Source of the DNA: Bacteroidia bacterium
GTDB lineage: Bacteria > Bacteroidota > Bacteroidia > Palsa-965
Length of the DNA stretch: 64,000 nucleotides
Direction of reading: 5' to 3'
Assembly: GCA_044448685.1 (NCBI GenBank)
Contig: JBIOHC010000013.1
Span: 408 to 64,407, forward strand
Shown here: in pieces, positions 1 to 64,000 of the stretch
Layout: every line of letters starts with the position of its first letter
Position numbering within the stretch: position 1 is the first letter of the stretch
The notes under the pieces: generated by a model
Database searches by the model: none
The model's input: only the letters and a program-made list of their open reading frames with translations
Told to the model about the DNA's origin: nothing
Made by a program: the position numbers and the translations under genes

Positions 1-1
1 A

Positions 2-496
2 AACCAGGCCAATTGCCCTGTTATCAGTGTTCAAACCCATGCAAAGAAGCTGGGATTCAGCAATATTGTTTTGCCAATTGACGACGCCCTCCATTCCCGA
101 CAAAAGGTATCTTATGCCATTGAGCTGGCTAAAAAATATGCATCAAAAATTCATATCCTTGGTCTCCTCGATTCAGAAGATGATAATCCCGAAGGAAAAT
201 TCAATATAAAGCTTGATGCTGTTGAAGATGTAGTCAAGAAAGCCGGACTTCCTTTCAGCCGGAAAGTCATTCTGGGCGACCACATGGCGGCTGAAGCACT
301 GAAATATTCAGAACAAATTGGTGCGGATTTAATTGTGATTATGACCGATCATGAATCTAAACTCACCGGAATGTATATGGGCCCTTTTGCTAAACAAATT
401 GTGAACCACTCTAAAATACCTGTAATGAGCATAAGACCTGCCGAAGGGCATATGAGCTCTTACAACCCTGCAGGAGGGCCTGGTTTGAACAGCTAG
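2..496 (+). CDS. universal stress protein family (UspA-like), N-terminus outside window
   Basis: Frame is open from the window edge. Usp-type C-terminal signature (GADLIVIMTDHESKLTGMYMGPFAKQIVNHSKIPVMSIRP). Confidence 0.8.
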   Translation, partial: NQANCPVISVQTHAKKLGFSNIVLPIDDALHSRQKVSYAIELAKKYASKIHILGLLDSEDDNPEGKFNIKLDAVEDVVKKAGLPFSRKVILGDHMAAEALKYSEQIGADLIVIMTDHESKLTGMYMGPFAKQIVNHSKIPVMSIRPAEGHMSSYNPAGGPGLNS

Positions 497-517
497 AAAA
501 CTTATGCATGCAAAAAA

Positions 518-549
518 AGGGATTATCCGTATGGACGATCCCTTTTTTA
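518..549. terminator. hairpin plus T-run between convergent genes (bidirectional terminator candidate)
   Basis: AGGGAT...ATCCCT stem preceded by an A-run and followed by TTTTTATT. Lies between the usp stop and the DUF4197 stop. Confidence 0.5.
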
Positions 550-564
550 TTGTATGAGAAGTGC

Positions 565-1320
565 TTATTTCACAAGGCTGCCGAAAACTTTCTTCAGGAT
601 ATCCGTCACCTGAGCAACAGGATCCTTACGGATTTTCAATTCTTCATCGGCAATAAGTTTGAATAAACCTTCCAGTGCTTTCTTTGTCACATAATCTCCA
701 AGGTCAGGATTTTGTTTCTCCACAAATGGTAAACGGTTATAGGCTGTTACAATCGGAGTCCAGGATTTCGTCAATTCCACTTTATTAATTGCTTCATCCA
801 CAACAGGTCTGAATTGGGACATCAAGGCTGCCGTAGTCTTGTCTTTAAGATACTGGGTGGCTGCATTATCAGCGCCCTTTAATATGCTGAATCCATCCGT
901 TACTGTCATGCCCGTTATTGCATCAATAAAAATCGGAGCAGATTTCTTTGCAGCTTCTTCGGCAGCCCTGTTCAGGTTCATCTCAAATTTGTCAACCTGA
1001 TCCTTCATACCCATCTGAATCACCCGGTCTTTCACCTTTTGGGCATCCGGAGGAAAAGGAATGAATATGGCAGGGTTTTTATAATAACCATCCACCTTAG
1101 AGGCTGCCGCACCTGAATTATTGGTGCCTACCTTCAGAGCTTCTTTCAGTCCGGCAACAACATCGTCATTAGACAAGGTTGCCGTACTGTCTGTTTTCTT
1201 TCCTTCCGCCTTATCAACCAGGCTTTTACCTTCTTTTTCCAGTTTATTAAAATTAATTTGTGAACATGCCGGAAGAGCCAGAACGGACAAAACGATGACG
1301 GAAACAAATATTTTTTTCAT
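565..1320 (-). CDS. DUF4197-family secreted lipoprotein
   Basis: Lipoprotein signal (LALPAC). Sequence resembles DUF4197 proteins (GLKEALKVGT..., FIPFPPDAQKV, ATQYLKDKT). Confidence 0.75.
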   Translation of the reverse strand: MKKIFVSVIVLSVLALPACSQINFNKLEKEGKSLVDKAEGKKTDSTATLSNDDVVAGLKEALKVGTNNSGAAASKVDGYYKNPAIFIPFPPDAQKVKDRVIQMGMKDQVDKFEMNLNRAAEEAAKKSAPIFIDAITGMTVTDGFSILKGADNAATQYLKDKTTAALMSQFRPVVDEAINKVELTKSWTPIVTAYNRLPFVEKQNPDLGDYVTKKALEGLFKLIADEELKIRKDPVAQVTDILKKVFGSLVK

Positions 1321-1468
1321 AGTAGTGCAGATTAGTCTGTGGGGGCAAATTACAAATATTCTGCCAAACTTTTCACCCTGTAAATTTATAGGGTTAAAGC
1401 CTGGTCATGAACTACATAGTTTGCTTCCTTCCTAAGCGTTATCTTTACATAAATTTAATTGAACAGGT

Positions 1469-2719
1469 ATGTTAGCAGAAATCATCACTATTGGAGACGA
1501 AATACTGATCGGACAGATCGTTGATACAAACTCGGCCTGGATGGCTGCAGAGCTAAATAAAATTGGCCTGTTTGTAAACCAAATCTCTTCTGTTTCAGAC
1601 CAGAAGGCACATATTCTGCGGTCATTGGATGACGCCAGAACCCGTGCAGGAGTGGTATTGATCACAGGCGGCCTTGGACCTACCAGGGATGATATCACAA
1701 AAAACGCACTTTGTGAGTATTTCCATACGGAACTGGTTTTCAATGAAGATGTATACAGGGATGTTGAAACCATTTTTTCCCGCTATGGAAAAAGTGTCAA
1801 TCCGGTAAACAGACTTCAGGCAGAAATTCCATCCAATGCCCTCGCATTAAGTAATAAGCTGGGTACAGCCCCGGGAATGTGGTTTGAAGACAAAGGGACA
1901 GTTTTCATTTCTATGCCTGGTGTTCCCTATGAAATGAAAGGATTGATGCTTAATGAGGTTTTGCCCAGACTGAAAGCCAAGTTTACCTTACCTCATATTC
2001 TGCATAAAACGATACTGACACAGGGAATAGGGGAGTCGGACTTAGCTGCTCTGATTTCAGCCTGGGAAGACAGCCTGGATCCCTTGAAGATTAAGCTTGC
2101 CTATCTGCCTTCTCCGAATAAGGTCAGGCTCAGAATGACCGTTTCAGGGGCAGACGCACTGAAACTTGAATCGGATATTGCACGAAAAGAGGAAGAACTC
2201 AGAGCACTCATTGCTCCTTATATATATGGCTCTGATGAAGAGACCCTCCAGGAAATCATTGGTAAGGAGCTCAGACATCGGGGTGAAAAATTGGGGCTGG
2301 CTGAAAGTTGCACCGGTGGTTACATCTCCCATCTTATAACACAGGTACCGGGATGTTCTGATTATTATGAAGGGTCTGTCATTACCTATTCGTATCTTCA
2401 GAAAGAAAATTTGTTGGGTGTTCAAAGGGCTACACTTGAAAAATTCGGTGCCGTTAGCCAGGAAGTGGTTGAGGAAATGGCTCTTGGAGCTGCAAAAAGA
2501 CTCAACGTACAGCATACCATTGCCGTATCAGGAATAGCAGGGCCTTCCGGTGGAACAGCAGACAAGCCGGTCGGTACAGTTTGGGTAGGAGTAGCCTCCG
2601 GCGGAATGGTTTATTCCAGAAAATTTCTCTTCGGCCATAGCCGGGAGCGGAATATTGAAGCCTCTTCTGAAGCTGCCCTTAACATGTTGAGGAAAATTCT
2701 TATTCCTCCTTATGCATAG
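1469..2719 (+). CDS. cinA: CinA-family competence/damage-inducible protein (MoCF-binding N domain plus NMN-deamidase-type C domain)
   Basis: N-terminus MLAEIITIGDEILIGQIVDTNSAWMA and LITGGLGPTRDDITK. C-terminal CinA domain ESCTGGYISHLIT. Confidence 0.9.
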   Translation: MLAEIITIGDEILIGQIVDTNSAWMAAELNKIGLFVNQISSVSDQKAHILRSLDDARTRAGVVLITGGLGPTRDDITKNALCEYFHTELVFNEDVYRDVETIFSRYGKSVNPVNRLQAEIPSNALALSNKLGTAPGMWFEDKGTVFISMPGVPYEMKGLMLNEVLPRLKAKFTLPHILHKTILTQGIGESDLAALISAWEDSLDPLKIKLAYLPSPNKVRLRMTVSGADALKLESDIARKEEELRALIAPYIYGSDEETLQEIIGKELRHRGEKLGLAESCTGGYISHLITQVPGCSDYYEGSVITYSYLQKENLLGVQRATLEKFGAVSQEVVEEMALGAAKRLNVQHTIAVSGIAGPSGGTADKPVGTVWVGVASGGMVYSRKFLFGHSRERNIEASSEAALNMLRKILIPPYA

Positions 2720-2804
2720 CAGTTAATAAACAGAATGATGCGAATAATCAAAGAGACGGAGTAAGCATTGGAAAACATTTTATCTTTGAAGTATTCGTAA
2801 TAAC

Positions 2805-4214
2805 ATGAACTCCGAAAAAAATAAATCGCATGAACCTTTCCTGTTGGTCCTGGGTGCGCTTACCATCCTGCTGATCTTTTCATTTGCACCTTTCCACTTT
2901 CTGGCAGGTTCGTTCGAAATCCATCCAGTAAATATTCTTGCCGACATTTCGGCGGCAAACGATTCCACACGGATCAAGCCCTATCAGGTAATTAAAACTT
3001 CAGCGGACAGTTCATCCGATAAGAAAATTCAGGAACAAGCCCATCTTGAAATTCCGATCGACCAGTATCCGGGAATCATTCAATTCGGTACGGACAGTAC
3101 CGGCGGGCTCCGTTCTTTTTTCATTGCCCTGAACAAGCTTGGTAAAGGAAAAAAGAAGGTCCGTATCGCTTATTTTGGAGACTCTATGATAGAAGGAGAC
3201 CTTATTACTCAGGATTTCAGAAGCCTGCTACAGGATAAGTTTGGTGGAGATGGTGTTGGATTTATGCCGGTAACAAGTATAGTCGCCGGATTCCGGCAAA
3301 GTATCATTCATTCCTTTTCTCCAAACTGGAAAGACCTGACATTGCTTGATGCCGTATCCGCAGAGCATGGTCTTGGTATTACCGGACACACTTTTATCCC
3401 GTATTATTCTTCCTCTGAAAAAGACTCCTTTTCTTCCGGTAATGAAAGCTGGGTAAAATATACAGCGGTGGGAAGAAAACGCCTCAACCGTTTCGGCTCT
3501 GTCAGGCTGTTCTACGGCAAATCAGATGCAGGCAATTCCGTCTCCCTGAACCAAAGCAAATCAATCACATTGAGTGGCACTTCCCTTGTCAATGAAGTTT
3601 GTCTGTATCCCAATGCAGTGCAAGGCTTCAAAGCGACATTCAATTGCGACGCACCTTTAAATGTGTATGGATTTACAATGGAAAGTGACAGTGGTGTGGT
3701 ACTTGATAATCTTTCCTTCCGGGGCAATTCAGGCCTGCCCTTAACTAAAATGCCTTTTACGGTCCTTTCCGGCCTTAATAAATACCTGAATTATGATCTC
3801 ATTATTCTGCATTATGGAGTAAATGTGGTCAATGAAAAAGTGCGGGATTACAGCTGGTATGAAAAAGGTATGACGGAAGTAGTCAGACACCTTCAAAACT
3901 GTTTTCCGAATGCCAGTATTCTGATTATAGGAGCAGGCGACAAATCAACCCGTGTAGAAGGACAATACATAACCGATCCGTCTATCCCAGTTGTTGTTGA
4001 AGCTCAGAGAAGGGTGGCAAAAAATACACATACTGCATTTTGGAACTTCTATGAAGCCATGGGAGGAGAAGGTTCTATGATTAAATGGGTGAAAGGGGAT
4101 ACTATTTTTGCCAATACCGACTATACGCATTTCAATTCGAGAGGAGCCCGGAAAGTGGGAAATTTATTATATAATTATCTGGTAGGTGAATTCAAAAAGA
4201 CAGCAAAATTGTAA
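2805..4214 (+). CDS. membrane-anchored SGNH/GDSL-type hydrolase-fold protein
   Basis: N-terminal TM helix. Block I YFGDSMIEGD and block V DYTHF (D-x-x-H). Directly upstream of a second SGNH gene and an MBOAT gene. Confidence 0.6.
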   Translation: MNSEKNKSHEPFLLVLGALTILLIFSFAPFHFLAGSFEIHPVNILADISAANDSTRIKPYQVIKTSADSSSDKKIQEQAHLEIPIDQYPGIIQFGTDSTGGLRSFFIALNKLGKGKKKVRIAYFGDSMIEGDLITQDFRSLLQDKFGGDGVGFMPVTSIVAGFRQSIIHSFSPNWKDLTLLDAVSAEHGLGITGHTFIPYYSSSEKDSFSSGNESWVKYTAVGRKRLNRFGSVRLFYGKSDAGNSVSLNQSKSITLSGTSLVNEVCLYPNAVQGFKATFNCDAPLNVYGFTMESDSGVVLDNLSFRGNSGLPLTKMPFTVLSGLNKYLNYDLIILHYGVNVVNEKVRDYSWYEKGMTEVVRHLQNCFPNASILIIGAGDKSTRVEGQYITDPSIPVVVEAQRRVAKNTHTAFWNFYEAMGGEGSMIKWVKGDTIFANTDYTHFNSRGARKVGNLLYNYLVGEFKKTAKL

Positions 4215-5448
4215 TCGGCAGCTATTCGCAGCACTGCTCATTTTCATCCGTATTATACATCTCCAGGCACAGGTTCCGGACATAGACTCTTTAGTCAGGC
4301 GGTATGCATTTATCCATCCGGAGCTGAATTTGATTCACAACGACAGCCTTTCCATGAAAGCATTTTACAAAAAACTTTCGGATTTGAAAAGCGGGAAAAG
4401 AACCCGGATAAATATCGTGCATATAGGCGATTCTCATATACAGGCAGACTTATTCTCCGGAACAGTCCGCCAGCTCATACAGATGGACTTTGGAAATTCA
4501 GGCAGGGGATTCATTTTTCCATACCGCGTTGCCAAATCGAATGAGCCATCCAGCTACAAAACAACCAGCAATGTTAAATGGGAAAGCAAGCGAAATGTTT
4601 TTCCGGATCAGCGTCTGCCTATCGGGGTCGGTGGTTTCACGATCGAGACCAAAGACACCAATGCAAATCTCTCTTTATTGGTAAGGAATCAGGGTAAGCT
4701 GGATTACAGCTTTAACAAATTTTCCCTGTTTCATGAAAAAGGGCTTGGAAATTTCAGCTTTGTTGTCTGCGACAGCCTGAATTGCAGGATAGGTGAGCTC
4801 GATGCAGGAGGAACAGAAATAAATAACTATGTATCGGTAGCACAATTCTCTACTCCCATGCACCAGCTCATGATACGTTGCAATTCAAAGGATACCGGTT
4901 GCTCCCGCATATATGGAATGCTGCTGGAGAATGGAAACCCCGGAGTATTGTATAGTATGATAGGTGTTAACGGGGCTGAGTTCAGGCATTACAATCTGAG
5001 TGAGCATTTTCAGGAACAACTGGCCTATTTGCAGCCTGACCTGATAATCATATCAATGGGCACCAATGAAGGTTTCAGTGGCTCTTTTGATAAGGAACTT
5101 TTTGAACGGAACATGGATACCCTGATTAGCCGGCTAAGGGTCCGGAATCCTCAGGCTGAAATACTGCTCACCACTCCAGGCGATTCATTCCGAAAATCAC
5201 GCAAAGGAAGGGTTAAGAACCCGAATATGACTGTTGCACGAAATACAGTGATTGATTATGCAGAAAATCATTCCTGTGCATGGTGGGATTTATATGCCAT
5301 TATGGGAGGGTATGGATCTATGGCAAAATGGTACCTGGCTCATCTGGCAGCACGCGACCGGGTTCATTTTTCCGGAACAGGCTATGTAATTCAGGGAGGG
5401 TTGTTTTACAAAGCCATTAAACAAGGCTTTAAAAGGAATATTAAATAG
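4186..5448 (+). CDS. secreted SGNH/GDSL-type hydrolase-fold protein
   Basis: Signal-like N-terminus. Block I HIGDSHIQAD, GxNE (MGTNEG), and block V DRVHF. Overlaps the preceding gene by 29 nt, so the start is uncertain. Confidence 0.6.
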   Translation: MNSKRQQNCNRQLFAALLIFIRIIHLQAQVPDIDSLVRRYAFIHPELNLIHNDSLSMKAFYKKLSDLKSGKRTRINIVHIGDSHIQADLFSGTVRQLIQMDFGNSGRGFIFPYRVAKSNEPSSYKTTSNVKWESKRNVFPDQRLPIGVGGFTIETKDTNANLSLLVRNQGKLDYSFNKFSLFHEKGLGNFSFVVCDSLNCRIGELDAGGTEINNYVSVAQFSTPMHQLMIRCNSKDTGCSRIYGMLLENGNPGVLYSMIGVNGAEFRHYNLSEHFQEQLAYLQPDLIIISMGTNEGFSGSFDKELFERNMDTLISRLRVRNPQAEILLTTPGDSFRKSRKGRVKNPNMTVARNTVIDYAENHSCAWWDLYAIMGGYGSMAKWYLAHLAARDRVHFSGTGYVIQGGLFYKAIKQGFKRNIK

Positions 5449-5454
5449 GCTATC

Positions 5455-6942
5455 GTGCACATAGACCTTCATAAACTATTCGAGTCACTGGTCTACAACC
5501 CCAAAGACCCTCTTCTGTTCAACAGCGGATTTTTCCTGTTTTTCTTTTTCGGCTTCCTTCTCTTTTACCAATTGGTTTATAAGCGAAAACTCACCCGTGT
5601 TATCCTTTTTACACTATTTTCCCTCTATTTCTTTTATAAAGCCTGTGGTTTTTATTTCCTTCTTATCATACTTTCTGCCGTTGTTGATTTCAATCTCTCC
5701 AACTGGATTCACCGTATCGGCCCCTCGGCTAAGAAAAAAATTCTCTTAGGTTTCAGTATCGTAATAAACCTGGGTCTCCTGTTTTATTTTAAGTATACTG
5801 ACTTTTTTATTAATATACTCAATGAAACAACAGGAGGAACGATTCAACCCTTGCATCTTATTTTGCCGATAGGAATTTCATTTTACACATTTGAAAATCT
5901 AAGCTATACCATTGATGTGTACCGGAGGCATTTCAAGCCTGTAAAAAGTTTCTGGGACTATTGCTTTTTTCTTTCCTTTTTTCCAAAGCTGGTTATGGGT
6001 CCTATTGTAAGGGCTTCCGATTTTATTCCTCAGATTCGCCAGGATATTATCATTACAAAGGATGATATTGCAAAGGGTCTGTATCTGATTCTTGGAGGCT
6101 TGTTTAAGAAAGCGGTCATCTCAGACTATATCTATGTCAATTATGTGGAGTATATTTTCAATGATCCTGCCCGTCACAGCGGTATAGAATGTCTTTTCGG
6201 GGTGTATGGGTATGCGCTTGTTATATATTGCGATTTTTCAGGGTACAGTGATATGGCAATAGGTATGGCCAAATGGATGGGATTCCGGATTCCAGCTAAC
6301 TTTGATTCACCCTATCAAAGTACCAGTATTACTGAATTCTGGAGGCGGTGGCATATTTCCCTTTCTTCCTGGCTACGCGACTACCTTTATATTCCCTTAG
6401 GAGGGAACCGCAAGGGTAAATTCCGTCAGTATCTTAATTTATTCGCAACCATGCTCCTGGGAGGGCTGTGGCATGGAGCGAGTTGGAATTTTATTCTCTG
6501 GGGTGGAATGCATGGTGCAGCACTTGCTGTTGACAAGATGAGAATGGAAGTGTTCGGGCAGGTTAAAAAAGCACGCTCAGCACTGTGGGATAAACTTCTC
6601 AAAGTTTTGGGATTCCTTATTACCTTTCATTTTGTTTGCTTCTGCTGGATATGGTTCAAAGCCGATAGTTTTGAAAAAGCCAGAATCATCCTTAATCAGC
6701 TGTTCTATAATTTTGACGCAGCCGCATTTCAACCACTTATCAGCAATTACAAAACAGTATTCGGGATGATGGCACTCGCCTTTATCCTCCATGCATTACC
6801 CCAAAAGGCCGAACTTTTTACTCAGAAAATACTTGGAGGCATGTCTGTTCTTGGCAGAATAGCTGTTCTGACCCTGGTTATATGGCTTGTAATGCAGGTA
6901 GGTACGGCAGAGAGGGTAATGCCTATATATCTGCAATTTTGA
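5455..6942 (+). CDS. MBOAT-family membrane O-acyltransferase (AlgI/PatA/DltB-like)
   Basis: Polytopic membrane protein with the MBOAT signature FWRRWHISLSSWLRDYLYIPLGGNR and GGLWHGASW. GTG start in the ORF track. Confidence 0.85.
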   Translation: MHIDLHKLFESLVYNPKDPLLFNSGFFLFFFFGFLLFYQLVYKRKLTRVILFTLFSLYFFYKACGFYFLLIILSAVVDFNLSNWIHRIGPSAKKKILLGFSIVINLGLLFYFKYTDFFINILNETTGGTIQPLHLILPIGISFYTFENLSYTIDVYRRHFKPVKSFWDYCFFLSFFPKLVMGPIVRASDFIPQIRQDIIITKDDIAKGLYLILGGLFKKAVISDYIYVNYVEYIFNDPARHSGIECLFGVYGYALVIYCDFSGYSDMAIGMAKWMGFRIPANFDSPYQSTSITEFWRRWHISLSSWLRDYLYIPLGGNRKGKFRQYLNLFATMLLGGLWHGASWNFILWGGMHGAALAVDKMRMEVFGQVKKARSALWDKLLKVLGFLITFHFVCFCWIWFKADSFEKARIILNQLFYNFDAAAFQPLISNYKTVFGMMALAFILHALPQKAELFTQKILGGMSVLGRIAVLTLVIWLVMQVGTAERVMPIYLQF

Positions 6943-6959
6943 GCAGAAATTCCTATTTT

Positions 6960-6991
6960 TTTGGCTGATTCAATTAATTTTTGTTTCTTTG
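6960..6991 (+). promoter_or_regulatory. Bacteroidota-type promoter candidate for rpmB (TTTG ... TTtcTTTG)
   Basis: TTTG at 6960-6963 and TTTCTTTG at 6984-6991, followed by CAACCC. The same extended motif recurs upstream of rpmG. Confidence 0.4.
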
Positions 6992-7035
6992 CAACCCTGT
7001 TTTAGAATACTTAAGCGCATTAAAAACGAATTGCC

Positions 7036-7275
7036 ATGTCAAAAATATGTGAACTTACCGGGAAAAAGGCCATCACTGGACACCAGGTTTCCTTTTCAAA
7101 CCGCAAGACTAAAAGAAAATTCAATGTTAACCTGAAGGTTAAAACATTCTTTATACCAGAAACCGGTGAAACCATCACTTTAAAGGTCTCCACCTCTGCA
7201 TTGCGTAATGTGACAAAGAACGGTATTTTCGCTTGTCTGAAAGAAGCAAGGGAAAAAGGTTATACAACCAAATAA
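7036..7275 (+). CDS. rpmB: 50S ribosomal protein L28
   Basis: MSKICELTGKKAITGHQVSFSNRKTKRKFNVNL is a typical L28 sequence, and the length is 79 aa. Confidence 0.95.
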   Translation: MSKICELTGKKAITGHQVSFSNRKTKRKFNVNLKVKTFFIPETGETITLKVSTSALRNVTKNGIFACLKEAREKGYTTK

Positions 7276-7293
7276 TTGCACTCCTATTTTCTG

Positions 7294-7334
7294 AAAAACG
7301 TTGCTAACTTCGTGTGGCAACGTTTTTCTTTTGT
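7294..7334 (+). terminator. rho-independent terminator after rpmB
   Basis: 11-bp perfect stem AAAAACGTTGC / GCAACGTTTTT followed by a T-rich tail. Confidence 0.7.
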
Positions 7335-7338
7335 ACTT

Positions 7339-8748
7339 ATGTTACGTACCGGATTCCTGTTTTTCGTAAATTTCATGTCTCTTGCTCTTTATTCTCAGAG
7401 CGATAAATTCCGATACGATTCAGATTTATTAAGTAAGGAATTTCATGCAGGGCGCAGGAATGCCCTGCGTGCCCTAATGCCCGACAGCAGTGTTGCCGTT
7501 TTCTTTGCCAACCCGGAACGTAACCGTTCCAATGATGTGGATTATCAATACAGTCAGGATCCTGATTTTTATTACCTCAGCGGATATCCTGAACCGAATG
7601 CATTACTTTTCATTTTTAAGGAAAAAGTTCAGATTGATTCTGTTTATACGAATGAACTGCTCTTTGTACAGGAAAGAAACCCTTACCGGGAAAGCTGGAA
7701 CGGTCGAAGACTAGGTATAGAAGGGGTTAGAAAAGAGCTGGGGTTTGCGCATGCATTACTCAATTCCCAATTTGCCGATCTTTCCATGGGTTTTCCCCGA
7801 TTCCATAAGATTTATTGTATCGAGCCCAAAGACGATATCCGGGATGATAAGAATGACAAAGGAGACCTGTTCAGTCTGGTGAAACATTTCAGAAACAAGA
7901 CTAATTCCCTGAATACAAAAGATAACTATGCCCTTGTCCAGTTCATGGCTGGATTGAGAGAAGTAAAAACACCGGAAGAGATGAAGCTACTCCGTAAAGC
8001 TGTGCGGATCAGCTGTGAGTCACATGCTGTCCTCATGCACTCTCTGGATACGAGCATGACAGAGTATCAGGCACAGGCTGTTATTGAATATGGGTTCAAA
8101 GCAAGGGGGTCTGAATATCCGGGATATCCGAGCATTGTTGGAGCAGGGGAAAACAGTTGTATCCTGCATTATATAGAAAACAGGAGACATTTTAAGACTA
8201 ACGACATCCTCGTTCTCGATGCGGGGGCCGAATACCATGGATACACAGCAGATATCACACGATCTTTGCCGGTAAACGGACATTTCAGTCCGGAACAACG
8301 CCTGATTTATGATATTGTTTACGATGCACAGGCTGCCGGAATCAATGCCTGTATGGAAGGAAATGAATTCAGGGCAGCACATAAAGCCGCTTTCAATGTT
8401 ATATCACGCAGAATGAAGGACTTGGGGATAATCAAAAATGAACTTGAAGCTATGAAATATTTTTTTCATGGCACATCGCATTACCTGGGCCTGGATGTAC
8501 ATGATGCAGGGCTTTATGGTAAGCTTAAGCCCGGTAATGTAATTACGGTTGAGCCTGGGATATATATCCCTGAAGGATCTGATTGCGACAAAAAATGGTG
8601 GAATATAGGGATCAGGATAGAGGATGATATACTCATTACAAGCGGCAAGCCGGAAAATCTTAGTGCCTCCCTGCCTTCAAAGGCTGAAGAAATTGAGAGA
8701 ATAATGAGGGAAAAACAAGTATTTCCCTTCAAGCCGGCCGAAAAGTAA
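7339..8748 (+). CDS. Xaa-Pro aminopeptidase (M24B family, AMP_N plus peptidase domains)
   Basis: M24 metal-ligand context HGTSHYLGLDVHD, VEPGIYIP, IRIEDD. The ATG at 7339 gives a signal-like N-terminus. The ORF-track start at 7276 is a TTG inside the rpmB terminator. Confidence 0.85.
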   Translation: MLRTGFLFFVNFMSLALYSQSDKFRYDSDLLSKEFHAGRRNALRALMPDSSVAVFFANPERNRSNDVDYQYSQDPDFYYLSGYPEPNALLFIFKEKVQIDSVYTNELLFVQERNPYRESWNGRRLGIEGVRKELGFAHALLNSQFADLSMGFPRFHKIYCIEPKDDIRDDKNDKGDLFSLVKHFRNKTNSLNTKDNYALVQFMAGLREVKTPEEMKLLRKAVRISCESHAVLMHSLDTSMTEYQAQAVIEYGFKARGSEYPGYPSIVGAGENSCILHYIENRRHFKTNDILVLDAGAEYHGYTADITRSLPVNGHFSPEQRLIYDIVYDAQAAGINACMEGNEFRAAHKAAFNVISRRMKDLGIIKNELEAMKYFFHGTSHYLGLDVHDAGLYGKLKPGNVITVEPGIYIPEGSDCDKKWWNIGIRIEDDILITSGKPENLSASLPSKAEEIERIMREKQVFPFKPAEK

Positions 8749-8755
8749 GCAGTTA

Positions 8756-8787
8756 TTTTGCTGATTATTAAAAAAAAGCTACATTTG
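8756..8787 (+). promoter_or_regulatory. Bacteroidota-type promoter candidate for rpmG (TTTG ... TAcaTTTG)
   Basis: TTTTG at 8756-8760 and TACATTTG at 8780-8787 with 19-bp spacing, followed by CAACCC as upstream of rpmB. Confidence 0.45.
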
Positions 8788-8874
8788 CAACCCGTTTTAT
8801 GCTAACCGGCTTTACAAAAAGCTTTAAAACAATTGATAATCAGGGAGTATACACGGGTTAATTTACGATAAGAC

Positions 8875-9057
8875 ATGGCAAAGAAAGGCAGTCGGATCCA
8901 GGTGATCCTCGAATGTACAGAACACAAGGAAAGCGGTAAGCCCGGAACTTCCCGGTATATCACTACCAAGAACAAAAAGAACGATCCTGACAGGATGGAA
9001 CTGAAGAAATTCAACCCTATTCTGAAAAAAATGACCGTTCATAAAGAAATCAAATAA
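8875..9057 (+). CDS. rpmG: 50S ribosomal protein L33
   Basis: [18 protein letters not shown]...[10 protein letters not shown] is a typical L33 sequence, and the length is 60 aa. Confidence 0.95.
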
Positions 9058-9069
9058 TATACCTGACCC

Positions 9070-9222
9070 ATGGCAAAGAAAGTTGTAGCAACATTAAAAA
9101 CAGGTGAAGGAAGACAGTTCACCCGTGTGATTAAAATGGTGAAATCACCTAAAGGTTCTTACTTTTTCAAGGAAGAAGTCGTGCATAACGACCATATCAA
9201 GGATTTCCTTGCTTCTAAATAA
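9070..9222 (+). CDS. DUF4295-family small protein (50 aa), below the ORF-track length cut-off
   Basis: My own translation gives MAKKVVATLKTGEGRQFTRVIKMVKSPKGSYFFKEEVVHNDHIKDFLASK. It sits in the conserved position right after rpmG seen in Bacteroidota. Confidence 0.8.
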   Translation: MAKKVVATLKTGEGRQFTRVIKMVKSPKGSYFFKEEVVHNDHIKDFLASK

Positions 9223-9244
9223 GGTATGATTATTGAACAGGTTT

Positions 9245-9280
9245 AAAGCTTCTCTTCAAAAAAGAGGAGCTTTTATATTT
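9245..9280 (+). terminator. rho-independent terminator after rpmG-DUF4295
   Basis: 11-bp stem AAAGCTTCTCT / AGAGGAGCTTT with one G-T pair, a 7-nt loop and a T-rich tail. Confidence 0.65.
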
Positions 9281-9288
9281 ACTTCCCT

Positions 9289-10242
9289 ATGGGCATCTTC
9301 AGTTTCTTCACGAAAGACAAAAAGGATAAACTCGACAAAGGTATCTTCATTACCAGGAAGAGTTTTTTTTCCAAACTAAGCAGTGTCTTGTTAGGCAAGG
9401 CCACTGTAGATGATGAAGTGCTTTCCGAATTGGAAGAGGTGTTAATCAGTTCGGATGTAGGTGTCGATACCAGTCTTCAGATTATTGACAGAATTCAGAA
9501 ACGTGTTGCAAAACAAAGGAAGATCGGTACTGACGAACTAAACGGTGTACTGCGTGAGGAGATAGCCTCCCTGCTCCAGGAAAGTGGAAATAAGGATCTG
9601 ACGGAATTCAGTATTCCGGAAGGGAAAAAGCCTTATGTCATTATGGTTGTAGGGGTCAATGGTGTCGGGAAGACCACAACTATTGGGAAACTCAGCTGGC
9701 AATTCAAAAAAGCAGGTAAATCAGTCATTATTGGTGCCGCCGATACATTCCGGGCTGCTGCAGTTGACCAGATAAAAATATGGGGCGAGCGTGTAGGGGT
9801 CCCGGTTGTTTCTCAGGGCATGAATGCAGATCCGGCTTCTGTTGCTTTTGACACCCTCCAGTCGGCGCTTTCCAAAGGTGCGGACATTGTGATCATTGAT
9901 ACAGCAGGTCGCCTTCATAACAAGGTTAATTTGATGAATGAATTAAGTAAAATCAAAAAAGTTATGCAGAAGGTAGTTCCGGATGCTCCCCATGAAATTC
10001 TGCTGGTCCTGGATGCTTCAACCGGTCAGAACGCGATCAACCAATGCAGGGAATTTACTGCAGCTACCGATGTCAATGCCTTAGCACTTACCAAGCTTGA
10101 TGGCACAGCCAAAGGTGGAGTAGTAATCGGTATTTCTCATCAGTTCAGGATTCCCGTCAAATACATAGGTGTGGGTGAACAGATCGATGACCTACAGGTA
10201 TTCAACAAACATGAATTCGTAGATTCTTTCTTTAGTCAATAG
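9289..10242 (+). CDS. ftsY: signal recognition particle receptor FtsY
   Basis: SRP GTPase motifs GVNGVGKTTTIGKL, DTAGRL, TKLDGTAKGG. Confidence 0.95.
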   Translation: MGIFSFFTKDKKDKLDKGIFITRKSFFSKLSSVLLGKATVDDEVLSELEEVLISSDVGVDTSLQIIDRIQKRVAKQRKIGTDELNGVLREEIASLLQESGNKDLTEFSIPEGKKPYVIMVVGVNGVGKTTTIGKLSWQFKKAGKSVIIGAADTFRAAAVDQIKIWGERVGVPVVSQGMNADPASVAFDTLQSALSKGADIVIIDTAGRLHNKVNLMNELSKIKKVMQKVVPDAPHEILLVLDASTGQNAINQCREFTAATDVNALALTKLDGTAKGGVVIGISHQFRIPVKYIGVGEQIDDLQVFNKHEFVDSFFSQ

Positions 10243-10290
10243 AAAGGCTCATTTCTCTAAACATTTTATCTTTACCCAATAACCATTATT

Positions 10291-12348
10291 ATGAAGCGGG
10301 TCAGGATAATATTCAGTATTCTTCTTTTTTTTCAACTTGCTTTATTTTCTGCTCAGCGCAAGAATATAGCAGACTCCCTGCTGAAGCTTACAGATAATGG
10401 CATAACAGATTCGTTAAAGCTTTACCGCCTGAATTCAATCGGATGGAATCTTTCCAATCACGATCCTGCTCAATCCCGGGAATACGCAGAAAAAGCAATA
10501 GTATTGGCCTTAAAAATTATCAAATCCCACCCAAAGGATCTTACATCCGTTTTAAAGGAATTAGGTGCGGCATATAATACATTAGGATCTGTCGCTTATA
10601 AAAATGGAGATTTCGCACTGGCATCCAAAAACTTTCTGAATGCACTGTCAATTTACGAACATGTTCACGATAAACCGAAAATTGCAAGTCTATACAACAA
10701 CCTGGGTGGGATAGATGTGTCCGTGCATAATTACAAAGAAGGGGAAGCCTATATCCGGAAATCCATAGAGCTCAGAGAAGAAATAAGTTCAGGTAAGCCA
10801 AAAGACAAGGAAGTGAAAAGAGCTTTATCAAAGGCCTACAACAATATGGGAAGTCTTTATGGGGAACAAAATCAGTTCGATAAAGCCATGCCTTACTATT
10901 TGAGTGCTCTTAAAATTAAAGACGAAATCGGAGATACGCGCGGAGCTGCTCAAACCCGATGCAATATCGGAGAAATTTACATGAATCAGAAGAAGGAAGC
11001 AGAGGCTTATACTTATTTCCAGCAGGCCCTTGAGCTTTTCCGCAAGACAGATGATCAGGTCGGAACGGTTCTTGGCCTGGAAAATCTTGGATTAGCCTGT
11101 GCCACCTTGAAAAAATACGACGAAGGAATTTCTTGCCTGAATGAAGCGCTGAAGATTGCCCAAAAACTGCATTTGCAGGAAGATGAAAAAATTACGTATG
11201 CCAACTTTTCAGACCTTTATTCGTACAAAGGGGATTATAAAACGTCCAATCAATACTTAAGAAAATTCCTTGCATTAAAGGATAGTTTGTTGGACGAGAA
11301 AATAAACAAACAGACTTCTGAACTTCAGGAAAAGTATAAAAGCACTCAGAAACAGAATGAGATCGACCTCCTGCAGCAACAGAAAAAAAACAAGGACCTC
11401 GCTGCCAGCCGCCAAAGGCTGTTTCTATACGGTGTAGCTTTCACATTACTTCTGGTGATTATACTGGCTGTTGTCTTGTGGAACCGGAACAAATTAAAAC
11501 AAAGAGTCAACACTGAATTGGGAAATAAGAACCTGCTGATTGAAGCTCAAAAAGCAGAGGTGGAGAATCAGAAAGCCATCATAGAAGAAAGTCAGAAAGA
11601 AATTGTCGACTCTATTCACTATGCCCAACGTATTCAGCGGGCTGTTATTACCTCGGATACCTATATTTCTGGCTTTGTCAAAGACTTCTTTGCATTGTAT
11701 AAACCTAAAGCCATTGTTAGCGGAGATTTTTACTGGGCTTTGTATCAGGATAAGCGCTTTTATCTTATTGTGGCTGACTGTACAGGGCATGGTGTACCGG
11801 GAGCCTTTATGAGTTTGCTCAATATATCCATTCTGAATGAAGTAGTTATAGAGAAGAAGATTACCAGTCCGGATCTTATCCTGAATGAAGCCCGGAAAGA
11901 CATTATTAAGGCTCTGAATCCTGGAGGATTTGAAGATGCGAAGGATGGAATGGATTGTACACTTTTTGTGCTGGATCTGGAAAAGAAAACCCTCGATTAT
12001 GCCTCTGCCAATAACAGTTTTTACCTGATCCGTAACAAGGAGTTGTCTTTGCATCCGGCCGACAAAATGCCGGTAGGTAAATCACCCAAAGATCATGTTC
12101 CGTTTACCCTTCGCCATGTGCAATTGCAGGAAGGAGACCTGATTTATATGTTAACCGACGGTTTAGCCGATCAGTTCGGAGGCCCCAAGGGGAAGAAATT
12201 CAAATACAAAAAACTTCAGGAACTTATTCAAGAGAATAGCGAACTACCGCTGGAAGATCAGAAAATGTTAATCGACCGAACGATAGAAGAGTGGAGAGGC
12301 CCGCTGGAGCAGGTTGATGACATTCTTTTAATCGGGATACGGATTTAA
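10291..12348 (+). CDS. TPR-repeat sensor with one TM helix and a C-terminal PP2C/SpoIIE-type phosphatase domain
   Basis: Signal peptide, multiple TPR-like units, a coiled coil, a TM segment (LFLYGVAFTLLLVIILAVVLW), and SpoIIE motifs (DCTGHGVPGAFMS, DGMDC, TDGLADQ). Confidence 0.8.
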   Translation: MKRVRIIFSILLFFQLALFSAQRKNIADSLLKLTDNGITDSLKLYRLNSIGWNLSNHDPAQSREYAEKAIVLALKIIKSHPKDLTSVLKELGAAYNTLGSVAYKNGDFALASKNFLNALSIYEHVHDKPKIASLYNNLGGIDVSVHNYKEGEAYIRKSIELREEISSGKPKDKEVKRALSKAYNNMGSLYGEQNQFDKAMPYYLSALKIKDEIGDTRGAAQTRCNIGEIYMNQKKEAEAYTYFQQALELFRKTDDQVGTVLGLENLGLACATLKKYDEGISCLNEALKIAQKLHLQEDEKITYANFSDLYSYKGDYKTSNQYLRKFLALKDSLLDEKINKQTSELQEKYKSTQKQNEIDLLQQQKKNKDLAASRQRLFLYGVAFTLLLVIILAVVLWNRNKLKQRVNTELGNKNLLIEAQKAEVENQKAIIEESQKEIVDSIHYAQRIQRAVITSDTYISGFVKDFFALYKPKAIVSGDFYWALYQDKRFYLIVADCTGHGVPGAFMSLLNISILNEVVIEKKITSPDLILNEARKDIIKALNPGGFEDAKDGMDCTLFVLDLEKKTLDYASANNSFYLIRNKELSLHPADKMPVGKSPKDHVPFTLRHVQLQEGDLIYMLTDGLADQFGGPKGKKFKYKKLQELIQENSELPLEDQKMLIDRTIEEWRGPLEQVDDILLIGIRI

Positions 12349-12377
12349 TTTGGCTGGTTTAGCGTAATTCCGAGTTA

Positions 12378-13658
12378 CTAATACCCGTATTTCTCTCCCC
12401 AGCGTTTCTTCAGAAACTCCCTGATTTCCCTTTCCCTTGCATTATTCCCGGGATCATAAAACTTAACCCCTTTTACCGTATCCGGCAGGAATTCCTGCAG
12501 GACAAAGTTTTGATCATATGCATGGGCATATTTGTAATCATTCCCATACCCGAGTTCCTCCATGAGTTTGGTAGGTGCATTACGTATAGGTAGGGGTACG
12601 GGCTGATTTCCGGTTTGTCTGACCATTTCAATGGCTTCTTCAATTGCCATGTAAGAGGCATTGCTTTTTGGGGAAGAAGCGAGATAAACAACGGCTTGGG
12701 AAAGAATAATTCTGCCTTCAGGCATCCCGATTATATTAACCGCCTGAAAGGCATTGTTGGCTATGACCAATGCCGTAGGATTGGCATTCCCTATATCCTC
12801 GGATGCCAGAATAATCATGCGCCTGGCTATGAACAAAGGATCTTCACCTCCTTCCAGCATCCTGGCAAGCCAATAAACTGCTGCATTGGGATCTGAACCA
12901 CGCATGGATTTAATAAAGGCCGAAATAATATCGTAATGCTGTTCTCCGGCTTTGTCATACAGGGCGAGATTCTGTTGCACATGCTCCAGCACGAAGGCGT
13001 TGGTAAGCGTTACATCCCCTTCAGGTGATGACTGTATAACGAGTTCCAGAACATTCAGCAGCTTACGGGCATCTCCTCCGCTGAGTCGCAACAAGGCTTC
13101 CGTTTCCTCTAAGTTAATTTTACGTTTGTTAAGTTCCTTGTCTTTGTGGATGGCATCCTTCAGAAGCTGCAAGAGTTCTGCTTTATCCAGGTGCTTCAGA
13201 ACATAGACCTGACACCGGGAGAGTAAGGCTGATATGACTTCAAAAGAAGGATTTTCCGTCGTAGCACCAATCAGGGTTATTTCACCTTTCTCAACAGCTC
13301 CAAGCAGGCTATCTTGCTGTGATTTACTGAAACGGTGTATCTCATCAATGAATAAGATCGGTTTGGCAACCCCGAATAATCCTTGTCCTTTTGCTTTTTC
13401 TATAACCTCCCGGATATCTTTGACCCCTGAATTTATGGCGCTCAGTGAATAAAAAGGTCTTTTAAGGGTTTGTGAAATGATATAGGCAAGGGTGGTTTTC
13501 CCGACACCGGGAGGCCCCCAAAGCAGGATAGAGGGGAGGATACCCGTTTCAATCGCCTTCCTCAGGACAGCATCCGGACCAACCAGATGTTTTTGCCCTA
13601 TATAGGAGTCCAGAGATGCAGGTCGCATACGTTCTGCCAAGGGTCTTGTATCTGACAT
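12378..13658 (-). CDS. rarA: replication-associated recombination protein A (AAA+ ATPase RarA/MgsA)
   Basis: LAERMRP, Walker A GPPGVGKTTLA, Walker B FIDEIHRF, and a MgsA C-terminal domain. Confidence 0.95.
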   Translation of the reverse strand: MSDTRPLAERMRPASLDSYIGQKHLVGPDAVLRKAIETGILPSILLWGPPGVGKTTLAYIISQTLKRPFYSLSAINSGVKDIREVIEKAKGQGLFGVAKPILFIDEIHRFSKSQQDSLLGAVEKGEITLIGATTENPSFEVISALLSRCQVYVLKHLDKAELLQLLKDAIHKDKELNKRKINLEETEALLRLSGGDARKLLNVLELVIQSSPEGDVTLTNAFVLEHVQQNLALYDKAGEQHYDIISAFIKSMRGSDPNAAVYWLARMLEGGEDPLFIARRMIILASEDIGNANPTALVIANNAFQAVNIIGMPEGRIILSQAVVYLASSPKSNASYMAIEEAIEMVRQTGNQPVPLPIRNAPTKLMEELGYGNDYKYAHAYDQNFVLQEFLPDTVKGVKFYDPGNNAREREIREFLKKRWGEKYGY

Positions 13659-13712
13659 GGGATCTTTTTTACAAAGATAAAAAACCTTAAATTTGAGCTA
13701 AATCAACCGACC

Positions 13713-14165
13713 ATGAATCTAACCTCGTTTTTCCTGAGAAATTCTTTTCTTTCCATTATGTGCTTACTGCTTGCCTTGCCGGGTATGGCCCAGAAAAGCA
13801 AGAAAAACGATAAGCTTGAAAAACGCATGTATGATATAGAAGTGAAGGAAACCACAACGGAGGGGAAAAAATACGAAAAAGGTGAAGTTGAATTTACCCC
13901 GAAGGAGATTGTATGTGATTATTTTGAATCCAAACTCAAAATACAGACCATGCACTATAAAACACTGAAGGATAGCAGCTATACAGAAGAAGGAGATCAG
14001 CTGAAATATTTCAAAGTAAGAGCCACTGAAAAAGGTCAGAAAGAGGATGAACAATATGTGCTGGTTGCAGAAATAAAGGGAAAGGATATCACGGGTACCA
14101 TTTCATTAATGAAAGGTGACAAAGCGAAACGGACCTGGGAGTTTGAGGGAACACAGAAGAATTAA
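13713..14165 (+). CDS. hypothetical secreted protein
   Basis: Signal peptide and lysine-rich composition. I recognise no family. Confidence 0.5.
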   Translation: MNLTSFFLRNSFLSIMCLLLALPGMAQKSKKNDKLEKRMYDIEVKETTTEGKKYEKGEVEFTPKEIVCDYFESKLKIQTMHYKTLKDSSYTEEGDQLKYFKVRATEKGQKEDEQYVLVAEIKGKDITGTISLMKGDKAKRTWEFEGTQKN

Positions 14166-14259
14166 AACCCTACAAGGGTCGGAATGCCCTTTTTATTAAC
14201 ACCCCTCATTTAATTATTCTGCCTGCAAAAACCGGCTTTTCTATGTAATTTAGTGGCCG

Positions 14260-15042
14260 ATGAGCCATAGTCCGTTAACCCGTCCACTGATCCTGATTAC
14301 GAATGATGATGGGATTACTGCCCCTGGGATAAGGGTTTTGGCCGAGCTCATGAAAGAGCTGGGCGATATTGTTGTTGTGGCTCCAGACAAGCCTCAAAGC
14401 GGGATGGGGCATGCCATAACAATCAATTCAACCCTCCGGATTCAAAAAACAAATTTTCACGGTGCAACAGAAGAATACAGCTGCTCAGGTACTCCTGTAG
14501 ATTGTGTAAAGATTGCCGTTAACAAAATCCTGAAACGCAAACCCGACCTTTGTGTCTCAGGCATTAACCATGGGTCTAACCATTCGGTCAATGTGCTTTA
14601 TTCCGGCACGATGTCAGCAGCTGTTGAAGGGTCACTGGAGAGTATACCTTCTATCGGTTTTTCACTTTGCAACCATGACCTGGAAGCGAATTTCGACTCA
14701 GGCAGGGAATCTATTCTAAAAATTGCAAAGAAGATACTCAAAGAAGGTCTTGTGGATGGGATTTGCCTGAATGTAAATATTCCCGATGTTCCTAAAGAAG
14801 AAATAGCGGGCATTAAGGTATGCCGGCAGGCAAGAGCCAATTGGATTGAAGAACTGGATGAACGAATGGATCCGAGCGGAAAACAATATTTCTGGCTCAC
14901 CGGCAAATTTGATAACTTCGAAAAAGGCGAGACGGATACGGATGTCTGGGCCCTTGAAAACAAGTATGTATCTGTAGTGCCAATTCAGTTTGACATGACC
15001 GCCTATAAAGCCATGAAACATTTAAAAATGCTGGAAGTATGA
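14260..15042 (+). CDS. surE: 5'/3'-nucleotidase SurE
   Basis: ILITNDDGITAPGIRVL and GINHGSNHSVNVLYSGTMSAA. Confidence 0.95.
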   Translation: MSHSPLTRPLILITNDDGITAPGIRVLAELMKELGDIVVVAPDKPQSGMGHAITINSTLRIQKTNFHGATEEYSCSGTPVDCVKIAVNKILKRKPDLCVSGINHGSNHSVNVLYSGTMSAAVEGSLESIPSIGFSLCNHDLEANFDSGRESILKIAKKILKEGLVDGICLNVNIPDVPKEEIAGIKVCRQARANWIEELDERMDPSGKQYFWLTGKFDNFEKGETDTDVWALENKYVSVVPIQFDMTAYKAMKHLKMLEV

Positions 15043-15332
15043 AAAAAAGGTTCGACAACCTTTACCTTGGCCTTGGTCTCGGCATACTTTTTCCGGTCTT
15101 TGCCTATTACATTTACTACCTGTATGGGTTTCATTTCATGCCAATAAAGGTTTTCCTCGGACATCAGCGTTATAATGGAATTTTGTTGAACAATTTCAAA
15201 CTTTGCCTGATAGCTAATCTGATACCTTTTTTCGGATGCATCTATTCTGAACGGATGCAATCAGCAAGAGGTATTCTCTTTTCTATGTTCATATACGGGG
15301 CTATGATCGCCTATTTTGCATTTATTGCTTAA
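15039..15332 (+). CDS. small hypothetical membrane protein
   Basis: Three predicted hydrophobic helices. ATGA overlap with the surE stop. Sits between surE and lpxB. Confidence 0.45.
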   Translation: MKKRFDNLYLGLGLGILFPVFAYYIYYLYGFHFMPIKVFLGHQRYNGILLNNFKLCLIANLIPFFGCIYSERMQSARGILFSMFIYGAMIAYFAFIA

Positions 15333-15335
15333 GCT

Positions 15336-16442
15336 ATGAAGTACTATATAATAGCCGGTGAGGCTTCCGGAGATCTGCATGCGTCCAACCTTATGAGGGA
15401 GCTTCGTTTACGTGATCCGGATACGGATTTTCGTTGCTGGGGCGGTGATCTTATGCAAGCCCAGGGTGGCCATATTGTGAAGCATTACCGGGAGCTTGCC
15501 TTTATGGGTTTTACGGAGGTATTGGCGAACATAAGAACTATTCTGAAGAATATTGCGTTTTGCAAAAAGGATATTCTGGATTGGAAACCGGATGTGGTTA
15601 TCCTGGTCGATTATCCCGGCTTTAACCTGCGTATCGCTGAATTTGTGAAGGAAAAGGGGTTTAAAGTATTCTATTATATTTCCCCAGCAATATGGGCCTG
15701 GAAGCAGAACCGTATACATAAAATAAAACGCTCAGTTGACAGGATGTTCACAATCCTGCCTTTTGAAGAAGAATTTTATAACCGCTTCCAGATGAAAGTT
15801 GACTTTGTCGGCCACCCTTTGCTTGATTCGCTGGAACATACCAAGGAAGATGAATTAAAACTGACTTCCGGAAAACAATTGATCGCTTTGCTTCCTGGAA
15901 GCCGCCGCCAGGAAATATCACGAATGTTACCCGTAATGCTCGAATGCTCCAAAGCCTTCCCTCAATATCAGTTTATTGTTGCCGGAGCCCCCTCTTTACC
16001 CGCGTCCTATTATGAAACATTTCTAAAAGGATATGATATCAAAATAGTATTCGGACAAACGTATGGGGTACTGCGTAATGCGTATGCAGCATTGGTTACA
16101 TCCGGTACTGCTACGCTTGAAACAGGTCTCTTCCGCGTACCTGAAGTTGTGTGTTACAAAGGAGGAACCATTTCTTTTCAGATTGCAAAAAGTCTGGTAA
16201 AAATAAAATACATTTCTCTGGTCAATCTGATCATGGATAAGGAAATTGTTAAAGAGCTGATACAGGATGAATTCAATCTTAAGAATCTGAAAACAGAATT
16301 GATCAATATTACTTCCGACAAGCTTAAAAGAGATGTACAACTGCAGGGACTGGACGATCTTAAAAAGAAGCTTGGCGGGGCAGGCGCTTCGGCCCGCCTG
16401 GCGGATCACATGATCAAATACCTGAAACCGGTACATGATTAG
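15336..16442 (+). CDS. lpxB: lipid-A-disaccharide synthase
   Basis: N-terminus MKYYIIAGEASGDLHASNLMREL. Length and overall similarity fit LpxB. Confidence 0.95.
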   Translation: MKYYIIAGEASGDLHASNLMRELRLRDPDTDFRCWGGDLMQAQGGHIVKHYRELAFMGFTEVLANIRTILKNIAFCKKDILDWKPDVVILVDYPGFNLRIAEFVKEKGFKVFYYISPAIWAWKQNRIHKIKRSVDRMFTILPFEEEFYNRFQMKVDFVGHPLLDSLEHTKEDELKLTSGKQLIALLPGSRRQEISRMLPVMLECSKAFPQYQFIVAGAPSLPASYYETFLKGYDIKIVFGQTYGVLRNAYAALVTSGTATLETGLFRVPEVVCYKGGTISFQIAKSLVKIKYISLVNLIMDKEIVKELIQDEFNLKNLKTELINITSDKLKRDVQLQGLDDLKKKLGGAGASARLADHMIKYLKPVHD

Positions 16443-17607
16443 ATACTGTTTTCTTCTCCTGGCCCTCCTGCTTGGACTTATGGAGGGAAAAGCATCCCCG
16501 GTTGATATAGGCATATTCACAGAAAGCAAACCTCAGGATCTTATCATTTCTGTTTCCTCCGGAAAATATATTCTCAAAGGGGATGGCCATATAATAAGCG
16601 ATACGCTGAGTGCAAGTATTCTCGAATTCAAAAAGCTGGGTGATTCCATTTGGGTAAAGACCCTTGAACGTTCTCTCGGACACTATAAAAATATTTCTTT
16701 TCTGGCAATTGCTCCGGGAAGCAGTTTTAAACTCCGGATGATTGTTCCGGCGGTTGGTCTGCGTTTTTATGAAGATGATCTGTTACTCCGAAGCAATCCG
16801 GATCAGATTCGGCTCTGCAACCACGTCAATATTGAGAAATATGTGGCCGGAGTGGTGGAAGCAGAATCAGGTACGATTGCTGAAGAGGAATTTTATAAAG
16901 TTCAAAGCATACTTTGCAGAACCTATGCACTGGCAAATATGGGAAAACATGCCGGGGATGGTTATAACTTATGCGACAAAGTGCATTGTCAGGTCTTCCG
17001 GGGTAAAACCAAGGACCCTCATATTTATTTTGCATCCCGCTCGACCAAGGATCTGGTGGCTGTGGACAATGATCTTCGTCTTATTTCAACAACATTCAGT
17101 TCCAATTGCGGGGGACAGACCGCCAATGCCGAAGACGTATGGGGAAAACCAAGCGCTTGTTTAAAATCTGTTCCCGATTCCTTTTGCATACATATGCCGC
17201 ATGCAAGGTGGGAAAGAAGAATCTCTGTTGAAGACTGGAAAAATTACCTGGAACTTAAGCACCGCTACCCTGTAAATGACAGTATCTCTATGCTTTATGC
17301 CATGAACATGACCCGGGTCGGGAGATCGGTTTATTTTACCGACAGGGATGCACGTATTCCGCTTACAACCATACGAAGTGATTTTCAGCTCAAATCCACA
17401 TTCTTCTCGGTAGTTCAAAAAAAAGATTCAGTCATTTTTACCGGCAGAGGGTATGGGCATGGAGTAGGGCTGTGCCAGGAAGGTGCAATGCAGATGGCTA
17501 AAAGAGGCTATTCCTATGCTGCAATACTGAATTACTATTACCGTAATATCAATATCATAGATATTGACAAAATGGAATTTTTTAAGGAAGGGGAAGAAGG
17601 AAATTAA
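16435..17607 (+). CDS. SpoIID/LytB domain protein
   Basis: SpoIID signature region EKYVAGVVEAESG...QSILCRTYAL...CDKVHCQVF and GYGHGVGLCQEGA. Confidence 0.85.
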   Translation: MIRYCFLLLALLLGLMEGKASPVDIGIFTESKPQDLIISVSSGKYILKGDGHIISDTLSASILEFKKLGDSIWVKTLERSLGHYKNISFLAIAPGSSFKLRMIVPAVGLRFYEDDLLLRSNPDQIRLCNHVNIEKYVAGVVEAESGTIAEEEFYKVQSILCRTYALANMGKHAGDGYNLCDKVHCQVFRGKTKDPHIYFASRSTKDLVAVDNDLRLISTTFSSNCGGQTANAEDVWGKPSACLKSVPDSFCIHMPHARWERRISVEDWKNYLELKHRYPVNDSISMLYAMNMTRVGRSVYFTDRDARIPLTTIRSDFQLKSTFFSVVQKKDSVIFTGRGYGHGVGLCQEGAMQMAKRGYSYAAILNYYYRNINIIDIDKMEFFKEGEEGN

Positions 17608-17657
17608 GGTTAGACATAAGACACAAGAATCAGGAACCAAAGACCCTCCAGGATGTT

Positions 17658-18719
17658 CTAGCTAATCTTAAAATATCCTAAGATACCGCCGGAGAGGCTT
17701 CTTACATTTCTATATCCTTTTTTCTTCAATAGCTCAACAGCCTTCATACTTCTTTTTCCGCTTTGGCAGTGGATAATAACCGGAATATCCTTTCTGATTT
17801 CAGTTGCTCGTTGTTCCAACGTTCCCAGCGGAATAAGAGTTCCTGCTATATCAGCCTCGTCAAATTCTTCCTGCTCCCTGACATCGATGAGTTGAAATAC
17901 TTCCTGGTGCTTGATCATCTGCTGAAGTTCTTCAGGTAAAATCTCAGACGAATCGTTTATACAAGTGTTTTCATAGGGTAACAGAAAAGTCAGCTTTCTG
18001 TTTTCATCCACAGCTGAAAATTGGAAGCTGGAAAAAGAGTGATGCATGGCATCATAAACCAATATTGTTCCGCTTAGCACCTTCCCTGACCCTGAAATAA
18101 TTTTCAAGGCTTCTGTGGCCATCAGGCAACCTATCGTCCCCGGCAGGGTACCAAGAACTCCCGTTTCTTCACAGTTACCGATATCGTTTGGCTCCGGATA
18201 CAGACATCGGTAGGTGGGTCCTCCCATATAGTTGAAGACACTAAGCTGCCCTTCAAAACGATAAACAGAGCCGGAAATGAATGGCTTACCTTTCACCAAA
18301 CAAGCATCATTTACAAGGTAGCGGGTTTCAAAATTGTCGCTTCCATCTAAAATCAGATCATAATCACCAATCAAATTCAAGGCATTGATGCGGTCGAGGT
18401 GAAAAGGGAGGGAAATGATCTCAATGAATGGATTCATCTTTCGGAGCCTTGCCGCTGCACAATCAGCCTTGGATTTGCCAATATCATACGTATCATACAA
18501 TATTTGTCTTTGCAGATTGCTGGCATCCACCTTGTCCCCATCTAAAATTGATATATGTCCTATCCCGGCTCCGGCAAGATATTGAAGCGCCGGACACCCA
18601 AGACCTCCGGCACCTATCATGAGTATGCGTGCAGTCTTGAATTTATGCTGCCCTAATTCACCTATTTCAGGCAAGAGGGTATGGCGTTTGTAAAGAAGTT
18701 GTTCTTCCTTGTTAAGCAT
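17658..18719 (-). CDS. thiF: ThiF/MoeB-family adenylyltransferase with C-terminal rhodanese domain
   Basis: GAGGLGCPALQYLAGAGIG nucleotide-binding loop and rhodanese active-site loop CQSGKRS. Lies next to the thi operon. The symbol is inferred from context only. Confidence 0.8.
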   Translation of the reverse strand: MLNKEEQLLYKRHTLLPEIGELGQHKFKTARILMIGAGGLGCPALQYLAGAGIGHISILDGDKVDASNLQRQILYDTYDIGKSKADCAAARLRKMNPFIEIISLPFHLDRINALNLIGDYDLILDGSDNFETRYLVNDACLVKGKPFISGSVYRFEGQLSVFNYMGGPTYRCLYPEPNDIGNCEETGVLGTLPGTIGCLMATEALKIISGSGKVLSGTILVYDAMHHSFSSFQFSAVDENRKLTFLLPYENTCINDSSEILPEELQQMIKHQEVFQLIDVREQEEFDEADIAGTLIPLGTLEQRATEIRKDIPVIIHCQSGKRSMKAVELLKKKGYRNVRSLSGGILGYFKIS

Positions 18720-18801
18720 ATTTATACATTCACAGGAGAAAATCGTTTCTCATACAGTAAAGGTACTATGTTTTAGTTTATTAATTATCTAAATTGCTGG
18801 C

Positions 18802-19431
18802 ATGAAACTGGGGCACATTCGTGTTTATCTTTCCTTCTTTCTCTCTCTGACAGGCCCTCTTTTGTTCAGCCAGGAGTCCTATTCAATTAAGGTTCACTTT
18901 ATCTATGGATCTAAACCTAAAAAAGAATTCAGGGCTACAGAAGGCAAATGGTTCGGAGGTATTTGGGGTGGCCATGTAGGTATTGAAACGGATAGCAATC
19001 AGATACTTAATTTCGGCCCACAGGGAAAGTTTCATTGGTTTTCAAAATCGGCTAACAGACATAGCCATTTTGTGATCCATACCAGGGAAAATTTTTGGAG
19101 TATATTCAAACGAACAGAAGGCCCTGTAAAAAGATTAAGCATAGAGATTCCGATTACGAAAGAACAAAAACATCGTCTCGACAGCATTCGATCGGCTTAC
19201 CTTGCCAATACCCCTTATGACTATGCCTTTGTAGGCATGCGTTGTGCAGCTTCGGCTTATGATGTTCTTGGTCTTATCCACATAATGAAACCCTATTCAC
19301 ATGCAAGGACATACTTGAAAATAAGATACCCGGCAAAGTTGAGGAAACGATTGCTTAAAAAAGCTAAAAAAAATAACTGGATAATTATCAGAGAAGTAGG
19401 TACTAAGAAAAGAAAGTGGGAGAGGGGTTAG
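18802..19431 (+). CDS. hypothetical secreted protein
   Basis: Signal peptide and a basic C-terminal tail. Its stop overlaps the thiH stop by 4 nt (convergent). I recognise no family. Confidence 0.5.
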   Translation: MKLGHIRVYLSFFLSLTGPLLFSQESYSIKVHFIYGSKPKKEFRATEGKWFGGIWGGHVGIETDSNQILNFGPQGKFHWFSKSANRHSHFVIHTRENFWSIFKRTEGPVKRLSIEIPITKEQKHRLDSIRSAYLANTPYDYAFVGMRCAASAYDVLGLIHIMKPYSHARTYLKIRYPAKLRKRLLKKAKKNNWIIIREVGTKKRKWERG

Positions 19432-20555
19432 GTATTTTCGAAAACTTCCCAATCCTTCCAAACAGATTCATAACCTCCTTTACGAATCATCCTGGCAATT
19501 TCATCCGGACTACGTTCATCCGAAATTTCGAACTGTTCCAGTGATTCAGGAGCGGCAGTATACCCTCCCGGATTTGTTTTTGAACCGGCGCTCATACTTG
19601 TTATACCCAAAGGGAAAACATGATCCCGGAATTTTTCACTTTCACGAGTACTAAGTGAAAGCTCTACTTCCGGATTGAACAATCTGTATGCACATATCAG
19701 TTGAACGAGCTCCCTGTCTGTCATATATGTATTGAATGATTTCCGGTCATGCTGCCCTTTATGCTCCGTTTCGATTGGCCTTAACCGGGGGAAAGAAATA
19801 CTGTATTTAGTCTCCCAATATGTGCGCTCCAGATAATTCAGATGTAAAGCTGTAAAGAAGGCATCTGTACGCCAGTCCTCCAGTCCAATCAATGCCCCTA
19901 TTCCTATTTTATGCAATCCGGCTTTTCCGATCCGATCCGGTGTCGCCAGGCGGTATTCGAAATTTGATTTCTTGCCCTTCGGATGATGACTCTTATATTT
20001 TCCTTCATGATAGGTTTCCTGGTATACCAAAACAGCCCCGAGGCCTTCTTTATATAGTATTTCATACTCCTCCTGCTCCAATGGCTGAACCTCCATTGAA
20101 ATATGAGAAAACAAGGGCCTGAGCAATCGAATGGTCCGGATAAAATAATCCATGCCTACATGCGATGATTCCCCTGTCACAAGCAGGACATGATCATAAC
20201 CCCATGCTTTGAGTACAGTGGCTTCCTGCAGAATTTCCTTGTCACTCAGGGTTTTCCGGGCAATGGAATTATCCAGACTGAAAGCGCAGTAATTGCAAAT
20301 ATTCTGGCATTCATTGGAAAGGTACAATGGAGCATAAAGCTGGATTGTACGTCCGAAGCGTTTGAGTGTAAGTGCATGACTTAGTGTCGCCATTTCTTCC
20401 AGGAATGGAGCAGCAGCAGGGGAGATGAGGGCTTTGAAATCTTCCAGATTTCTTTTGTCCTTCTTCAAGGCACAGCGAACATCTGATCCGGTCTTTTCCA
20501 GAATAGATGCTTTAGAAGATTCCCAGTCGTATTGTTTAAATTGATTTTGAAACAT
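19428..20555 (-). CDS. thiH: 2-iminoacetate synthase ThiH (radical SAM)
   Basis: Radical-SAM cluster motif CQNICNYCAF. Positioned downstream of thiG. Confidence 0.92.
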   Translation of the reverse strand: MFQNQFKQYDWESSKASILEKTGSDVRCALKKDKRNLEDFKALISPAAAPFLEEMATLSHALTLKRFGRTIQLYAPLYLSNECQNICNYCAFSLDNSIARKTLSDKEILQEATVLKAWGYDHVLLVTGESSHVGMDYFIRTIRLLRPLFSHISMEVQPLEQEEYEILYKEGLGAVLVYQETYHEGKYKSHHPKGKKSNFEYRLATPDRIGKAGLHKIGIGALIGLEDWRTDAFFTALHLNYLERTYWETKYSISFPRLRPIETEHKGQHDRKSFNTYMTDRELVQLICAYRLFNPEVELSLSTRESEKFRDHVFPLGITSMSAGSKTNPGGYTAAPESLEQFEISDERSPDEIARMIRKGGYESVWKDWEVFENT

Positions 20556-20567
20556 AGCTGCTGATGC

Positions 20568-21350
20568 TTAATCGTTCAGAAACGCTGTGAGTGGACTGGT
20601 TGCATGGGCACCGGAATGTATAGGTGCAAGCTTTGCTTCAAATGCCATACGACCGGCTTCCACTGCCTTCTTAAAAGCAACGGCCATTTGCACAGGATTG
20701 CCTGCCGCAGCAATGGCCGTGTTGACCAGAACAGCATCTGCACCCATTTCCATAGCCGCCGCAGCATCCGATGGGGCTCCAATACCTGCATCGACGACCA
20801 CCGGAACCTTACTTTGTTCTATTATAATTTCCAGAAAATCCCTTGTCTTTAATCCTTTATTACTTCCTATTGGAGAGCCTAACGGCATTACCGCTGCTAC
20901 TCCCGCTTCTTCCAGCCTTTTACACAAAACAGGATCGGCATGTATATAAGGTAGTACAACAAATCCAAGTTTAACCAGCTCTTCTGAAGCTTTAAGTGTT
21001 TCAATGGCATCGGGCAGGAGGTATTTGGGATCAGGATGTATTTCCAGTTTGAGCCAGTTGGTTCTTAATGCTTCCCTCGCCAGCTCTGCAGCATACACTG
21101 CTTCTTTCGCATTTCTGGCTCCGGATGTATTTGGCAACAAACGGAACTGGGCATGATTCAGATGAGCCAGAATATCTGTTTGCTGATGTTTAAGATCAAC
21201 CCTTTTCAAAGCCACAGTAACCAGTTCAGAACCGGAAGCAAGCAAAGCTTCTTCCATCACGCGGGATGAACTGAATTTACCAGTACCGGTGAACAATCTG
21301 GATGTTAATACGGTACCGGCGATAGTCAATTTTGCAGGGGTGTTGCTCAT
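20568..21350 (-). CDS. thiG: thiazole synthase
   Basis: [26 protein letters not shown] and [12 protein letters not shown] are typical of ThiG. Confidence 0.95.
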
Positions 21351-21351
21351 T

Positions 21352-21996
21352 TTAAGGAATATAAGTTTCAGATATCTGTTTCAGCTGAAGCACAAATCTT
21401 TTTGCTGCCTCTTCAGGTTGCGGATCTTGTCCAATAGCAGAGGAAACAGCAATTCCGTTTACACCGGCCCTTATCAACTCTTCAACATCCTGAACCTTTA
21501 TGCCTCCAATGGCAATAACAGGAAGGTCAGAGATCATACGGAATTGTTTAATAAATGATTCAATGCCTTCTGATCCAAGTACTGGACTGAGGTTTTTCTT
21601 TGTATGTGTAAACCGGAAGGGGCCTAACCCTATATAGTTAGCTGATGTGCTGGCCATAGCTTTCAAATCATTCCAGTTATTTGCTGTCGCCCCGATGATG
21701 GCTGAAGGCCCGAGGATTTTCCGGGCTTCATCCACCGGTATGTCAGTTTGTCCCAAATGAACCCCATCGGTACAAAATTCACGGGCAAGAAAAACATAAT
21801 CATTGATGATGAGCCTGGCACCATATTCCTTGCAAATCCTAAACGTCTCTTTCACAATCTCGGGACGATGAGATTCTTCTGTGTTCTTCATTCTTAACTG
21901 TACCCAGCTCACTCCGCCTTTACAGGCGAGTCGGGTCAGATCCTGATGTGTATGTCCGGGAAGATCCTGAGTTATATAATGCAATTTAGCTATCAT
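21352..21996 (-). CDS. thiE: thiamine-phosphate synthase
   Basis: ThiE/TMP-TENI fold ([19 protein letters not shown]). Inside the thi operon. Confidence 0.9.
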
Positions 21997-22778
21997 CGCT
22001 CTGAAATAACAGGGTGAGGTGACGGGTTATGGAAACCCAGCAATGTTTCATTACTATCAAGCACCTCCAGGGTATATTCTTTGGCGAGGAGACAAGCCTT
22101 TGGCAGATCAGCTCCTTTTGCCAGGAATGCCGTAATCGCTGAAGACAGGATGCAACCTGACCCGTGTTTGGGCATAACCGGTTGTGTCCGGCCTCCGTAA
22201 TTCAGGTGCTTTCCTTCCCGAAGCATCAATATATCTTCTCCAGCCCGGTCTTTACGGTGTCCTCCTTTTAAAAACACGTTGCAGAGTTCACTTAGCTTAC
22301 GGGCATTGAGTTCAGCTGATTCCGTTTCTCCCAGTTCCAGAGCTTCAGGCAGGTTAGGAGTAAGGAGATACACCTCCCTGCACACCTCCATCAGGAGTTG
22401 CTGTTCCTGTACAGTATGAAAAGTATATCCTGCACTTGCACGGAGAATAGGATCCCAGATAAAACGGACTCCCGGAATCCGTGTTCGTATATGCCGCAAT
22501 AAACGAAGCAGTATATGCATATTTTCCACGAGTCCGATCTTAACATACATTGGCTGAAAACGATCTAACAAAACATCCGCTTGTTGGATAATTGTCTTTT
22601 CTGAAATCCATTCTACGCCCAGAAACTGTTCATCATTCTGAAATGTAATGGCAGAACAAACTCCCAGGCCATATACATGGCATGATTCCATTGTTTTGAT
22701 ATCAGCCAGTATTCCGGCTCCTCCGCTGGGGTCAAAGCCGGCAATGCTGAGAGCAAAGGGTCGGGAAGGTTTATTCAT
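21993..22778 (-). CDS. thiD: hydroxymethylpyrimidine/phosphomethylpyrimidine kinase
   Basis: GFDPSGGAGILADIKT N-terminal motif. 4-nt overlap with thiE. Confidence 0.88.
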   Translation of the reverse strand: MNKPSRPFALSIAGFDPSGGAGILADIKTMESCHVYGLGVCSAITFQNDEQFLGVEWISEKTIIQQADVLLDRFQPMYVKIGLVENMHILLRLLRHIRTRIPGVRFIWDPILRASAGYTFHTVQEQQLLMEVCREVYLLTPNLPEALELGETESAELNARKLSELCNVFLKGGHRKDRAGEDILMLREGKHLNYGGRTQPVMPKHGSGCILSSAITAFLAKGADLPKACLLAKEYTLEVLDSNETLLGFHNPSPHPVISER

Positions 22779-22787
22779 CGGCTTGGA

Positions 22788-24668
<1,881 letters not shown>

Positions 24669-24713
24669 TCACCCTTTCGGGGTTATCGCTCTACGCTCTG
24701 TTTCTCGTTTTTT

Positions 24714-24917
24714 TTACCCTCCCTGACTCGCTTCAATGATTACAATCTCATCTGAATCCTTCATTTGTTCATGCTCCCAACTTGACCTTTGTATGATACG
24801 CTTGTTTACGGAAACGGCAATTCCTTTTTTTGCTTTCAGGCCCAGGCTTTCCAGAACCCCATCTAAGGAGCTGCCTGATTCAAATTCATACTTGACATTA
24901 TTGATACAAATTTGCAT
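24714..24917 (-). CDS. thiS: sulfur carrier protein ThiS
   Basis: 67 aa with a C-terminal GG. First gene after the TPP riboswitch. Confidence 0.9.
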   Translation of the reverse strand: MQICINNVKYEFESGSSLDGVLESLGLKAKKGIAVSVNKRIIQRSSWEHEQMKDSDEIVIIEASQGG

Positions 24918-24924
24918 TGCTCAT

Positions 24925-25066
24925 TTCATATTAGCTGCGAAAAGGGGGAGAGGAGTGTACCTCAAAAGGGGGAGGGTACATTGCTTTTCCCTTCGCAGGC
25001 ATGATCCTGTTCAGGTTCAGAGGGTATTATCTCAGCCTATCTATACAGACAGACACCCCTAAAGTC
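24925..25066 (-). promoter_or_regulatory. TPP (THI-box) riboswitch
   Basis: Minus-strand reading is AGGGGTGTC...GCTGAGATAATACCCTCTGAACCTGAACAGGATCATGCCTGCGAAGGGAAAAG. The CTGAGA, ACCC, GAACCTGA, ATGCC.GCG and AGGGA blocks all match the TPP aptamer consensus. Confidence 0.9.
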
Positions 25067-25133
25067 TTGGCTTCACAATTTTACGAATAATATAAATCCC
25101 GGGCTAATTTCTTTTTCAACAAAAAACAGGGCT

Positions 25134-25760
25134 TCAGGCATTCGCTCCCAAAAGAATTCTCATTCTATCCAGTAATTGTACCGGATCAGGCGTTGTCAAC
25201 AAAGCTCCATGTAAAGCGGCACCTTGAAATCCAAGTTCTCTTGCCAGAAGCAAGGTGTCCTGATCTATACCACCAAGCGCATACACTGGTGTCTCACATA
25301 TCCCTGAACCAAGAATCATTTTAAGCTCTTTTCTGTCAAAAGCAGGCTCGTATCCCTCTTTGCTGATAGAGGGAAATACTGGGCTAAGAAAGACATAAGA
25401 ATAATGCTTCCCGTTTTCTATCAAATCATGCAGGTCGTGAAAAGAAGCGGATGAAAATATGCCCGATCCTGCTTTCTTTCCTTGTATACTATTACCCCGG
25501 GCCCTGGCTGATTCGGTGAGGTGAATACCCCTCAGTTTCAATGAAGCAGCAAGCTCATAATGACCATGTATGACAATTCTTTGGTATAATGATCCGGGCA
25601 GGCTTTCCAAAAAAGTACGGAAAGAAGCCTGATTCAAGGTACCGGGACGTATATGAATGAGTTCAGTCCCACTGCAAAACGCTTCAATCATCTTCTCTGA
25701 CAATACATGGACATGTTCACAGGTATGGACCAGGACTAAGGAAAATTGAGGGTTCTGCAT
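25134..25760 (-). CDS. ThiE/TenI-family protein (second thiamine-phosphate synthase-like paralog)
   Basis: TMP-TENI fold similarity (IHLTE..., ALGGI). The internal ATG at 25760 is preferred over the ORF-track start at 25793. Confidence 0.75.
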   Translation of the reverse strand: MQNPQFSLVLVHTCEHVHVLSEKMIEAFCSGTELIHIRPGTLNQASFRTFLESLPGSLYQRIVIHGHYELAASLKLRGIHLTESARARGNSIQGKKAGSGIFSSASFHDLHDLIENGKHYSYVFLSPVFPSISKEGYEPAFDRKELKMILGSGICETPVYALGGIDQDTLLLARELGFQGAALHGALLTTPDPVQLLDRMRILLGANA

Positions 25761-26079
25761 TTTAACAAAATCGATCTGTATACAAAAGTACATTATGAAT
25801 CAGCGTTTACCCGCAGGATTCAGAATCCATCCTTGAAATTTGTTAATATTTTGTTCGTAACCCAAGCTTGCATTACCACTTTTGTTTGCTAAAAAAATTG
25901 TAAGATAAACAGCAAAAATGGCCTTTTCTTGCGCTTTTTAAAGCTTTTTCAAGAGAAAAATTAATACCTTTAACCGTTTTTTCGTAACTTAAGTGTCATC
26001 CAGCAACCCGGCACGATTTTTAGGCCTTGGTTTGGACAGATATCATACTCATTGTACATCAAAAACATTCGGATTATAC

Positions 26080-29000
26080 GTGAAGCACCTCAATAGCATC
26101 ATTCTACTCGTTCTATTTTTTAGTCTTCCTGCAGAACATCTCTTTGCCCAGAATGCTACCTGGTATTTTACTTTTGCCGGTCGTGTAGAACATCCTGACG
26201 AGAAGAAAGGTAAGGATGTGGATCTGGAAGGTGCTATATGTACCCTTACCAAGAGCGGTTCCGTTGTCAGTACACAGACAACTACCAGTAGTGGTAAATT
26301 CTCCTTCCAGCTCGAACCAAATGCAGATTATGTGATTTCGTTTACCAAACCGGGGTTCATTGTGAAGAAATTTGCCATTTCCACACATAATGTGCCGGAC
26401 GACAGAGCCCAGCATGGATTCAATGAATGGAAAATTGAAGTAGTGATTTTTGAGCAATATCCCGGTCTGGATTATTCGGTGACCAACAACCCTATTGCAA
26501 AAGTTGTATTCAACGGTTCCAAGGAAGTGGACGATTTTGGGTTTGATCAGGCTTATACAGACCAGATGAAAGGCGCTCTGGCCAAGCTTCAGCAACTGGC
26601 CGATCAGGCGAGAAAGAAAGATCATGATTTTGCTGCTGCCATGACAGCGGGTGATAAAGCTTTTCAGAATAAGGACTGGGCCGGAGCCAAGGCTCAGTAT
26701 GATGCTGCTTCTGTAATTAAGCCAACAGAAAAGGCCCCTATAGACAAAAGCAAGGAATGCGCAGCCAATATCGCAGCTGATCTCAATAAAGGAAAGGCCG
26801 ATGCCGATTACAAAGCTGCCATGTCAGCAGGAGACCAAAGCCTTGGATCCAAAAGCTATGATGCAGCGAAGACTTCCTATCAGAAAGCCTTAACACTTAA
26901 ACCAGGTGACGGCCCTGCCACTCAGAAACTCAAAGATGTCGATGCAGCCATTGCCAAGGCAGCTGCCGATGCCAAAGCCAATGCCGATTATACAGCTGCC
27001 ATGGCCGAGGGAGATAAAGCTTTCGGAACTAAAGCCTGGGATGCCGCTAAAACTGCTTACAATAAAGCCCTTACGGCTAAACCCAATGACGGTCCGGCAA
27101 CCCAAAAGCTCAAGGATGTGGATACCGCAATGTCTGCAGAGAAGGCCAATGCCAAAAAAGATGCTGATTATAAAGCAGCTATGGCTGATGGGGACAAAGC
27201 CTTCGGAACCAAAGGATGGGATGCTGCCAAAGCAGCCTATAACAAAGCTCTGGGCATTAAACCGAATGATCCTCCTGCCACGCAAAAATTAAAAGATGTG
27301 GATGCTGCCATTGCTGCGGATAAGGCTAACGCAAAGAAAGATGCAGATTATACGGCTGCTATGGCTGAAGGAGATAAAGCATTCGTTGCTAAGACCTGGG
27401 ATGCTGCCAAAACAGCTTACAATAAAGCACTTTCTTTGAAGCCGGGGGATGCTCCGGCTACTCAGAAACTCAAAGATGTGGATGCTGCCATTGCAGCCGA
27501 TAAAGCCAACGCCAAGAAAGATGCTGATTATACCGCAGCAATGGCTGAAGGAGACAAAGCTTTCGGAACCAAAACCTGGGATGCTGCTAAAACTGCTTAC
27601 AATAAAGCACTCACACTTAAAGCCGGTGACCCGCCTGCTACCCAGAAACTTAAAGATGTTGACGCAGCCATTGCAGCCGATAAAGCCAATGCAAAGAAGG
27701 ATGCCGATTATACTGCTGCCATGGCTGAAGGAGACAAAGCCTTTGGTACAAAGACCTGGGATGCTGCTAAAGCGGCTTACAATAAAGCACTGACACTGAA
27801 AGCCGGTGACCCGCCTGCAACCCAGAAACTCAAAGATGTGGATGCTGCTATTGCCGCAGATAAAGCCAATGCAAAAAAGGATGCCGATTATACCGCTGCC
27901 ATGGCAGAAGGAGATAAAGCCTTCGGTACCAAAACCTGGGATGCTGCCAAAGCTGGCTACAATAAAGCCTTGGCTCTTAAGCCAGGCGATGGCCCCGCAA
28001 CTCAGAAACTAAAAGATGTGGATGCTGCCATTTCTGCAGATAAAGCTAATGCAAAGAAAGATGCTGATTATACCGCGGCTATGGCCGAGGGGGACAAGGC
28101 TTTTGGAACCAAGACCTGGGATGCCGCTAAAACTGCTTACAATAAAGCCCTTTCATTTAAACCTGGCGATGCTCCTGCTACACAGAAACTGAAAGATGTG
28201 GATGCCGCTATTGCCGCTGATAAAGCCAATGTAAAGAAGGATGCCGACTATGCTGCAGCCATGGCCGACGGAGACAAAGCATTCGGTGCCAAAACCTGGG
28301 ATGCCGCCAAAACTGCTTATAACAAGGCACTCGTTGCCAAACCCGGTGATGCCCCTGCTACGCAGAAACTAAAAGATGTAGATGCTGCCATTGCAGCAGA
28401 TAAAGCCAATGCAAAAAAAGATGCCGATTATAAGACAGCAATGGCCGAAGGTGATAAAGCATTTGGCGCAAAGACGTGGGAAGCCGCCAAAGCTGCTTAT
28501 AACAAAGCCCTCGTTGCCAAACCCGGTGATGCCCCGGCTACACAGAAGCTCAAAGATGTGGATACGGCAATTGCTGCAGAGAAATCCAAAGGGCAACTCG
28601 AGGCCGATTATAAAGCTGCCATGGCCGACGGAGACAAAGCATTCGGTACCAAGACCTGGGATGCCGCCAAAACGGCTTACAACAAAGCCCTCGTTGCCAA
28701 ACCCGGTGATGCTCCCGCTACTCAGAAACTCAAAGACATAGACGCTGCCATTGCAGCGGATAAACTCAACGGTCAAAAAGAAGCCGACTACAAAGCAGCA
28801 ATGGATGCCGGAAACCAAAACTTTGGTACCAAGACCTGGGATGCTGCGAAAGCCAGCTATCAGAAAGCGCTCACCGCCAAGCCCGGGGATGTTCCTGCAA
28901 CTCAAAAGCTGAAAGAAGTAGATGCTGCCATTGCAGCCGATAAGCTCAATGGACAAAAGGATGCTGAATACAAAGCAGCCATGGATGCCGGAAACCAAAG

Positions 29001-31353
29001 TTTCGGAACAAAGGCCTGGGACGCAGCAAAAACAAGTTATCAGAAAGCCCTCACAGCTAAACCAGGTGATGCGCCCGCAACCCAGAAATTAAAAGATGTG
29101 GATGCAGCCATCGCACTTGAAAAAGGGTTGAAAGCTAAAGAAGCCCAATATACCGCTGCCCTTAAAAAGGGGGACGATGGCATGAAGGCTAAGAAATACG
29201 ATGATGCAAAAGCAGCTTATACAGAGGCGACAGGCCTTAAACCCGATGAACAACTTCCTAAAGATAAGCTGAAAGAGATTGCCAATATTCAGAATGCGCT
29301 CCTGGGTGTTGAAGCAAAGAACAAAGCATACCAGGCCGCTATTTTAAAAGCTGATGCGGCTTTCAAAGCAAAGGATTACAACCCTGCCAGAACAGCCTAT
29401 ACTGAAGCTTCCGGCATTAAACCAGATGAAGCATATCCCAAGAGTCAGCTCAAGGCTATTGATGACGCAATCAACAAAGACAAAGATGCAGAAGCAAAGT
29501 ATACTGCGGCTATTCAGAAGGGATCCGATGCTTTTGGTAAAAAGGATTATGCAGAGGCAAAATCAGCCTATACAGAAGCCAGCGGTATAAAACCTGCTGA
29601 GCAGATGCCAAAAGATAAAATTAAGGAATGTGAAAAGTTTCTGGCCGATGCGTTGCTGAAAGAGAAAGATGCCAAAGCCAAAGAAGCTCAATATATTGCT
29701 GCACTCAAAAAAGGTGAGGATGGCATGAAAGCCAAAAAATATGATGTTGCCAAAGCCGCCTATACGGAAGCTACCGGATTAAAACCGGATGAACAGCTCC
29801 CTAAAGACAAGCTGAAAGAAATAGGTGATCTTCAGAATGCGCTCCTCGGTGCAGAAGCCAAGAACAAAGCCTATCAGGCTGCGATCCTTAAAGCCGATGC
29901 GGCTTTCAAAACCAGGGATTACAATCCAGCTAAGACTTCGTATACGGAAGCATCTGGCATAAAACCCGATGAAGCTTACCCGAAAAATCAGTTAAAAGCT
30001 ATTGAAGAAGCATTGAACAAGGATGCTGCTGCTGCTGCTAAGTATACGGCTGCCATTAAAGCCGGTGACGATGCTTTTAATGCAAAGGATTATCCAAAAG
30101 CAAAAACATCCTATACCGAAGCAAGTTCACTCAAATCGGCAGAGCAATATCCTAAGGACAGGATCAGAGAGTGTGACAAACTGATTGCCGATAACCTGAA
30201 AAACGGTCAGGCTGAAACTGAGTACAAAGTTGCCATTGCTGCCGGTGATAAAGCATTCGATGCTAAATCCTGGGATGCGGCCAAAATCTCCTTCCAGAAA
30301 GCTTCGGGATTAAAACCTGCAGAACAATATCCTAAAGACAAACTAAAGCTGATAGAAGATCAGCTCAAAGGCGCTGATGCGATCAAAGTCAAAAATGCCA
30401 AATACACGGCAGCTCTTGTAAAGGCTGATGCCGCTTTCAAACTCAAGAAGTGGGATGATGCAAAAGCCGGTTATACCGAGGCTCAGAGTCTTAAGCCTGA
30501 TGAAGAATACCCTCCGGGCCGTTTGAAAGAGATTGATGAAGCTATTCTTCGTGACAAACAAAATCAGGATGTAAACGGCCGTTATTTCAATGCCATGTCA
30601 AAAGGGAATGAGGCACTCGGAGGAAAAGAATATGCTAAAGCCAAAGCCGCATTTGAAGAAGCTCTTTTGATTAAAACCGGCGATGTGCCAGCCAAAACAA
30701 AACTGGATCAGGTCGTTGCTTTGATGACCAAGGAGGAAAAGGACAAAGCCATTATGGGTCAATACAATAAGTTTATTATGGACGGAGACAAGGCCATGGG
30801 CAAGGAAGATTATCCGGTTGCAAAAACGAATTATTCAGAAGCAAGCAAACTGAGACCAGAGCAGGTTTATCCCAAGGATCAGCTGGCGCAAATCAATATT
30901 CTGATAGCCGGTAAGGATAAACGGGATGCTAAGTACAAGGCTGCCATAGCAAAAGGAGATAAATTATTCACCACCAAAGATTTTGCGAATGCGAAAATTG
31001 CCTATCAGGAAGCAAGTGATACAAAACCAAATGATGCAGTAGCCAAACAAAAGATCAGAGATTGTGATGATGCCATCAATAAGCTCATGGTCAAAAACGG
31101 AACAAATCAGGTAGTACCCCATGATGTCCAGTCAACAAAAAGTCTGCTTGCTCAGAAATATGGAGAAGGCATTCATGAATTGCCCGAAACTCAGGAAGTC
31201 AACTGCAAGGTTTTGACCCGTATTGTGGTACATGGCTCTGAAGGGCATAAATACACTCAAAAGACTTACAGTTATGGTCAGACATACTGGTTCAAGGATG
31301 ATGACAGTATCACCCAGAACATTTTTGAAGTGGAAACAGCCTCCAATCATTAA
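26080..31353 (+). CDS. giant secreted repeat protein: CarboxypepD_reg-like N domain, 25 TPR-like ~60-aa repeats, and an unassigned ~90-aa C-terminal domain
   Basis: A GTG at 26080 gives a signal peptide (VKHLNSIILLVLFFSLPAEHLFAQ); the ORF-track start is GTG 25993. The repeat motif is DADYxAAMAEGDKAFGTKTWDAAKTAYNKALxxKPGDAPATQKLKDVDAAIAADKANAKK. Confidence 0.85.
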   Translation: MKHLNSIILLVLFFSLPAEHLFAQNATWYFTFAGRVEHPDEKKGKDVDLEGAICTLTKSGSVVSTQTTTSSGKFSFQLEPNADYVISFTKPGFIVKKFAISTHNVPDDRAQHGFNEWKIEVVIFEQYPGLDYSVTNNPIAKVVFNGSKEVDDFGFDQAYTDQMKGALAKLQQLADQARKKDHDFAAAMTAGDKAFQNKDWAGAKAQYDAASVIKPTEKAPIDKSKECAANIAADLNKGKADADYKAAMSAGDQSLGSKSYDAAKTSYQKALTLKPGDGPATQKLKDVDAAIAKAAADAKANADYTAAMAEGDKAFGTKAWDAAKTAYNKALTAKPNDGPATQKLKDVDTAMSAEKANAKKDADYKAAMADGDKAFGTKGWDAAKAAYNKALGIKPNDPPATQKLKDVDAAIAADKANAKKDADYTAAMAEGDKAFVAKTWDAAKTAYNKALSLKPGDAPATQKLKDVDAAIAADKANAKKDADYTAAMAEGDKAFGTKTWDAAKTAYNKALTLKAGDPPATQKLKDVDAAIAADKANAKKDADYTAAMAEGDKAFGTKTWDAAKAAYNKALTLKAGDPPATQKLKDVDAAIAADKANAKKDADYTAAMAEGDKAFGTKTWDAAKAGYNKALALKPGDGPATQKLKDVDAAISADKANAKKDADYTAAMAEGDKAFGTKTWDAAKTAYNKALSFKPGDAPATQKLKDVDAAIAADKANVKKDADYAAAMADGDKAFGAKTWDAAKTAYNKALVAKPGDAPATQKLKDVDAAIAADKANAKKDADYKTAMAEGDKAFGAKTWEAAKAAYNKALVAKPGDAPATQKLKDVDTAIAAEKSKGQLEADYKAAMADGDKAFGTKTWDAAKTAYNKALVAKPGDAPATQKLKDIDAAIAADKLNGQKEADYKAAMDAGNQNFGTKTWDAAKASYQKALTAKPGDVPATQKLKEVDAAIAADKLNGQKDAEYKAAMDAGNQSFGTKAWDAAKTSYQKALTAKPGDAPATQKLKDVDAAIALEKGLKAKEAQYTAALKKGDDGMKAKKYDDAKAAYTEATGLKPDEQLPKDKLKEIANIQNALLGVEAKNKAYQAAILKADAAFKAKDYNPARTAYTEASGIKPDEAYPKSQLKAIDDAINKDKDAEAKYTAAIQKGSDAFGKKDYAEAKSAYTEASGIKPAEQMPKDKIKECEKFLADALLKEKDAKAKEAQYIAALKKGEDGMKAKKYDVAKAAYTEATGLKPDEQLPKDKLKEIGDLQNALLGAEAKNKAYQAAILKADAAFKTRDYNPAKTSYTEASGIKPDEAYPKNQLKAIEEALNKDAAAAAKYTAAIKAGDDAFNAKDYPKAKTSYTEASSLKSAEQYPKDRIRECDKLIADNLKNGQAETEYKVAIAAGDKAFDAKSWDAAKISFQKASGLKPAEQYPKDKLKLIEDQLKGADAIKVKNAKYTAALVKADAAFKLKKWDDAKAGYTEAQSLKPDEEYPPGRLKEIDEAILRDKQNQDVNGRYFNAMSKGNEALGGKEYAKAKAAFEEALLIKTGDVPAKTKLDQVVALMTKEEKDKAIMGQYNKFIMDGDKAMGKEDYPVAKTNYSEASKLRPEQVYPKDQLAQINILIAGKDKRDAKYKAAIAKGDKLFTTKDFANAKIAYQEASDTKPNDAVAKQKIRDCDDAINKLMVKNGTNQVVPHDVQSTKSLLAQKYGEGIHELPETQEVNCKVLTRIVVHGSEGHKYTQKTYSYGQTYWFKDDDSITQNIFEVETASNH
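26620..31090 (+). repeat. intragenic tandem repeat region (25 units; 13 of them with a strict 180-bp period)
   Basis: I counted the units directly in the translated ORF. Antisense and off-frame ORFs in the track (26890-27285, 28369-28998 and others) are by-products of the period. Confidence 0.9.
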
Positions 31354-31372
31354 TTCCCCGTTTATCCTTACC

Positions 31373-31784
31373 TTTGCAGGGCAGGCCGATCCATCGCTGC
31401 AGGTGTTACAACCGGCAGAGGAAAGTCCGGGCAACTCAGAGCATCCTGCTTCCTAACGGGAAGGGAGGTTCCGAAAGGAATTTAACGGAAAGTGCCACAG
31501 AAAATAACCACCCTAATCGCGAAATGCGTTAGGGTAAGGGTGAAAATGTGAGGTAAGAGCTCACAGGCATAACTGGCAACAGTTATGCAGGGTAAACCCC
31601 GGGAGTTGTAAGATCAAATAAGTCATGGGCCTGGGGCTGCTCGCTCCAATTCCGGATGCAAATCCGGATCGCATGACGGGTAGATCGCTAGATCCCGACT
31701 GTGAAGTCGGGACCAGATAAATGATGGATAGTTCAGACGGTATCCGTTTGAAGGAAACAGAACCCGGCTTACGAGCCTGCAAAA
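31373..31784 (+). ncRNA. rnpB: RNase P RNA, bacterial type A
   Basis: Universal P4 motifs GAGGAAAGTCCGGGC and ACAGAACCCGGCTTA. Also GGTAAGGGTGAAA...GTAAGAGC. P1 pairs TTTGCAGG with CCTGCAAA. Confidence 0.92.
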
Positions 31785-31790
31785 CATGAA

Positions 31791-31835
31791 CCCCAAAGTG
31801 ATCTATGATCTGCTTTGGGGTTCTCCCTTTTTATT
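31791..31835. terminator. hairpin terminator between rnpB and the convergent ABC ATPase gene
   Basis: CCCCAAAG / CTTTGGGG stem followed by TTCTCCCTTTTTATT. Confidence 0.7.
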
Positions 31836-31853
31836 AAGTTGCTATAATAACGG

Positions 31854-32510
31854 TCAGATGATCTGTCCGTCTTTCATGACAAGTTTACGGTCGGCCATAT
31901 TGGCCAGACTTTCATTATGTGTAACGATAACGAAAGTTTGCTTCAAGCGTTCTCTCAGACTGAAGAACAGCATATGAAGTTCTTTTGCTGAATTTGAATC
32001 CAGATTTCCCGATGGTTCATCGGCCATGATTACTGCCGGATCATTGATTAGAGCCCTTGCAACAGCAACCCGCTGCTGCTCACCTCCGGATAACTCAGAT
32101 GGTTTATGTGTACCCCGTTCTGAAAGGCCCATCATTTCCAGCAATGCCATTGCTTTTTTTTCCGTTTCGGCTTTTCCTCTTCCACCTATAAAAGCCGGAA
32201 TGCAGATATTTTCAAGAGCCGTAAACTCCGGAAGAAGATGATGGAACTGAAATACAAAACCGATATGGGTATTCCGGAAATGAGCCATCTTCTTTTCATT
32301 CAGTGTTGATAAGAGTGTATCTCCAATCCTCACCTGTCCCTTATCAGCCTTGTCCAGGGTGCCCAGAATATGCAAAAGGGTTGATTTTCCGGCACCTGAA
32401 GCACCTACAATTGATACAATTTCCGCCTTGCTGATATGTATATCAACACCTTTCAGCACTTCCAGCTTGCCATATGTTTTGTGTATTCCCTCTGCAATGA
32501 TCATAGTCAA
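31854..32510 (-). CDS. ABC transporter ATP-binding protein (LolD/MacB-type)
   Basis: Walker [10 protein letters not shown], signature [15 protein letters not shown], Walker B IMADEP. Confidence 0.85.
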
Positions 32511-32570
32511 AAATAGTCATTTAATTCTTTCCGAAAATGATCGTATTTTTACATCCGATTCGGATCATAC

Positions 32571-34349
32571 ATGAAATTTATTAAGTCTTACGAATTTTTG
32601 ATCAACTGGCTGCATGATAAGCTGACCAAAAGGCAGTTCCTGATCTTTGCCAGTATCCTGGTCGGTTTAACGGCCGGACTGGCAGCCGTGATCCTGAAAA
32701 CCCTAGTACATTACATTCATTATGCAATCACTACCGATCACCATCTCCCTTATCAGTATTATTATTATTTGATTTTCCCTGTGTTGGGTTTAGTACTCAC
32801 AGCATTTATTGTAAAACGTTTTTTTCACGGTAAACAGGGTAGAGGACCGGCCAATATCATTCATTCCATTCTCAAAAAATCAGCCATTCTTCCCAAGGAT
32901 CAGATGTATTCCCAAGTGCTTACAAGTGCAATAACAGTTGGGTTTGGTGGCTCGGCAGGTCTTGAGTCGCCAATGGTGACAACCGGTTCTGCCATCGGTT
33001 CTAACTTCGGCCGCACTTATCACCTGCACTATAAGGACAGGGTCTTATTACTTGCCAGCGGAGCTGCTGCAGGTATTGCAGCTGCATTTGATTCTCCCAT
33101 TGCGGGGGTTCTTTTTGCTTTGGAAGTATTACTGACCGATGTGAGCATAACCGTGTTCATACCCCTGATTATGGCAGCGGCCACCGGGGCTCTTTGTTCT
33201 CATATTATTCTGAAGGAAGGTATTCTGCTATCCTTTCCCAAACAGATGCCTTTTAATTCTTCCAATACATTCTTTTATCTGATTCTGGGTATACTGGCTG
33301 GACTTGTCTCTGTCTATTATACCAGGATATATACCCGAATTGAGGATTTTTTTAAGACCCGTAAAGGAAAACCTTATCAGAATGCCTTACTGGGAGGTTT
33401 TATCCTTTCCTGTCTGATTATGCTGTTCCCAACTTTGTTCAGTGAAGGATATTCGGGCATCAATTCTCTTGCTGAAGGCCGGCCTGAAGATATTATCCGT
33501 AACAGTGCTTTACAGGGTTTAAGTTCCAGTCCCTGGTTCGTGCTTTTCTTTATCGGTGTGGTGATGCTTGTCAAAGTTATTGCAACATCTGTAACCATCA
33601 ACAGCGGTGGTAACGGAGGTAATTTTGCACCATCTCTCTTCACAGGGGCCTATCTGGGTTATTTTTTCTCCCGAATGATCAATCTGAGCGGTATTGCAAA
33701 ACTCCCTGAAAGCAACTTTACACTGGTTGCCATGTCCGGAATTCTTTCCGGAATCATGCATGCTCCGCTAACAGGAATCTTCCTTATCGCTGAAATAACG
33801 GGAGGTTATAACCTCATGATTCCCCTCATGCTGGTTTCTGCCACCAGCTTCCTCATCATGAAGTATTTTGAACCTCATTCCATGGAAGCAAAAAAACTGG
33901 CCAAAAAAGGTCATGTGCTCACCCATGATAAGGATAAGAGTATTCTTTCATCATTGAAAGCCGGATCGATGATTGAGACCGGATTCCATGAAATAGGTCC
34001 GGGAACATCATTACGGGATATTGTTGAAGTGGTTGCCCATTCCAGCCGAAACTTATTTCCGGTAATCAATGTACGCAAGGAATTACTGGGGGTTATCACA
34101 CTTGATAATATCCGTGAAATCATGTTCAAAACGGAGCTGTATGATACAATTTATGCGAGAGATCTGATGCGAATGCCACCTACCACCTTATCACCTTCAG
34201 AATCCATGCATTCCGTCATGAAAAAATTCGATGAAACAGGAGCCTGGAATCTGCCGGTGATACAGGAAGGTACCTATCTTGGTTTTATATCGAAAACAAG
34301 TGTATTTACCAATTACCGCCAGATTCTTAAAAAGAGCAGCCTGAGCTGA
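32571..34349 (+). CDS. ClC-family chloride channel/antiporter with C-terminal CBS pair
   Basis: ClC selectivity motifs GGSAGLESP and GGNFAPS, with a C-terminal CBS region. Confidence 0.9.
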   Translation: MKFIKSYEFLINWLHDKLTKRQFLIFASILVGLTAGLAAVILKTLVHYIHYAITTDHHLPYQYYYYLIFPVLGLVLTAFIVKRFFHGKQGRGPANIIHSILKKSAILPKDQMYSQVLTSAITVGFGGSAGLESPMVTTGSAIGSNFGRTYHLHYKDRVLLLASGAAAGIAAAFDSPIAGVLFALEVLLTDVSITVFIPLIMAAATGALCSHIILKEGILLSFPKQMPFNSSNTFFYLILGILAGLVSVYYTRIYTRIEDFFKTRKGKPYQNALLGGFILSCLIMLFPTLFSEGYSGINSLAEGRPEDIIRNSALQGLSSSPWFVLFFIGVVMLVKVIATSVTINSGGNGGNFAPSLFTGAYLGYFFSRMINLSGIAKLPESNFTLVAMSGILSGIMHAPLTGIFLIAEITGGYNLMIPLMLVSATSFLIMKYFEPHSMEAKKLAKKGHVLTHDKDKSILSSLKAGSMIETGFHEIGPGTSLRDIVEVVAHSSRNLFPVINVRKELLGVITLDNIREIMFKTELYDTIYARDLMRMPPTTLSPSESMHSVMKKFDETGAWNLPVIQEGTYLGFISKTSVFTNYRQILKKSSLS

Positions 34350-34391
34350 CAAATTTGCCTTAATTTAACATCCGTATAGGGGCGCCTGAAC

Positions 34392-36488
34392 ATGAACGAA
34401 GTTCGTGCTGCACTCAGTCGTGCCCCTTTCATCCGTTTATTCCTTCCGTTCCTTGCAGGAATACTTTGGGAATTGCATTTTCAATATTCCATTCCCGGGC
34501 TTGCCTGCTATTCCCTTATCTTATTCCCGATTCTTTTCCTGCTTCTTTTCTGTACAAATGCTTACCGTTACCTGCCTGTCTCCATAAGGACTTTCCGGCT
34601 GTTTGGGATTTTTGCTTCCGTCTTTTTATTCTGCCTGGGTTTTTTCTTCACTTTTCTTTCTACAGACAGGTTCAAACCTAATCATATCAGTGAATGTACG
34701 GAGCAGGAATATCTGGCTAAAATTCTGATTATTTCACCTCCTGCAGAGAAAACAAAAAGTTACAAAGCAACGGCAGCCGTGCTTGGAATAAGAAATAAGG
34801 GGAACTGGATTCCTGTACAAGGAAATGCAATCTGCCGGTTTCAAAAAGAGAGGAAAGCCGGTGCACTCAGATATGGGGACGAACTGGTCGTGAAAGTTCG
34901 CTTCAGGACCATTCCAGGCCCTTCAAATCCTGGTATGTTCAACTACAAGACTTATCTGGAGAACAGACAGATAACAAGACAGTTTTTTGCTGATTCGGCG
35001 CATTGGGTTTTATTAACTCAGGGAAAGGGAAATAAAATTCTCGAACTATGTGACCGTTGGCGAGTGCAACTGCTCCGGCTCATCAAACCTGCAAGCCTTG
35101 ATAAAACGGATGCAGGGGTAGGAGAGGCGCTCATCCTGGGTTATGAAGATCAGCTCGATCCTGATTTACTGAGGGCTTATTCCGGAGCGGGTGTATTGCA
35201 TGTCCTCAGCGTTTCCGGAATGCATGTAGGGCTCGTTTATATGCTTTTTTCCTCCCTGCTTTTCTTTCTTGACAGGGGACCGGTGAGCAGAATGATAAAA
35301 GCTGCGCTGACACTCCTTTTTCTCTGGTTCTATGCAGCGCTTACCGGTCTGTCACCACCTGTTGCCCGCAGCGCAGCCATGTTCAGTTTTATTGTCATTG
35401 CTCCGGTAATGAAGCGGGACTCTTACATCCTGAATACCCTCGCTGCATCCGCATTTCTGCTCTTATGTATCAACCCGTGGTATATACTGGATGCAGGCTT
35501 TGAGCTTTCATACCTCAGTGTGCTGGGTATTCTGTGCATTCAGCCTGTTCTGCTCAGGCTTTGGAAACCGAAAAATAAAATCCTCAAATGGGCATGGGAG
35601 TTAACTTGTGTTTCCATTGCGGCTCAGGCTGCCACCTTTCCCCTCGGGCTTTATTATTTCCACCAGTTTCCATGCTATTTTCTGCTTACTAACCTTGTTG
35701 TGATTCCGCTTTCCTCCTTCATCATCTATACCGGCCTCGGTCTTTTGCTGGTTGAGGGTATTCCATGGATAGGGAATGCACTCTCTGCTCTGTATGGCTT
35801 ATTACTGAAAGCGCTTAATCAAAGCGTTTATCATTTCTCCGAAATGCCCGGAGCAGCATTGGATGGCATTTACATCAGCCCTGCCGAAACCATTGCATAC
35901 TATGTGCTCGTATTCACGGCTATGCTTTATCTGGCATTCAAAACTCCTTCCCAACTGCGCCTCTTTCTTATCACAGTCCTGGCTTTTGTTTCCTGGCAAT
36001 GTGCAGAGACATTCAGTACCGGCAGGAAAAGGGTATTAATCGTTTACGACGTACCGCATCACCAGACAATGGATCTGATATCCGGGCGGGTCCATGAAAC
36101 ACTTATGGATTCGGCCTTGTCACAACAACCTTTGGTTATTCGTTTTTTTGTACTGCCTTCACGTCAGCTCTTCCGCCAAAGGCAGCAAATAAGTTATATA
36201 AAGAACCTGGGGATCATGAGTCTCGTATGGGAGCACAGGCATTTTTTATACTTTAACGGGAACATCCCCCCTGGCTCTGAAATCCTGAAAACTGATTATC
36301 TGCTTGCAGGGAAGGGGGCCGATTTACGTAAGGCAATCCTGGAACGGCGCATCTTGTTTCGTAAACTGATCATAGATGCATCCTGCTCTGCTTCAGAAAT
36401 AAAACGATGGAGAAAACTGATTACTGATCTGGAGCTGGATGCATGGATTGTTCCTGATCAAGGCGCTTATGTAGAGGTGCTTGAATAA
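34392..36488 (+). CDS. ComEC/Rec2-family membrane protein
   Basis: Polytopic membrane protein with a DUF4131-like N region and a competence domain (GVLHVLSVSGMHVG). Confidence 0.85.
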   Translation: MNEVRAALSRAPFIRLFLPFLAGILWELHFQYSIPGLACYSLILFPILFLLLFCTNAYRYLPVSIRTFRLFGIFASVFLFCLGFFFTFLSTDRFKPNHISECTEQEYLAKILIISPPAEKTKSYKATAAVLGIRNKGNWIPVQGNAICRFQKERKAGALRYGDELVVKVRFRTIPGPSNPGMFNYKTYLENRQITRQFFADSAHWVLLTQGKGNKILELCDRWRVQLLRLIKPASLDKTDAGVGEALILGYEDQLDPDLLRAYSGAGVLHVLSVSGMHVGLVYMLFSSLLFFLDRGPVSRMIKAALTLLFLWFYAALTGLSPPVARSAAMFSFIVIAPVMKRDSYILNTLAASAFLLLCINPWYILDAGFELSYLSVLGILCIQPVLLRLWKPKNKILKWAWELTCVSIAAQAATFPLGLYYFHQFPCYFLLTNLVVIPLSSFIIYTGLGLLLVEGIPWIGNALSALYGLLLKALNQSVYHFSEMPGAALDGIYISPAETIAYYVLVFTAMLYLAFKTPSQLRLFLITVLAFVSWQCAETFSTGRKRVLIVYDVPHHQTMDLISGRVHETLMDSALSQQPLVIRFFVLPSRQLFRQRQQISYIKNLGIMSLVWEHRHFLYFNGNIPPGSEILKTDYLLAGKGADLRKAILERRILFRKLIIDASCSASEIKRWRKLITDLELDAWIVPDQGAYVEVLE

Positions 36489-36531
36489 GATTGCATATTT
36501 CAAACTATCTTTGTGTCCTACCAAGGATACA

Positions 36532-37563
36532 ATGAATTTAAGGGCAGGGGATAAAGTCAGGTTTCTGGACGAAAAAGGAGAAGGGATGATTACCCGTTTC
36601 CTGGACAGGAATCAGGCTCTGGTTCAAATGACTGACGGGTTTGAAATACCCTATCTGATCTCCAAACTGGTGCATGCCGGCCCACCGCCTGCAACACAAG
36701 AGAAAACGGCAGTACCTTCACAAAATCCTGCTCCCAAAACACAATCAGTAGAAAAAACGATTTCGTCACAGGGTTTCCATACGGAAGGTGTGTACCTTGT
36801 TTACCTGCCGGTTGACGCGGCTAATCCCCTAAACGGGTTGTTTGAAGCTCTGCTCTTCAACCTTACAGCTTATCATATTCATTTTGTTATTTCCTCCCGC
36901 GAAATGGGTAAGTATTCCTGTTTGCATGCAGGAGGAATAGCCCCCGGCAAATCAATCTCCCTCCAGATGATTGGTACGGAAGATATGGAAGCCTGGTCGT
37001 CACTCCTTATCGACATTCTTTTTTACAGCTACAGCCCGGCCCCGGCTAAGCCTCCGCTGAGCCGGATTTTCAGGCAAAAACCTGCCCGGTTTTTCAAAGA
37101 TGGATCTTTTTCAGAGAACGGACTGACGGCTGAGCCGGCTATTGTTGTGGATCTTACCCGCCGTATGCAGCATGGACAGGAAGAAGAATTTTTTGAAGAA
37201 GGCGATCTGGAAAAGATCCTCAGTTCCAAAGAGCAGGCTGCCCCGAAAAAACGTTCTCTTCCAAGCACAAAGAATAATCCTGAACTCGAATGGGAGGTTG
37301 ATCTGCATCTGGAAGAACTTACTCAGCAGAGTAAAGGAATGAATAATGCCCAGATGCTGGATATCCAGCTAAGGCATTTCCAGAAAAAACTCGATGAAGC
37401 AATCGGGGCCAATATCCGGAAGATTGTATTTATACACGGTGTTGGAAATGGCAGATTGAAACAAGAGATCCGTAAAATACTTTCCACGCACCGCGACCTT
37501 GCCTTTCACGATGCTTCATATTCACAATACGGATTTGGAGCTACAGAAGTACTGCTCTGGTAA
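36532..37563 (+). CDS. Smr-domain protein (DUF2027 plus Smr architecture)
   Basis: C-terminal Smr motif VFIHGVGNGRLKQEIRKIL. The internal ATG at 36532 is preferred over the overlapping ORF-track start. Confidence 0.8.
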   Translation: MNLRAGDKVRFLDEKGEGMITRFLDRNQALVQMTDGFEIPYLISKLVHAGPPPATQEKTAVPSQNPAPKTQSVEKTISSQGFHTEGVYLVYLPVDAANPLNGLFEALLFNLTAYHIHFVISSREMGKYSCLHAGGIAPGKSISLQMIGTEDMEAWSSLLIDILFYSYSPAPAKPPLSRIFRQKPARFFKDGSFSENGLTAEPAIVVDLTRRMQHGQEEEFFEEGDLEKILSSKEQAAPKKRSLPSTKNNPELEWEVDLHLEELTQQSKGMNNAQMLDIQLRHFQKKLDEAIGANIRKIVFIHGVGNGRLKQEIRKILSTHRDLAFHDASYSQYGFGATEVLLW

Positions 37564-37574
37564 GCGTAATAAAG

Positions 37575-37772
37575 CTAGTGCTTCTTTCTTTTAAACATGA
37601 GCCAGTTCAGATGGCGTTTGTTCCTTAACCAGTGATCCTGCTTTACATACCCTTTCTTGATTTCCTCGCTGGGTTTGTGTTTGGAATGCAGGTAGGGATT
37701 ATAAGGGCTCTTGTTATGATGGCATGAGCTCAGGCAAATAAGTAAAAACAAGGAAAAGAGTAAACCCTTCAT
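37575..37772 (-). CDS. small hypothetical lipoprotein
   Basis: MKGLLFSLFLLICLSSC lipobox, basic composition, no family recognised. Confidence 0.4.
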   Translation of the reverse strand: MKGLLFSLFLLICLSSCHHNKSPYNPYLHSKHKPSEEIKKGYVKQDHWLRNKRHLNWLMFKRKKH

Positions 37773-37823
37773 GTATGTGTTTGACACCCGGTAAAAATAA
37801 CGAAAATAACAAAGGGAATAGTA

Positions 37824-39257
37824 TCAGTAGGTTCCGGTAAATTCAGGTGTCATGACATAACCGGGCAGCAAAGCATCTTCTTCCCTGAGCAGCCGGTAGC
37901 AATTAAAGAATAGCATATAATCCAGCCCGTTGTAATTACCTTTAAAGCTTTCCTTGCCAAGGCTTTGATGAGGAGGTTTATCATAAAATCTTCCGGAGGA
38001 GCCTGACCATCCGAAAGAAGCGGTATCCTTACCGCCATGAAAAAACGGGCCTTCAGGAGGAGCATTGTTCAGGATCTGCCGAATACGGGCAAGATGCAGG
38101 GAGTCGAGTAAACTGCTCCTGGTCTGCAAGGGGTGCAACAAACAATACACAGATCCGTAATAGAGATCCCATCCATAGTGATTCTCATAATAAAGGCCCA
38201 GAGCAGAGGCATTATAATCTCCGCAATACAGGATACGTTTCAGTGTCCGGCTTTTAGTACCATGTCCTTTCCATGAATCACCTACTGCGCTGAGCTCCAG
38301 CCCGAACAACAGGTTATCCTGGTTAACCCGGACTATTTTAAGTGCATATATACTTTTCCAGTACAGATGAAAAAAACGGGAGCTGAAATTTAAATAACTT
38401 TTACCGGTTATCGCTTCTCCTGCTTTGGCAAACCCGTAAGAATTGAAGATGGCTATTCCTCCTTTTGCATTACCCAGTTTGCTGCCATCCGGTCTGTGCA
38501 ATATCCAGGAATGTCCTCCGAATGGTTTATCACGCATATAATGCATAATACGCGCAGTGAGTGACAGAGCTGCGGCCCGGAAAGAATACATCCTTTCCTG
38601 ACCTGTGATGACATCGTGAAAAGAAAGGCTGTCACCCACATACGCTGCACAAAAATCCAGACCCACCAGGAGATTGGCTATATGATCCTGACTTGTGGTA
38701 TTGTTGAATTTATCTGCTACCGTATGCGGGCTGATGACATTATCCACTCTTCCGCATATACCGCTCCCTTTTGTGAAAGCGCTGTCTGTTACCCGACGGT
38801 TCAAACGTGGATTGTTATGCTGGCAGAAGTAAGCAGGAACATCAGCTTCCAGCATATAACCGGTACGTGGATTCATGCCATTGTAAATTCCCCAGCTTTT
38901 TTCCGCTTCAACGGCATTGCGGTTCAATGCCTCCAGAGCATAACTGAGTTCTGTAAGGGTATGATTGGCTTCCTGACGATGAAGGCGGAGCAAACGGTAT
39001 TCAGTACATAAGGTGCTGATATAATACCCGGCATATACAGGAGCATCCCCATAATGCATTCCGAAACCATTCCAGAGATTGCGTACTCCTGCAGGGGTAC
39101 TCTGACCTGAATCAGGGCCTACGATAACAAAATCATTGATCAGGCGCTGGCGGTAATGCCAGTATTTATGAAGGTTCTGATCTTCCGTCTGCGCAGGAAT
39201 ACGGACAGCAAGGCTGATGATAAATCCCAGAAAGAAGATGGACGGGCTGCACCTCAT
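37824..39257 (-). CDS. hypothetical secreted protein (477 aa)
   Basis: Signal peptide. Long ORF with no convincing competing frame. No family recognised. Confidence 0.6.
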   Translation of the reverse strand: MRCSPSIFFLGFIISLAVRIPAQTEDQNLHKYWHYRQRLINDFVIVGPDSGQSTPAGVRNLWNGFGMHYGDAPVYAGYYISTLCTEYRLLRLHRQEANHTLTELSYALEALNRNAVEAEKSWGIYNGMNPRTGYMLEADVPAYFCQHNNPRLNRRVTDSAFTKGSGICGRVDNVISPHTVADKFNNTTSQDHIANLLVGLDFCAAYVGDSLSFHDVITGQERMYSFRAAALSLTARIMHYMRDKPFGGHSWILHRPDGSKLGNAKGGIAIFNSYGFAKAGEAITGKSYLNFSSRFFHLYWKSIYALKIVRVNQDNLLFGLELSAVGDSWKGHGTKSRTLKRILYCGDYNASALGLYYENHYGWDLYYGSVYCLLHPLQTRSSLLDSLHLARIRQILNNAPPEGPFFHGGKDTASFGWSGSSGRFYDKPPHQSLGKESFKGNYNGLDYMLFFNCYRLLREEDALLPGYVMTPEFTGTY

Positions 39258-39300
39258 GCTTCAAAGATAAGCAGTGCAGGGGAGCTTAAACTACGCACTT

Positions 39301-40740
39301 TTACTTAATCTTCATCTTGTCGTAGCGTTCCAGGAAATCATCAATTTGTTCTGTTTCCAGGCGCTTGGCGATAATTTTTTTATGTTCATCCAGGATATAG
39401 ATGACCGGAGTGCTGTAGATATCATATTTGTGTTTGTAATGGTTCTTATTGAAAGCATCCACCACATTGATCCAGTCGAGTTTATGTTCCCGTATATATT
39501 TCCTCCAGGGAGGTAATTCAGACACACAACCTACGGCATATATTTCCACATTTCTCCTGGTTTTAATTTTATGATACAATTCCAAAAGCTTTGGGGTCTC
39601 CTTCTGACAATGTCCGCAATCCGGATCCCAGAAATAAAGAATCGTGTATTTTGCCTTTGTTGAGCGAAGGGCATAGGTATTGAAATCGTTGGTCAATCCA
39701 ACAAGGGTATCCTGCATAACGAGTTCCGGTGCCGGTTTACCGATCAGGATGGAATCAAGCTGATGGGCACGCTCCACAATCTTCCTGACCTGGGCTGCAT
39801 CAGACCAGTAAGCCTGTCCGGTTGCATAATACTTGAGGGCTTCATGCACAAAGATGGCGTCAAAGCCCATTACTTTGGATGCTTCGTAATTGGAAATCAT
39901 ATAATACACACAAAACTTAAATGTTTCCTTGTTGCCTTTGGCTTTTGAAATGATCACATCGCCTTCCTTTGCAAGAGAGTCCGGCATCTGCAGGGTCATA
40001 TTCTCCAGATACCCTTTTATTTTCGGAAAGTAGATCGGTGTCCGGAGTAAACGTTCATCGGCCATATCTATATTGTCGAAGTAATGCGCTTTGGCGAAAT
40101 GATAGGCGAAGGTGGAGTCCTTACGTCCATTTGGCATCACAGGTATTTCAGGAATTTCAATATCCAGTGTTGCTTTTAGAAATTTAGCCGTAAAGCTGTT
40201 CGGGTTCCTCGTTCTGAAATCATTCATATAGGCTTTTACTTCCTTGTCAAGACCCTGAAGGGTGTTCTCGATCAGTTTAGCCGAATCTTTGTTTGTTTCC
40301 TTGATCACTTTATAGCGCGACCGGCATTTTTCCGCCTGTTTTTGTTTCTGACTTAACCAGTTGAGGTATTCAAAGAAAAGTTTATTCTCGGCCGAGCCGG
40401 TTACTTTCATATGTCCGTTATAATCGGCGGTATCCGTTTCCAGCATAAAATGCTGGTCATTTTCCATCACCAGCAGGTCGAACAACTTCTTTTTACTCAT
40501 TACGACCATATACATTCCGGGATCCAGCTTTTTTTTGCCGTCAAACACCAATACACCGTTCTTGTCAGCTTTGGCGGTATCGATAATGTATTGCTTATCC
40601 CCGTAATAATTGGCCAGATTACAGGTGGAATCTTTGAGTTCCTTTACTTTGACTTTGATTTCATAGGTATTACCTGCATGGAGCAGGGGAGAGGAGCAAA
40701 GTACAATACCAAGTAATAAACGGGTCAGTTTTTTTTTCAT
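39301..40740 (-). CDS. TlpA-like thioredoxin-fold thiol:disulfide oxidoreductase with an N-terminal extension domain
   Basis: C-terminal thioredoxin motif FWDPDCGHCQKETP. The signal peptide starts at the internal ATG (MKKKLTRLLLGIV). Confidence 0.8.
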   Translation of the reverse strand: MKKKLTRLLLGIVLCSSPLLHAGNTYEIKVKVKELKDSTCNLANYYGDKQYIIDTAKADKNGVLVFDGKKKLDPGMYMVVMSKKKLFDLLVMENDQHFMLETDTADYNGHMKVTGSAENKLFFEYLNWLSQKQKQAEKCRSRYKVIKETNKDSAKLIENTLQGLDKEVKAYMNDFRTRNPNSFTAKFLKATLDIEIPEIPVMPNGRKDSTFAYHFAKAHYFDNIDMADERLLRTPIYFPKIKGYLENMTLQMPDSLAKEGDVIISKAKGNKETFKFCVYYMISNYEASKVMGFDAIFVHEALKYYATGQAYWSDAAQVRKIVERAHQLDSILIGKPAPELVMQDTLVGLTNDFNTYALRSTKAKYTILYFWDPDCGHCQKETPKLLELYHKIKTRRNVEIYAVGCVSELPPWRKYIREHKLDWINVVDAFNKNHYKHKYDIYSTPVIYILDEHKKIIAKRLETEQIDDFLERYDKMKIK

Positions 40741-40814
40741 AGGTTCCTGATTCTTTTGCAAAAGTACGGAATTGAAAATACTATCAAAAATCAAGCCAGT
40801 ACATTTTAAGCACA

Positions 40815-40947
40815 TCTCGACTTCGCCCGATGTGACATTATTATTACAACGCCGTGTAAACAGGCTAAAGCAATAAAACCGAATCCCGACTTCACCTTCC
40901 TATGACATATGCTTGATTCAGCATGTCAGGTCGAGCGAAGTCGAGAC
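40815..40947. repeat. inverted-repeat (MITE/REP-like) element
   Basis: Left arm TCTCGACTTCGCCCGATGTGACAT (40815-40838) and right arm ATGTCAGGTCGAGCGAAGTCGAGA (40924-40947) are 21/24 complementary. A third partial arm lies at about 40885-40908. Confidence 0.6.
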
Positions 40948-40978
40948 CGGTTTTTGAAACTATTACTTATCCGGAAGT

Positions 40979-43519
40979 TTATTCCTCTTTTTTATTCTTC
41001 CTTGGTTTGGTTTCTTTGGGTTTTACCACTCTTACAACGATGTCATTCTTTTCCTTATCAAAGTCAACTTCCACCACATCACCTTCTGTAACGGCTGATT
41101 TGATGATTTCTTCAGCCAGTGGATCTTCCACATATTTCTGAATGGCACGCTTAAGCGGACGGGCACCGAAATTGGCATCGTAACCCTTTTCACATACATA
41201 ATCCTTGGCTGCAGCAGTCAGCTTCACGGTATAACCCATACTGTGAATACGGCTGTAGAGCTTTTCCAGTTCTATGTCAATTATCTTAAAGATATCTTCC
41301 TTGCTCAGAGAATTGAACAGGACAACATCATCGATACGGTTCAGGAACTCCGGAGCAAAGGCTTTTTTAAGGGCATTTTCAATCACCCCCTTGGTATTGT
41401 CCTCTACTGAATCTTTCTTGGCTGTAGTACCGAATCCCACACCGGTTCCGAAATCTTTAAGCTGACGGGATCCGATATTGGAGGTCATAATGATGATGGT
41501 GTTTTTAAAATCCACCTTACGGCCCAGGCTGTCGGTCAGTTGACCGTCATCCAGTACCTGTAAAAGCAGGTTGAATACATCCGGATGGGCTTTTTCAATT
41601 TCATCCAGCAGGATCACCGAATAAGGTTTGCGTCTTACCTTCTCAGTAAGCTGTCCGCCTTCTTCATACCCTACATATCCCGGAGGCGCTCCGACAAGAC
41701 GAGTCACGGCAAATTTCTCCATATACTCACTCATATCGATACGGATGAGGGCATCATCATTATCGAACAGATTGCGTGAAAGCAATTTGGCGAGTTGTGT
41801 CTTACCGACACCGGTAGGGCCTAAGAAAATAAAGCTTCCGATAGGTTTGTTCGGATCTTTAAGTCCGGCACGGTTACGCTGAATGGCTTTCACCACCTTT
41901 TTCACAGCCTCTTCCTGACCGATAACCTTACCCATCAGATCGGCACCCATATTTACCAGCTTACTGCCTTCATTCTGAGCAATACGCTGTACAGGTACCC
42001 CTGTCATCATGGCAACGACTTCTGCAACATTGTCTTCAGAAACCGTTTCTTTATGCGTCTTGGTTTCTTCCTCCCACGCTTTTTTAGCAACTTCAAGCTG
42101 TTCCAGAAGCTGACGTTCCGTATCTCTCAGACGGGCAGCTTCTTCATATTTCTGTGAGCGGACTACTTTATTTTTTTCTTCTTTGATCTCTTCTATCTTT
42201 TTCTCAATCTCGAGAATGTTCTTCGGAACCTTGATATTATTAATATGCACTCTGGAACCGGCTTCATCAAGAGCATCAATTGCTTTATCAGGCAGGTGAC
42301 GATCTGTGATATAACGTGTAGTCAGACTGACACAGGCTTTGATCGCTTCATCCGTATAGATCACATTATGGTGATCTTCGTATTTGGATTTGATATTGTT
42401 CAGAATCTGAACTGTTTCTTCAGGCGTAGCAGGTTCTACAATCACTTTCTGGAAGCGGCGTTCGAGAGCACCGTCTTTTTCAATATACTGACGGTATTCA
42501 TCCAGCGTGGTGGCACCAATACACTGGATTTCTCCACGGGCAAGAGCCGGTTTGAACATATTCGATGCATCGAGTGATCCGGAAGCTCCGCCGGCACCGA
42601 TAATGGTATGAATCTCATCAATAAAGAGAATCACATCCGGAGATTTCTCCAGTTCATTCATCACCGCCTTCATACGCTCTTCAAACTGACCACGGTATTT
42701 GGTACCGGCAACAAGAGAGGCAAGGTCAAGTGTTACAACTCGTTTATTAAAGAGTACGCGTGATACCTTTTTCTGTGTGATACGAAGTGCCAGTCCTTCG
42801 GCAATAGCCGATTTACCCACACCGGGTTCACCAATCAGGATAGGATTATTCTTTTTACGCCGGGAGAGGATCTGGGATACCCGTTCAATTTCCTTTTCAC
42901 GGCCTACAATAGGATCGAGTTTGCCATCTTCGGCTGCCTTGGTCAAATCCCGTCCAAAATTATCAAGTACGGGTGTCTTTGATTTAGAGTCTGATATTTT
43001 CTTGGTACCGCTTCCAAATGCTCCGCCGTCATCTTCATTCTCATCATCAGCCGGGTTTTGCGGGAATTCGGCTTTGGGATCTGCGTTCATCATTTCCAAT
43101 TCATTTTTAATTGTTTCATAATCAATATTGAACTTATGCAAGGCTTTGGTGGCAATACTGTCCTCATCCTTCAATATGGAAAGGAGCAAATGCTCTGTTC
43201 CTATCATTGCACTCTTGAAAATTTTGGCTTCAAGATACGTAATTTTCAATGCCTTTTCCGCTTGTTTAACAAGGGGGATATTTCCGAGACTTACATTCAC
43301 CTTTTTAGTACCAACCCCTGTCATGGTTTCCACTTCTTTGCGAAGGTCATGCAAATTGATAGTCAGCGATTTCATGATCCGGATGGCCATCCCTTCGCCT
43401 TCCCTGATAATACCGAGCAGCAAATGTTCTGTGCCGATATAATCATGCCCCAGGCGTAATGCCTCCTCACGACTATATGTAATCACATCTTTAACTCGGG
43501 GTGAGAATTTAGCTTCCAT
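40979..43519 (-). CDS. clpC: ATP-dependent Clp protease ATP-binding subunit ClpC-type (Clp_N, two AAA+ modules, UVR-like linker)
   Basis: Two Walker A motifs (GEPGVGKSAI, GPTGVGKT) and a UVR-like segment VRSQKYEEAARLRDTE. The start at MEAKFSPRV (43519) is preferred over the ORF-track start at 43597. Confidence 0.93.
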   Translation of the reverse strand: MEAKFSPRVKDVITYSREEALRLGHDYIGTEHLLLGIIREGEGMAIRIMKSLTINLHDLRKEVETMTGVGTKKVNVSLGNIPLVKQAEKALKITYLEAKIFKSAMIGTEHLLLSILKDEDSIATKALHKFNIDYETIKNELEMMNADPKAEFPQNPADDENEDDGGAFGSGTKKISDSKSKTPVLDNFGRDLTKAAEDGKLDPIVGREKEIERVSQILSRRKKNNPILIGEPGVGKSAIAEGLALRITQKKVSRVLFNKRVVTLDLASLVAGTKYRGQFEERMKAVMNELEKSPDVILFIDEIHTIIGAGGASGSLDASNMFKPALARGEIQCIGATTLDEYRQYIEKDGALERRFQKVIVEPATPEETVQILNNIKSKYEDHHNVIYTDEAIKACVSLTTRYITDRHLPDKAIDALDEAGSRVHINNIKVPKNILEIEKKIEEIKEEKNKVVRSQKYEEAARLRDTERQLLEQLEVAKKAWEEETKTHKETVSEDNVAEVVAMMTGVPVQRIAQNEGSKLVNMGADLMGKVIGQEEAVKKVVKAIQRNRAGLKDPNKPIGSFIFLGPTGVGKTQLAKLLSRNLFDNDDALIRIDMSEYMEKFAVTRLVGAPPGYVGYEEGGQLTEKVRRKPYSVILLDEIEKAHPDVFNLLLQVLDDGQLTDSLGRKVDFKNTIIIMTSNIGSRQLKDFGTGVGFGTTAKKDSVEDNTKGVIENALKKAFAPEFLNRIDDVVLFNSLSKEDIFKIIDIELEKLYSRIHSMGYTVKLTAAAKDYVCEKGYDANFGARPLKRAIQKYVEDPLAEEIIKSAVTEGDVVEVDFDKEKNDIVVRVVKPKETKPRKNKKEE

Positions 43520-43819
43520 AGTCTGTGTTTCTGTATGAAAATTACGGTTTTCCGGCGTCCCGACAAAATTACTGGTAATTCCCCGGACAACCGGCAATCC
43601 AAAGCTATTTTTTACACGTAAAAATGTTAATAATTAATGCGTTAAAAACCGCTGTTTTTGACCCCGGAATAGTACCTTCGGTCGCCTTAATCACTTGTAC
43701 TGATTGGTTGTATACGTTATTTCCGTCAGGATAGTTATGAAGGCATTGACATTTCAGCCCTTGCAGGCAAACAACTCAAGTATCGTACCAACATCTGAAT
43801 TAAAAACTATAATGACATT

Positions 43820-46345
43820 ATGGCTGAAGGAGAAAAAATAATTCCGATAAACATTGAAAATGAGATGCAGACCTCGTATATCGATTATGCGATGTCAGTC
43901 ATTGTGTCGCGTGCTTTACCGGATGTACGTGACGGATTAAAACCCGTTCACCGCAGGGTTCTCTTCGGTATGCTTGATCTGGGGGTTCTTTCCAACCGCC
44001 CTTATAAGAAATCAGCCCGTATAGTAGGGGAGGTCCTGGGTAAATACCACCCCCATGGTGATACCTCCGTTTATGATGCCATGGTGCGTATGGCTCAGGA
44101 ATGGAGCCTGCGTTACCCCCTGGTTGACGGGCAGGGTAACTTCGGTTCGGTTGATGGTGATCCACCGGCTGCCATGCGTTATACAGAAGCCCGTCTTCGG
44201 AAAATTGCCGAGGAAATGCTGGGCGATATAGAAAAGGATACCGTCGACTTCAGACCTAACTTCGACGACTCTCTGGAAGAACCGACCGTTCTTCCAACCC
44301 GGGTTCCCAACCTGTTGGTTAACGGAGCTTCCGGTATTGCCGTAGGTATGGCTACCAATATGCCTCCGCATAACCTCCGGGAGATAGTGGATGCCTGTAT
44401 TGCCTATATTGACAATAAGGATATTGATCTTGCCGGCCTGCTCCAGTATGTCAAAGCCCCTGATTTCCCAACAGGTGGTATCATATACGGTTACCAGGGT
44501 GTCAAAGATGCGTTCGAAACAGGAAGAGGACGTATCGTAATGCGCGCCAAAACAAATATTGAAATCCACAACGACAGGGAACGTCTCATTGTCACCGAAA
44601 TTCCTTACCAGGTGAACAAGGCTCAGATGATCGAGAATACGGCCGCCCTCATCAATGACAAGAAAATTGAAGGTATAAGTGCCCTGCGCGATGAAAGCGA
44701 CAGGGATGGAATGCGTATTGTTTATGAAATAAAACGCGATGCTATTACCAATGTGGTTCTGAATAACCTGTTCAAATACACTGCATTACAGACTGCCTTC
44801 AGCGTTAATAATATTGCCCTTGTAGCCGGACGGCCGGTTATGCTTAACCTCAAAACCCTTGTCGGACATTTTATCGATTTCAGGCATGAGGTTGTTATAC
44901 GCCGTACACGCTATGAACTGGATCAGGCTCAGAAAAGAGCCCATATCCTGCAAGGATACCTTATTGCACTTGATCACCTGGATGAAGTAATCAAACTCAT
45001 TCGCGAATCCAAAACTCCGAACGAAGCCCAGGAGCAGCTTATTATCCGTTTTGCCCTCAGCGAGATACAGAGTAAGGCCATTCTCGAAATGCGTCTCCGT
45101 GTATTGACAGGCCTGGAAAGAGACAAGATCAAGTCTGAATACGATGACCTGATGAAACTCATCACCTACCTCAATGAAGTCCTGGCTGAAGAACCTCTCC
45201 GTATGGAAATCATCAAGTCAGAACTCCTGGAAGTAAAGGAGAAATACGGAGATGAACGTAAAACAGTGATAGAATTTGCTTCCGGCGATCAGCGCATGGA
45301 AGACCTCATAGCCGATGAAGATGTGGTAATCACCATCTCGCATATGGGATATATCAAACGTACCCTTCTGAGTGAATACCGTACCCAGGCAAGAGGAGGG
45401 AAGGGCTCAAAAGGAACAGCTACCCGTGATGAGGATTTCCTGGAACATCTGTTTGTAGCCACCAACCATAACTACCTCCTGTTCTTTACCGAGCAGGGAC
45501 GTTGTTTCTGGATGAGGGCCTATGAAATTCCGGAAGGAAACAAAGCCAGCAAGGGCAGGGCTATTCAAAACCTGATCAATATTCCACAGGATGATAAGGT
45601 GAAGGCATATATAAATGTCAAGAACCTCACAGATGAAGAATATGTCAGGAACAATTTCATCATTATGTGTACCAAGAATGGTATCATCAAGAAAACAAGC
45701 CTGGAAGATTATTCCCGTCCAAGGGCGAATGGTATCAATGCCATAACCGTACGCGACGGAGATTCCCTGCTCGAAGCCCGCTTAACAAGTGGAAAGGATG
45801 AAATCATGCTTGCTTCCAAGCTGGGCAAGGTGGTCCGTTTTAACGAAACCAAGGTCCGCCCTATGGGCCGTAATGCTTCCGGTGTAAGAGGTATCAATCT
45901 GGAAGATGAAAGCGGCGCTCCGAATGAAGTTATAGGTATGATTACCATTGCCAGTCCTGAAACCAATGTATTGGTTGTGTCTGAAAAAGGATTCGGTAAA
46001 CGCTCCGATATAGAAGAATACAGGGTTACCAACAGGGGCGGTAAAGGGGTAAAAACCCTCAATGTGACGGATAAGACAGGTAACCTTATCTCTATCAAGG
46101 ATGTGGATGACAATAAGGATCTGATGATTATCACCAAGTCGGGAATAGCAATACGCCTTGCCGTAAAAGACCTGAGAGTAATAGGCAGGGCTACCCAGGG
46201 TGTCAGACTGATAAACCTGGCCGAAACTGATGAGATAGCATCTGTTGCCAAAGTGGATGTTGATCCGGAAGAGGAAAAAGCCCAGCCGGAAGAAAATGGT
46301 GAAAATTATGAAAATGGAGAAACTCCTGCGTCTGATGATAAATAG
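43820..46345 (+). CDS. gyrA: DNA gyrase subunit A
   Basis: Canonical GyrA N-terminus ([28 protein letters not shown]), active-site region [10 protein letters not shown], beta-pinwheel C-terminal domain and an acidic tail. Confidence 0.97.
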
Positions 46346-46431
46346 ACTCAGGACAGAAGACGCAAGATGCAAGACAACAGTTTGAATATCAATTAATAGT
46401 TTACATCAATTAATGCATTAATACACGAGTT

Positions 46432-47700
46432 ATGAAGAAACACCTCATCATCCTTTCAGCGATGAGCCTCCTTACAGGTATGAGTATGGCCCAGTCGAGC
46501 AAACGAACTACTGCTCATAATGCCCTGGAAGATTATAAGCGGTATAAAGAAGTGGATGCCCTTAAAAAGGCCCGGGAAAACATAGATGCAGCATCCCTGC
46601 ATGCAGAAACAGGGGTGGAAGCCAAAACCTGGGTATACCGTGGAGAAATCTATCTTGTTTCCTATGAAAACAGTCTTCAGCAGGAAGAAGCAAAGCAAAA
46701 AGATGTAAGCGACCCAAAGAAAAAGAACATGGTCGCCTATAGCAATACCTCTTTGGCAGAGCTTCAGACTTCTTATGAAAGCTATCTCAAAGCCAGGGAA
46801 TATGACAAAAAAAAGATCTATACCGAGGAAATTGGAAGCGCCCTTCCACGTATTATGATACATTTTGACAATAAAGGAGTGGCTGACTATAACTCTAAAC
46901 AACTGGCAACAGCGGCCATAAGCTTTGAAAAATGTTATGAGGTAAGCCAACAAATGGGACACCCCGATACCTCCGTACTGAATAATGCTGCGATGACCTA
47001 CAGACTGGCAGGTGATCTGCCTAAGTCTATTGAGATCTATAAAAAGCTGGTAGCCATGGGATTCGGAAAAGGAAAGACAGTAGCTATCCTTTCCAATGTA
47101 TATGTGGCAAATAAGGATACGGCAGCAGCGCTTACCCTGGTAGCGGCCGAACGCGCCAAATACCCTAATGACGGAGATCTGATTGTAAACGAAACACAAC
47201 TGTTTCTGTGGACCAAGAAGCGCAAGGAGGCTCTCGCCAACCTTCAGAATCTGATAGCCAAGAATCCTAACGATTCCACCATGAATATGCTGGTTGGCAG
47301 TACCTATGATAATATGGCTAACCCCAAGGATGATAAAGGGAATGATTTACCGCCTCCTCCTGAACAGACAGAATATTTCAACCAGGCTGTTACTTATTAC
47401 AAAAAAGCCATTGAAATCAAACCTGATTATTTCAAAGCCCTTTTTAACCTCGGAATCCTCTATTTTAACCGGGGAGCCAAAATGTATAATAAGGCCAATA
47501 ATATCAAGGAAGCTGCTTTGTATGCAAAGGAGAGCAAAAAGGCAGATGATGAGTTTAAACTAGCCTTGCCTTATATGGAAAAAGCTCACCAGGTAATGCC
47601 TAAAGATAAGGATACGATGAAGGCACTTAAAACATTGTATTCCAGAACGGAACAGCAAGCCAAATACGATAAGATCGTAGAGGAACTAAAGAATAACTGA
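46432..47700 (+). CDS. TPR-repeat lipoprotein-like protein
   Basis: Signal peptide and TPR-like units (for example YFKALFNLGILYFNRG). Confidence 0.8.
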   Translation: MKKHLIILSAMSLLTGMSMAQSSKRTTAHNALEDYKRYKEVDALKKARENIDAASLHAETGVEAKTWVYRGEIYLVSYENSLQQEEAKQKDVSDPKKKNMVAYSNTSLAELQTSYESYLKAREYDKKKIYTEEIGSALPRIMIHFDNKGVADYNSKQLATAAISFEKCYEVSQQMGHPDTSVLNNAAMTYRLAGDLPKSIEIYKKLVAMGFGKGKTVAILSNVYVANKDTAAALTLVAAERAKYPNDGDLIVNETQLFLWTKKRKEALANLQNLIAKNPNDSTMNMLVGSTYDNMANPKDDKGNDLPPPPEQTEYFNQAVTYYKKAIEIKPDYFKALFNLGILYFNRGAKMYNKANNIKEAALYAKESKKADDEFKLALPYMEKAHQVMPKDKDTMKALKTLYSRTEQQAKYDKIVEELKNN

Positions 47701-47720
47701 TCCAATCAGATATTCGTTAA

Positions 47721-47746
47721 AAGCGGAAGCGATTCCGCTTTTTTTA
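47721..47746. terminator. bidirectional hairpin terminator
   Basis: AAGCGGAA-GCGA-TTCCGCTT 8-bp stem with a T-run on the plus strand and TTTT on the minus strand. Lies between convergent stops. Confidence 0.7.
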
Positions 47747-47747
47747 T

Positions 47748-48059
47748 TTAGGCCGGGATGGAAACCTCAACTTTATCCAGACCGCTGGGAGGCATTACAA
47801 ACTTTCCTTTGGGGTAGAACGAACCTTCAATATACATCACTTCTCTCATTTCATCCAGGGGGAAACATCTCCAGTTAAGCTCGGTTTCCCGGGCAATACC
47901 GCTTTCATCTTCCCCGGCGAACTGATAGAAAAACCCATGTGCCACCCCTTTAATTGAACCAATCTGATGAGGGCAAAGCTGGCGTTTGTACCCGTTGTAA
48001 ACAGCATAAATCTGTTGTTTGTTGGTTATGGCTTTCTGGACGGTAACGTAGTTACTCAT
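47748..48059 (-). CDS. small hypothetical protein (103 aa), possibly a WYL/SH3-like beta-barrel
   Basis: The internal ATG at 48059 gives MSNYVTVQKAI.... The pattern Y-x-G-x-x-R-x-x-x-PH ... YQFAG-x-x-x-SG ... WRCF-x-L-x-x-M resembles small WYL-like proteins. The fold call is tentative. Confidence 0.5.
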   Translation of the reverse strand: MSNYVTVQKAITNKQQIYAVYNGYKRQLCPHQIGSIKGVAHGFFYQFAGEDESGIARETELNWRCFPLDEMREVMYIEGSFYPKGKFVMPPSGLDKVEVSIPA

Positions 48060-48270
48060 GGGTGGGGGTAGGATTAAGAGCGAAGGTACCCTTTTATTTC
48101 TCCTTCTTTTTTGCTTGAGCAAAAAAGAAGCAAAAAACTCAAGACGGCACGATTCCTGCCGCACCGGCTACACGACATCGTGCGCCGTCAGGGCGTACAC
48201 GCCTATGAATGGCATCATTCTGGGGTGGCTCTGCAGGAGCTTTATCACATGCCTCCCGAATAGGGGTAGT

Positions 48271-48399
48271 TTGTCATTCCGAGGCACTTTGGGGTTGAAT
48301 TGAGCGGGGTAGTGCCGAAGAATCTCCTTGGACTTTCGGCGTTTTACTTTTCTTTGCCAACCACGCAAAGAAAAGTAACAAAAGAAAAGTCACCACGAA
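48271..48399 (+). repeat. REP/MITE-like element, copy 1 of a 128-129-bp direct duplication
   Basis: TTGTCATTCCGAGGCACTTTGGGGTTGAATTGAGCGGGGTAGTGCCGAAGAATCTCC...GTCACCACGAA recurs at 48506-48633 with two substitutions and one 1-nt indel. Confidence 0.85.
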
Positions 48400-48476
48400 A
48401 AACCAACCGGAAGCTTTCGCCTTGCACAGTCAGCGCGTCTACGCCGCGAAACTTCCGGTTCGCACTTTTTCGTGGT
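48391..48476. other. long imperfect hairpin (~27 bp paired in three helical segments)
   Basis: CACCACGAAAAA/TTTTTCGTGGT, AACCGGAAG/CTTCCGGTT and TTTCGC/GCGAAA are nested around a 25-nt GC-rich loop. Confidence 0.6.
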
Positions 48477-48505
48477 CTCCCTCACACGGGGCTAATTGAT
48501 TGGAA

Positions 48506-48633
48506 TTGTCATTCCGAGGCACTTTGGGGTTGAATTGAGCGGGGCAGTGCCGAAGAATCTCCTTGGACTTTCGGCGTTTTACTTTTCTTTGCCAACCACG
48601 CAAAAAAAAGTAACAAAAGAAAAGTCACCACGA
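48506..48633 (+). repeat. REP/MITE-like element, copy 2
   Basis: Near-identical to 48271-48399 and offset by 235 bp. Confidence 0.85.
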
Positions 48634-48666
48634 ATGACTATATACCTGACAATCCTTATATTTACA

Positions 48667-48694
48667 ATTTAACATAATGTTAATTATGGATAAA
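48667..48694 (-). other. dif: candidate dif (XerC/XerD chromosome dimer resolution) site
   Basis: Minus-strand 28-mer TTTATCCATAA-TTAACA-TTATGTTAAAT. The XerD arm is 11/11 identical to E. coli dif, and the XerC arm shares CATAA. It sits in an AT-rich intergenic stretch at a convergent gene junction. Confidence 0.65.
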
Positions 48695-48719
48695 AGAGTA
48701 ATCTAAAACCAGGGGTGTA

Positions 48720-49458
48720 CGACATTCATTTTGGTCCGTTCAAGTCAAAACGTTCGTTATCGGACATCGATCCTTATCCATTGGAATTCAACCCTTATCC
48801 ATGTTGATTCTAACCTTATCTGTTGTAGGTCTACCCTTATCCGTTTTATATCTACCGTTATCCATTTGGAATCAATCCTTTTCCATTTCAAATCAAACCT
48901 TGTTCGTTAAATGTCAACCTTTATCCATGTTATGTCTAACTTTTTTCAGTTTACATCAAACTTTGTCCGGTTCGATTAAAACCTTACCTGTTTAATGTCT
49001 AACCTTATACAGTTGAATTCAACCCTTATTCATGTCAATTCTAATCGTCTTCATTTTAAATCAATCCTTGAACGTTTCAATTCAAATCTTGACGATTTCA
49101 ATTCAACCGTTGTTCACTGAATGTCTAACCTTAAGCATTTTAAGTCAATCTTAAATAGTATCAGGATTCTCCCGAACCGGTTAAACACTATCCTATACAG
49201 GATGTTATTAATCCGAAACCGGATCATTTCTATCCCGATCCGGATATTATCAATCCGAAGCCGGATCGTTTCAACCCCGATCCGGGCGTTATCAACCTGT
49301 AACCGGGTCTTTTCAATCCCGAATCGGGCATTATCAGATCGAAACCGGGTCGTTTCAATCCCAATCCGGGCATTATCTGGCCTAAACCGGATCCTTTCAA
49401 TCCCGATCCGGGCATTATCTGCCCTAAACCGGATGATATCAATTCCATGCAGGCGGGT
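48720..49458 (+). repeat. array of about 35 head-to-tail degenerate 20-22-bp (mode 21) repeats
   Basis: I segmented it by eye into consecutive units, for example GAATTCAACCCTTATCCATGTT / GATTCTAACCTTATCTGTTGTA / GGTCTACCCTTATCCGTTTTA ... TTATCAATCCGAAGCCGGATCG / TTTCAACCCCGATCCGGGCG. All units share a TC(A/T)A(Y)CC block. Confidence 0.85.
49205..49436. repeat. 42-bp super-repeat sub-array forming tandem CCGGATC-stem hairpins
   Basis: Pairs CCGGATC(A/G/C)-TTTC(T/A)A(T/C)CCC-GATCCGG occur at about 49219-49244, 49261-49286 and 49387-49412, with weaker versions at about 49303-49328 and 49345-49370. Confidence 0.7.
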
Positions 49459-49508
49459 TTAGTCAGCTACCCTGCTTAACATAATATTCGATTGATTATC
49501 AATAGAAT

Positions 49509-49543
49509 AAGCAAGTCCACCTCTATTAAAGATGGACTTGCTT
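49509..49543 (-). terminator. hairpin downstream of the adhesin gene stop
   Basis: 11-bp perfect stem AAGCAAGTCCA / TGGACTTGCTT. The minus-strand tail ATTCTATT is only moderately T-rich. Confidence 0.5.
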
Positions 49544-49570
49544 TCAAAGTATCGAAGCGGATTGTTCTGA

Positions 49571-52500
49571 TTAGTTTCTGATCAGCATAAAGGATCCGTT
49601 AAAGGCATATTGTCTGCCATCGTCCCCGGAGGCTGTGATGATATAAAAATAAGTTCCGGGAACAGCAAGTGCACCACCCGGAGTTCGTCCGTCCCAACCC
49701 ATACCGGCAGCCGTCAATGTAATCAGTTCTACACCCCAGCGGTCATAGATCTTACCCTCAAACTTGGAAATTCCCTGGGAAGACACAACAAAAAGGTCAT
49801 TGGAGCCATCGTCATTCGGTGTAAACACATTCGGAACCTTTATCCAGGAAGGGAGCTCCTTAATGACAATAACCCGTGAATAAGTACTCGTACAACCGGT
49901 GATGGTATCAGTCACGGTCAATGTTACGGTATAGTTCCCGCCTGTGGCATAGGTATGACCAGCTCCGGTACCGGTGGTGTTTTCATTGCTCGTGGTTCCA
50001 TCCCCATAATTCCAGTCCCATTCACTTGAATTAGCCGAACTGCTGTCAGCAAAAGTGATGGGCAAAGGCATTGTGCCGGTGGTGGCACTTGGAATAAATC
50101 CGGCCTGGACCGTGTTCTCCGTTACATTGAAATGGGCGGTGTCCGTACCACAATTATTAGTCACAAGTACATAGTAAGGGCCACCGGTGCTGACCACGAT
50201 ACTGGAAGTTGTGGCACCGGTACTCCATACATAAGTACCTCCCCCGCTTGCATTAAGAATATCGGTTGAGCCTTTACAGAAGGCCGGAGGACCGGTAACA
50301 AGTGATTTTGGGAGAGAATCGCGTATGAGGGTGATTTTAGTTGAGTCAACACCACAGGAATTGATGGCATATAAGGTAAAGGTGCCGCCTGTTCCTGCTA
50401 CAATCGATGTGGCAGCCGAACCGGTATTCCAGGAATAGGTACTGCCTCCGGAAGCGGTGAGCGTTACAGGATTCCCGAAACAGAATGTCGTAGGTCCGCT
50501 GGGTGTAATCAAGGCCACAGGTTTTACTCCTGTATTCTTTACACTATCCACAACCTGGAATGTACATCCTGCTGAATCCGTAACAGTACAGGTATAGGAA
50601 TTCTTAGGCAGGCTTCCGGCATTACCGCTTACTGTTCCTGTAGCAGGCGCCGGTGACCAGGCATACGTGTAAGTGGCTGTTCCACCGCTTGGAGTCACGT
50701 TCATACTTCCATTACTGAGGTTACAGGTACTGGATGTGCTGACATCTGAAGCAGTCAACGGAGACGGCTGGATGATAGTGAGAATCTGCTGCTTGCTGCA
50801 TCCATGTGCATCTGTCATTGTACATGTATACGTACCGGCACAAAGTGAAGATGCTGTTTGGGTGAGGCTCGGGCTTCCAACCCAGGCATAAGTAAAGGCA
50901 CCGGTACCTCCGCTGGGTACAACAGTAGCTGAACCGTTACAGGCTCCGTTACAAAGTACCTTCTGTGTGGTTGCTACATCTGTTATAGGTGCAGGCTGTG
51001 TGATGGTGAAAACCTGCTGAGTCGGGCAACCGTTTGCATCGGTAACATGACAGGTATATGTTCCCTGGCACAAAGCAGTGACACCGGGTGTAGTGGCTGT
51101 GTTGGGAGACCAGGAATAGGTATACGCACTTGTTCCTCCGCTTACCGTAGCTGTTGCAGTGCCATCACAGACGGCATTGCAACTGGTATTGGTTGATGCC
51201 GGTGAAATGGACAAGGCCGCAGGTTGTGTCAATGTTATTGTTTGGGTAGTACTGCAGCCGGCTGCATCTTTCACCGTACAGATATAGCTTGTTCCAGCGC
51301 AGAGGTTATTGGCAGTACCGGTAGTGCTTGGGTTGCTTGTCCAGGAATATGTAAGCGGAGCTGTTCCGCCGCTTCCGGTCACAGTTGCAGTTCCGTTGCA
51401 ACTTGCATTACAAGTCGGATTCGCTGATGAAGCCACAGATGCAGAAGGACCTCCTACGTTATTCACCGGAACAATGGTATTCTGTGTACAGCCTTTGGAA
51501 TCGGTTACCGTAACAGTGTAGTTACCGGCTGATAAGTTAATAGCCGTTGGCGTTGTCTGGCCTGCAGCAGGAGCAGGTGTCCAGGCATAGGTATAAGGTC
51601 CGGTACCTCCGCTGGCTGTGCCGGTTGCCGATCCGTTTGTACCACCGCAGTTGGCCGATGTTGAAGATGGAGCAACGGCAAGCACTGCAGGCTGAGTGAT
51701 GTTAAAGATCTGCTGGGTGGTACAACCGTTACCATCCTTAGCAATACACGTATAAGTACCGGCACAGAGGTTATTCGCCGTACTTGTGATACTCGGGTTG
51801 GTGATCCAGCTATAGGTATAAGGTCCTGTTCCTCCGCTTACGTTGATAGTAGCTGTTCCGTTACAGGAAGCATTGCAGGACGCATTGGCTGTGACACCCG
51901 GAGTTGAGCTTGGCCCGGCTGTGGTAGAGACAGCAATAATCGTTTGCTTGGTACATCCTTTTGAATCGGTTACGGTAACGGTATAGTTACCGGCCGGTAA
52001 GTTAACGGCCGTAGCGGTTGTTTGTCCTGCAGCAGGTGCAGGAGTCCAGGCATAAGTATAACCTCCGTTTCCACCCGAAGCTGTAACTCCGGCTGAGCCG
52101 TTTGAACTGCCGCAAGTAGCAGCTACAGAACTGGGTGTTGTGGCAAGAGCTATAGGTTGGGTAATTGTTACAGTCGTTGTGGAAGTACATCCGTTAGCTG
52201 TGGTAACAAGACAGGAATAGGTTCCGGCCGGAAGTCCGACCGTGGTAGGATTTGTTCCTCCCCCACCCGACCAGGAATAGGTATAGCCGGGAGTGCCGCC
52301 GGTGGCGTTAGCAGTACCGGTTCCATTCGTACCACCGTTACAGGATACAGCAGTTGTTGAATTGGTTAAGGTAGCTGAATTACCCACATTCACCGTTGTT
52401 GTCGCCGTACTGGTACAGCTGCCCTGGGTTTCTGTAACAGTATAGGTGGTTGTGGAGGCAGGGGAAGCATTGACTGATGATCCTGTTGTGCCACTTAATC

Positions 52501-53560
52501 CGGTAGAAGGGCTCCAGACGAAGGTTCCTGAACCGGTAGCATTGAGCGTAACACTTCCGGCTCCGTTACAAACGGTAGGTGCAAGCGGACTCACTGTTGT
52601 AGGTGTGTTCGGGTTTACAGTTACCGTTGTGGTGCTGGTATAGGTGGTGGTTGCACCATCGCAATTGGTGACAACCATGGTAGCAGTATAGGTGGAAGTT
52701 GTAGTTGGGCAAACACTTACACTTGCACCGCTGCCTACCACCCCGCTTGGGCCTGTCCAGGTAATTGTATAAGATGGAGCACCGGTCGGTGAAAATCTCC
52801 AGGCTTCATTAACGGCTGACCATGCTGAAGGGTAGTTACGCCCGGGAGGAACAACAGCAACAGTACCGGTCTGATTCTGGATACCGATGATTCCGGCACC
52901 ACCATTCCATCCACTGCAGGAATAGCTGTTCTGAAGATATACATCAATATAATTCGTATTCTCATACAGGACCAGCTGTACCGTCGAGTTCGGAGTTCCG
53001 TCACAAATTCCGCTCCCTTTATCAAACAAAGGCACATTCACCCAGCTCATCACCAGCGCATGACAGGGTGCTGAACCCAGTGTGGTGATGTAGGAGTTAC
53101 CTCCAATACCCTGGTCCATATCACGGAATGCGGCGCAAATGGTATTGCCGGGAAGATCAGTGGTATTGGGCAATGAAGTGCTAAGGGAATAGTTATCATA
53201 CCCGCTTGAATTGGTCAGGTCAAAGGTGAGTTCACCGTTATCACCTAATACAGCCTGGTTGTACCAGTTACCGAAATAACAGAAGTTAAAGCCCAGATTG
53301 ACGGTACTGCTCCATACATCATCGGCACCTACAAGGATAGAAGAACCGGTGAAAGGATAAGGAGCATAGGGAATGGCACTGACAGTATAGGATGTGGTCT
53401 GGTTATTCGAGACCACTGCCGCATTCAGTGTGGCACAAGCCCCCTGACAAATTGTTTGAGGGCTGCCGGCATTGACAGAGGGGCATGCCGGTGCGCCTTG
53501 TGCATGGAAACCGAGACTTCGGAATACAAGCAAGCACAGAAAAAATAGTTTTTTCTTCAA
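49571..53560 (-). CDS. T9SS-secreted cell-surface adhesin: N-terminal unassigned domain, 8 SprB-type repeats, PKD domain, type-B (CHU_C) C-terminal sorting domain
   Basis: Repeats C-N-x-x-x-N-G-x-x-x-x-x-x-SGGTGPYTYSW and GTYTCxVTDxNGC. PKD segment WDWNYGDG...HTYATGGNYTVTLTV. C-terminal domain VPNVFTPNDDGSNDLF...GTYFYII. A probable TTG start at 53560 gives MKKKLFFLCLL; the ORF-track start is 53644. Confidence 0.9.
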   Translation of the reverse strand: MKKKLFFLCLLVFRSLGFHAQGAPACPSVNAGSPQTICQGACATLNAAVVSNNQTTSYTVSAIPYAPYPFTGSSILVGADDVWSSTVNLGFNFCYFGNWYNQAVLGDNGELTFDLTNSSGYDNYSLSTSLPNTTDLPGNTICAAFRDMDQGIGGNSYITTLGSAPCHALVMSWVNVPLFDKGSGICDGTPNSTVQLVLYENTNYIDVYLQNSYSCSGWNGGAGIIGIQNQTGTVAVVPPGRNYPSAWSAVNEAWRFSPTGAPSYTITWTGPSGVVGSGASVSVCPTTTSTYTATMVVTNCDGATTTYTSTTTVTVNPNTPTTVSPLAPTVCNGAGSVTLNATGSGTFVWSPSTGLSGTTGSSVNASPASTTTYTVTETQGSCTSTATTTVNVGNSATLTNSTTAVSCNGGTNGTGTANATGGTPGYTYSWSGGGGTNPTTVGLPAGTYSCLVTTANGCTSTTTVTITQPIALATTPSSVAATCGSSNGSAGVTASGGNGGYTYAWTPAPAAGQTTATAVNLPAGNYTVTVTDSKGCTKQTIIAVSTTAGPSSTPGVTANASCNASCNGTATINVSGGTGPYTYSWITNPSITSTANNLCAGTYTCIAKDGNGCTTQQIFNITQPAVLAVAPSSTSANCGGTNGSATGTASGGTGPYTYAWTPAPAAGQTTPTAINLSAGNYTVTVTDSKGCTQNTIVPVNNVGGPSASVASSANPTCNASCNGTATVTGSGGTAPLTYSWTSNPSTTGTANNLCAGTSYICTVKDAAGCSTTQTITLTQPAALSISPASTNTSCNAVCDGTATATVSGGTSAYTYSWSPNTATTPGVTALCQGTYTCHVTDANGCPTQQVFTITQPAPITDVATTQKVLCNGACNGSATVVPSGGTGAFTYAWVGSPSLTQTASSLCAGTYTCTMTDAHGCSKQQILTIIQPSPLTASDVSTSSTCNLSNGSMNVTPSGGTATYTYAWSPAPATGTVSGNAGSLPKNSYTCTVTDSAGCTFQVVDSVKNTGVKPVALITPSGPTTFCFGNPVTLTASGGSTYSWNTGSAATSIVAGTGGTFTLYAINSCGVDSTKITLIRDSLPKSLVTGPPAFCKGSTDILNASGGGTYVWSTGATTSSIVVSTGGPYYVLVTNNCGTDTAHFNVTENTVQAGFIPSATTGTMPLPITFADSSSANSSEWDWNYGDGTTSNENTTGTGAGHTYATGGNYTVTLTVTDTITGCTSTYSRVIVIKELPSWIKVPNVFTPNDDGSNDLFVVSSQGISKFEGKIYDRWGVELITLTAAGMGWDGRTPGGALAVPGTYFYIITASGDDGRQYAFNGSFMLIRN

Positions 53561-53731
53561 GGAGATGTGTGTTTTTATACTAAAAAAAGCGATTAATGCG
53601 GATAAATGATTGACTAATATAGGAATTATAAAGCTGATTACCAATTAACGACATCCAATTTCATGAACAATTTAGGAGTGATAAGTCGATCAAGATACTA
53701 TTAAGCGTATGTGACTCAATAATTAAGACAT

Positions 53732-53756
53732 AAAAAAAACCGCTCAATGAGCGGTT
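53732..53756 (-). terminator. rho-independent terminator
   Basis: Minus strand AAACCGCTC-ATTG-AGCGGTTT followed by TTTTTTTA, 35 nt after the stop at 53791. Confidence 0.7.
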
Positions 53757-53790
53757 TCTGACGATGAGGGTATACTCTTTTATGGTCCTG

Positions 53791-54078
53791 TTAATTAAAA
53801 TTTTTCTTGGTTTCAAGAAAGCATTCATCAACGATAAGGCTGTTTGTAAATTCAGGCCTGTAGGCTTTCCGCTTACGAAGCACACAACGATTAAAATGGG
53901 CTACCCAACTCTGCAGGTCATCCTGATTTTCAAACCGACGGCTCTGCTGATTCACAGTAGCCACTATACGGGACGCATGATCCACGTTCAGATAAAGTTC
54001 CCCGTCCAGGTAATAATTAGATATTTGCCCATCTTTTTCTTCTGAAATCTGATGAACTATTACTTTTTCATCGCTCAT
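53791..54078 (-). CDS. small hypothetical protein (95 aa)
   Basis: The internal ATG gives MSDEKVIVHQISEEKDG.... It is followed by a clean terminator. No family recognised. Confidence 0.5.
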   Translation of the reverse strand: MSDEKVIVHQISEEKDGQISNYYLDGELYLNVDHASRIVATVNQQSRRFENQDDLQSWVAHFNRCVLRKRKAYRPEFTNSLIVDECFLETKKNFN

Positions 54079-54183
54079 ATTTACTGATTTAGATTTTTGC
54101 AAATGTACCCCTTCCCCCAACTTTAAACAAGGAATATCCGCCTATGTTGAAAATTTACTTGAAACTTTGCTTTTTCAGCCCCT

Positions 54184-55110
54184 TTATTTACCGTTCAAAA
54201 TCGTGTTATATTTATTTATATTGGCCGGATCAACAGAGTTAAGTAAGGCTACCGCCTTCCCTTTTTCATCGGTATAGGCTGTTGAAAAAAGCTTGACAAG
54301 TTCATCACATTTGGCGCTGAAAAAGAGCTGCAGATTAAAGGAGGCCGGTTTTTCCTGATACACTTTCTGAATGAGCTGTAAACTTTCATAGACAGCCTGG
54401 CGGCCGGCAGCCAGATCCGAATACATCAAATCAAAACCCTGGCGATGGTATTTATACATACATTCCCTGAGTGGGGCGAATACAGAACTGGTGGCATTTT
54501 CAATTAGCCAGTACCTGTTTTTCTGACTGGTGCTTTCAAAGGCTTTCCATCCATGTTCGGCAGCATTCTGGGCCATATTTACGATCTGCTGAGCCTTTTG
54601 ATAATAGGGAGTTCCACCGTATAATGAAAAGGTATCGTAATCCTCCGCTATAGCTACATAGGCATAGAATGCGAGTACAGAAGTCAGGTTATTCGAAAAG
54701 GTGGTTTCAATAAAATCCATAGGCTGGGCTTCTATGTAATTGAATTGAAAATCGTTATCACTGTAATTAATGACAGTACAGTTATAGGACGATTTATAGG
54801 CAGGGCGGTTAGTCTGAATCTGAATGGTGCCTACAAACTGATCAATAGCAACCTCCGTATTGATGGTAATGGTAACACTCATTGTAATACGTTCCTGGGC
54901 AGAGAAGTTATCCTTGGTCCAGTGTGTATTGTTCATAAATTCATATACGGAAGTTTTCAGCGACTCGAATATGCGTTTTTCTGTTGTTCCCTGAATCTGA
55001 GGTGCGAGGACCTGTACACTGCAATTCAGCTCCTGGGCATGCAGGCATCCTGCTCCTGAGAGCAGGCCGCTGAGGAATAGGATGAATTTCGAACTGTTTT
55101 TCATAATCAA
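54184..55110 (-). CDS. DUF4835-family protein (I believe some databases label this family T9SS-associated PorD; unverified here)
   Basis: AQELNCSVQV..., ERITMSVTITI, IQIQTNRPAYKSSY, NLTSVLAFYAYVAIAEDYD and KNRYWLIEN match the family pattern. It holds the conserved position after coaBC. Confidence 0.8.
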   Translation of the reverse strand: MIMKNSSKFILFLSGLLSGAGCLHAQELNCSVQVLAPQIQGTTEKRIFESLKTSVYEFMNNTHWTKDNFSAQERITMSVTITINTEVAIDQFVGTIQIQTNRPAYKSSYNCTVINYSDNDFQFNYIEAQPMDFIETTFSNNLTSVLAFYAYVAIAEDYDTFSLYGGTPYYQKAQQIVNMAQNAAEHGWKAFESTSQKNRYWLIENATSSVFAPLRECMYKYHRQGFDLMYSDLAAGRQAVYESLQLIQKVYQEKPASFNLQLFFSAKCDELVKLFSTAYTDEKGKAVALLNSVDPANINKYNTILNGK

Positions 55111-55125
55111 TTAAAATACAAATAC

Positions 55126-56358
55126 TTAAACCGGAACACTTCCTGTATTGGAATCCGGGAGCAGGCTTTTAATCTTATTCACAATATCACGGGCAACCTC
55201 TTTCTTGTCCTTTAACTCAAAATTCTCTGTTTTATTGTGTTTGTCAATAATCGTAATTTTATTCGAGGTGGTACCGAATCCGGCACCTGTATCACGGAGT
55301 GAATTAAGAACGACGAAATCAAGGTTCTTTTTAACCAGCTTGGCTTTTGCATGTTCTACTTCAGAATCTGTTTCCAGGGCGAAGCCAACAAGGATCTGAT
55401 GCGCTGTTTTACGACTGCCCAGTTCTGTAAGGATATCCCTTGTCTGTTCCAGTTCTATGTTTGAAAGTCCCTGTCCTCCCTCCTTCTTGATTTTCCCGGT
55501 GGCTTTATGAACAGGTTTGTAATCGGCAACGGCTGCCGCCATCACCGTGATATCAGCTGTTTTGAAATCATTCATACAGGCTGTGTACATTTCTTCAGCA
55601 GATACCACATCCAGTCTTTTTATATGGCCTTGTCCGGAATGCAATGCATTGGGGCCGCAAACCAGGGTTACTTCTGCCCCATTCATAGCCAGTTCATCTG
55701 CAAGTGCAAATCCCATCCTGCCGGAACTATGGTTTCCGATAAAGCGGACCGGATCGATGGCTTCAAAGGTAGGGCCGGCAGTTACGAGTGCTTTACGTCC
55801 AAAGAGAGGTGCTTGCTCCTTCAGAATTTTTTCAAGGGAAGCAATTATTTCTTCCGGTTCAGCCATTCTTCCTTCTCCTATCAGTCCGCTTGCCAGTTCC
55901 CCGTACCCGGGTATAAGAATACGATGTCCTCTTGATTTCAGCCTGATCAGATTATCGGTGGTGGAAGCATGTTTATACATATCCAGATCCATAGCCGGAG
56001 CCAGGTATACAGGGCAACGGGCACTGAGGTAGGTACCCAGCAATAAATTATCGCATATCCCGTTTGCCATCTTTGCAAGAGTATTGGCAGATGCAGGAGC
56101 AATAAGCATCAGATCGGCCCACAGGCCGAGCTCCACATGATTATTCCACTGTCCTGAACCTGCAGTACTGAACTCCCATAATACAGGACGTTTGGAAAGA
56201 ACAGAAAGTGTAAGCGGAGTAATAAATTCACGGGCTGAAGGAGTCATTACAACCTGGACGTTGGCACCGGCTTTGACCAGCAGACGTACCAGGAAGGCCG
56301 ATTTATAGGCAGCAATACTGGATGTGACACCCAGGATGATATTTTTTCCGTTCAGCAT
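55126..56358 (-). CDS. coaBC: bifunctional phosphopantothenoylcysteine decarboxylase / phosphopantothenate-cysteine ligase
   Basis: N-terminal flavoprotein domain (GKNIILGVTSSIAAYK) and C-terminal DFP ligase domain (GPTFEAIDPVRFIGNHSSGRMG). Confidence 0.95.
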   Translation of the reverse strand: MLNGKNIILGVTSSIAAYKSAFLVRLLVKAGANVQVVMTPSAREFITPLTLSVLSKRPVLWEFSTAGSGQWNNHVELGLWADLMLIAPASANTLAKMANGICDNLLLGTYLSARCPVYLAPAMDLDMYKHASTTDNLIRLKSRGHRILIPGYGELASGLIGEGRMAEPEEIIASLEKILKEQAPLFGRKALVTAGPTFEAIDPVRFIGNHSSGRMGFALADELAMNGAEVTLVCGPNALHSGQGHIKRLDVVSAEEMYTACMNDFKTADITVMAAAVADYKPVHKATGKIKKEGGQGLSNIELEQTRDILTELGSRKTAHQILVGFALETDSEVEHAKAKLVKKNLDFVVLNSLRDTGAGFGTTSNKITIIDKHNKTENFELKDKKEVARDIVNKIKSLLPDSNTGSVPV

Positions 56359-56380
56359 ACTGGCCTGTATGAAAAGGTAA

Positions 56381-56406
56381 AAGGTTCAATGGAATCATTG
56401 AACCTT
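56381..56406 (-). terminator. perfect 11-bp hairpin between rpoZ and coaBC (terminator/attenuator candidate)
   Basis: AAGGTTCAATG-GAAT-CATTGAACCTT. The minus-strand tail is TTACCTTTT. Confidence 0.5.
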
Positions 56407-56444
56407 ACTGAATGCGATGCTTTGACGGTAAAAGGGAACAGGGA

Positions 56445-56783
56445 TCAGTTTTGTGATGCCTGAACTTCTTTTGCCGGGTTACGGTAGTATATTTTATCTT
56501 CCATAAATTCAGATGTAGCAATGGAAGATGGTTTTGGCAGACGCTCATAAAACTTGGAAATTTCAATCTGTTCGCGGTTTTCGAACACTTCTTCCAGGTT
56601 GTCGGAATGAGAAGCAAATTCATTCAGTTTCTGGGTCAGCTCTTCCTTGATTTCAGCAGAGATCTGATTGGCCCTTTTGCTGATGATAGCCACACTCTGG
56701 TACACATTTCCTGTTTTGTCATCCAGTTTCCTTACATCACGGGTGATGGTCGTCGGCTCAGCATTGGTCTTTTTGTAATCCAT
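56445..56783 (-). CDS. rpoZ: DNA-directed RNA polymerase subunit omega
   Basis: YQSVAIISKRANQI is an omega core motif. It holds the conserved position between bamD and coaBC. Confidence 0.85.
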   Translation of the reverse strand: MDYKKTNAEPTTITRDVRKLDDKTGNVYQSVAIISKRANQISAEIKEELTQKLNEFASHSDNLEEVFENREQIEISKFYERLPKPSSIATSEFMEDKIYYRNPAKEVQASQN

Positions 56784-56799
56784 GTAGTTTGCTTGTTAT

Positions 56800-57678
56800 T
56801 TACGGTTTGTTTGCTGCTTTTTTGTCTGCCAGTTCCTTGTCTGCTTTACGCTGTGCGGCTTCTTTGTCAAGTACTGCTTTTATTTTCGTTGCACTGTCAA
56901 AAATACTCTGGGCTTCAGCCAGATAAATGCTTTTTGGATAGGTGTCTACAAATTTAATGTAATTATCCATAGCCAACTTCATTCTTTCCGCTTTTTTCTC
57001 ATCTACGCTCAATAGTCCCAGTTCATAATAGGACTTCAAGACCAGGAAAACCAGCTCTTCTTTGTGTTTGCTGGCCGGAAATTCCTTGTTATGGATGCCA
57101 ATATCGGCAATGGCAGCCTTGTAATCCGTGAGGTGGAAATACTGTACACAGGTGGAATAAGACTTCATTTCCAGCTTCGCCCTGAGTTTGTCAACATATT
57201 CATTACAATCCGGAATACGCTCACTTTTAGGGTATTGCTTTAAAAAGAAGGCAAATTCACGTATGGCTGCATACGTATCCGTCTGATCCAGTGCATATTC
57301 GGGAGAATTCAGGTAATAGCAATAGGCTGTCATATAAGCACATTCTTCGGCTCTTTTGCCGGTTGGAAAGGTCCTTACATAATTTCTGAACAGGAAGCCT
57401 GCCAGCAAATAATCACCCATTTCAAAATTCGTATAGGCATTGTAAAAATAAACCGTTTCCGCTTTATCCGTGCCTTTATAGACATTCTGAAGTTCTTCAA
57501 ACAGAATCTGGGCCTTGGTATACTCCCCTTTGTCATAGTAATGAATGGCCATTTCCAGCTTATAGGCATAATCATTACTCCTTTTTACCCTGGCGAATTC
57601 ATTGTGGCAGGAAGTGAATACAGCCAGTGACAGAGCAACGAGGCTGATTAAAAGACTTTTCTGAAGGGTCATTTTCAT
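56800..57678 (-). CDS. bamD: outer membrane protein assembly factor BamD (TPR lipoprotein)
   Basis: Lipobox (VFTSC), TPR-like repeats, and synteny with rpoZ-coaBC. Confidence 0.85.
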   Translation of the reverse strand: MKMTLQKSLLISLVALSLAVFTSCHNEFARVKRSNDYAYKLEMAIHYYDKGEYTKAQILFEELQNVYKGTDKAETVYFYNAYTNFEMGDYLLAGFLFRNYVRTFPTGKRAEECAYMTAYCYYLNSPEYALDQTDTYAAIREFAFFLKQYPKSERIPDCNEYVDKLRAKLEMKSYSTCVQYFHLTDYKAAIADIGIHNKEFPASKHKEELVFLVLKSYYELGLLSVDEKKAERMKLAMDNYIKFVDTYPKSIYLAEAQSIFDSATKIKAVLDKEAAQRKADKELADKKAANKP

Positions 57679-57808
57679 AGAACGGGCAAAGGTAACTATT
57701 ATTATTCATTTACGTGTTCACAATTCAATTTGCCTTCACCGCCCGGAATGATTAATTTTGCGCATTCTTAGCCGTGAATATGGCATTCCCGGTATAAACC
57801 TTTATGAA

Positions 57809-59053
57809 ATGAAAGACTTATTCGACAAGATCAGGGATAACCGGGGCCCGATCGGGATGCATGCGAAAGAATCTCACGGCTACTTTACTTTCCCTAAGCT
57901 GGAAGGAGATATTTCTCCCCGTATGATTTTCCGTGGAAGAGAAAGACTGAACTGGAGTTTGAATAACTATCTGGGTCTTGCCAATCACCCGGAGGTACGC
58001 AAGGCTGATGCCGAAGGTGCTGCCCGTTTCGGACTGGCTGCCCCGATGGGTGCCCGTATGATGTCAGGCAATTCGGATCTGCATGAGCAACTGGAAGCAG
58101 AACTTTCAGTCTATGTAAAAAAAGAAGAAACCATACTGTGTAATTACGGTTATCAGGCTATGGTATCGGCCATAGATTGCCTTGTCGACCGGCATGATGT
58201 GATCGTATACGATGCCGAAGCTCATGCCTGTATCCTCGATGGTGTAAGGCTGCATATGGGTAAGCGCTATGTATACAAGCACAATGATATAAGCGATTGC
58301 GAAAAGCAACTGGAACGTGCCACCAAACTGGCCGAATCTACAGGTGGCTGTATCCTGCTTATTACCGAAGGTGTTTTCGGTATGAGAGGTGATCAGGGCA
58401 AACTGAAAGAAATTGTTGAACTGAAAAAGAAATTCAAATTCCGTCTGTTTGTGGATGATGCACACGGTATCGGCACGATGGGCAAACACGGAGGAGGAAC
58501 AGGTGAAGAACAAGGGTGCCAGGACGGAATTGATATTTATTTCGGAACGTTTGCCAAATCCTTTGCGCTTATTGGTGGTTTTATTTCCAGTGATAAACAG
58601 ATCATTGAATACCTGCGTTACAATATGCGCTCCCAGATTTTTGCCAAATCCCTTCCCCTGCCCTGCGTTGTGGGTGCATTGAAAAGGCTTGAGCTGATGC
58701 GTAACCATCCCGAACTCAGGGAAAATCTCTGGAAAATTACCAATGCCATGCAGGATGGACTGCGTAAAGCCGGTTTTGAAATCGGGGTTACCAATTCACC
58801 GGTCACTCCTGTATTCATGAACGGCTCCATTCCTGAAGCGACAAATCTGATTTATGACCTGCGTGAGAATTTCAATATTTTCTGTTCCATGGTTGTTTAT
58901 CCGGTTGTTCCAAAGGGGATGATCATTCTCAGACTTATACCGACAGCAGTACATACCATGCAGGATGTGACCTACACCATCGATGCATTTAACCAGATTG
59001 TGGGCAAGCTGCGTTCCGGCCAGTATATGGCCGAAAAAATCGCCTCTTTCTAA
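57809..59053 (+). CDS. PLP-dependent alpha-oxoamine synthase (serine palmitoyltransferase / KBL / BioF family)
   Basis: LNWSLNNYLGLANHPEV, DDAHGIG, and PLP-lysine context GTFAKSF. The start at MKDLFDKIRDN (57809) is preferred. Confidence 0.85.
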   Translation: MKDLFDKIRDNRGPIGMHAKESHGYFTFPKLEGDISPRMIFRGRERLNWSLNNYLGLANHPEVRKADAEGAARFGLAAPMGARMMSGNSDLHEQLEAELSVYVKKEETILCNYGYQAMVSAIDCLVDRHDVIVYDAEAHACILDGVRLHMGKRYVYKHNDISDCEKQLERATKLAESTGGCILLITEGVFGMRGDQGKLKEIVELKKKFKFRLFVDDAHGIGTMGKHGGGTGEEQGCQDGIDIYFGTFAKSFALIGGFISSDKQIIEYLRYNMRSQIFAKSLPLPCVVGALKRLELMRNHPELRENLWKITNAMQDGLRKAGFEIGVTNSPVTPVFMNGSIPEATNLIYDLRENFNIFCSMVVYPVVPKGMIILRLIPTAVHTMQDVTYTIDAFNQIVGKLRSGQYMAEKIASF

Positions 59054-59056
59054 ACT

Positions 59057-60328
59057 ATGAATTTCGACGAACTCCAGTTACATCCTCTGCTGATTGAAGC
59101 CATCAGTTATGCGAATTATGTGAAAGCCACACCTATTCAGGAAATGAGCATTCCTATTATTCTGCAGGGCCGTGATCTGATAGGCTGTGCTCAAACCGGG
59201 ACCGGCAAAACAGCTGCTTTTGCCTTGCCGGTGATGAGCAAATTGCTGGAAAAGGAAGTGCACGGTACCCAGGCATTGATCATTGTTCCTACCCGTGAGC
59301 TGGCTATACAGATTGCTCAATGGATGGACGGACTATCCTATTTCACCAATATCAGCGCTATGGCTGTCTACGGCGGAGGGGATGGCATTTCGTTTGAACA
59401 GGAAAAAACGGCATTCACCAAGGGTGCCAATATTATTATTGCCACTCCGGGCCGGCTGCAAAGTCATATCAACCTGGGCTATGTCAATTTTTCAGGACTT
59501 AAATTCCTTATCCTCGATGAAGCCGACCGTATGCTGGATATGGGCTTTTTTGACGATATCATGCGGGTGATCAATATTGTTCCCAAAGAGCGTCAGACAC
59601 TCCTTTTCTCTGCCACCATGCCGGCCAAAATACGTCAGCTGGCAAGTAAAATCCTTCGTGATCCGGCAGAAGTAAGCATAGCCATTTCCAAACCTGCCGA
59701 AGGAGTTGTGCAGGGTGCTTATCTGGCCTATGATGCCCAAAAGGTGCCGCTTATCAAACAACTACTCGCCGGTAAGGAAGATGAACTCAAAAGTGTCATC
59801 ATCTTTGCTTCCCGTAAAGAGACCGTAAAGAGCCTCGAAAATGAACTCAAGAAACAAAGGCTGAAAGTACGCTCCATACACAGTGATCTGGAGCAAAGCG
59901 AACGGGAAGAAGTGATGCGTATGTTTAAAAGCCGTCAGATTCAGGCCCTTGTAGCCACTGATATTGTTTCCAGGGGAATTGACATTGACGATATAGGCCT
60001 GGTAATCAATTTTGACGTTCCCGGTGATGCGGAAGACTATATACACCGTATTGGACGTACAGCCCGTGCCGAATCAACCGGTGTGGCGCTTTCCTTTATC
60101 AATGATAAGGATACGGACAAGTTTATGCGCATAGAGCAATTCCTGGGCAAAACCGTTCAGAAAATACCACTTCCGGAAGGGATGGGAGAAGGCCCTGCCT
60201 ATGTTTCAAGGCCTAAAGGCAGCGGAGGAGGATTTCATCGTAAAGGCTCCGGCTCAGGAGGTCATAAAGGAGGAGGAGGTAAATCCGGTTTTCAACGTCG
60301 CAGCCCGAATAAGACCCAGGGGAGGTAA
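59057..60328 (+). CDS. DEAD-box ATP-dependent RNA helicase with Gly-rich basic tail
   Basis: Q-motif, AQTGTGKTAAF, DEAD, SAT, HRIGRTAR. Confidence 0.93.
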   Translation: MNFDELQLHPLLIEAISYANYVKATPIQEMSIPIILQGRDLIGCAQTGTGKTAAFALPVMSKLLEKEVHGTQALIIVPTRELAIQIAQWMDGLSYFTNISAMAVYGGGDGISFEQEKTAFTKGANIIIATPGRLQSHINLGYVNFSGLKFLILDEADRMLDMGFFDDIMRVINIVPKERQTLLFSATMPAKIRQLASKILRDPAEVSIAISKPAEGVVQGAYLAYDAQKVPLIKQLLAGKEDELKSVIIFASRKETVKSLENELKKQRLKVRSIHSDLEQSEREEVMRMFKSRQIQALVATDIVSRGIDIDDIGLVINFDVPGDAEDYIHRIGRTARAESTGVALSFINDKDTDKFMRIEQFLGKTVQKIPLPEGMGEGPAYVSRPKGSGGGFHRKGSGSGGHKGGGGKSGFQRRSPNKTQGR

Positions 60329-60445
60329 CCCATTGTCCGATCAGTTGACACAAATAACCCTTTTTTTACTAAAATAAGCCGACAGATTGGTTTATTCCTA
60401 TCTTTGCTGCAAAATAACCAACCAATTAAAAAACTCATTCGTAAA

Positions 60446-60895
60446 ATGAAAAAAATCATCAGCTTTTTCTTCGTTGCTTCCCTGGTAACTCTGGTTGCCT
60501 GCGGTGGTAAAAAATCAGACCTCGTTGCCGGCTCCTGGAAAATCGGAGATATGAGCATGCCCGACATGATGCCTAAAGATATTCCCGATTCTATCAAGAC
60601 TCAAATGGAAGCTCGTCAAAAAGCCATGGTGGATGAAATGAAAAAGACTGCTGTTTTTGATTTCAACAAAGACGGAAGCTATTCTTACAAAATGCTCGGT
60701 AAGGAAGTAAAAGGAAAATGGAAAATGGCTGATGACGATAAGAAAATCACCATGAAGGACGAAACACCTGATGCAAAAGACGCAAAAGAAATTGTTAGCG
60801 AAATTGTTGAACTTACCGCTACCAAATTTGTTATGTCAATGACTCAGGATGGTGGAAAAGATGGTGCAAAGTCTACCATTACACTGGTAAAGTAA
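60446..60895 (+). CDS. small lipoprotein, lipocalin-like
   Basis: MKKIISFFFVASLVTLVAC lipobox, GSWKI near the N-terminus, lysine-rich beta-type sequence. Confidence 0.6.
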   Translation: MKKIISFFFVASLVTLVACGGKKSDLVAGSWKIGDMSMPDMMPKDIPDSIKTQMEARQKAMVDEMKKTAVFDFNKDGSYSYKMLGKEVKGKWKMADDDKKITMKDETPDAKDAKEIVSEIVELTATKFVMSMTQDGGKDGAKSTITLVK

Positions 60896-60920
60896 TTATA
60901 CTCTATTTATAGATAAAAAA

Positions 60921-60946
60921 GCCCTGACGCAAGTCGGGGCTTTTTT
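60921..60946 (+). terminator. rho-independent terminator
   Basis: GCCCTGAC-GCAA-GTCGGGGC stem followed by TTTTTT. Confidence 0.8.
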
Positions 60947-60955
60947 ATTGGAATC

Positions 60956-61165
60956 CTGTCATTCTGAGTCGCCTTGGGGTGGCTTTGCGAGATGAACACG
61001 CTTTGTCATTCTGAGCGACCTTGGGGCAGCATCGTGGGAAGCAGACGCGAAGAATCTATCCGGGTTGTGCAAATAATTATTAAAATCACGAAACTCTTAT
61101 TCTAACTCCAATAGATTCTTCGGCACTGCTCACACACTTTACAACCCCAAGGTGCCTCAGAATGA
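60956..61165. repeat. REP/MITE-like composite: two direct partial copies plus one inverted copy of the GTCATTCYGAG...CGAAGAATCT element
   Basis: 60956-60983 and 61003-61059 lie on the plus strand, and 61111-61165 is inverted. The reverse complement of 61111-61165 closely matches 48273-48325. Confidence 0.7.
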
Positions 61166-61185
61166 AAAATTCCCCGAATAAACAC

Positions 61186-61216
61186 AAAAAGGCCTTCCAT
61201 GCCGGAAGACCTTTTT
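61186..61216 (-). terminator. hairpin terminator downstream of sucC
   Basis: Minus strand GGTCTTCCGG...GGAAGGCC stem with one mismatch, followed by TTTTTG. Confidence 0.65.
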
Positions 61217-61239
61217 GTTAGTTAACCTCTTTTCATTTA

Positions 61240-62448
61240 TTAAAGCACCTTCTTCACCAAGTCAGCTGCTTCCTGAAGTTGTATGGCAGAGAAAACTTTC
61301 AGTCCGCTTTCATCAATAATTTTCTTTGCTTCCACGGCATTGGTACCCTGCAGCCTTACGATAATAGGTACATGAATTGTACCCATGTTTTTATAGGCAT
61401 CCACAATACCCTGTGCTACCCTGTCGCAACGTACGATACCACCGAAAATATTGACCAGGATGGCTTTTACATGCTCATCTTTGAGGATGATACGGAAAGC
61501 CTGTTCAACCCTTGCGGCATTGGCTGTTCCTCCGACATCCAGGAAGTTGGCCGGATCACCTCCGGCAAGTTTAATGATGTCCATCGTAGCCATAGCCAGT
61601 CCGGCTCCGTTCACCATACAACCTACATTTCCATCCAGCTTGACATAATTCAGACTGTGTTTGCCGGCTTCCACTTCCGTAGGATCCTCTTCTGACTCAT
61701 CACGAAGGGCTGCATAATCCGGATGACGGAAAAGGGCATTATTATCCAGACTCACCTTTGCATCAACGGCAATGATTTTATTGTCGGATGTTTTCAAAAC
61801 CGGGTTGATTTCAAAAAGAGAAGCATCAATGCTATCATACGCCTTGTAAAGGGAAGAAATGAACTTCACCATGTTTTTCTGTGCTTCCCCTTCCAGACCC
61901 AGGTTAAATGCTATTTTACGGCATTGAAAACCCTGTAAGCCTACCTTCGGATCGACTTCCTCCTTAAAGATAAGATGAGGAGTCTTTTCAGCCACTTCTT
62001 CAATATTCATTCCGCCTTCGGTTGAATACATAATAATATTGCGGCCTTTGGCCCTGTTCAGCAATACGCTCACATAATACTCCTTCGTCGGGGTTTCTCC
62101 GGGATAATAAACATCCTGTGCAACGAGTACCTTTCGTACCAGCTTTCCTTTTTCACCGGTTTGAAGCGTTACAAGCGAATGTCCGAGGATATTGGCAGAA
62201 ATCTGTTTTACATCGTCAATGGATTTGGCAAGTGCCACACCTCTTTGTTCTGTACCAACGATTTTACCTTTACCACGGCCACCGGCATGAATCTGTGATT
62301 TGACAACAAACCATCCTGTGCCGGTTTTCTTTTGAAGTTCTTTTGCAGCTTCAACAGCTCCTTCGGCCGTGTCAGCAACCAAACCTTCCTGAATAGCTAC
62401 ACCGAACCCTTTCAGAATTTCTTTACCCTGGTATTCATGAATATTCAT
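61240..62448 (-). CDS. sucC: succinate-CoA ligase (ADP-forming) subunit beta
   Basis: MNIHEYQGKEILK N-terminus, ATP-grasp domain and CoA-ligase domain. Confidence 0.97.
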   Translation of the reverse strand: MNIHEYQGKEILKGFGVAIQEGLVADTAEGAVEAAKELQKKTGTGWFVVKSQIHAGGRGKGKIVGTEQRGVALAKSIDDVKQISANILGHSLVTLQTGEKGKLVRKVLVAQDVYYPGETPTKEYYVSVLLNRAKGRNIIMYSTEGGMNIEEVAEKTPHLIFKEEVDPKVGLQGFQCRKIAFNLGLEGEAQKNMVKFISSLYKAYDSIDASLFEINPVLKTSDNKIIAVDAKVSLDNNALFRHPDYAALRDESEEDPTEVEAGKHSLNYVKLDGNVGCMVNGAGLAMATMDIIKLAGGDPANFLDVGGTANAARVEQAFRIILKDEHVKAILVNIFGGIVRCDRVAQGIVDAYKNMGTIHVPIIVRLQGTNAVEAKKIIDESGLKVFSAIQLQEAADLVKKVL

Positions 62449-62534
62449 AATAAGTCTTTTTGATGATACGTAGAGTTCAAAAGTAAGAGATTGGCGGGAA
62501 TATGCAAAGTTAAATCGGGGTGAATAAGGAGTAA

Positions 62535-62834
62535 TTATTCCTCAATTTTTGCACTCAGACCCTGATCCAGCAAGGCCGAGCAAATCGGCACCAGTTTATC
62601 ATAATCTCCGTTCTTGACCGGGCAGCGCCCTACATGATGCACAATGATGGCACATTGTTCAGCCTGTTCAGGCTCATGATCGCAATACCGCATGAGTGAT
62701 TCAATGACATGGTCGAATGTATTCACGTCATCGTTATAAAGCATGATAAAGGGTGAGGGGGCTGCTTCCTCCTCGGTCCGGGTGATGACTTCCTGCTGCT
62801 TTTCAGGCCGGGTATGGAACAATGGATGGTCCAT
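62535..62834 (-). CDS. clpS: ATP-dependent Clp protease adaptor ClpS
   Basis: LYNDDVNTFDHVIESLMRYCDH and AEQCAIIVHHVGRCPVK are typical ClpS core sequence. Confidence 0.9.
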   Translation of the reverse strand: MDHPLFHTRPEKQQEVITRTEEEAAPSPFIMLYNDDVNTFDHVIESLMRYCDHEPEQAEQCAIIVHHVGRCPVKNGDYDKLVPICSALLDQGLSAKIEE

Positions 62835-62847
62835 TTTATTCGGGTGC

Positions 62848-64000
62848 TTAATGTGTACCCCTGGCTTCAGCTACGGAAATCTTTTTTCCGTCACGGTAAG
62901 CCAGGATAAATGCATCGGAAATACCTTTTGCTATGGCTTCTTCTCTTAAAAACTGTGCATCCTCATAATTCCGCACATGACCAACGGTGAATACTGTAAG
63001 GCTGTTTTCATCTTTGAAATTCTTCACCCCTCTTTTGGAAAGCAGCAGGAACTTATTGGCAATATCAAGCGGAACTTCTTCCCGGAAAGCTCCTATCTGT
63101 ACCTGATAGATGACTCCTGTATCACCTTTTGCCATTTCAATCTCTTTGTTATCAAAACGGCTGTAATCACCGGGAGCTGTTACAACAACATTCGAGGACG
63201 GAACAGGATTTCCTCCTGTGTTAGTGTGTACCGGTGTGACGACGGGAGTTTCAGTAGTATTACCCGTGTTTTCAACAGGAGGCAAGGCTGAAGGATTGAG
63301 CCTGGATGCTTCTTCAACACTCATGCGCTTTCCATTGTAATAAGCCACTACAAATGCATCCTTCACACCAAGGGCAACCATTTTGGCTTTGGCCTGGGCT
63401 GCTGCTGCCGGAGTGCTGTACTGACCGGTTGTATAACGAAGATTTCCGTTATTCATCTTTTCCATGTTCAGGGGTTGTATGCCATGGAGTTTTTCATTGC
63501 TTACCGGATTGGAATAGACCCCTACCTGGACCGTGTAAAACAATCCCTGAATGCCTGCCACATTGGTTGTTTTCGCAATTGCACCTGGGTTATCGGCCGA
63601 TACGGAAGGAAGTATATTGTCATGCTGAACAGAAGCCGGACTTGTATGCCTTGGCTCTGCATCTGTAGGATTTACCGGATTGACAGGATTCACAGCTACT
63701 GTTCCGGAAGGATTATCGGCCCTGTTGTTATTGTCTCTTACAATAGCTTCTCCGGTCACCATAGCCCTGGCGTCGTTGATCGGGATCCGTTTGCCGTTAT
63801 AAAAAGCCACCACAAAAGCATCATTAAAGCCCATAGCCCTGATCTCCCCTTTCGCTTTGTCAGCCTTTTCAAAATGGGTGAATACTCCTGCTGTATACCG
63901 ATAGAAGCCCTGTGGTGTAGTCTCCGCTGTCAATGGATTCAACCCTCTGAATTTTTCTCCTGAAATCTGATGACGGAAAGCACCTATCTGCACTTTGAAC
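62848..64000 (-). CDS. SPOR-domain repeat protein, N-terminus outside window
   Basis: Three SPOR-like units (KVQIGAFR..., YTVQVGVYS..., YQVQIGAFRE...) are separated by Pro/Thr/Asn-rich linkers. The frame is open to the window edge. Confidence 0.8.
   Translation of the reverse strand, partial: FKVQIGAFRHQISGEKFRGLNPLTAETTPQGFYRYTAGVFTHFEKADKAKGEIRAMGFNDAFVVAFYNGKRIPINDARAMVTGEAIVRDNNNRADNPSGTVAVNPVNPVNPTDAEPRHTSPASVQHDNILPSVSADNPGAIAKTTNVAGIQGLFYTVQVGVYSNPVSNEKLHGIQPLNMEKMNNGNLRYTTGQYSTPAAAAQAKAKMVALGVKDAFVVAYYNGKRMSVEEASRLNPSALPPVENTGNTTETPVVTPVHTNTGGNPVPSSNVVVTAPGDYSRFDNKEIEMAKGDTGVIYQVQIGAFREEVPLDIANKFLLLSKRGVKNFKDENSLTVFTVGHVRNYEDAQFLREEAIAKGISDAFILAYRDGKKISVAEARGTH

Follow-up and report, generated by a model that had tools for sequence, protein, structure and literature searches.

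The window, i.e., the whole 64,000-nucleotide stretch of DNA analysed here, contains a 28-bp sequence that is very likely the dif site of the chromosome and hence the target of the tyrosine recombinases XerC and XerD, located where the two replichores join or close to that point. It consists of two 11-bp, partly palindromic arms with a 6-bp central region between them, and its parts are the following.

48667-48694, minus strand: candidate dif site of 28 bp, TTTATCCATAA-TTAACA-TTATGTTAAAT; the plus strand reads ATTTAACATAATGTTAATTATGGATAAA.
48667-48677, minus strand: predicted XerD-binding arm TTATGTTAAAT, proximal to the TPR gene and gyrA, identical to E. coli dif in 11/11 positions.
48678-48683, minus strand: 6-bp centre TTAACA, the predicted strand-exchange region, read from the sequence.
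48684-48694, minus strand: predicted XerC-binding arm TTTATCCATAA, in which the inner CATAA is kept and the outer six nucleotides vary among lineages.

As judged by sequence comparison, the 28-mer is the orthologue of a dif-type site that is seen once per assembly in at least 120 other genomes. The site itself is an ordinary, known element. New are its linkage to gyrA and to a gene encoding a TPR protein as well as the variability of the DNA on its XerC side.

A sequence-only reading of this DNA had described a dif-like site here, and most of its details were borne out: the minus strand carries the 28-mer as described, the arm said to be identical to the XerD arm of E. coli dif is so in all 11 positions and is the sole exact copy of TTATGTTAAAT in the 64-kb window, and the left arm, said to end in CATAA as in E. 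coli, is identical in this inner part of the XerC arm. The palindrome that was said to flank the 6-bp core is correct for the 5-mers CATAA and TTATG, whereas the 6-mers CATAAT and ATTATG overlap the centre. Likewise, the expectation of 0.03 occurrences given for the 11-mer applies to an exact match, but shuffled sequences yield 2.5 matches per window when up to one mismatch is allowed, and therefore the XerD arm, taken by itself, is less telling than it seems. Compared to E. coli dif, the 28-mer has the same length, the same 11-6-11 layout and the same intergenic type of location, and polar G-rich octamers converge on the site as in E. coli, which was seen here in the relatives. It differs in that only 20/28 positions are identical overall, with 6/11 in the XerC arm and 3/6 in the centre, so that the differences lie in the outer XerC arm and the central region.

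The frequency of near matches to the 11-mer, together with the AT-rich and intergenic surroundings close to terminators, would be in line with a chance AT-rich palindrome or a part of a transcription terminator that has no role in recombination. However, the 22-base core CATAATTNNNATTATGTTAAAT has one match with 0 mismatches in the window, where 0.02 matches are expected even at up to three mismatches, and the expectation for an exact 22-nt core is far below 0.02. A weight matrix derived from 50 sites, which had been found independently by ascertainment on the TPR protein, assigns 34.1 bits to the 28-mer and -0.6 to the next unrelated position, and by core pattern and weight matrix the 28-mer is the sole such site in the 64-kb window. 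Moreover, the core is invariant in relatives whose flanks cannot be aligned (see below), and within the phylum each genome has a single copy of the motif among the at least 120 matches listed. The core statistics and the conservation therefore exclude an origin by chance, to which we assign next to no probability. A search of Rfam gave no match in the gap around the 28-mer. The stretch was not found in any public sequencing run, nor were its GyrA and CoaBC found on contigs on record.

The 28-mer also agrees with published predictions. For 19 genomes of Bacteroidetes, dif was predicted by Kono et al. (2011; PMC3025954, supplement 2), among others in Cytophaga hutchinsonii (TTGTTATATAATTTACATTATGTTAAAT), Pedobacter heparinus (TAGTCACATAATTAATATTATGTTAAGT) and Chitinophaga pinensis (AATACTTATAATTTATATTATGTTAAAT). 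The arm TTATGTTAAAT, which is also the cross-phylum consensus of the XerD arm, is shared by most of these predicted sites, and in complete genomes the predictions of the type of the 28-mer are 0.001-7.9 units away from the shift point of the GC skew (PMC3025954). The 28-mer resembles the predicted dif of C. hutchinsonii and P. heparinus and has the same core as the predicted Bacteroidetes sites, [CT]ATAATT-N-A-N-ATTATGTTAA[AG]T, but its outer XerC arm is TTTATC instead of the common TTGTC[CT]. The central region in the relatives reads TTAACA, TTAATA, TTTATA or TTAGCA. The assignment as a dif-like site is thus in accordance with the published Bacteroidetes predictions, with the score of the weight matrix and with the island of orthologous sequence that is described below.

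The 28-mer lies in an intergenic gap between two convergent groups of genes, and its neighbourhood comprises the following features.

43820-46345, plus strand: gyrA (NCBIfam gyrA equivalog, 1221 bits), the anchor gene on the XerD-arm side.
46432-47700, plus strand: gene for a TPR protein (Pfam TPR) that carries a signal peptide.
47719-47742, plus strand: intrinsic terminator of the TPR gene; the closest relative, L074, has an equivalent hairpin between its TPR gene and dif.
47748-48640, no strand assigned: lineage-specific insertion between TPR and dif, made up of a 103-aa ORF and two copies of a 129-bp repeat.
47748-48059, minus strand: the 103-aa ORF, for which neither Pfam nor NCBIfam gave a match.
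48271-48399 and 48506-48634: the two copies of the 129-bp repeat, between the TPR gene and dif.
48745-49488, no strand assigned: two phased arrays with a period of 21/42 bp on the XerC-arm side, neighbours of the 28-mer and not part of it.
49571-53644, minus strand: gene for an SprB/CHU_C adhesin (type IX secretion), on the XerC-arm side.

Beyond the adhesin gene the minus strand encodes a 95-aa ORF, PorD (DUF4835), coaBC, rpoZ and bamD. The distance from the TPR stop codon to the adhesin stop codon is 1.87 kb, of which about 1.5 kb remain when the possible 103-aa ORF is taken off, and this matches the gene-free gap of 1.5 kb described before. The earlier tally of coding strands, two-thirds plus to the left and three-quarters minus to the right of the 28-mer, is close to the measured 63 and 75% of coding bases, respectively. 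The TPR stop codon is 967 bp away from the 28-mer, compared to 45-250 bp in the relatives and to approximately 100 bp for the predicted Bacteroidetes dif sites. A different intergenic gap contains a third, partial copy of the 129-bp repeat (61104-61175) in reverse orientation, and the repeat is therefore a small dispersed one. The whole insertion at 47748-48640 is absent from the relatives L074, L122, and L123, whereas the metagenome contig L156 contains parts of it, including a part of the 103-aa ORF. The 42-bp periodicity of the arrays recurs more weakly in L074; as a general companion of dif the 21-bp arrays were discarded, as they were seen in the closest relative and perhaps in a few others of the at least 120 dif loci. 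None of the 47 ORFs of the window encodes XerC, XerD, FtsK or any recombinase; homologs of XerC and XerD are reported in Bacteroidetes generally (PMC3091885).

Three family-level relatives, L074 (the MAG "Bacteroidetes bacterium palsa_965", with a GyrA 89.5% identical to that of the window) and the metagenome loci L122 and L123, are syntenic to the window on both sides, with clpB-gyrA-TPR, the site, and orf95-PorD-coaBC-rpoZ-bamD in this order. PorD adjoining the site was found in family-level relatives only. Compared to these three loci, the window has two additions on the XerC side, the two arrays with 21-bp period and the adhesin gene. The sequence-only reading had proposed to align the orthologous gyrA-proximal gap, and in the resulting four-way alignment (window, L074, L122, L123) the position of the site is kept while the flanks diverge: the invariant island CATAATTA[A/G]CATTATGTTAAAT stands out from a gap that is otherwise unalignable, and 22 contiguous positions are kept, with the exception of an A-to-G change in the central region of L122. 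The outer six nucleotides of the XerC arm (48684-48689 in the window) lie outside of this island and read TTTATC in the window, TCAAAC in L074 and L123, and AATTCG in L122. A further locus with a near-identical 28-mer (L083, 27/28) proved to be non-syntenic and unremarkable. The metagenome locus with the highest TPR identity (L121, 60%) has gyrA upstream; the linkage is broken in this lineage, because neither a dif-like site nor any shared genes are present downstream.

On the far side of the 21-bp arrays there is a second, incomplete motif.

49474-49501, minus strand: degenerate XerD-arm-like half-site TTATGTTAAGC, oriented like dif.

The exact 10-mer ATTATGTTAA occurs at two places in the 64 kb, in dif and at 49476-49485, which bracket the 21-bp arrays. 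Microviruses of Bacteroidetes were reported to integrate at dif-like sites (Krupovic and Forterre, 2011, PMC3091885), and in agreement with this at least 116 viral contigs of IMG/VR carry sites of the class of the 28-mer. A recurrent form, TTGTCTTATAATTACCATTATGTTAAAT, is found on short contigs with a tailed-phage terminase among the largest ORFs, and the sampled ORFs comprise tailed-phage terminase, portal proteins, and one PHROG "major head protein" (phrog_514). The 28-mer could hence stem from an integrated Xer-exploiting mobile element (IMEX), as its attachment scar or as a hybrid site, or it could be an accessory Xer site of the plasmid type, instead of an ancestral chromosomal dif, and the outer XerC arm, which varies among close relatives, would fit such an origin. 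The attachment sites of microviruses and IMEX (PMC3091885) belong to the same motif family, and the half-site, 0.8 kb off and in direct orientation, recalls their two-site flanking. They differ from the situation in the window in that no element genes are present here between the two motifs and in that the main site is ancestral and syntenic: L074, L122, and L123 keep the XerD arm and the main site at the orthologous position and have no half-site. Furthermore, the half-site matches the XerD arm in 9/11 positions, lacks a XerC arm and has a spacing of 11 nt instead of 6, for which reasons an IMEX element flanked by two full dif-like sites was rejected. We therefore regard an origin of the 28-mer as scar or accessory site as very unlikely and return to the 28-mer as an ancestral dif.

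The motif class was followed across genomes with the pattern CCATAATTNNNATTATGTTAAAT in one genome per species. The scan returned at least 120 loci from as many different assemblies, with one match each among the matches listed, and among these nearly all belong to Bacteroidota and a few to Pseudoalteromonas. Each locus was oriented on its site before the flanks were measured. The mean GC skew of the oriented loci is +0.052 to the left and -0.060 to the right of the site, with a higher value on the left in 66/72 loci, and 69% of the coding is on the plus strand to the left compared to 25% to the right. When the effect of the gene strand is separated, the skew at 4-fold sites in the relatives is still +0.050 to the left of the site and -0.045 to its right, and the flip of the GC skew also holds in 78 genome loci without gyrA synteny. 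Such a change from plus to minus across the sites of the class is the signature of a terminus and the opposite of that of an origin.

This bears on the idea that the gap is a replication origin, with TTATCC-type repeats as DnaA boxes and the 28-mer as an AT-rich unwinding element. The XerC arm does contain TTATCCATA, which is one mismatch away from a DnaA box, and the core of the adjacent array is CTTATCCAT. However, within the gap and outside of the 103-aa ORF there is a single DnaA box TTATCCACA (up to one mismatch), which belongs to the XerC arm of dif, and none was found in the 21-bp arrays at the same threshold. In addition, the genes converge on the site and do not diverge from it, the orthologous sites show the same plus-to-minus skew as those of the whole class, and the left 48 kb of the window are polarised towards the site, which excludes an origin. 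With no cluster of DnaA boxes in the gap and a converging polarity, the oriC reading was dismissed as extremely improbable.

As a control, 80 metagenome loci were ascertained by the TPR protein alone, of which 71 have at least 300 bp downstream. These loci were found using an alignment of seven TPR sequences (A2), whereas an alignment of 22 sequences was too divergent. Among them, the loci with a site have a mean GC skew of -0.047 beyond it, with negative values in 21/27 and 34% plus-strand coding, whereas the loci without a site have a mean of +0.054, negative values in 3/12 and 65% plus-strand coding (Mann-Whitney p = 0.0003). The polarity flip tracks the 28-mer and not the gyrA-TPR pair.

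Polar words give the same direction. In an unbiased 8-mer screen on the flanks of the relatives, in which leading and lagging counts of co-oriented and anti-oriented genes were combined, the octamers GGGTAGGG (48:0), TAGGGGAG (68:1), and AGGGGAGG (82:0) are strongly polar, and they are so in both gene classes. The KOPS consensus of E. coli, GGGNAGGG, which had been chosen in advance, occurs 174 times on the leading and 20 times on the lagging strand in the relatives (0.90), and 43:8 and 44:5 times on the two flanks of the non-syntenic loci; in E. coli its leading-strand fraction is 0.91 (PMC3384302). As octamers of the same composition have a mean leading-strand fraction of 0.83 compared to the 0.90 of GGGNAGGG, the latter is a polarity marker and not a demonstrated guide motif. 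A role of GGGNAGGG as phylum-specific guide motif of FtsK was therefore discarded, and no single motif can be named.

In the window itself the GC skew does not reveal the junction. A switch at 48.7 kb was not seen in the 64 kb, neither in the raw skew nor at 4-fold sites nor per gene; the decomposition of 4-fold sites gives -0.04 and +0.01, and the values per gene are too scattered (p = 0.63). The local GC skew cannot place a switch because it is swamped by three genes with strongly negative coding-strand skew at 4-fold sites, which encode a TPR protein of 1595 aa (26566-31353; -0.46), the adhesin (-0.36), and GyrA (-0.26). The GC skew is flat in L122 and L123, too, and the cumulative gene-strand walk of the window peaks at 37.5 kb, away from the 28-mer. 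Since the local GC skew is uninformative, the polar words were examined.

24969, 31458, 36309, 36542, 44129, 45398, 45553, plus strand, and 23871, minus strand: GGGNAGGG to the left of the site.
54109 and the overlapping pair 58650 and 58656, minus strand, and none on the plus strand: GGGNAGGG to the right of the site.

GGGNAGGG thus has a plus-to-minus ratio of 7:1 left of the site and of 0:3 right of it, with a flip between 45553 and 54109, an interval that contains the site. Fisher's test gives p = 0.024, and p rises to approximately 0.07 when the overlapping pair is treated as a single match or when the three matches in gyrA are dropped; these three of the seven left-side matches may be conserved coding sequence. 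One copy of AGGGGAGG, at 60318, has the polarity opposite to that expected. A looser G-rich marker, at least six G in eight positions, is confounded by the coding strand (0.73 in co-oriented compared to 0.52 in anti-oriented genes); when stratified by gene strand it favours the plus strand as leading on the left, where the log-likelihoods differ by about 10 in a manual calculation, and it is indecisive or slightly in favour of no switch on the 15-kb right flank. On these right 15 kb, GGGNAGGG and the 75% of minus-strand coding point towards the site, and the GC skew and the loose marker are uninformative. For a switch exactly at the site, the window thus offers modest evidence of its own, to which orthology is added. 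The replication terminus that had been proposed from the sequence alone is supported mainly by the relatives and, within the window, by the left 48 kb, with weak support from the right 15 kb and no local switch of the GC skew.

It is conceivable that the 28-mer is a genuine Xer site that does not lie at the replichore junction in this genome, either due to a rearrangement or with a second functional dif at the true terminus. The window without a GC-skew switch, the ambiguous polarity of the right flank with the loose marker, the insertions on both sides of the site and the loss of the gyrA-TPR-dif linkage in some relatives, e.g., L121, are all compatible with such a displacement. However, the polarity of the left flank is directed at the site, across which GGGNAGGG changes strand, the genes converge on it, both flanks are syntenic to those of the relatives, in which the polarity flip accompanies the site, and no assembly has two matches among the at least 120 matches listed. 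A displaced site is therefore unlikely, and the replichore junction is probably located at the 28-mer.

The linkage of dif to gyrA and the TPR gene extends far beyond the family. Among the 120 matches listed, a gyrA homolog adjoins the site in 36 loci and a TPR homolog in 40, and the arrangement of gyrA, TPR and dif was reckoned to hold in 36-42. In most of these loci the distance between the TPR stop codon and the site is 58-250 bp. The XerD arm is the gyrA-proximal one in 36/36 and 40/40 of the loci linked to gyrA and TPR, respectively, with a constant orientation of the genes, and the identity of GyrA goes down to 56% in the linked loci. According to their record titles, these include Bacteroidales, Chitinophagales, Cytophagales (Shiella), Sphingobacteriales (Daejeonella), and one Flavobacteriales MAG. 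As these first loci had been picked by the motif, the linkage was tested again on the TPR-ascertained loci, where sites with up to four mismatches in 20 were regarded as dif-like. Such a site is found in the orientation of the TPR gene and within 300 bp downstream of it in 42/71 loci and further off in 8/71, and 21/71 have none. On the XerC side, by contrast, the first ORF falls into 52 unrelated clusters in 72 gyrA-TPR loci, the largest of which has six members, and synteny is therefore kept on one side of dif only. The order clpB, divergent gyrA, TPR and dif with the XerD arm nearest is an old one in Bacteroidota, and the window contains the local copy of this arrangement. No description of a gyrA-dif linkage in Bacteroidota was found in the literature searched, and the parts of the text of Kono et al. 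(2011) that were searched do not mention the gyrA-TPR linkage (PMC3025954).

The linkage and the asymmetry are present in the loci as they stand; the mechanism behind them is a matter of conjecture. Tentatively, dif might be an ancient one-sided synteny anchor that kept its place 45-250 bp behind gyrA-TPR, with the XerD arm nearest, from a time before Bacteroidales, Chitinophagales, Cytophagales, Sphingobacteriales, and Flavobacteriales separated, and its XerC side a hot spot of turnover that is remodelled by Xer-exploiting elements. Such elements might integrate repeatedly, decay, leave DNA behind on the XerC side and swap the outer XerC arm, which would explain the differences in the outer arm as well as the degenerate half-site beyond the 21-bp arrays.

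To our knowledge, dimer resolution in Bacteroidota has never been examined by experiment. If the 28-mer works like other dif sites, recombination between sister chromosomes may leave a dimer, which dif would resolve. FtsK at the septum would pump the DNA, in a direction set by the polar G-rich motifs, until two copies of dif meet. XerD would then bind TTATGTTAAAT and XerC TTTATCCATAA, FtsK would activate XerD for the exchange of the first pair of strands, and XerC would presumably exchange the second across TTAACA.

The annotation of dif as such is routine; it shows where dimers would be resolved, and where replication probably terminates, in the genome of an uncultured member of Bacteroidota. 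Beyond this, the gyrA-TPR pair provides a gene landmark for dif, and hence for the replichore junction, in many fragmented MAGs of Bacteroidota, and the phylum shows a strong polarity of G-rich octamers, the KOPS consensus of E. coli among them, in the direction of dif. The synteny that is restricted to the XerD-arm side is a hint that mobile elements exploiting Xer may remodel one side of the terminus.

Follow-up and report, generated by a model that had tools for sequence, protein, structure and literature searches.

A Register-Locked Array of Degenerate 21-bp Repeats Beside a Conserved dif-Type Xer Site in a Bacteroidia Genome

A tandem array of 33 consecutive 21-bp units, all in the same orientation, lies beside a conserved dif-type Xer site in the stretch of Bacteroidia DNA analyzed here (64,000 nucleotides; hereafter the window). 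The array occupies positions 48762-49454 of the window (693 bp) and keeps a strict register: not one indel occurs over its length, at a unit identity of only about 60%. It is non-coding and acts, if at all, as DNA. The explanation favored for it, tentatively and among several that have to be weighed, is that it forms a phased protein-binding or architectural DNA platform.

Architecture of the Array

With a leave-one-out profile, 33 of 34 consecutive 21-bp frames scored best at offset 0. The only non-member was the first frame, at 48741 (−10.5 at offset 0), and the array is therefore taken to comprise 33 units and 693 bp. The spacer between dif and the array (48695-48761) holds at most two badly degenerate units. 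The initial annotation had described about 35 units over 48720-49458, starting 25 bp from dif. The repeat, its single orientation, its register, and its adjacency to dif all stand, but the extent does not; the figure of 25 bp counts the two poor frames, and the dif-type site in fact ends 67 bp before the first clear unit. Self-identity of the array is 0.58 at lag 21 and 0.64 at lag 42, against a maximum of 0.34 over lags 5-63 in 1000 shuffles, and Tandem Repeats Finder reports periods of 21, 42, 84, and 126.

The earlier division into a left part and an alternating right part corresponds to two sub-families. The left sub-family (48762-49160, + strand) consists of 19 in-register units with the consensus TnAanTCaAaCCTTaTcCATT. 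Two transitional units follow (49161-49202, + strand), which fit weakly (3.1 and 4.4 bits) but each have their best score at offset 0, and the right sub-family (49203-49454, + strand) comprises 12 units arranged as six 42-bp dimers with the consensus TctTaTCAAtCCcaAaCCGGg, each dimer carrying the inverted repeat CCGGATC-N11-13-GATCCGG. For this right part, Tandem Repeats Finder gives an indel-free period of 42 at 80% matches; units at distance 2 share an identity of 0.79, vs. 0.56 for those at distance 1, and there is a higher-order structure of 42/126 bp. The profiles of the two sub-families correlate at 0.49 at shift 0, a value matched by none of 300 column-shuffled profiles, and both share TC(A/T)A-N-CC-N4-CC.

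Conservation differs sharply between the columns of the unit. The standard deviation of column conservation is 0.19 vs. 0.10 under a uniform star model and was reached in none of 2000 simulations; in the left part, six columns are 89-100% conserved and the others 37-58%, i.e., some are near invariant and others near random. Such bimodality resembles that of a binding motif. Identity among the left units stays flat at 0.57-0.64 (about 0.60) over unit distances 1-8, which speaks against their similarity having arisen by recent local duplication and bears out the view of old, diverged units that recent slippage did not produce.

Coherent curvature, the prediction of which the initial annotation had proposed, is predicted for the window and for its two nearest relatives (L001 and L052). 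With a wedge model, the ratio of end-to-end to contour length is 0.38 for the window array, 0.32 for L001, and 0.26 for L052, vs. 0.76 ± 0.12 for the window background; small per-unit bends sum in any 21-bp periodic sequence. The possibility that the unit is a generic, dispersed one had also been raised. Across the 63 kb scanned outside the array, the profiles gave one match each at ≥14 bits, and the array is accordingly not dispersed within the 64 kb.

The dif Site and a Second Half-Site

The Xer site next to the array, previously a candidate, is a genuine and conserved dif-type site (48667-48694, − strand). Its 28 bp follow an 11-6-11 layout, with the XerC arm TTTATCCATAA, the center TTAACA, and the XerD arm TTATGTTAAAT, which is identical to the arm of E. 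coli dif; the + strand reads ATTTAACATAA-TGTTAA-TTATGGATAAA. Upstream, gyrA (43820-46345; Pfam gyrase domains) directly precedes a TPR-repeat protein gene (46432-47700, + strand; Pfam TPR), the synteny anchor for all related loci. Downstream of the TPR gene, the 19-nt dif core TTAACATAATGTTAATTAT recurs, exactly or with a single mismatch, in L001, L052, L002, L003, L016, L102/L103, and L106-L109, and at least ten related loci hold one intergenic and syntenic copy of dif downstream of the gyrA-TPR pair. With dif fixed at this place across the clade, the site can therefore serve as a terminus marker for these uncultured genomes. GC skew over the 64 kb tracks gene strand, and no switch is callable in the window. 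The exact core is also present in 28 IMG/VR viral contigs.

In the window, L001, L052, and L107, the array lies on the TTATGGATAAA (XerC-arm) side of dif. By a hand calculation, its phase relative to dif differs by ~12 bp modulo 21 between the window and L001. At the far end, 20 bp past the last unit, stands a second XerD-arm half-site, GCTTAACATAATATT (49474-49488, + strand), which is in dif orientation and has no recognizable XerC arm; beyond the XerD arm it retains four of six central bases relative to the TATTAA variant. The array fills the interval from dif to this half-site, leaving 67 bp before the first clear unit and 20 bp after the last. Only two copies of TTAACATAAT exist in the 64 kb, both in + orientation (at 48669 and 49476); a pair of matches at any position in the window arose in only 3 of 100 shuffles. 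No second Xer site was found after the arrays of L001 and L052. Among the related loci, L055 has five dif-like sites bounding small modules, and L106 has an inverted pair of dif-like sites around a 95-aa ORF. Descent of the array units from the XerC arm of dif was considered and rejected. Read in reverse complement, the stretch TTATCCAT matches part of the XerC arm in the window; this match is taken as coincidence or as a trace of module origin because the arm of the relatives is unconserved beyond TTAT(G/A) and their arrays do not track it.

Arrays in Related Genomes

L001 and L052, the nearest relatives compared as DNA (80% TPR and 92% GyrA identity to the window), carry orthologous arrays on the same side of dif and in the same orientation; a check for absence of the array from close relatives, as suggested in the initial annotation, found it present in both. 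Their unit profiles correlate with that of the right part of the window array at r = 0.46-0.48, which 0.3-1% of 300 column-shuffled profiles reach. Between L001 and L052, the 920 aligned bp from dif to the array end contain about 150 substitutions and no indels, vs. about one gap per seven mismatches in the flanking spacers. Together with the indel-free array of the window, these counts support a register held more tightly than neutral decay predicts, as had been proposed. The register can slip, as in L104, where the array contains one 1-bp shift. Change per site between L001 and L052 is 0.128 at conserved columns vs. 0.259 at variable columns (Fisher P = 0.002; Spearman rho = −0.61), a contrast to which base composition may contribute, given the T-richness of the conserved columns. 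Overall, substitution proceeds at a near-neutral rate, with an identity of 0.71-0.87 in the periodic part vs. 0.79-0.89 at third codon positions of neighboring genes.

Farther from the window, the distribution is patchy. Four lineages at 55-60% TPR identity (L102/L103, L106, L108, and L109) share the dif of the window, with no space left for an array; in L108 and L109 (55-57% TPR identity, and hence distant relatives rather than strains), dif abuts an SprB-like gene. Two more distant lineages, L104 and L107, have 21-bp arrays of their own, and the L104 array has no dif within reach. L106 and L107 differ by presence or absence of the array. In a profile comparison, the units of L104 and L107 show no significant similarity to those of the window, and no single conserved binding motif unites all arrays. 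Because four lineages have dif without an array and L104 has an array without a nearby dif, the array cannot be a required partner of dif, and the general dif-linked role envisaged earlier is unlikely.

Competing Explanations

Twenty-one base pairs equal seven codons, and the array could be read as encoding a heptad-repeat protein, whether as one gene, as a string of "MS.." ORFs (48731-48910, 48995-49120, and 49121-49462), or as a recent pseudogene. In favor, the period is divisible by three, one + frame contains no more than three stops, and a relative at 86% identity has 148- and 229-aa − strand ORFs in the corresponding spacer (ORF calls only). Moreover, L003 and L016 also show a 21-bp periodicity next to dif, and there it stems from a real gene for a small heptad-repeat protein, which is under purifying selection (0.85/0.91/0.64 identity at codon positions 1/2/3) and belongs to a family of 38 small proteins with the repeat motif NQKTIL. 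Descent of the array from this gene was rejected, as the family profile matches only L003 and L016 and not the window array; elsewhere the family is unlinked to dif. However, six-frame translation leaves no frame of the array open, and the three stops of the best frame compare with 3.3 expected under within-column permutation. A word-indexed search of 5.8 billion proteins found no homologue of the 113-aa ORF, and neither Pfam nor NCBIfam gives a match for the array ORFs. A 114-aa stop-free stretch on the − strand has 301 HMMER matches in 1.84 billion representatives, but they come from unrelated heptad or tandem-repeat ORFs that share no domain; the only locus looked at among them (L232) proved to be a simple 16-bp repeat. 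In five candidate frames, third codon positions carry no excess of L001/L052 substitutions, and the one long ORF varies most at its second codon position (identity 0.84/0.74/0.86). The coding reading is largely refuted and must be considered very improbable, and the earlier statement that no gene covers the array holds. Equally little credence can be given to the repeats as the source of a structured or regulatory RNA or as a promoter array. The right part does fold into hairpins (− strand z = −2.9), and the − strand of each 42-bp dimer contains TTGAAA-17-GATAAT. Against this, the left two-thirds fold like shuffles (z = −0.3 and −1.3), Rfam gives no match at the gathering threshold or at E = 1, and turnover between L001 and L052 is near-neutral; the structured RNA named in the initial annotation thus finds no support. 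To our knowledge, Bacteroidota housekeeping promoters do not follow the TTGACA/TATAAT consensus, which counts against the promoter-like pairs as well.

A more serious competitor, though still on the unlikely side, is an array that has no cellular function, being either a minisatellite (tolerated or selfish) or leftover cargo of a Xer-mobilized module (IMEX/dif module). Residing in a gene-free, recombination-prone slot, such a sequence would keep its 21-bp period through in-register unequal exchange and gene conversion. This explanation would account for the position of the array between dif and a directly oriented XerD half-site, with TTAACATAAT only at the two ends in 64 kb, and it fits the patchy presence, the lineage-specific units, the L106/L107 difference, the 42/126-bp structure of the right part, and the near-neutral overall substitution rate. 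Bacteroidetes microviruses insert at dif and leave 13-bp direct repeats (PMC3091885), the exact dif core recurs in the 28 viral contigs, and L055 and L106 carry modules bounded by dif-like sites. It sits less well with the lack of small indels in the window array and in the 920 bp of L001/L052, unlike the neighboring spacers, or with motif columns that change at half the rate of the others and a similarity among left units that is independent of distance. Orientation and a similar unit have been kept since the split of the window and L001 lineages, the half-site lacks a XerC arm and has no counterpart after the L001/L052 arrays, and no matching array was found in phage, plasmid, or viral-contig (IMG/VR) collections, where a 14-base pattern scan returned single matches per contig only. 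An iteron origin or partition centromere left behind by a plasmid or phage integrated at dif is decidedly unlikely. The in-register 21-bp direct repeats are arranged like iterons or type II centromeres, the six dimers with CCGGATC...GATCCGG recall centromeres built of tandem inverted-repeat units, and the slot is Xer-bounded. Yet no rep, parA, parB, or parR-like gene is present among the neighboring genes examined, no plasmid or phage record shows similarity, and 33 units are far above known iteron sets. A cluster of DnaA boxes was rejected, since the array has no box at ≤1 mismatch and, when two mismatches are allowed, no more than twice the density of the background. The orthologous arrays of L001 and L052 imply long vertical residence, which further counts against such a remnant.

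A Possible DNA Platform and Its Relation to Known Systems

If the array is instead a phased binding platform, its 33 units of two helical turns each would display TC(A/T)A-N-CC-N4-CC on one face of the helix. Most likely, a sequence-specific DNA-binding protein would coat the units cooperatively, giving a stiff or coherently curved nucleoprotein of ~0.7 kb on the XerC-arm side of dif. The platform could then shape events at dif, working like the cer/psi accessory arms in Xer synapsis or as a one-sided barrier to FtsK or replication forks. We infer both the binding of a protein and a connection of the array to Xer or the terminus; no candidate binding protein was identified for the array. A broader proposal, and an unlikely one, is that some Bacteroidota possess an undescribed class of chromosomal terminus element, in which phased weak sites on the XerC side of dif are bound by a lineage-specific protein that controls Xer synapsis, FtsK arrival, or fork arrest. 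If true, the element would be a chromosomal counterpart of the cer/psi arms or a one-sided fork trap of tandem sites.

The initial annotation held that no feature class predicts such an array beside dif, which overlooks both Xer accessory sequences and Xer-mobilized modules. Like the array, the accessory sequences of cer (ColE1) and psi (pSC101) are non-coding and lie directly beside the XerC-binding arm. Their role is architectural, as the wrapping of this DNA around accessory proteins controls synapsis. They are, however, non-repeated stretches of ~180-200 bp that bind PepA together with ArgR or ArcA on plasmids, whereas the array is chromosomal and made up of 693 bp of 21-bp repeats. The chromosomal dif relies on FtsK, and a cer/psi-type requirement for dif recombination is argued against because relatives with the same dif have no array. 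Among the Xer-exploiting elements (CTX, TLC, the gonococcal genetic island, microvirus proviruses, and Acinetobacter pdif modules), the combination of dif with a degenerate direct repeat at the flanks is shared. Unlike IMEX/pdif modules, the present interval is gene-free, its half-site is XerD-only, and the orthologous arrays of the relatives have no second site.

Partition centromeres such as parC (R1 and pSK41; ~11 and 20 bp) and sopC (F; 12 × 43 bp, with an inverted repeat per unit) resemble the array as in-register direct repeats of about two turns or 42-43 bp. They are coated cooperatively into curved or superhelical nucleoproteins. The array differs in having no par genes nearby, in its chromosomal location beside dif, and in its 33 more diverged units. 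The iterons of theta plasmids likewise are direct repeats (17-22 bp) in fixed phase, but they usually number 3-7, lie near rep, DnaA boxes, and an AT-rich stretch, and consist of highly similar units, none of which is true here. By analogy, the platform reading may also be likened to the Tus-Ter and RTP-Ter fork traps, where proteins bind oriented sites close to the terminus; the Ter sites known are single sequences of 23-30 bp scattered on either side of dif, whereas the array is one-sided and tandem. The NQKTIL gene of L003 and L016 shares the 21-bp periodicity and the genomic position, and unlike the array it is a real gene.

As of 2011, dimer resolution and terminus organization in Bacteroidota were without experimental study (PMC3091885). 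An array with an indel-free register and slower-changing motif columns is a candidate for a DNA platform that would act there on Xer, FtsK, or forks. Should the array turn out to be no more than a satellite that the cell tolerates, it would exemplify something rare in bacteria, a degenerate minisatellite that is long-lived and has kept its register, and it would add to the evidence that the dif neighborhood is a depot of Xer-bounded modules in this clade.

Neighboring Genes and Repeats

The genes flanking the array encode GyrA, the TPR protein, a WYL-like ORF, an SprB-like protein, a DUF4835 protein, and a Dfp-type flavoprotein (Pfam Flavoprotein and DFP); exact-sequence look-ups of the window's own proteins returned no record. 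The WYL-like ORF (47748-48059, − strand; 103 aa) has a weak match to the PADLOC WYL model (E = 0.014) and none in Pfam or NCBIfam, and its single-sequence AlphaFold model is unusable (pLDDT 38). It shows ~70% amino-acid identity in L001 and L052, is absent from the other anchored loci, and is thus restricted to lineages with the window-type array. On the other side, the convergent SprB/CHU_C gene (49571-53644; Pfam SprB, PKD, and CHU_C), a type IX secretion cargo, ends in a terminator hairpin with a 16-pair stem (49509-49543, − strand). Outside the array, a MITE-like, hairpin-bearing direct repeat of 129 bp is present in two copies that are 98% identical (48271-48399 and 48506-48634), and a third, partial copy lies at 61104-61175.

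Architecture of the array

The window comes from a Bacteroidota chromosome; in it, gyrA (43820-46345) is followed by a TPR protein gene (46432-47700) and, further on, by a dif-like site at 48667-48694, whose minus strand reads TTTATCCATAA-TTAACA-TTATGTTAAAT. The neighboring array thus sits on the XerC-arm side. The array (48762-49454) consists of 33 head-to-tail units in one orientation, each exactly 21 bp, spanning 693 bp. Identity at lag 21 is 0.58, against a shuffle maximum of 0.34 over all lags from 5 to 63. In a leave-one-out profile test, offset 0 scored best in 33 of 34 consecutive frames; the first frame tested, at 48741, is not a member of the array. Thus, the 693 bp contain no net or local indel. 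The degenerate, phase-locked 21-bp array that the initial annotation had placed beside a dif candidate stands as an observation.

Mean identity between units is only about 60%. Two sub-families share the register: 19 left units (consensus TnAanTCaAaCCTTaTcCATT) pass through two weak transitional units into 12 right units (consensus TctTaTCAAtCCcaAaCCGGg), and TC(A/T)A-N-CC-N4-CC is common to both. Similarity among left units is independent of distance (0.57-0.64 at distances 1-8). The right units form six 42-bp dimers, each with CCGGATC...GATCCGG, and more recent amplification in this part went by the dimer. Column conservation is strongly uneven, ranging from near-invariant to near-random, and exceeds what uniform decay of one ancestral unit gives. 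At 49246-49442 on the minus strand, four right-part dimers carry TTGAAA or TTGATA, 17 nt and GATAAT, which agree with the sigma-70 consensus at 10 of 12 positions. Since the promoter consensus of Bacteroidota is of another type, these boxes probably just follow from the unit sequence.

Conservation of dif and the array among relatives

Relatives were collected from genome, metagenome and assembly collections with the TPR protein as anchor. Directly after the TPR gene, a 19-nt dif core, exact or with one change, is present in L001/L054, L052, L002, L003, L016, L102/L103, L106, L107, L108 and L109, loci that range from 80% to about 34% TPR identity. Conservation of both sequence and position identifies this 19-28-nt intergenic site as the Xer site of the clade. 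The terminus could not be placed by GC skew within the window.

The array is distributed less evenly. At 80% TPR identity, L001/L054 and L052 carry an orthologous array; in L001 and L052, GyrA is 92% identical to that of the window, gene order is the same, and 17-18 in-register 21-bp units flank dif on the side where the window has its array. The profile of these units correlates with the right part of the window array in the same orientation (r = 0.46-0.48), a value reached by 0.3-1% of 300 column-shuffled profiles; past dif, the rest of their DNA cannot be aligned to the window. In L107 (58% TPR identity), about 24 units with a sequence of their own, TAAAAGAACA...ATTATC, come after dif, and L104 (60%) has about 21 units of AAATCGGTACGATGGAAAATG with a single 1-bp register shift and no dif near its array. 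In L102/L103, L106, L108 and L109 (55-60%), dif adjoins the next gene or an unrelated spacer, without an array. Since the distribution is patchy and the units are specific to each lineage, the array is not an obligate partner of dif; a general dif-linked role is unlikely.

Comparison of L001 with L052, whose neutral divergence is about 11-21% at third codon positions, provided a view of constraint. From dif to the end of the array, 920 bp align with zero gaps, whereas flanking spacers show about one gap per seven mismatches. Within the array, conserved motif columns accumulated 0.128 changes per site, compared with 0.259 in variable columns (Fisher P = 0.002).

The coding reading

The array as a gene was rejected, all frames being interrupted: the best has three stops, against a mean of 3.3 when bases are shuffled within columns. 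The array matched nothing in Pfam or NCBIfam, and a 113-aa ORF within it had no homologue among 5.8 billion proteins. A 114-aa stop-free minus-strand stretch gave 301 representative-protein matches, a mixture of heptad- and tandem-repeat ORFs with no domain in common; the single locus inspected among them is a simple 16-bp repeat. Between L001 and L052, array substitutions are distributed evenly among the three codon positions of each candidate frame, and in the sole long ORF of these arrays the second codon position is the most variable.

A true small gene with 21-bp periodicity does lie beside dif in L003 (2581-2757) and L016 (2393-2572), with codon-position identities of 0.85/0.91/0.64, as in flanking genes. 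Its product is one of the small heptad-repeat proteins with an NQKTIL repeat motif (P0001-P0038, mostly 57-102 aa), a family without a Pfam domain that evolves under purifying selection and is present in genomes of low and high GC. Outside L003/L016 the family is not linked to dif, and the gene is treated as a coincidental neighbor. As a source of the array the family was rejected, since its profile matches none of the window, L001 and L052 arrays.

Xer-bounded modules around dif

Only two copies of TTAACATAAT exist in the 64 kb: one within dif and one at 49476, 20 bp past the last unit and in the same orientation. This second site retains the XerD arm together with some of the central region and lacks the XerC arm. 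It is followed by a terminator hairpin (49509-49543) and a convergent SprB/CHU_C gene (49571-53644). The exact 19-nt core of the clade is also present in 28 IMG/VR contigs (L074-L101), several of just 4-8 kb, consistent with small phages integrating via the host Xer system. According to PMC3091885, Bacteroidetes microviruses integrate at dif-like sites, leaving 13-bp direct repeats. Small modules with ORFs of 57-162 aa are bounded in L055 (7320-8765) by five dif-like sites, of which four share an orientation and the fifth is inverted, with a 110-aa coiled-coil ORF after them. These resemble the multi-site pdif modules of Acinetobacter plasmids, although L055 is a Bacteroidota chromosome. In L106, dif (6377-6395, plus strand) and an inverted dif-like site (6952-6970, minus strand), both with AACATAATGCTAAT, flank a 95-aa ORF; in the closely related L107, the second site is degenerate and a 21-bp array of about 500 bp, absent from L106, is present. 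These viral contigs, microvirus integration and multi-site modules link dif to mobile elements and make its neighborhood in this clade a depot of Xer-bounded modules.

Interpretation

Strict register, motif-like column conservation, slower change in motif columns and suppression of indels occur in an array whose overall rate of change is near neutral. Together they point to a periodic property of the DNA, and not codons or RNA structure, as the target of selection. The selection on spacing suggested earlier is supported. A wedge model predicts that the arrays of the window, L001 and L052 curve coherently over long range (ratio of end-to-end distance to contour length 0.26-0.38 versus a window background of 0.76 +/- 0.12), as would be expected when a small per-unit bend recurs every two helical turns. 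Our tentative reading is that the array serves, on the XerC side of dif, as a phased platform for binding or DNA architecture. The tandem array of phased sites is an already known format, and its closest analogues, in format only, are tandem-repeat plasmid centromeres and cer/psi accessory arms. The array is assigned to neither family; no par genes lie nearby. We are not aware of any established class of long, strictly phased repeats next to a chromosomal dif, and literature searches brought up none.

The main rival, which we consider somewhat less likely, would make the array either a minisatellite that the chromosome tolerates or what is left of an Xer-mobilised module. This reading is supported by the second half-site, by the abundance of modules around dif, by higher-order repeats and by near-neutral change; it is weakened by the missing indels and the column-specific constraint. 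Smaller shares of probability go to a coding array, to an RNA and to the remnant of an integrated origin or centromere. For an RNA, no Rfam match was obtained at gathering thresholds or at E = 1, and the left two-thirds folded no better than shuffles; the right part folds with z = -2.9 on the minus strand owing to its inverted repeats. With respect to an integrated element, the array has no good DnaA boxes, blastn of phage and plasmid collections returned nothing similar, and a scan of IMG/VR with the unit patterns found no array. As for a dispersed repeat, each unit profile has only one match at >= 14 bits in the other 63 kb of the window.

Neighboring elements

Between dif and the array, L001 (13042-13230) and L052 (8363-8551) share a block of about 190 bp that is 98% identical, compared with 79-89% at neutral sites. 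It has no ORF and no window counterpart, and may be a separate conserved non-coding element. The closest relative, the P0040 contig (JGI sample 3300050821; 86% TPR identity), has a longer spacer, with 2.2 kb from the small ORF to the SprB-like gene. Two minus-strand ORFs called there (148 and 229 aa, without Pfam matches) could be real cargo genes, or spurious calls in an array of greater regularity.

In the window, a 103-aa minus-strand ORF (47748-48059; MSNYVTVQK...LNWRCFPLDE...) lies between the TPR gene and a pair of hairpin repeats. Only L001 and L052, the carriers of the window-type array, have kept it, with an amino-acid identity of about 70%. PADLOC matches the ORF weakly to a WYL domain (E = 0.014), Pfam has no match, and its single-sequence AlphaFold model was unusable (pLDDT 38). 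The hairpin repeats, two 129-bp minus-strand copies with a long internal hairpin (48271-48399 and 48506-48634), lie between this ORF and dif, 235 bp apart and 98% identical. With a partial third copy 12 kb off (61104-61175) and related pieces in L001 and L052, this element looks like a small MITE-like dispersed repeat.
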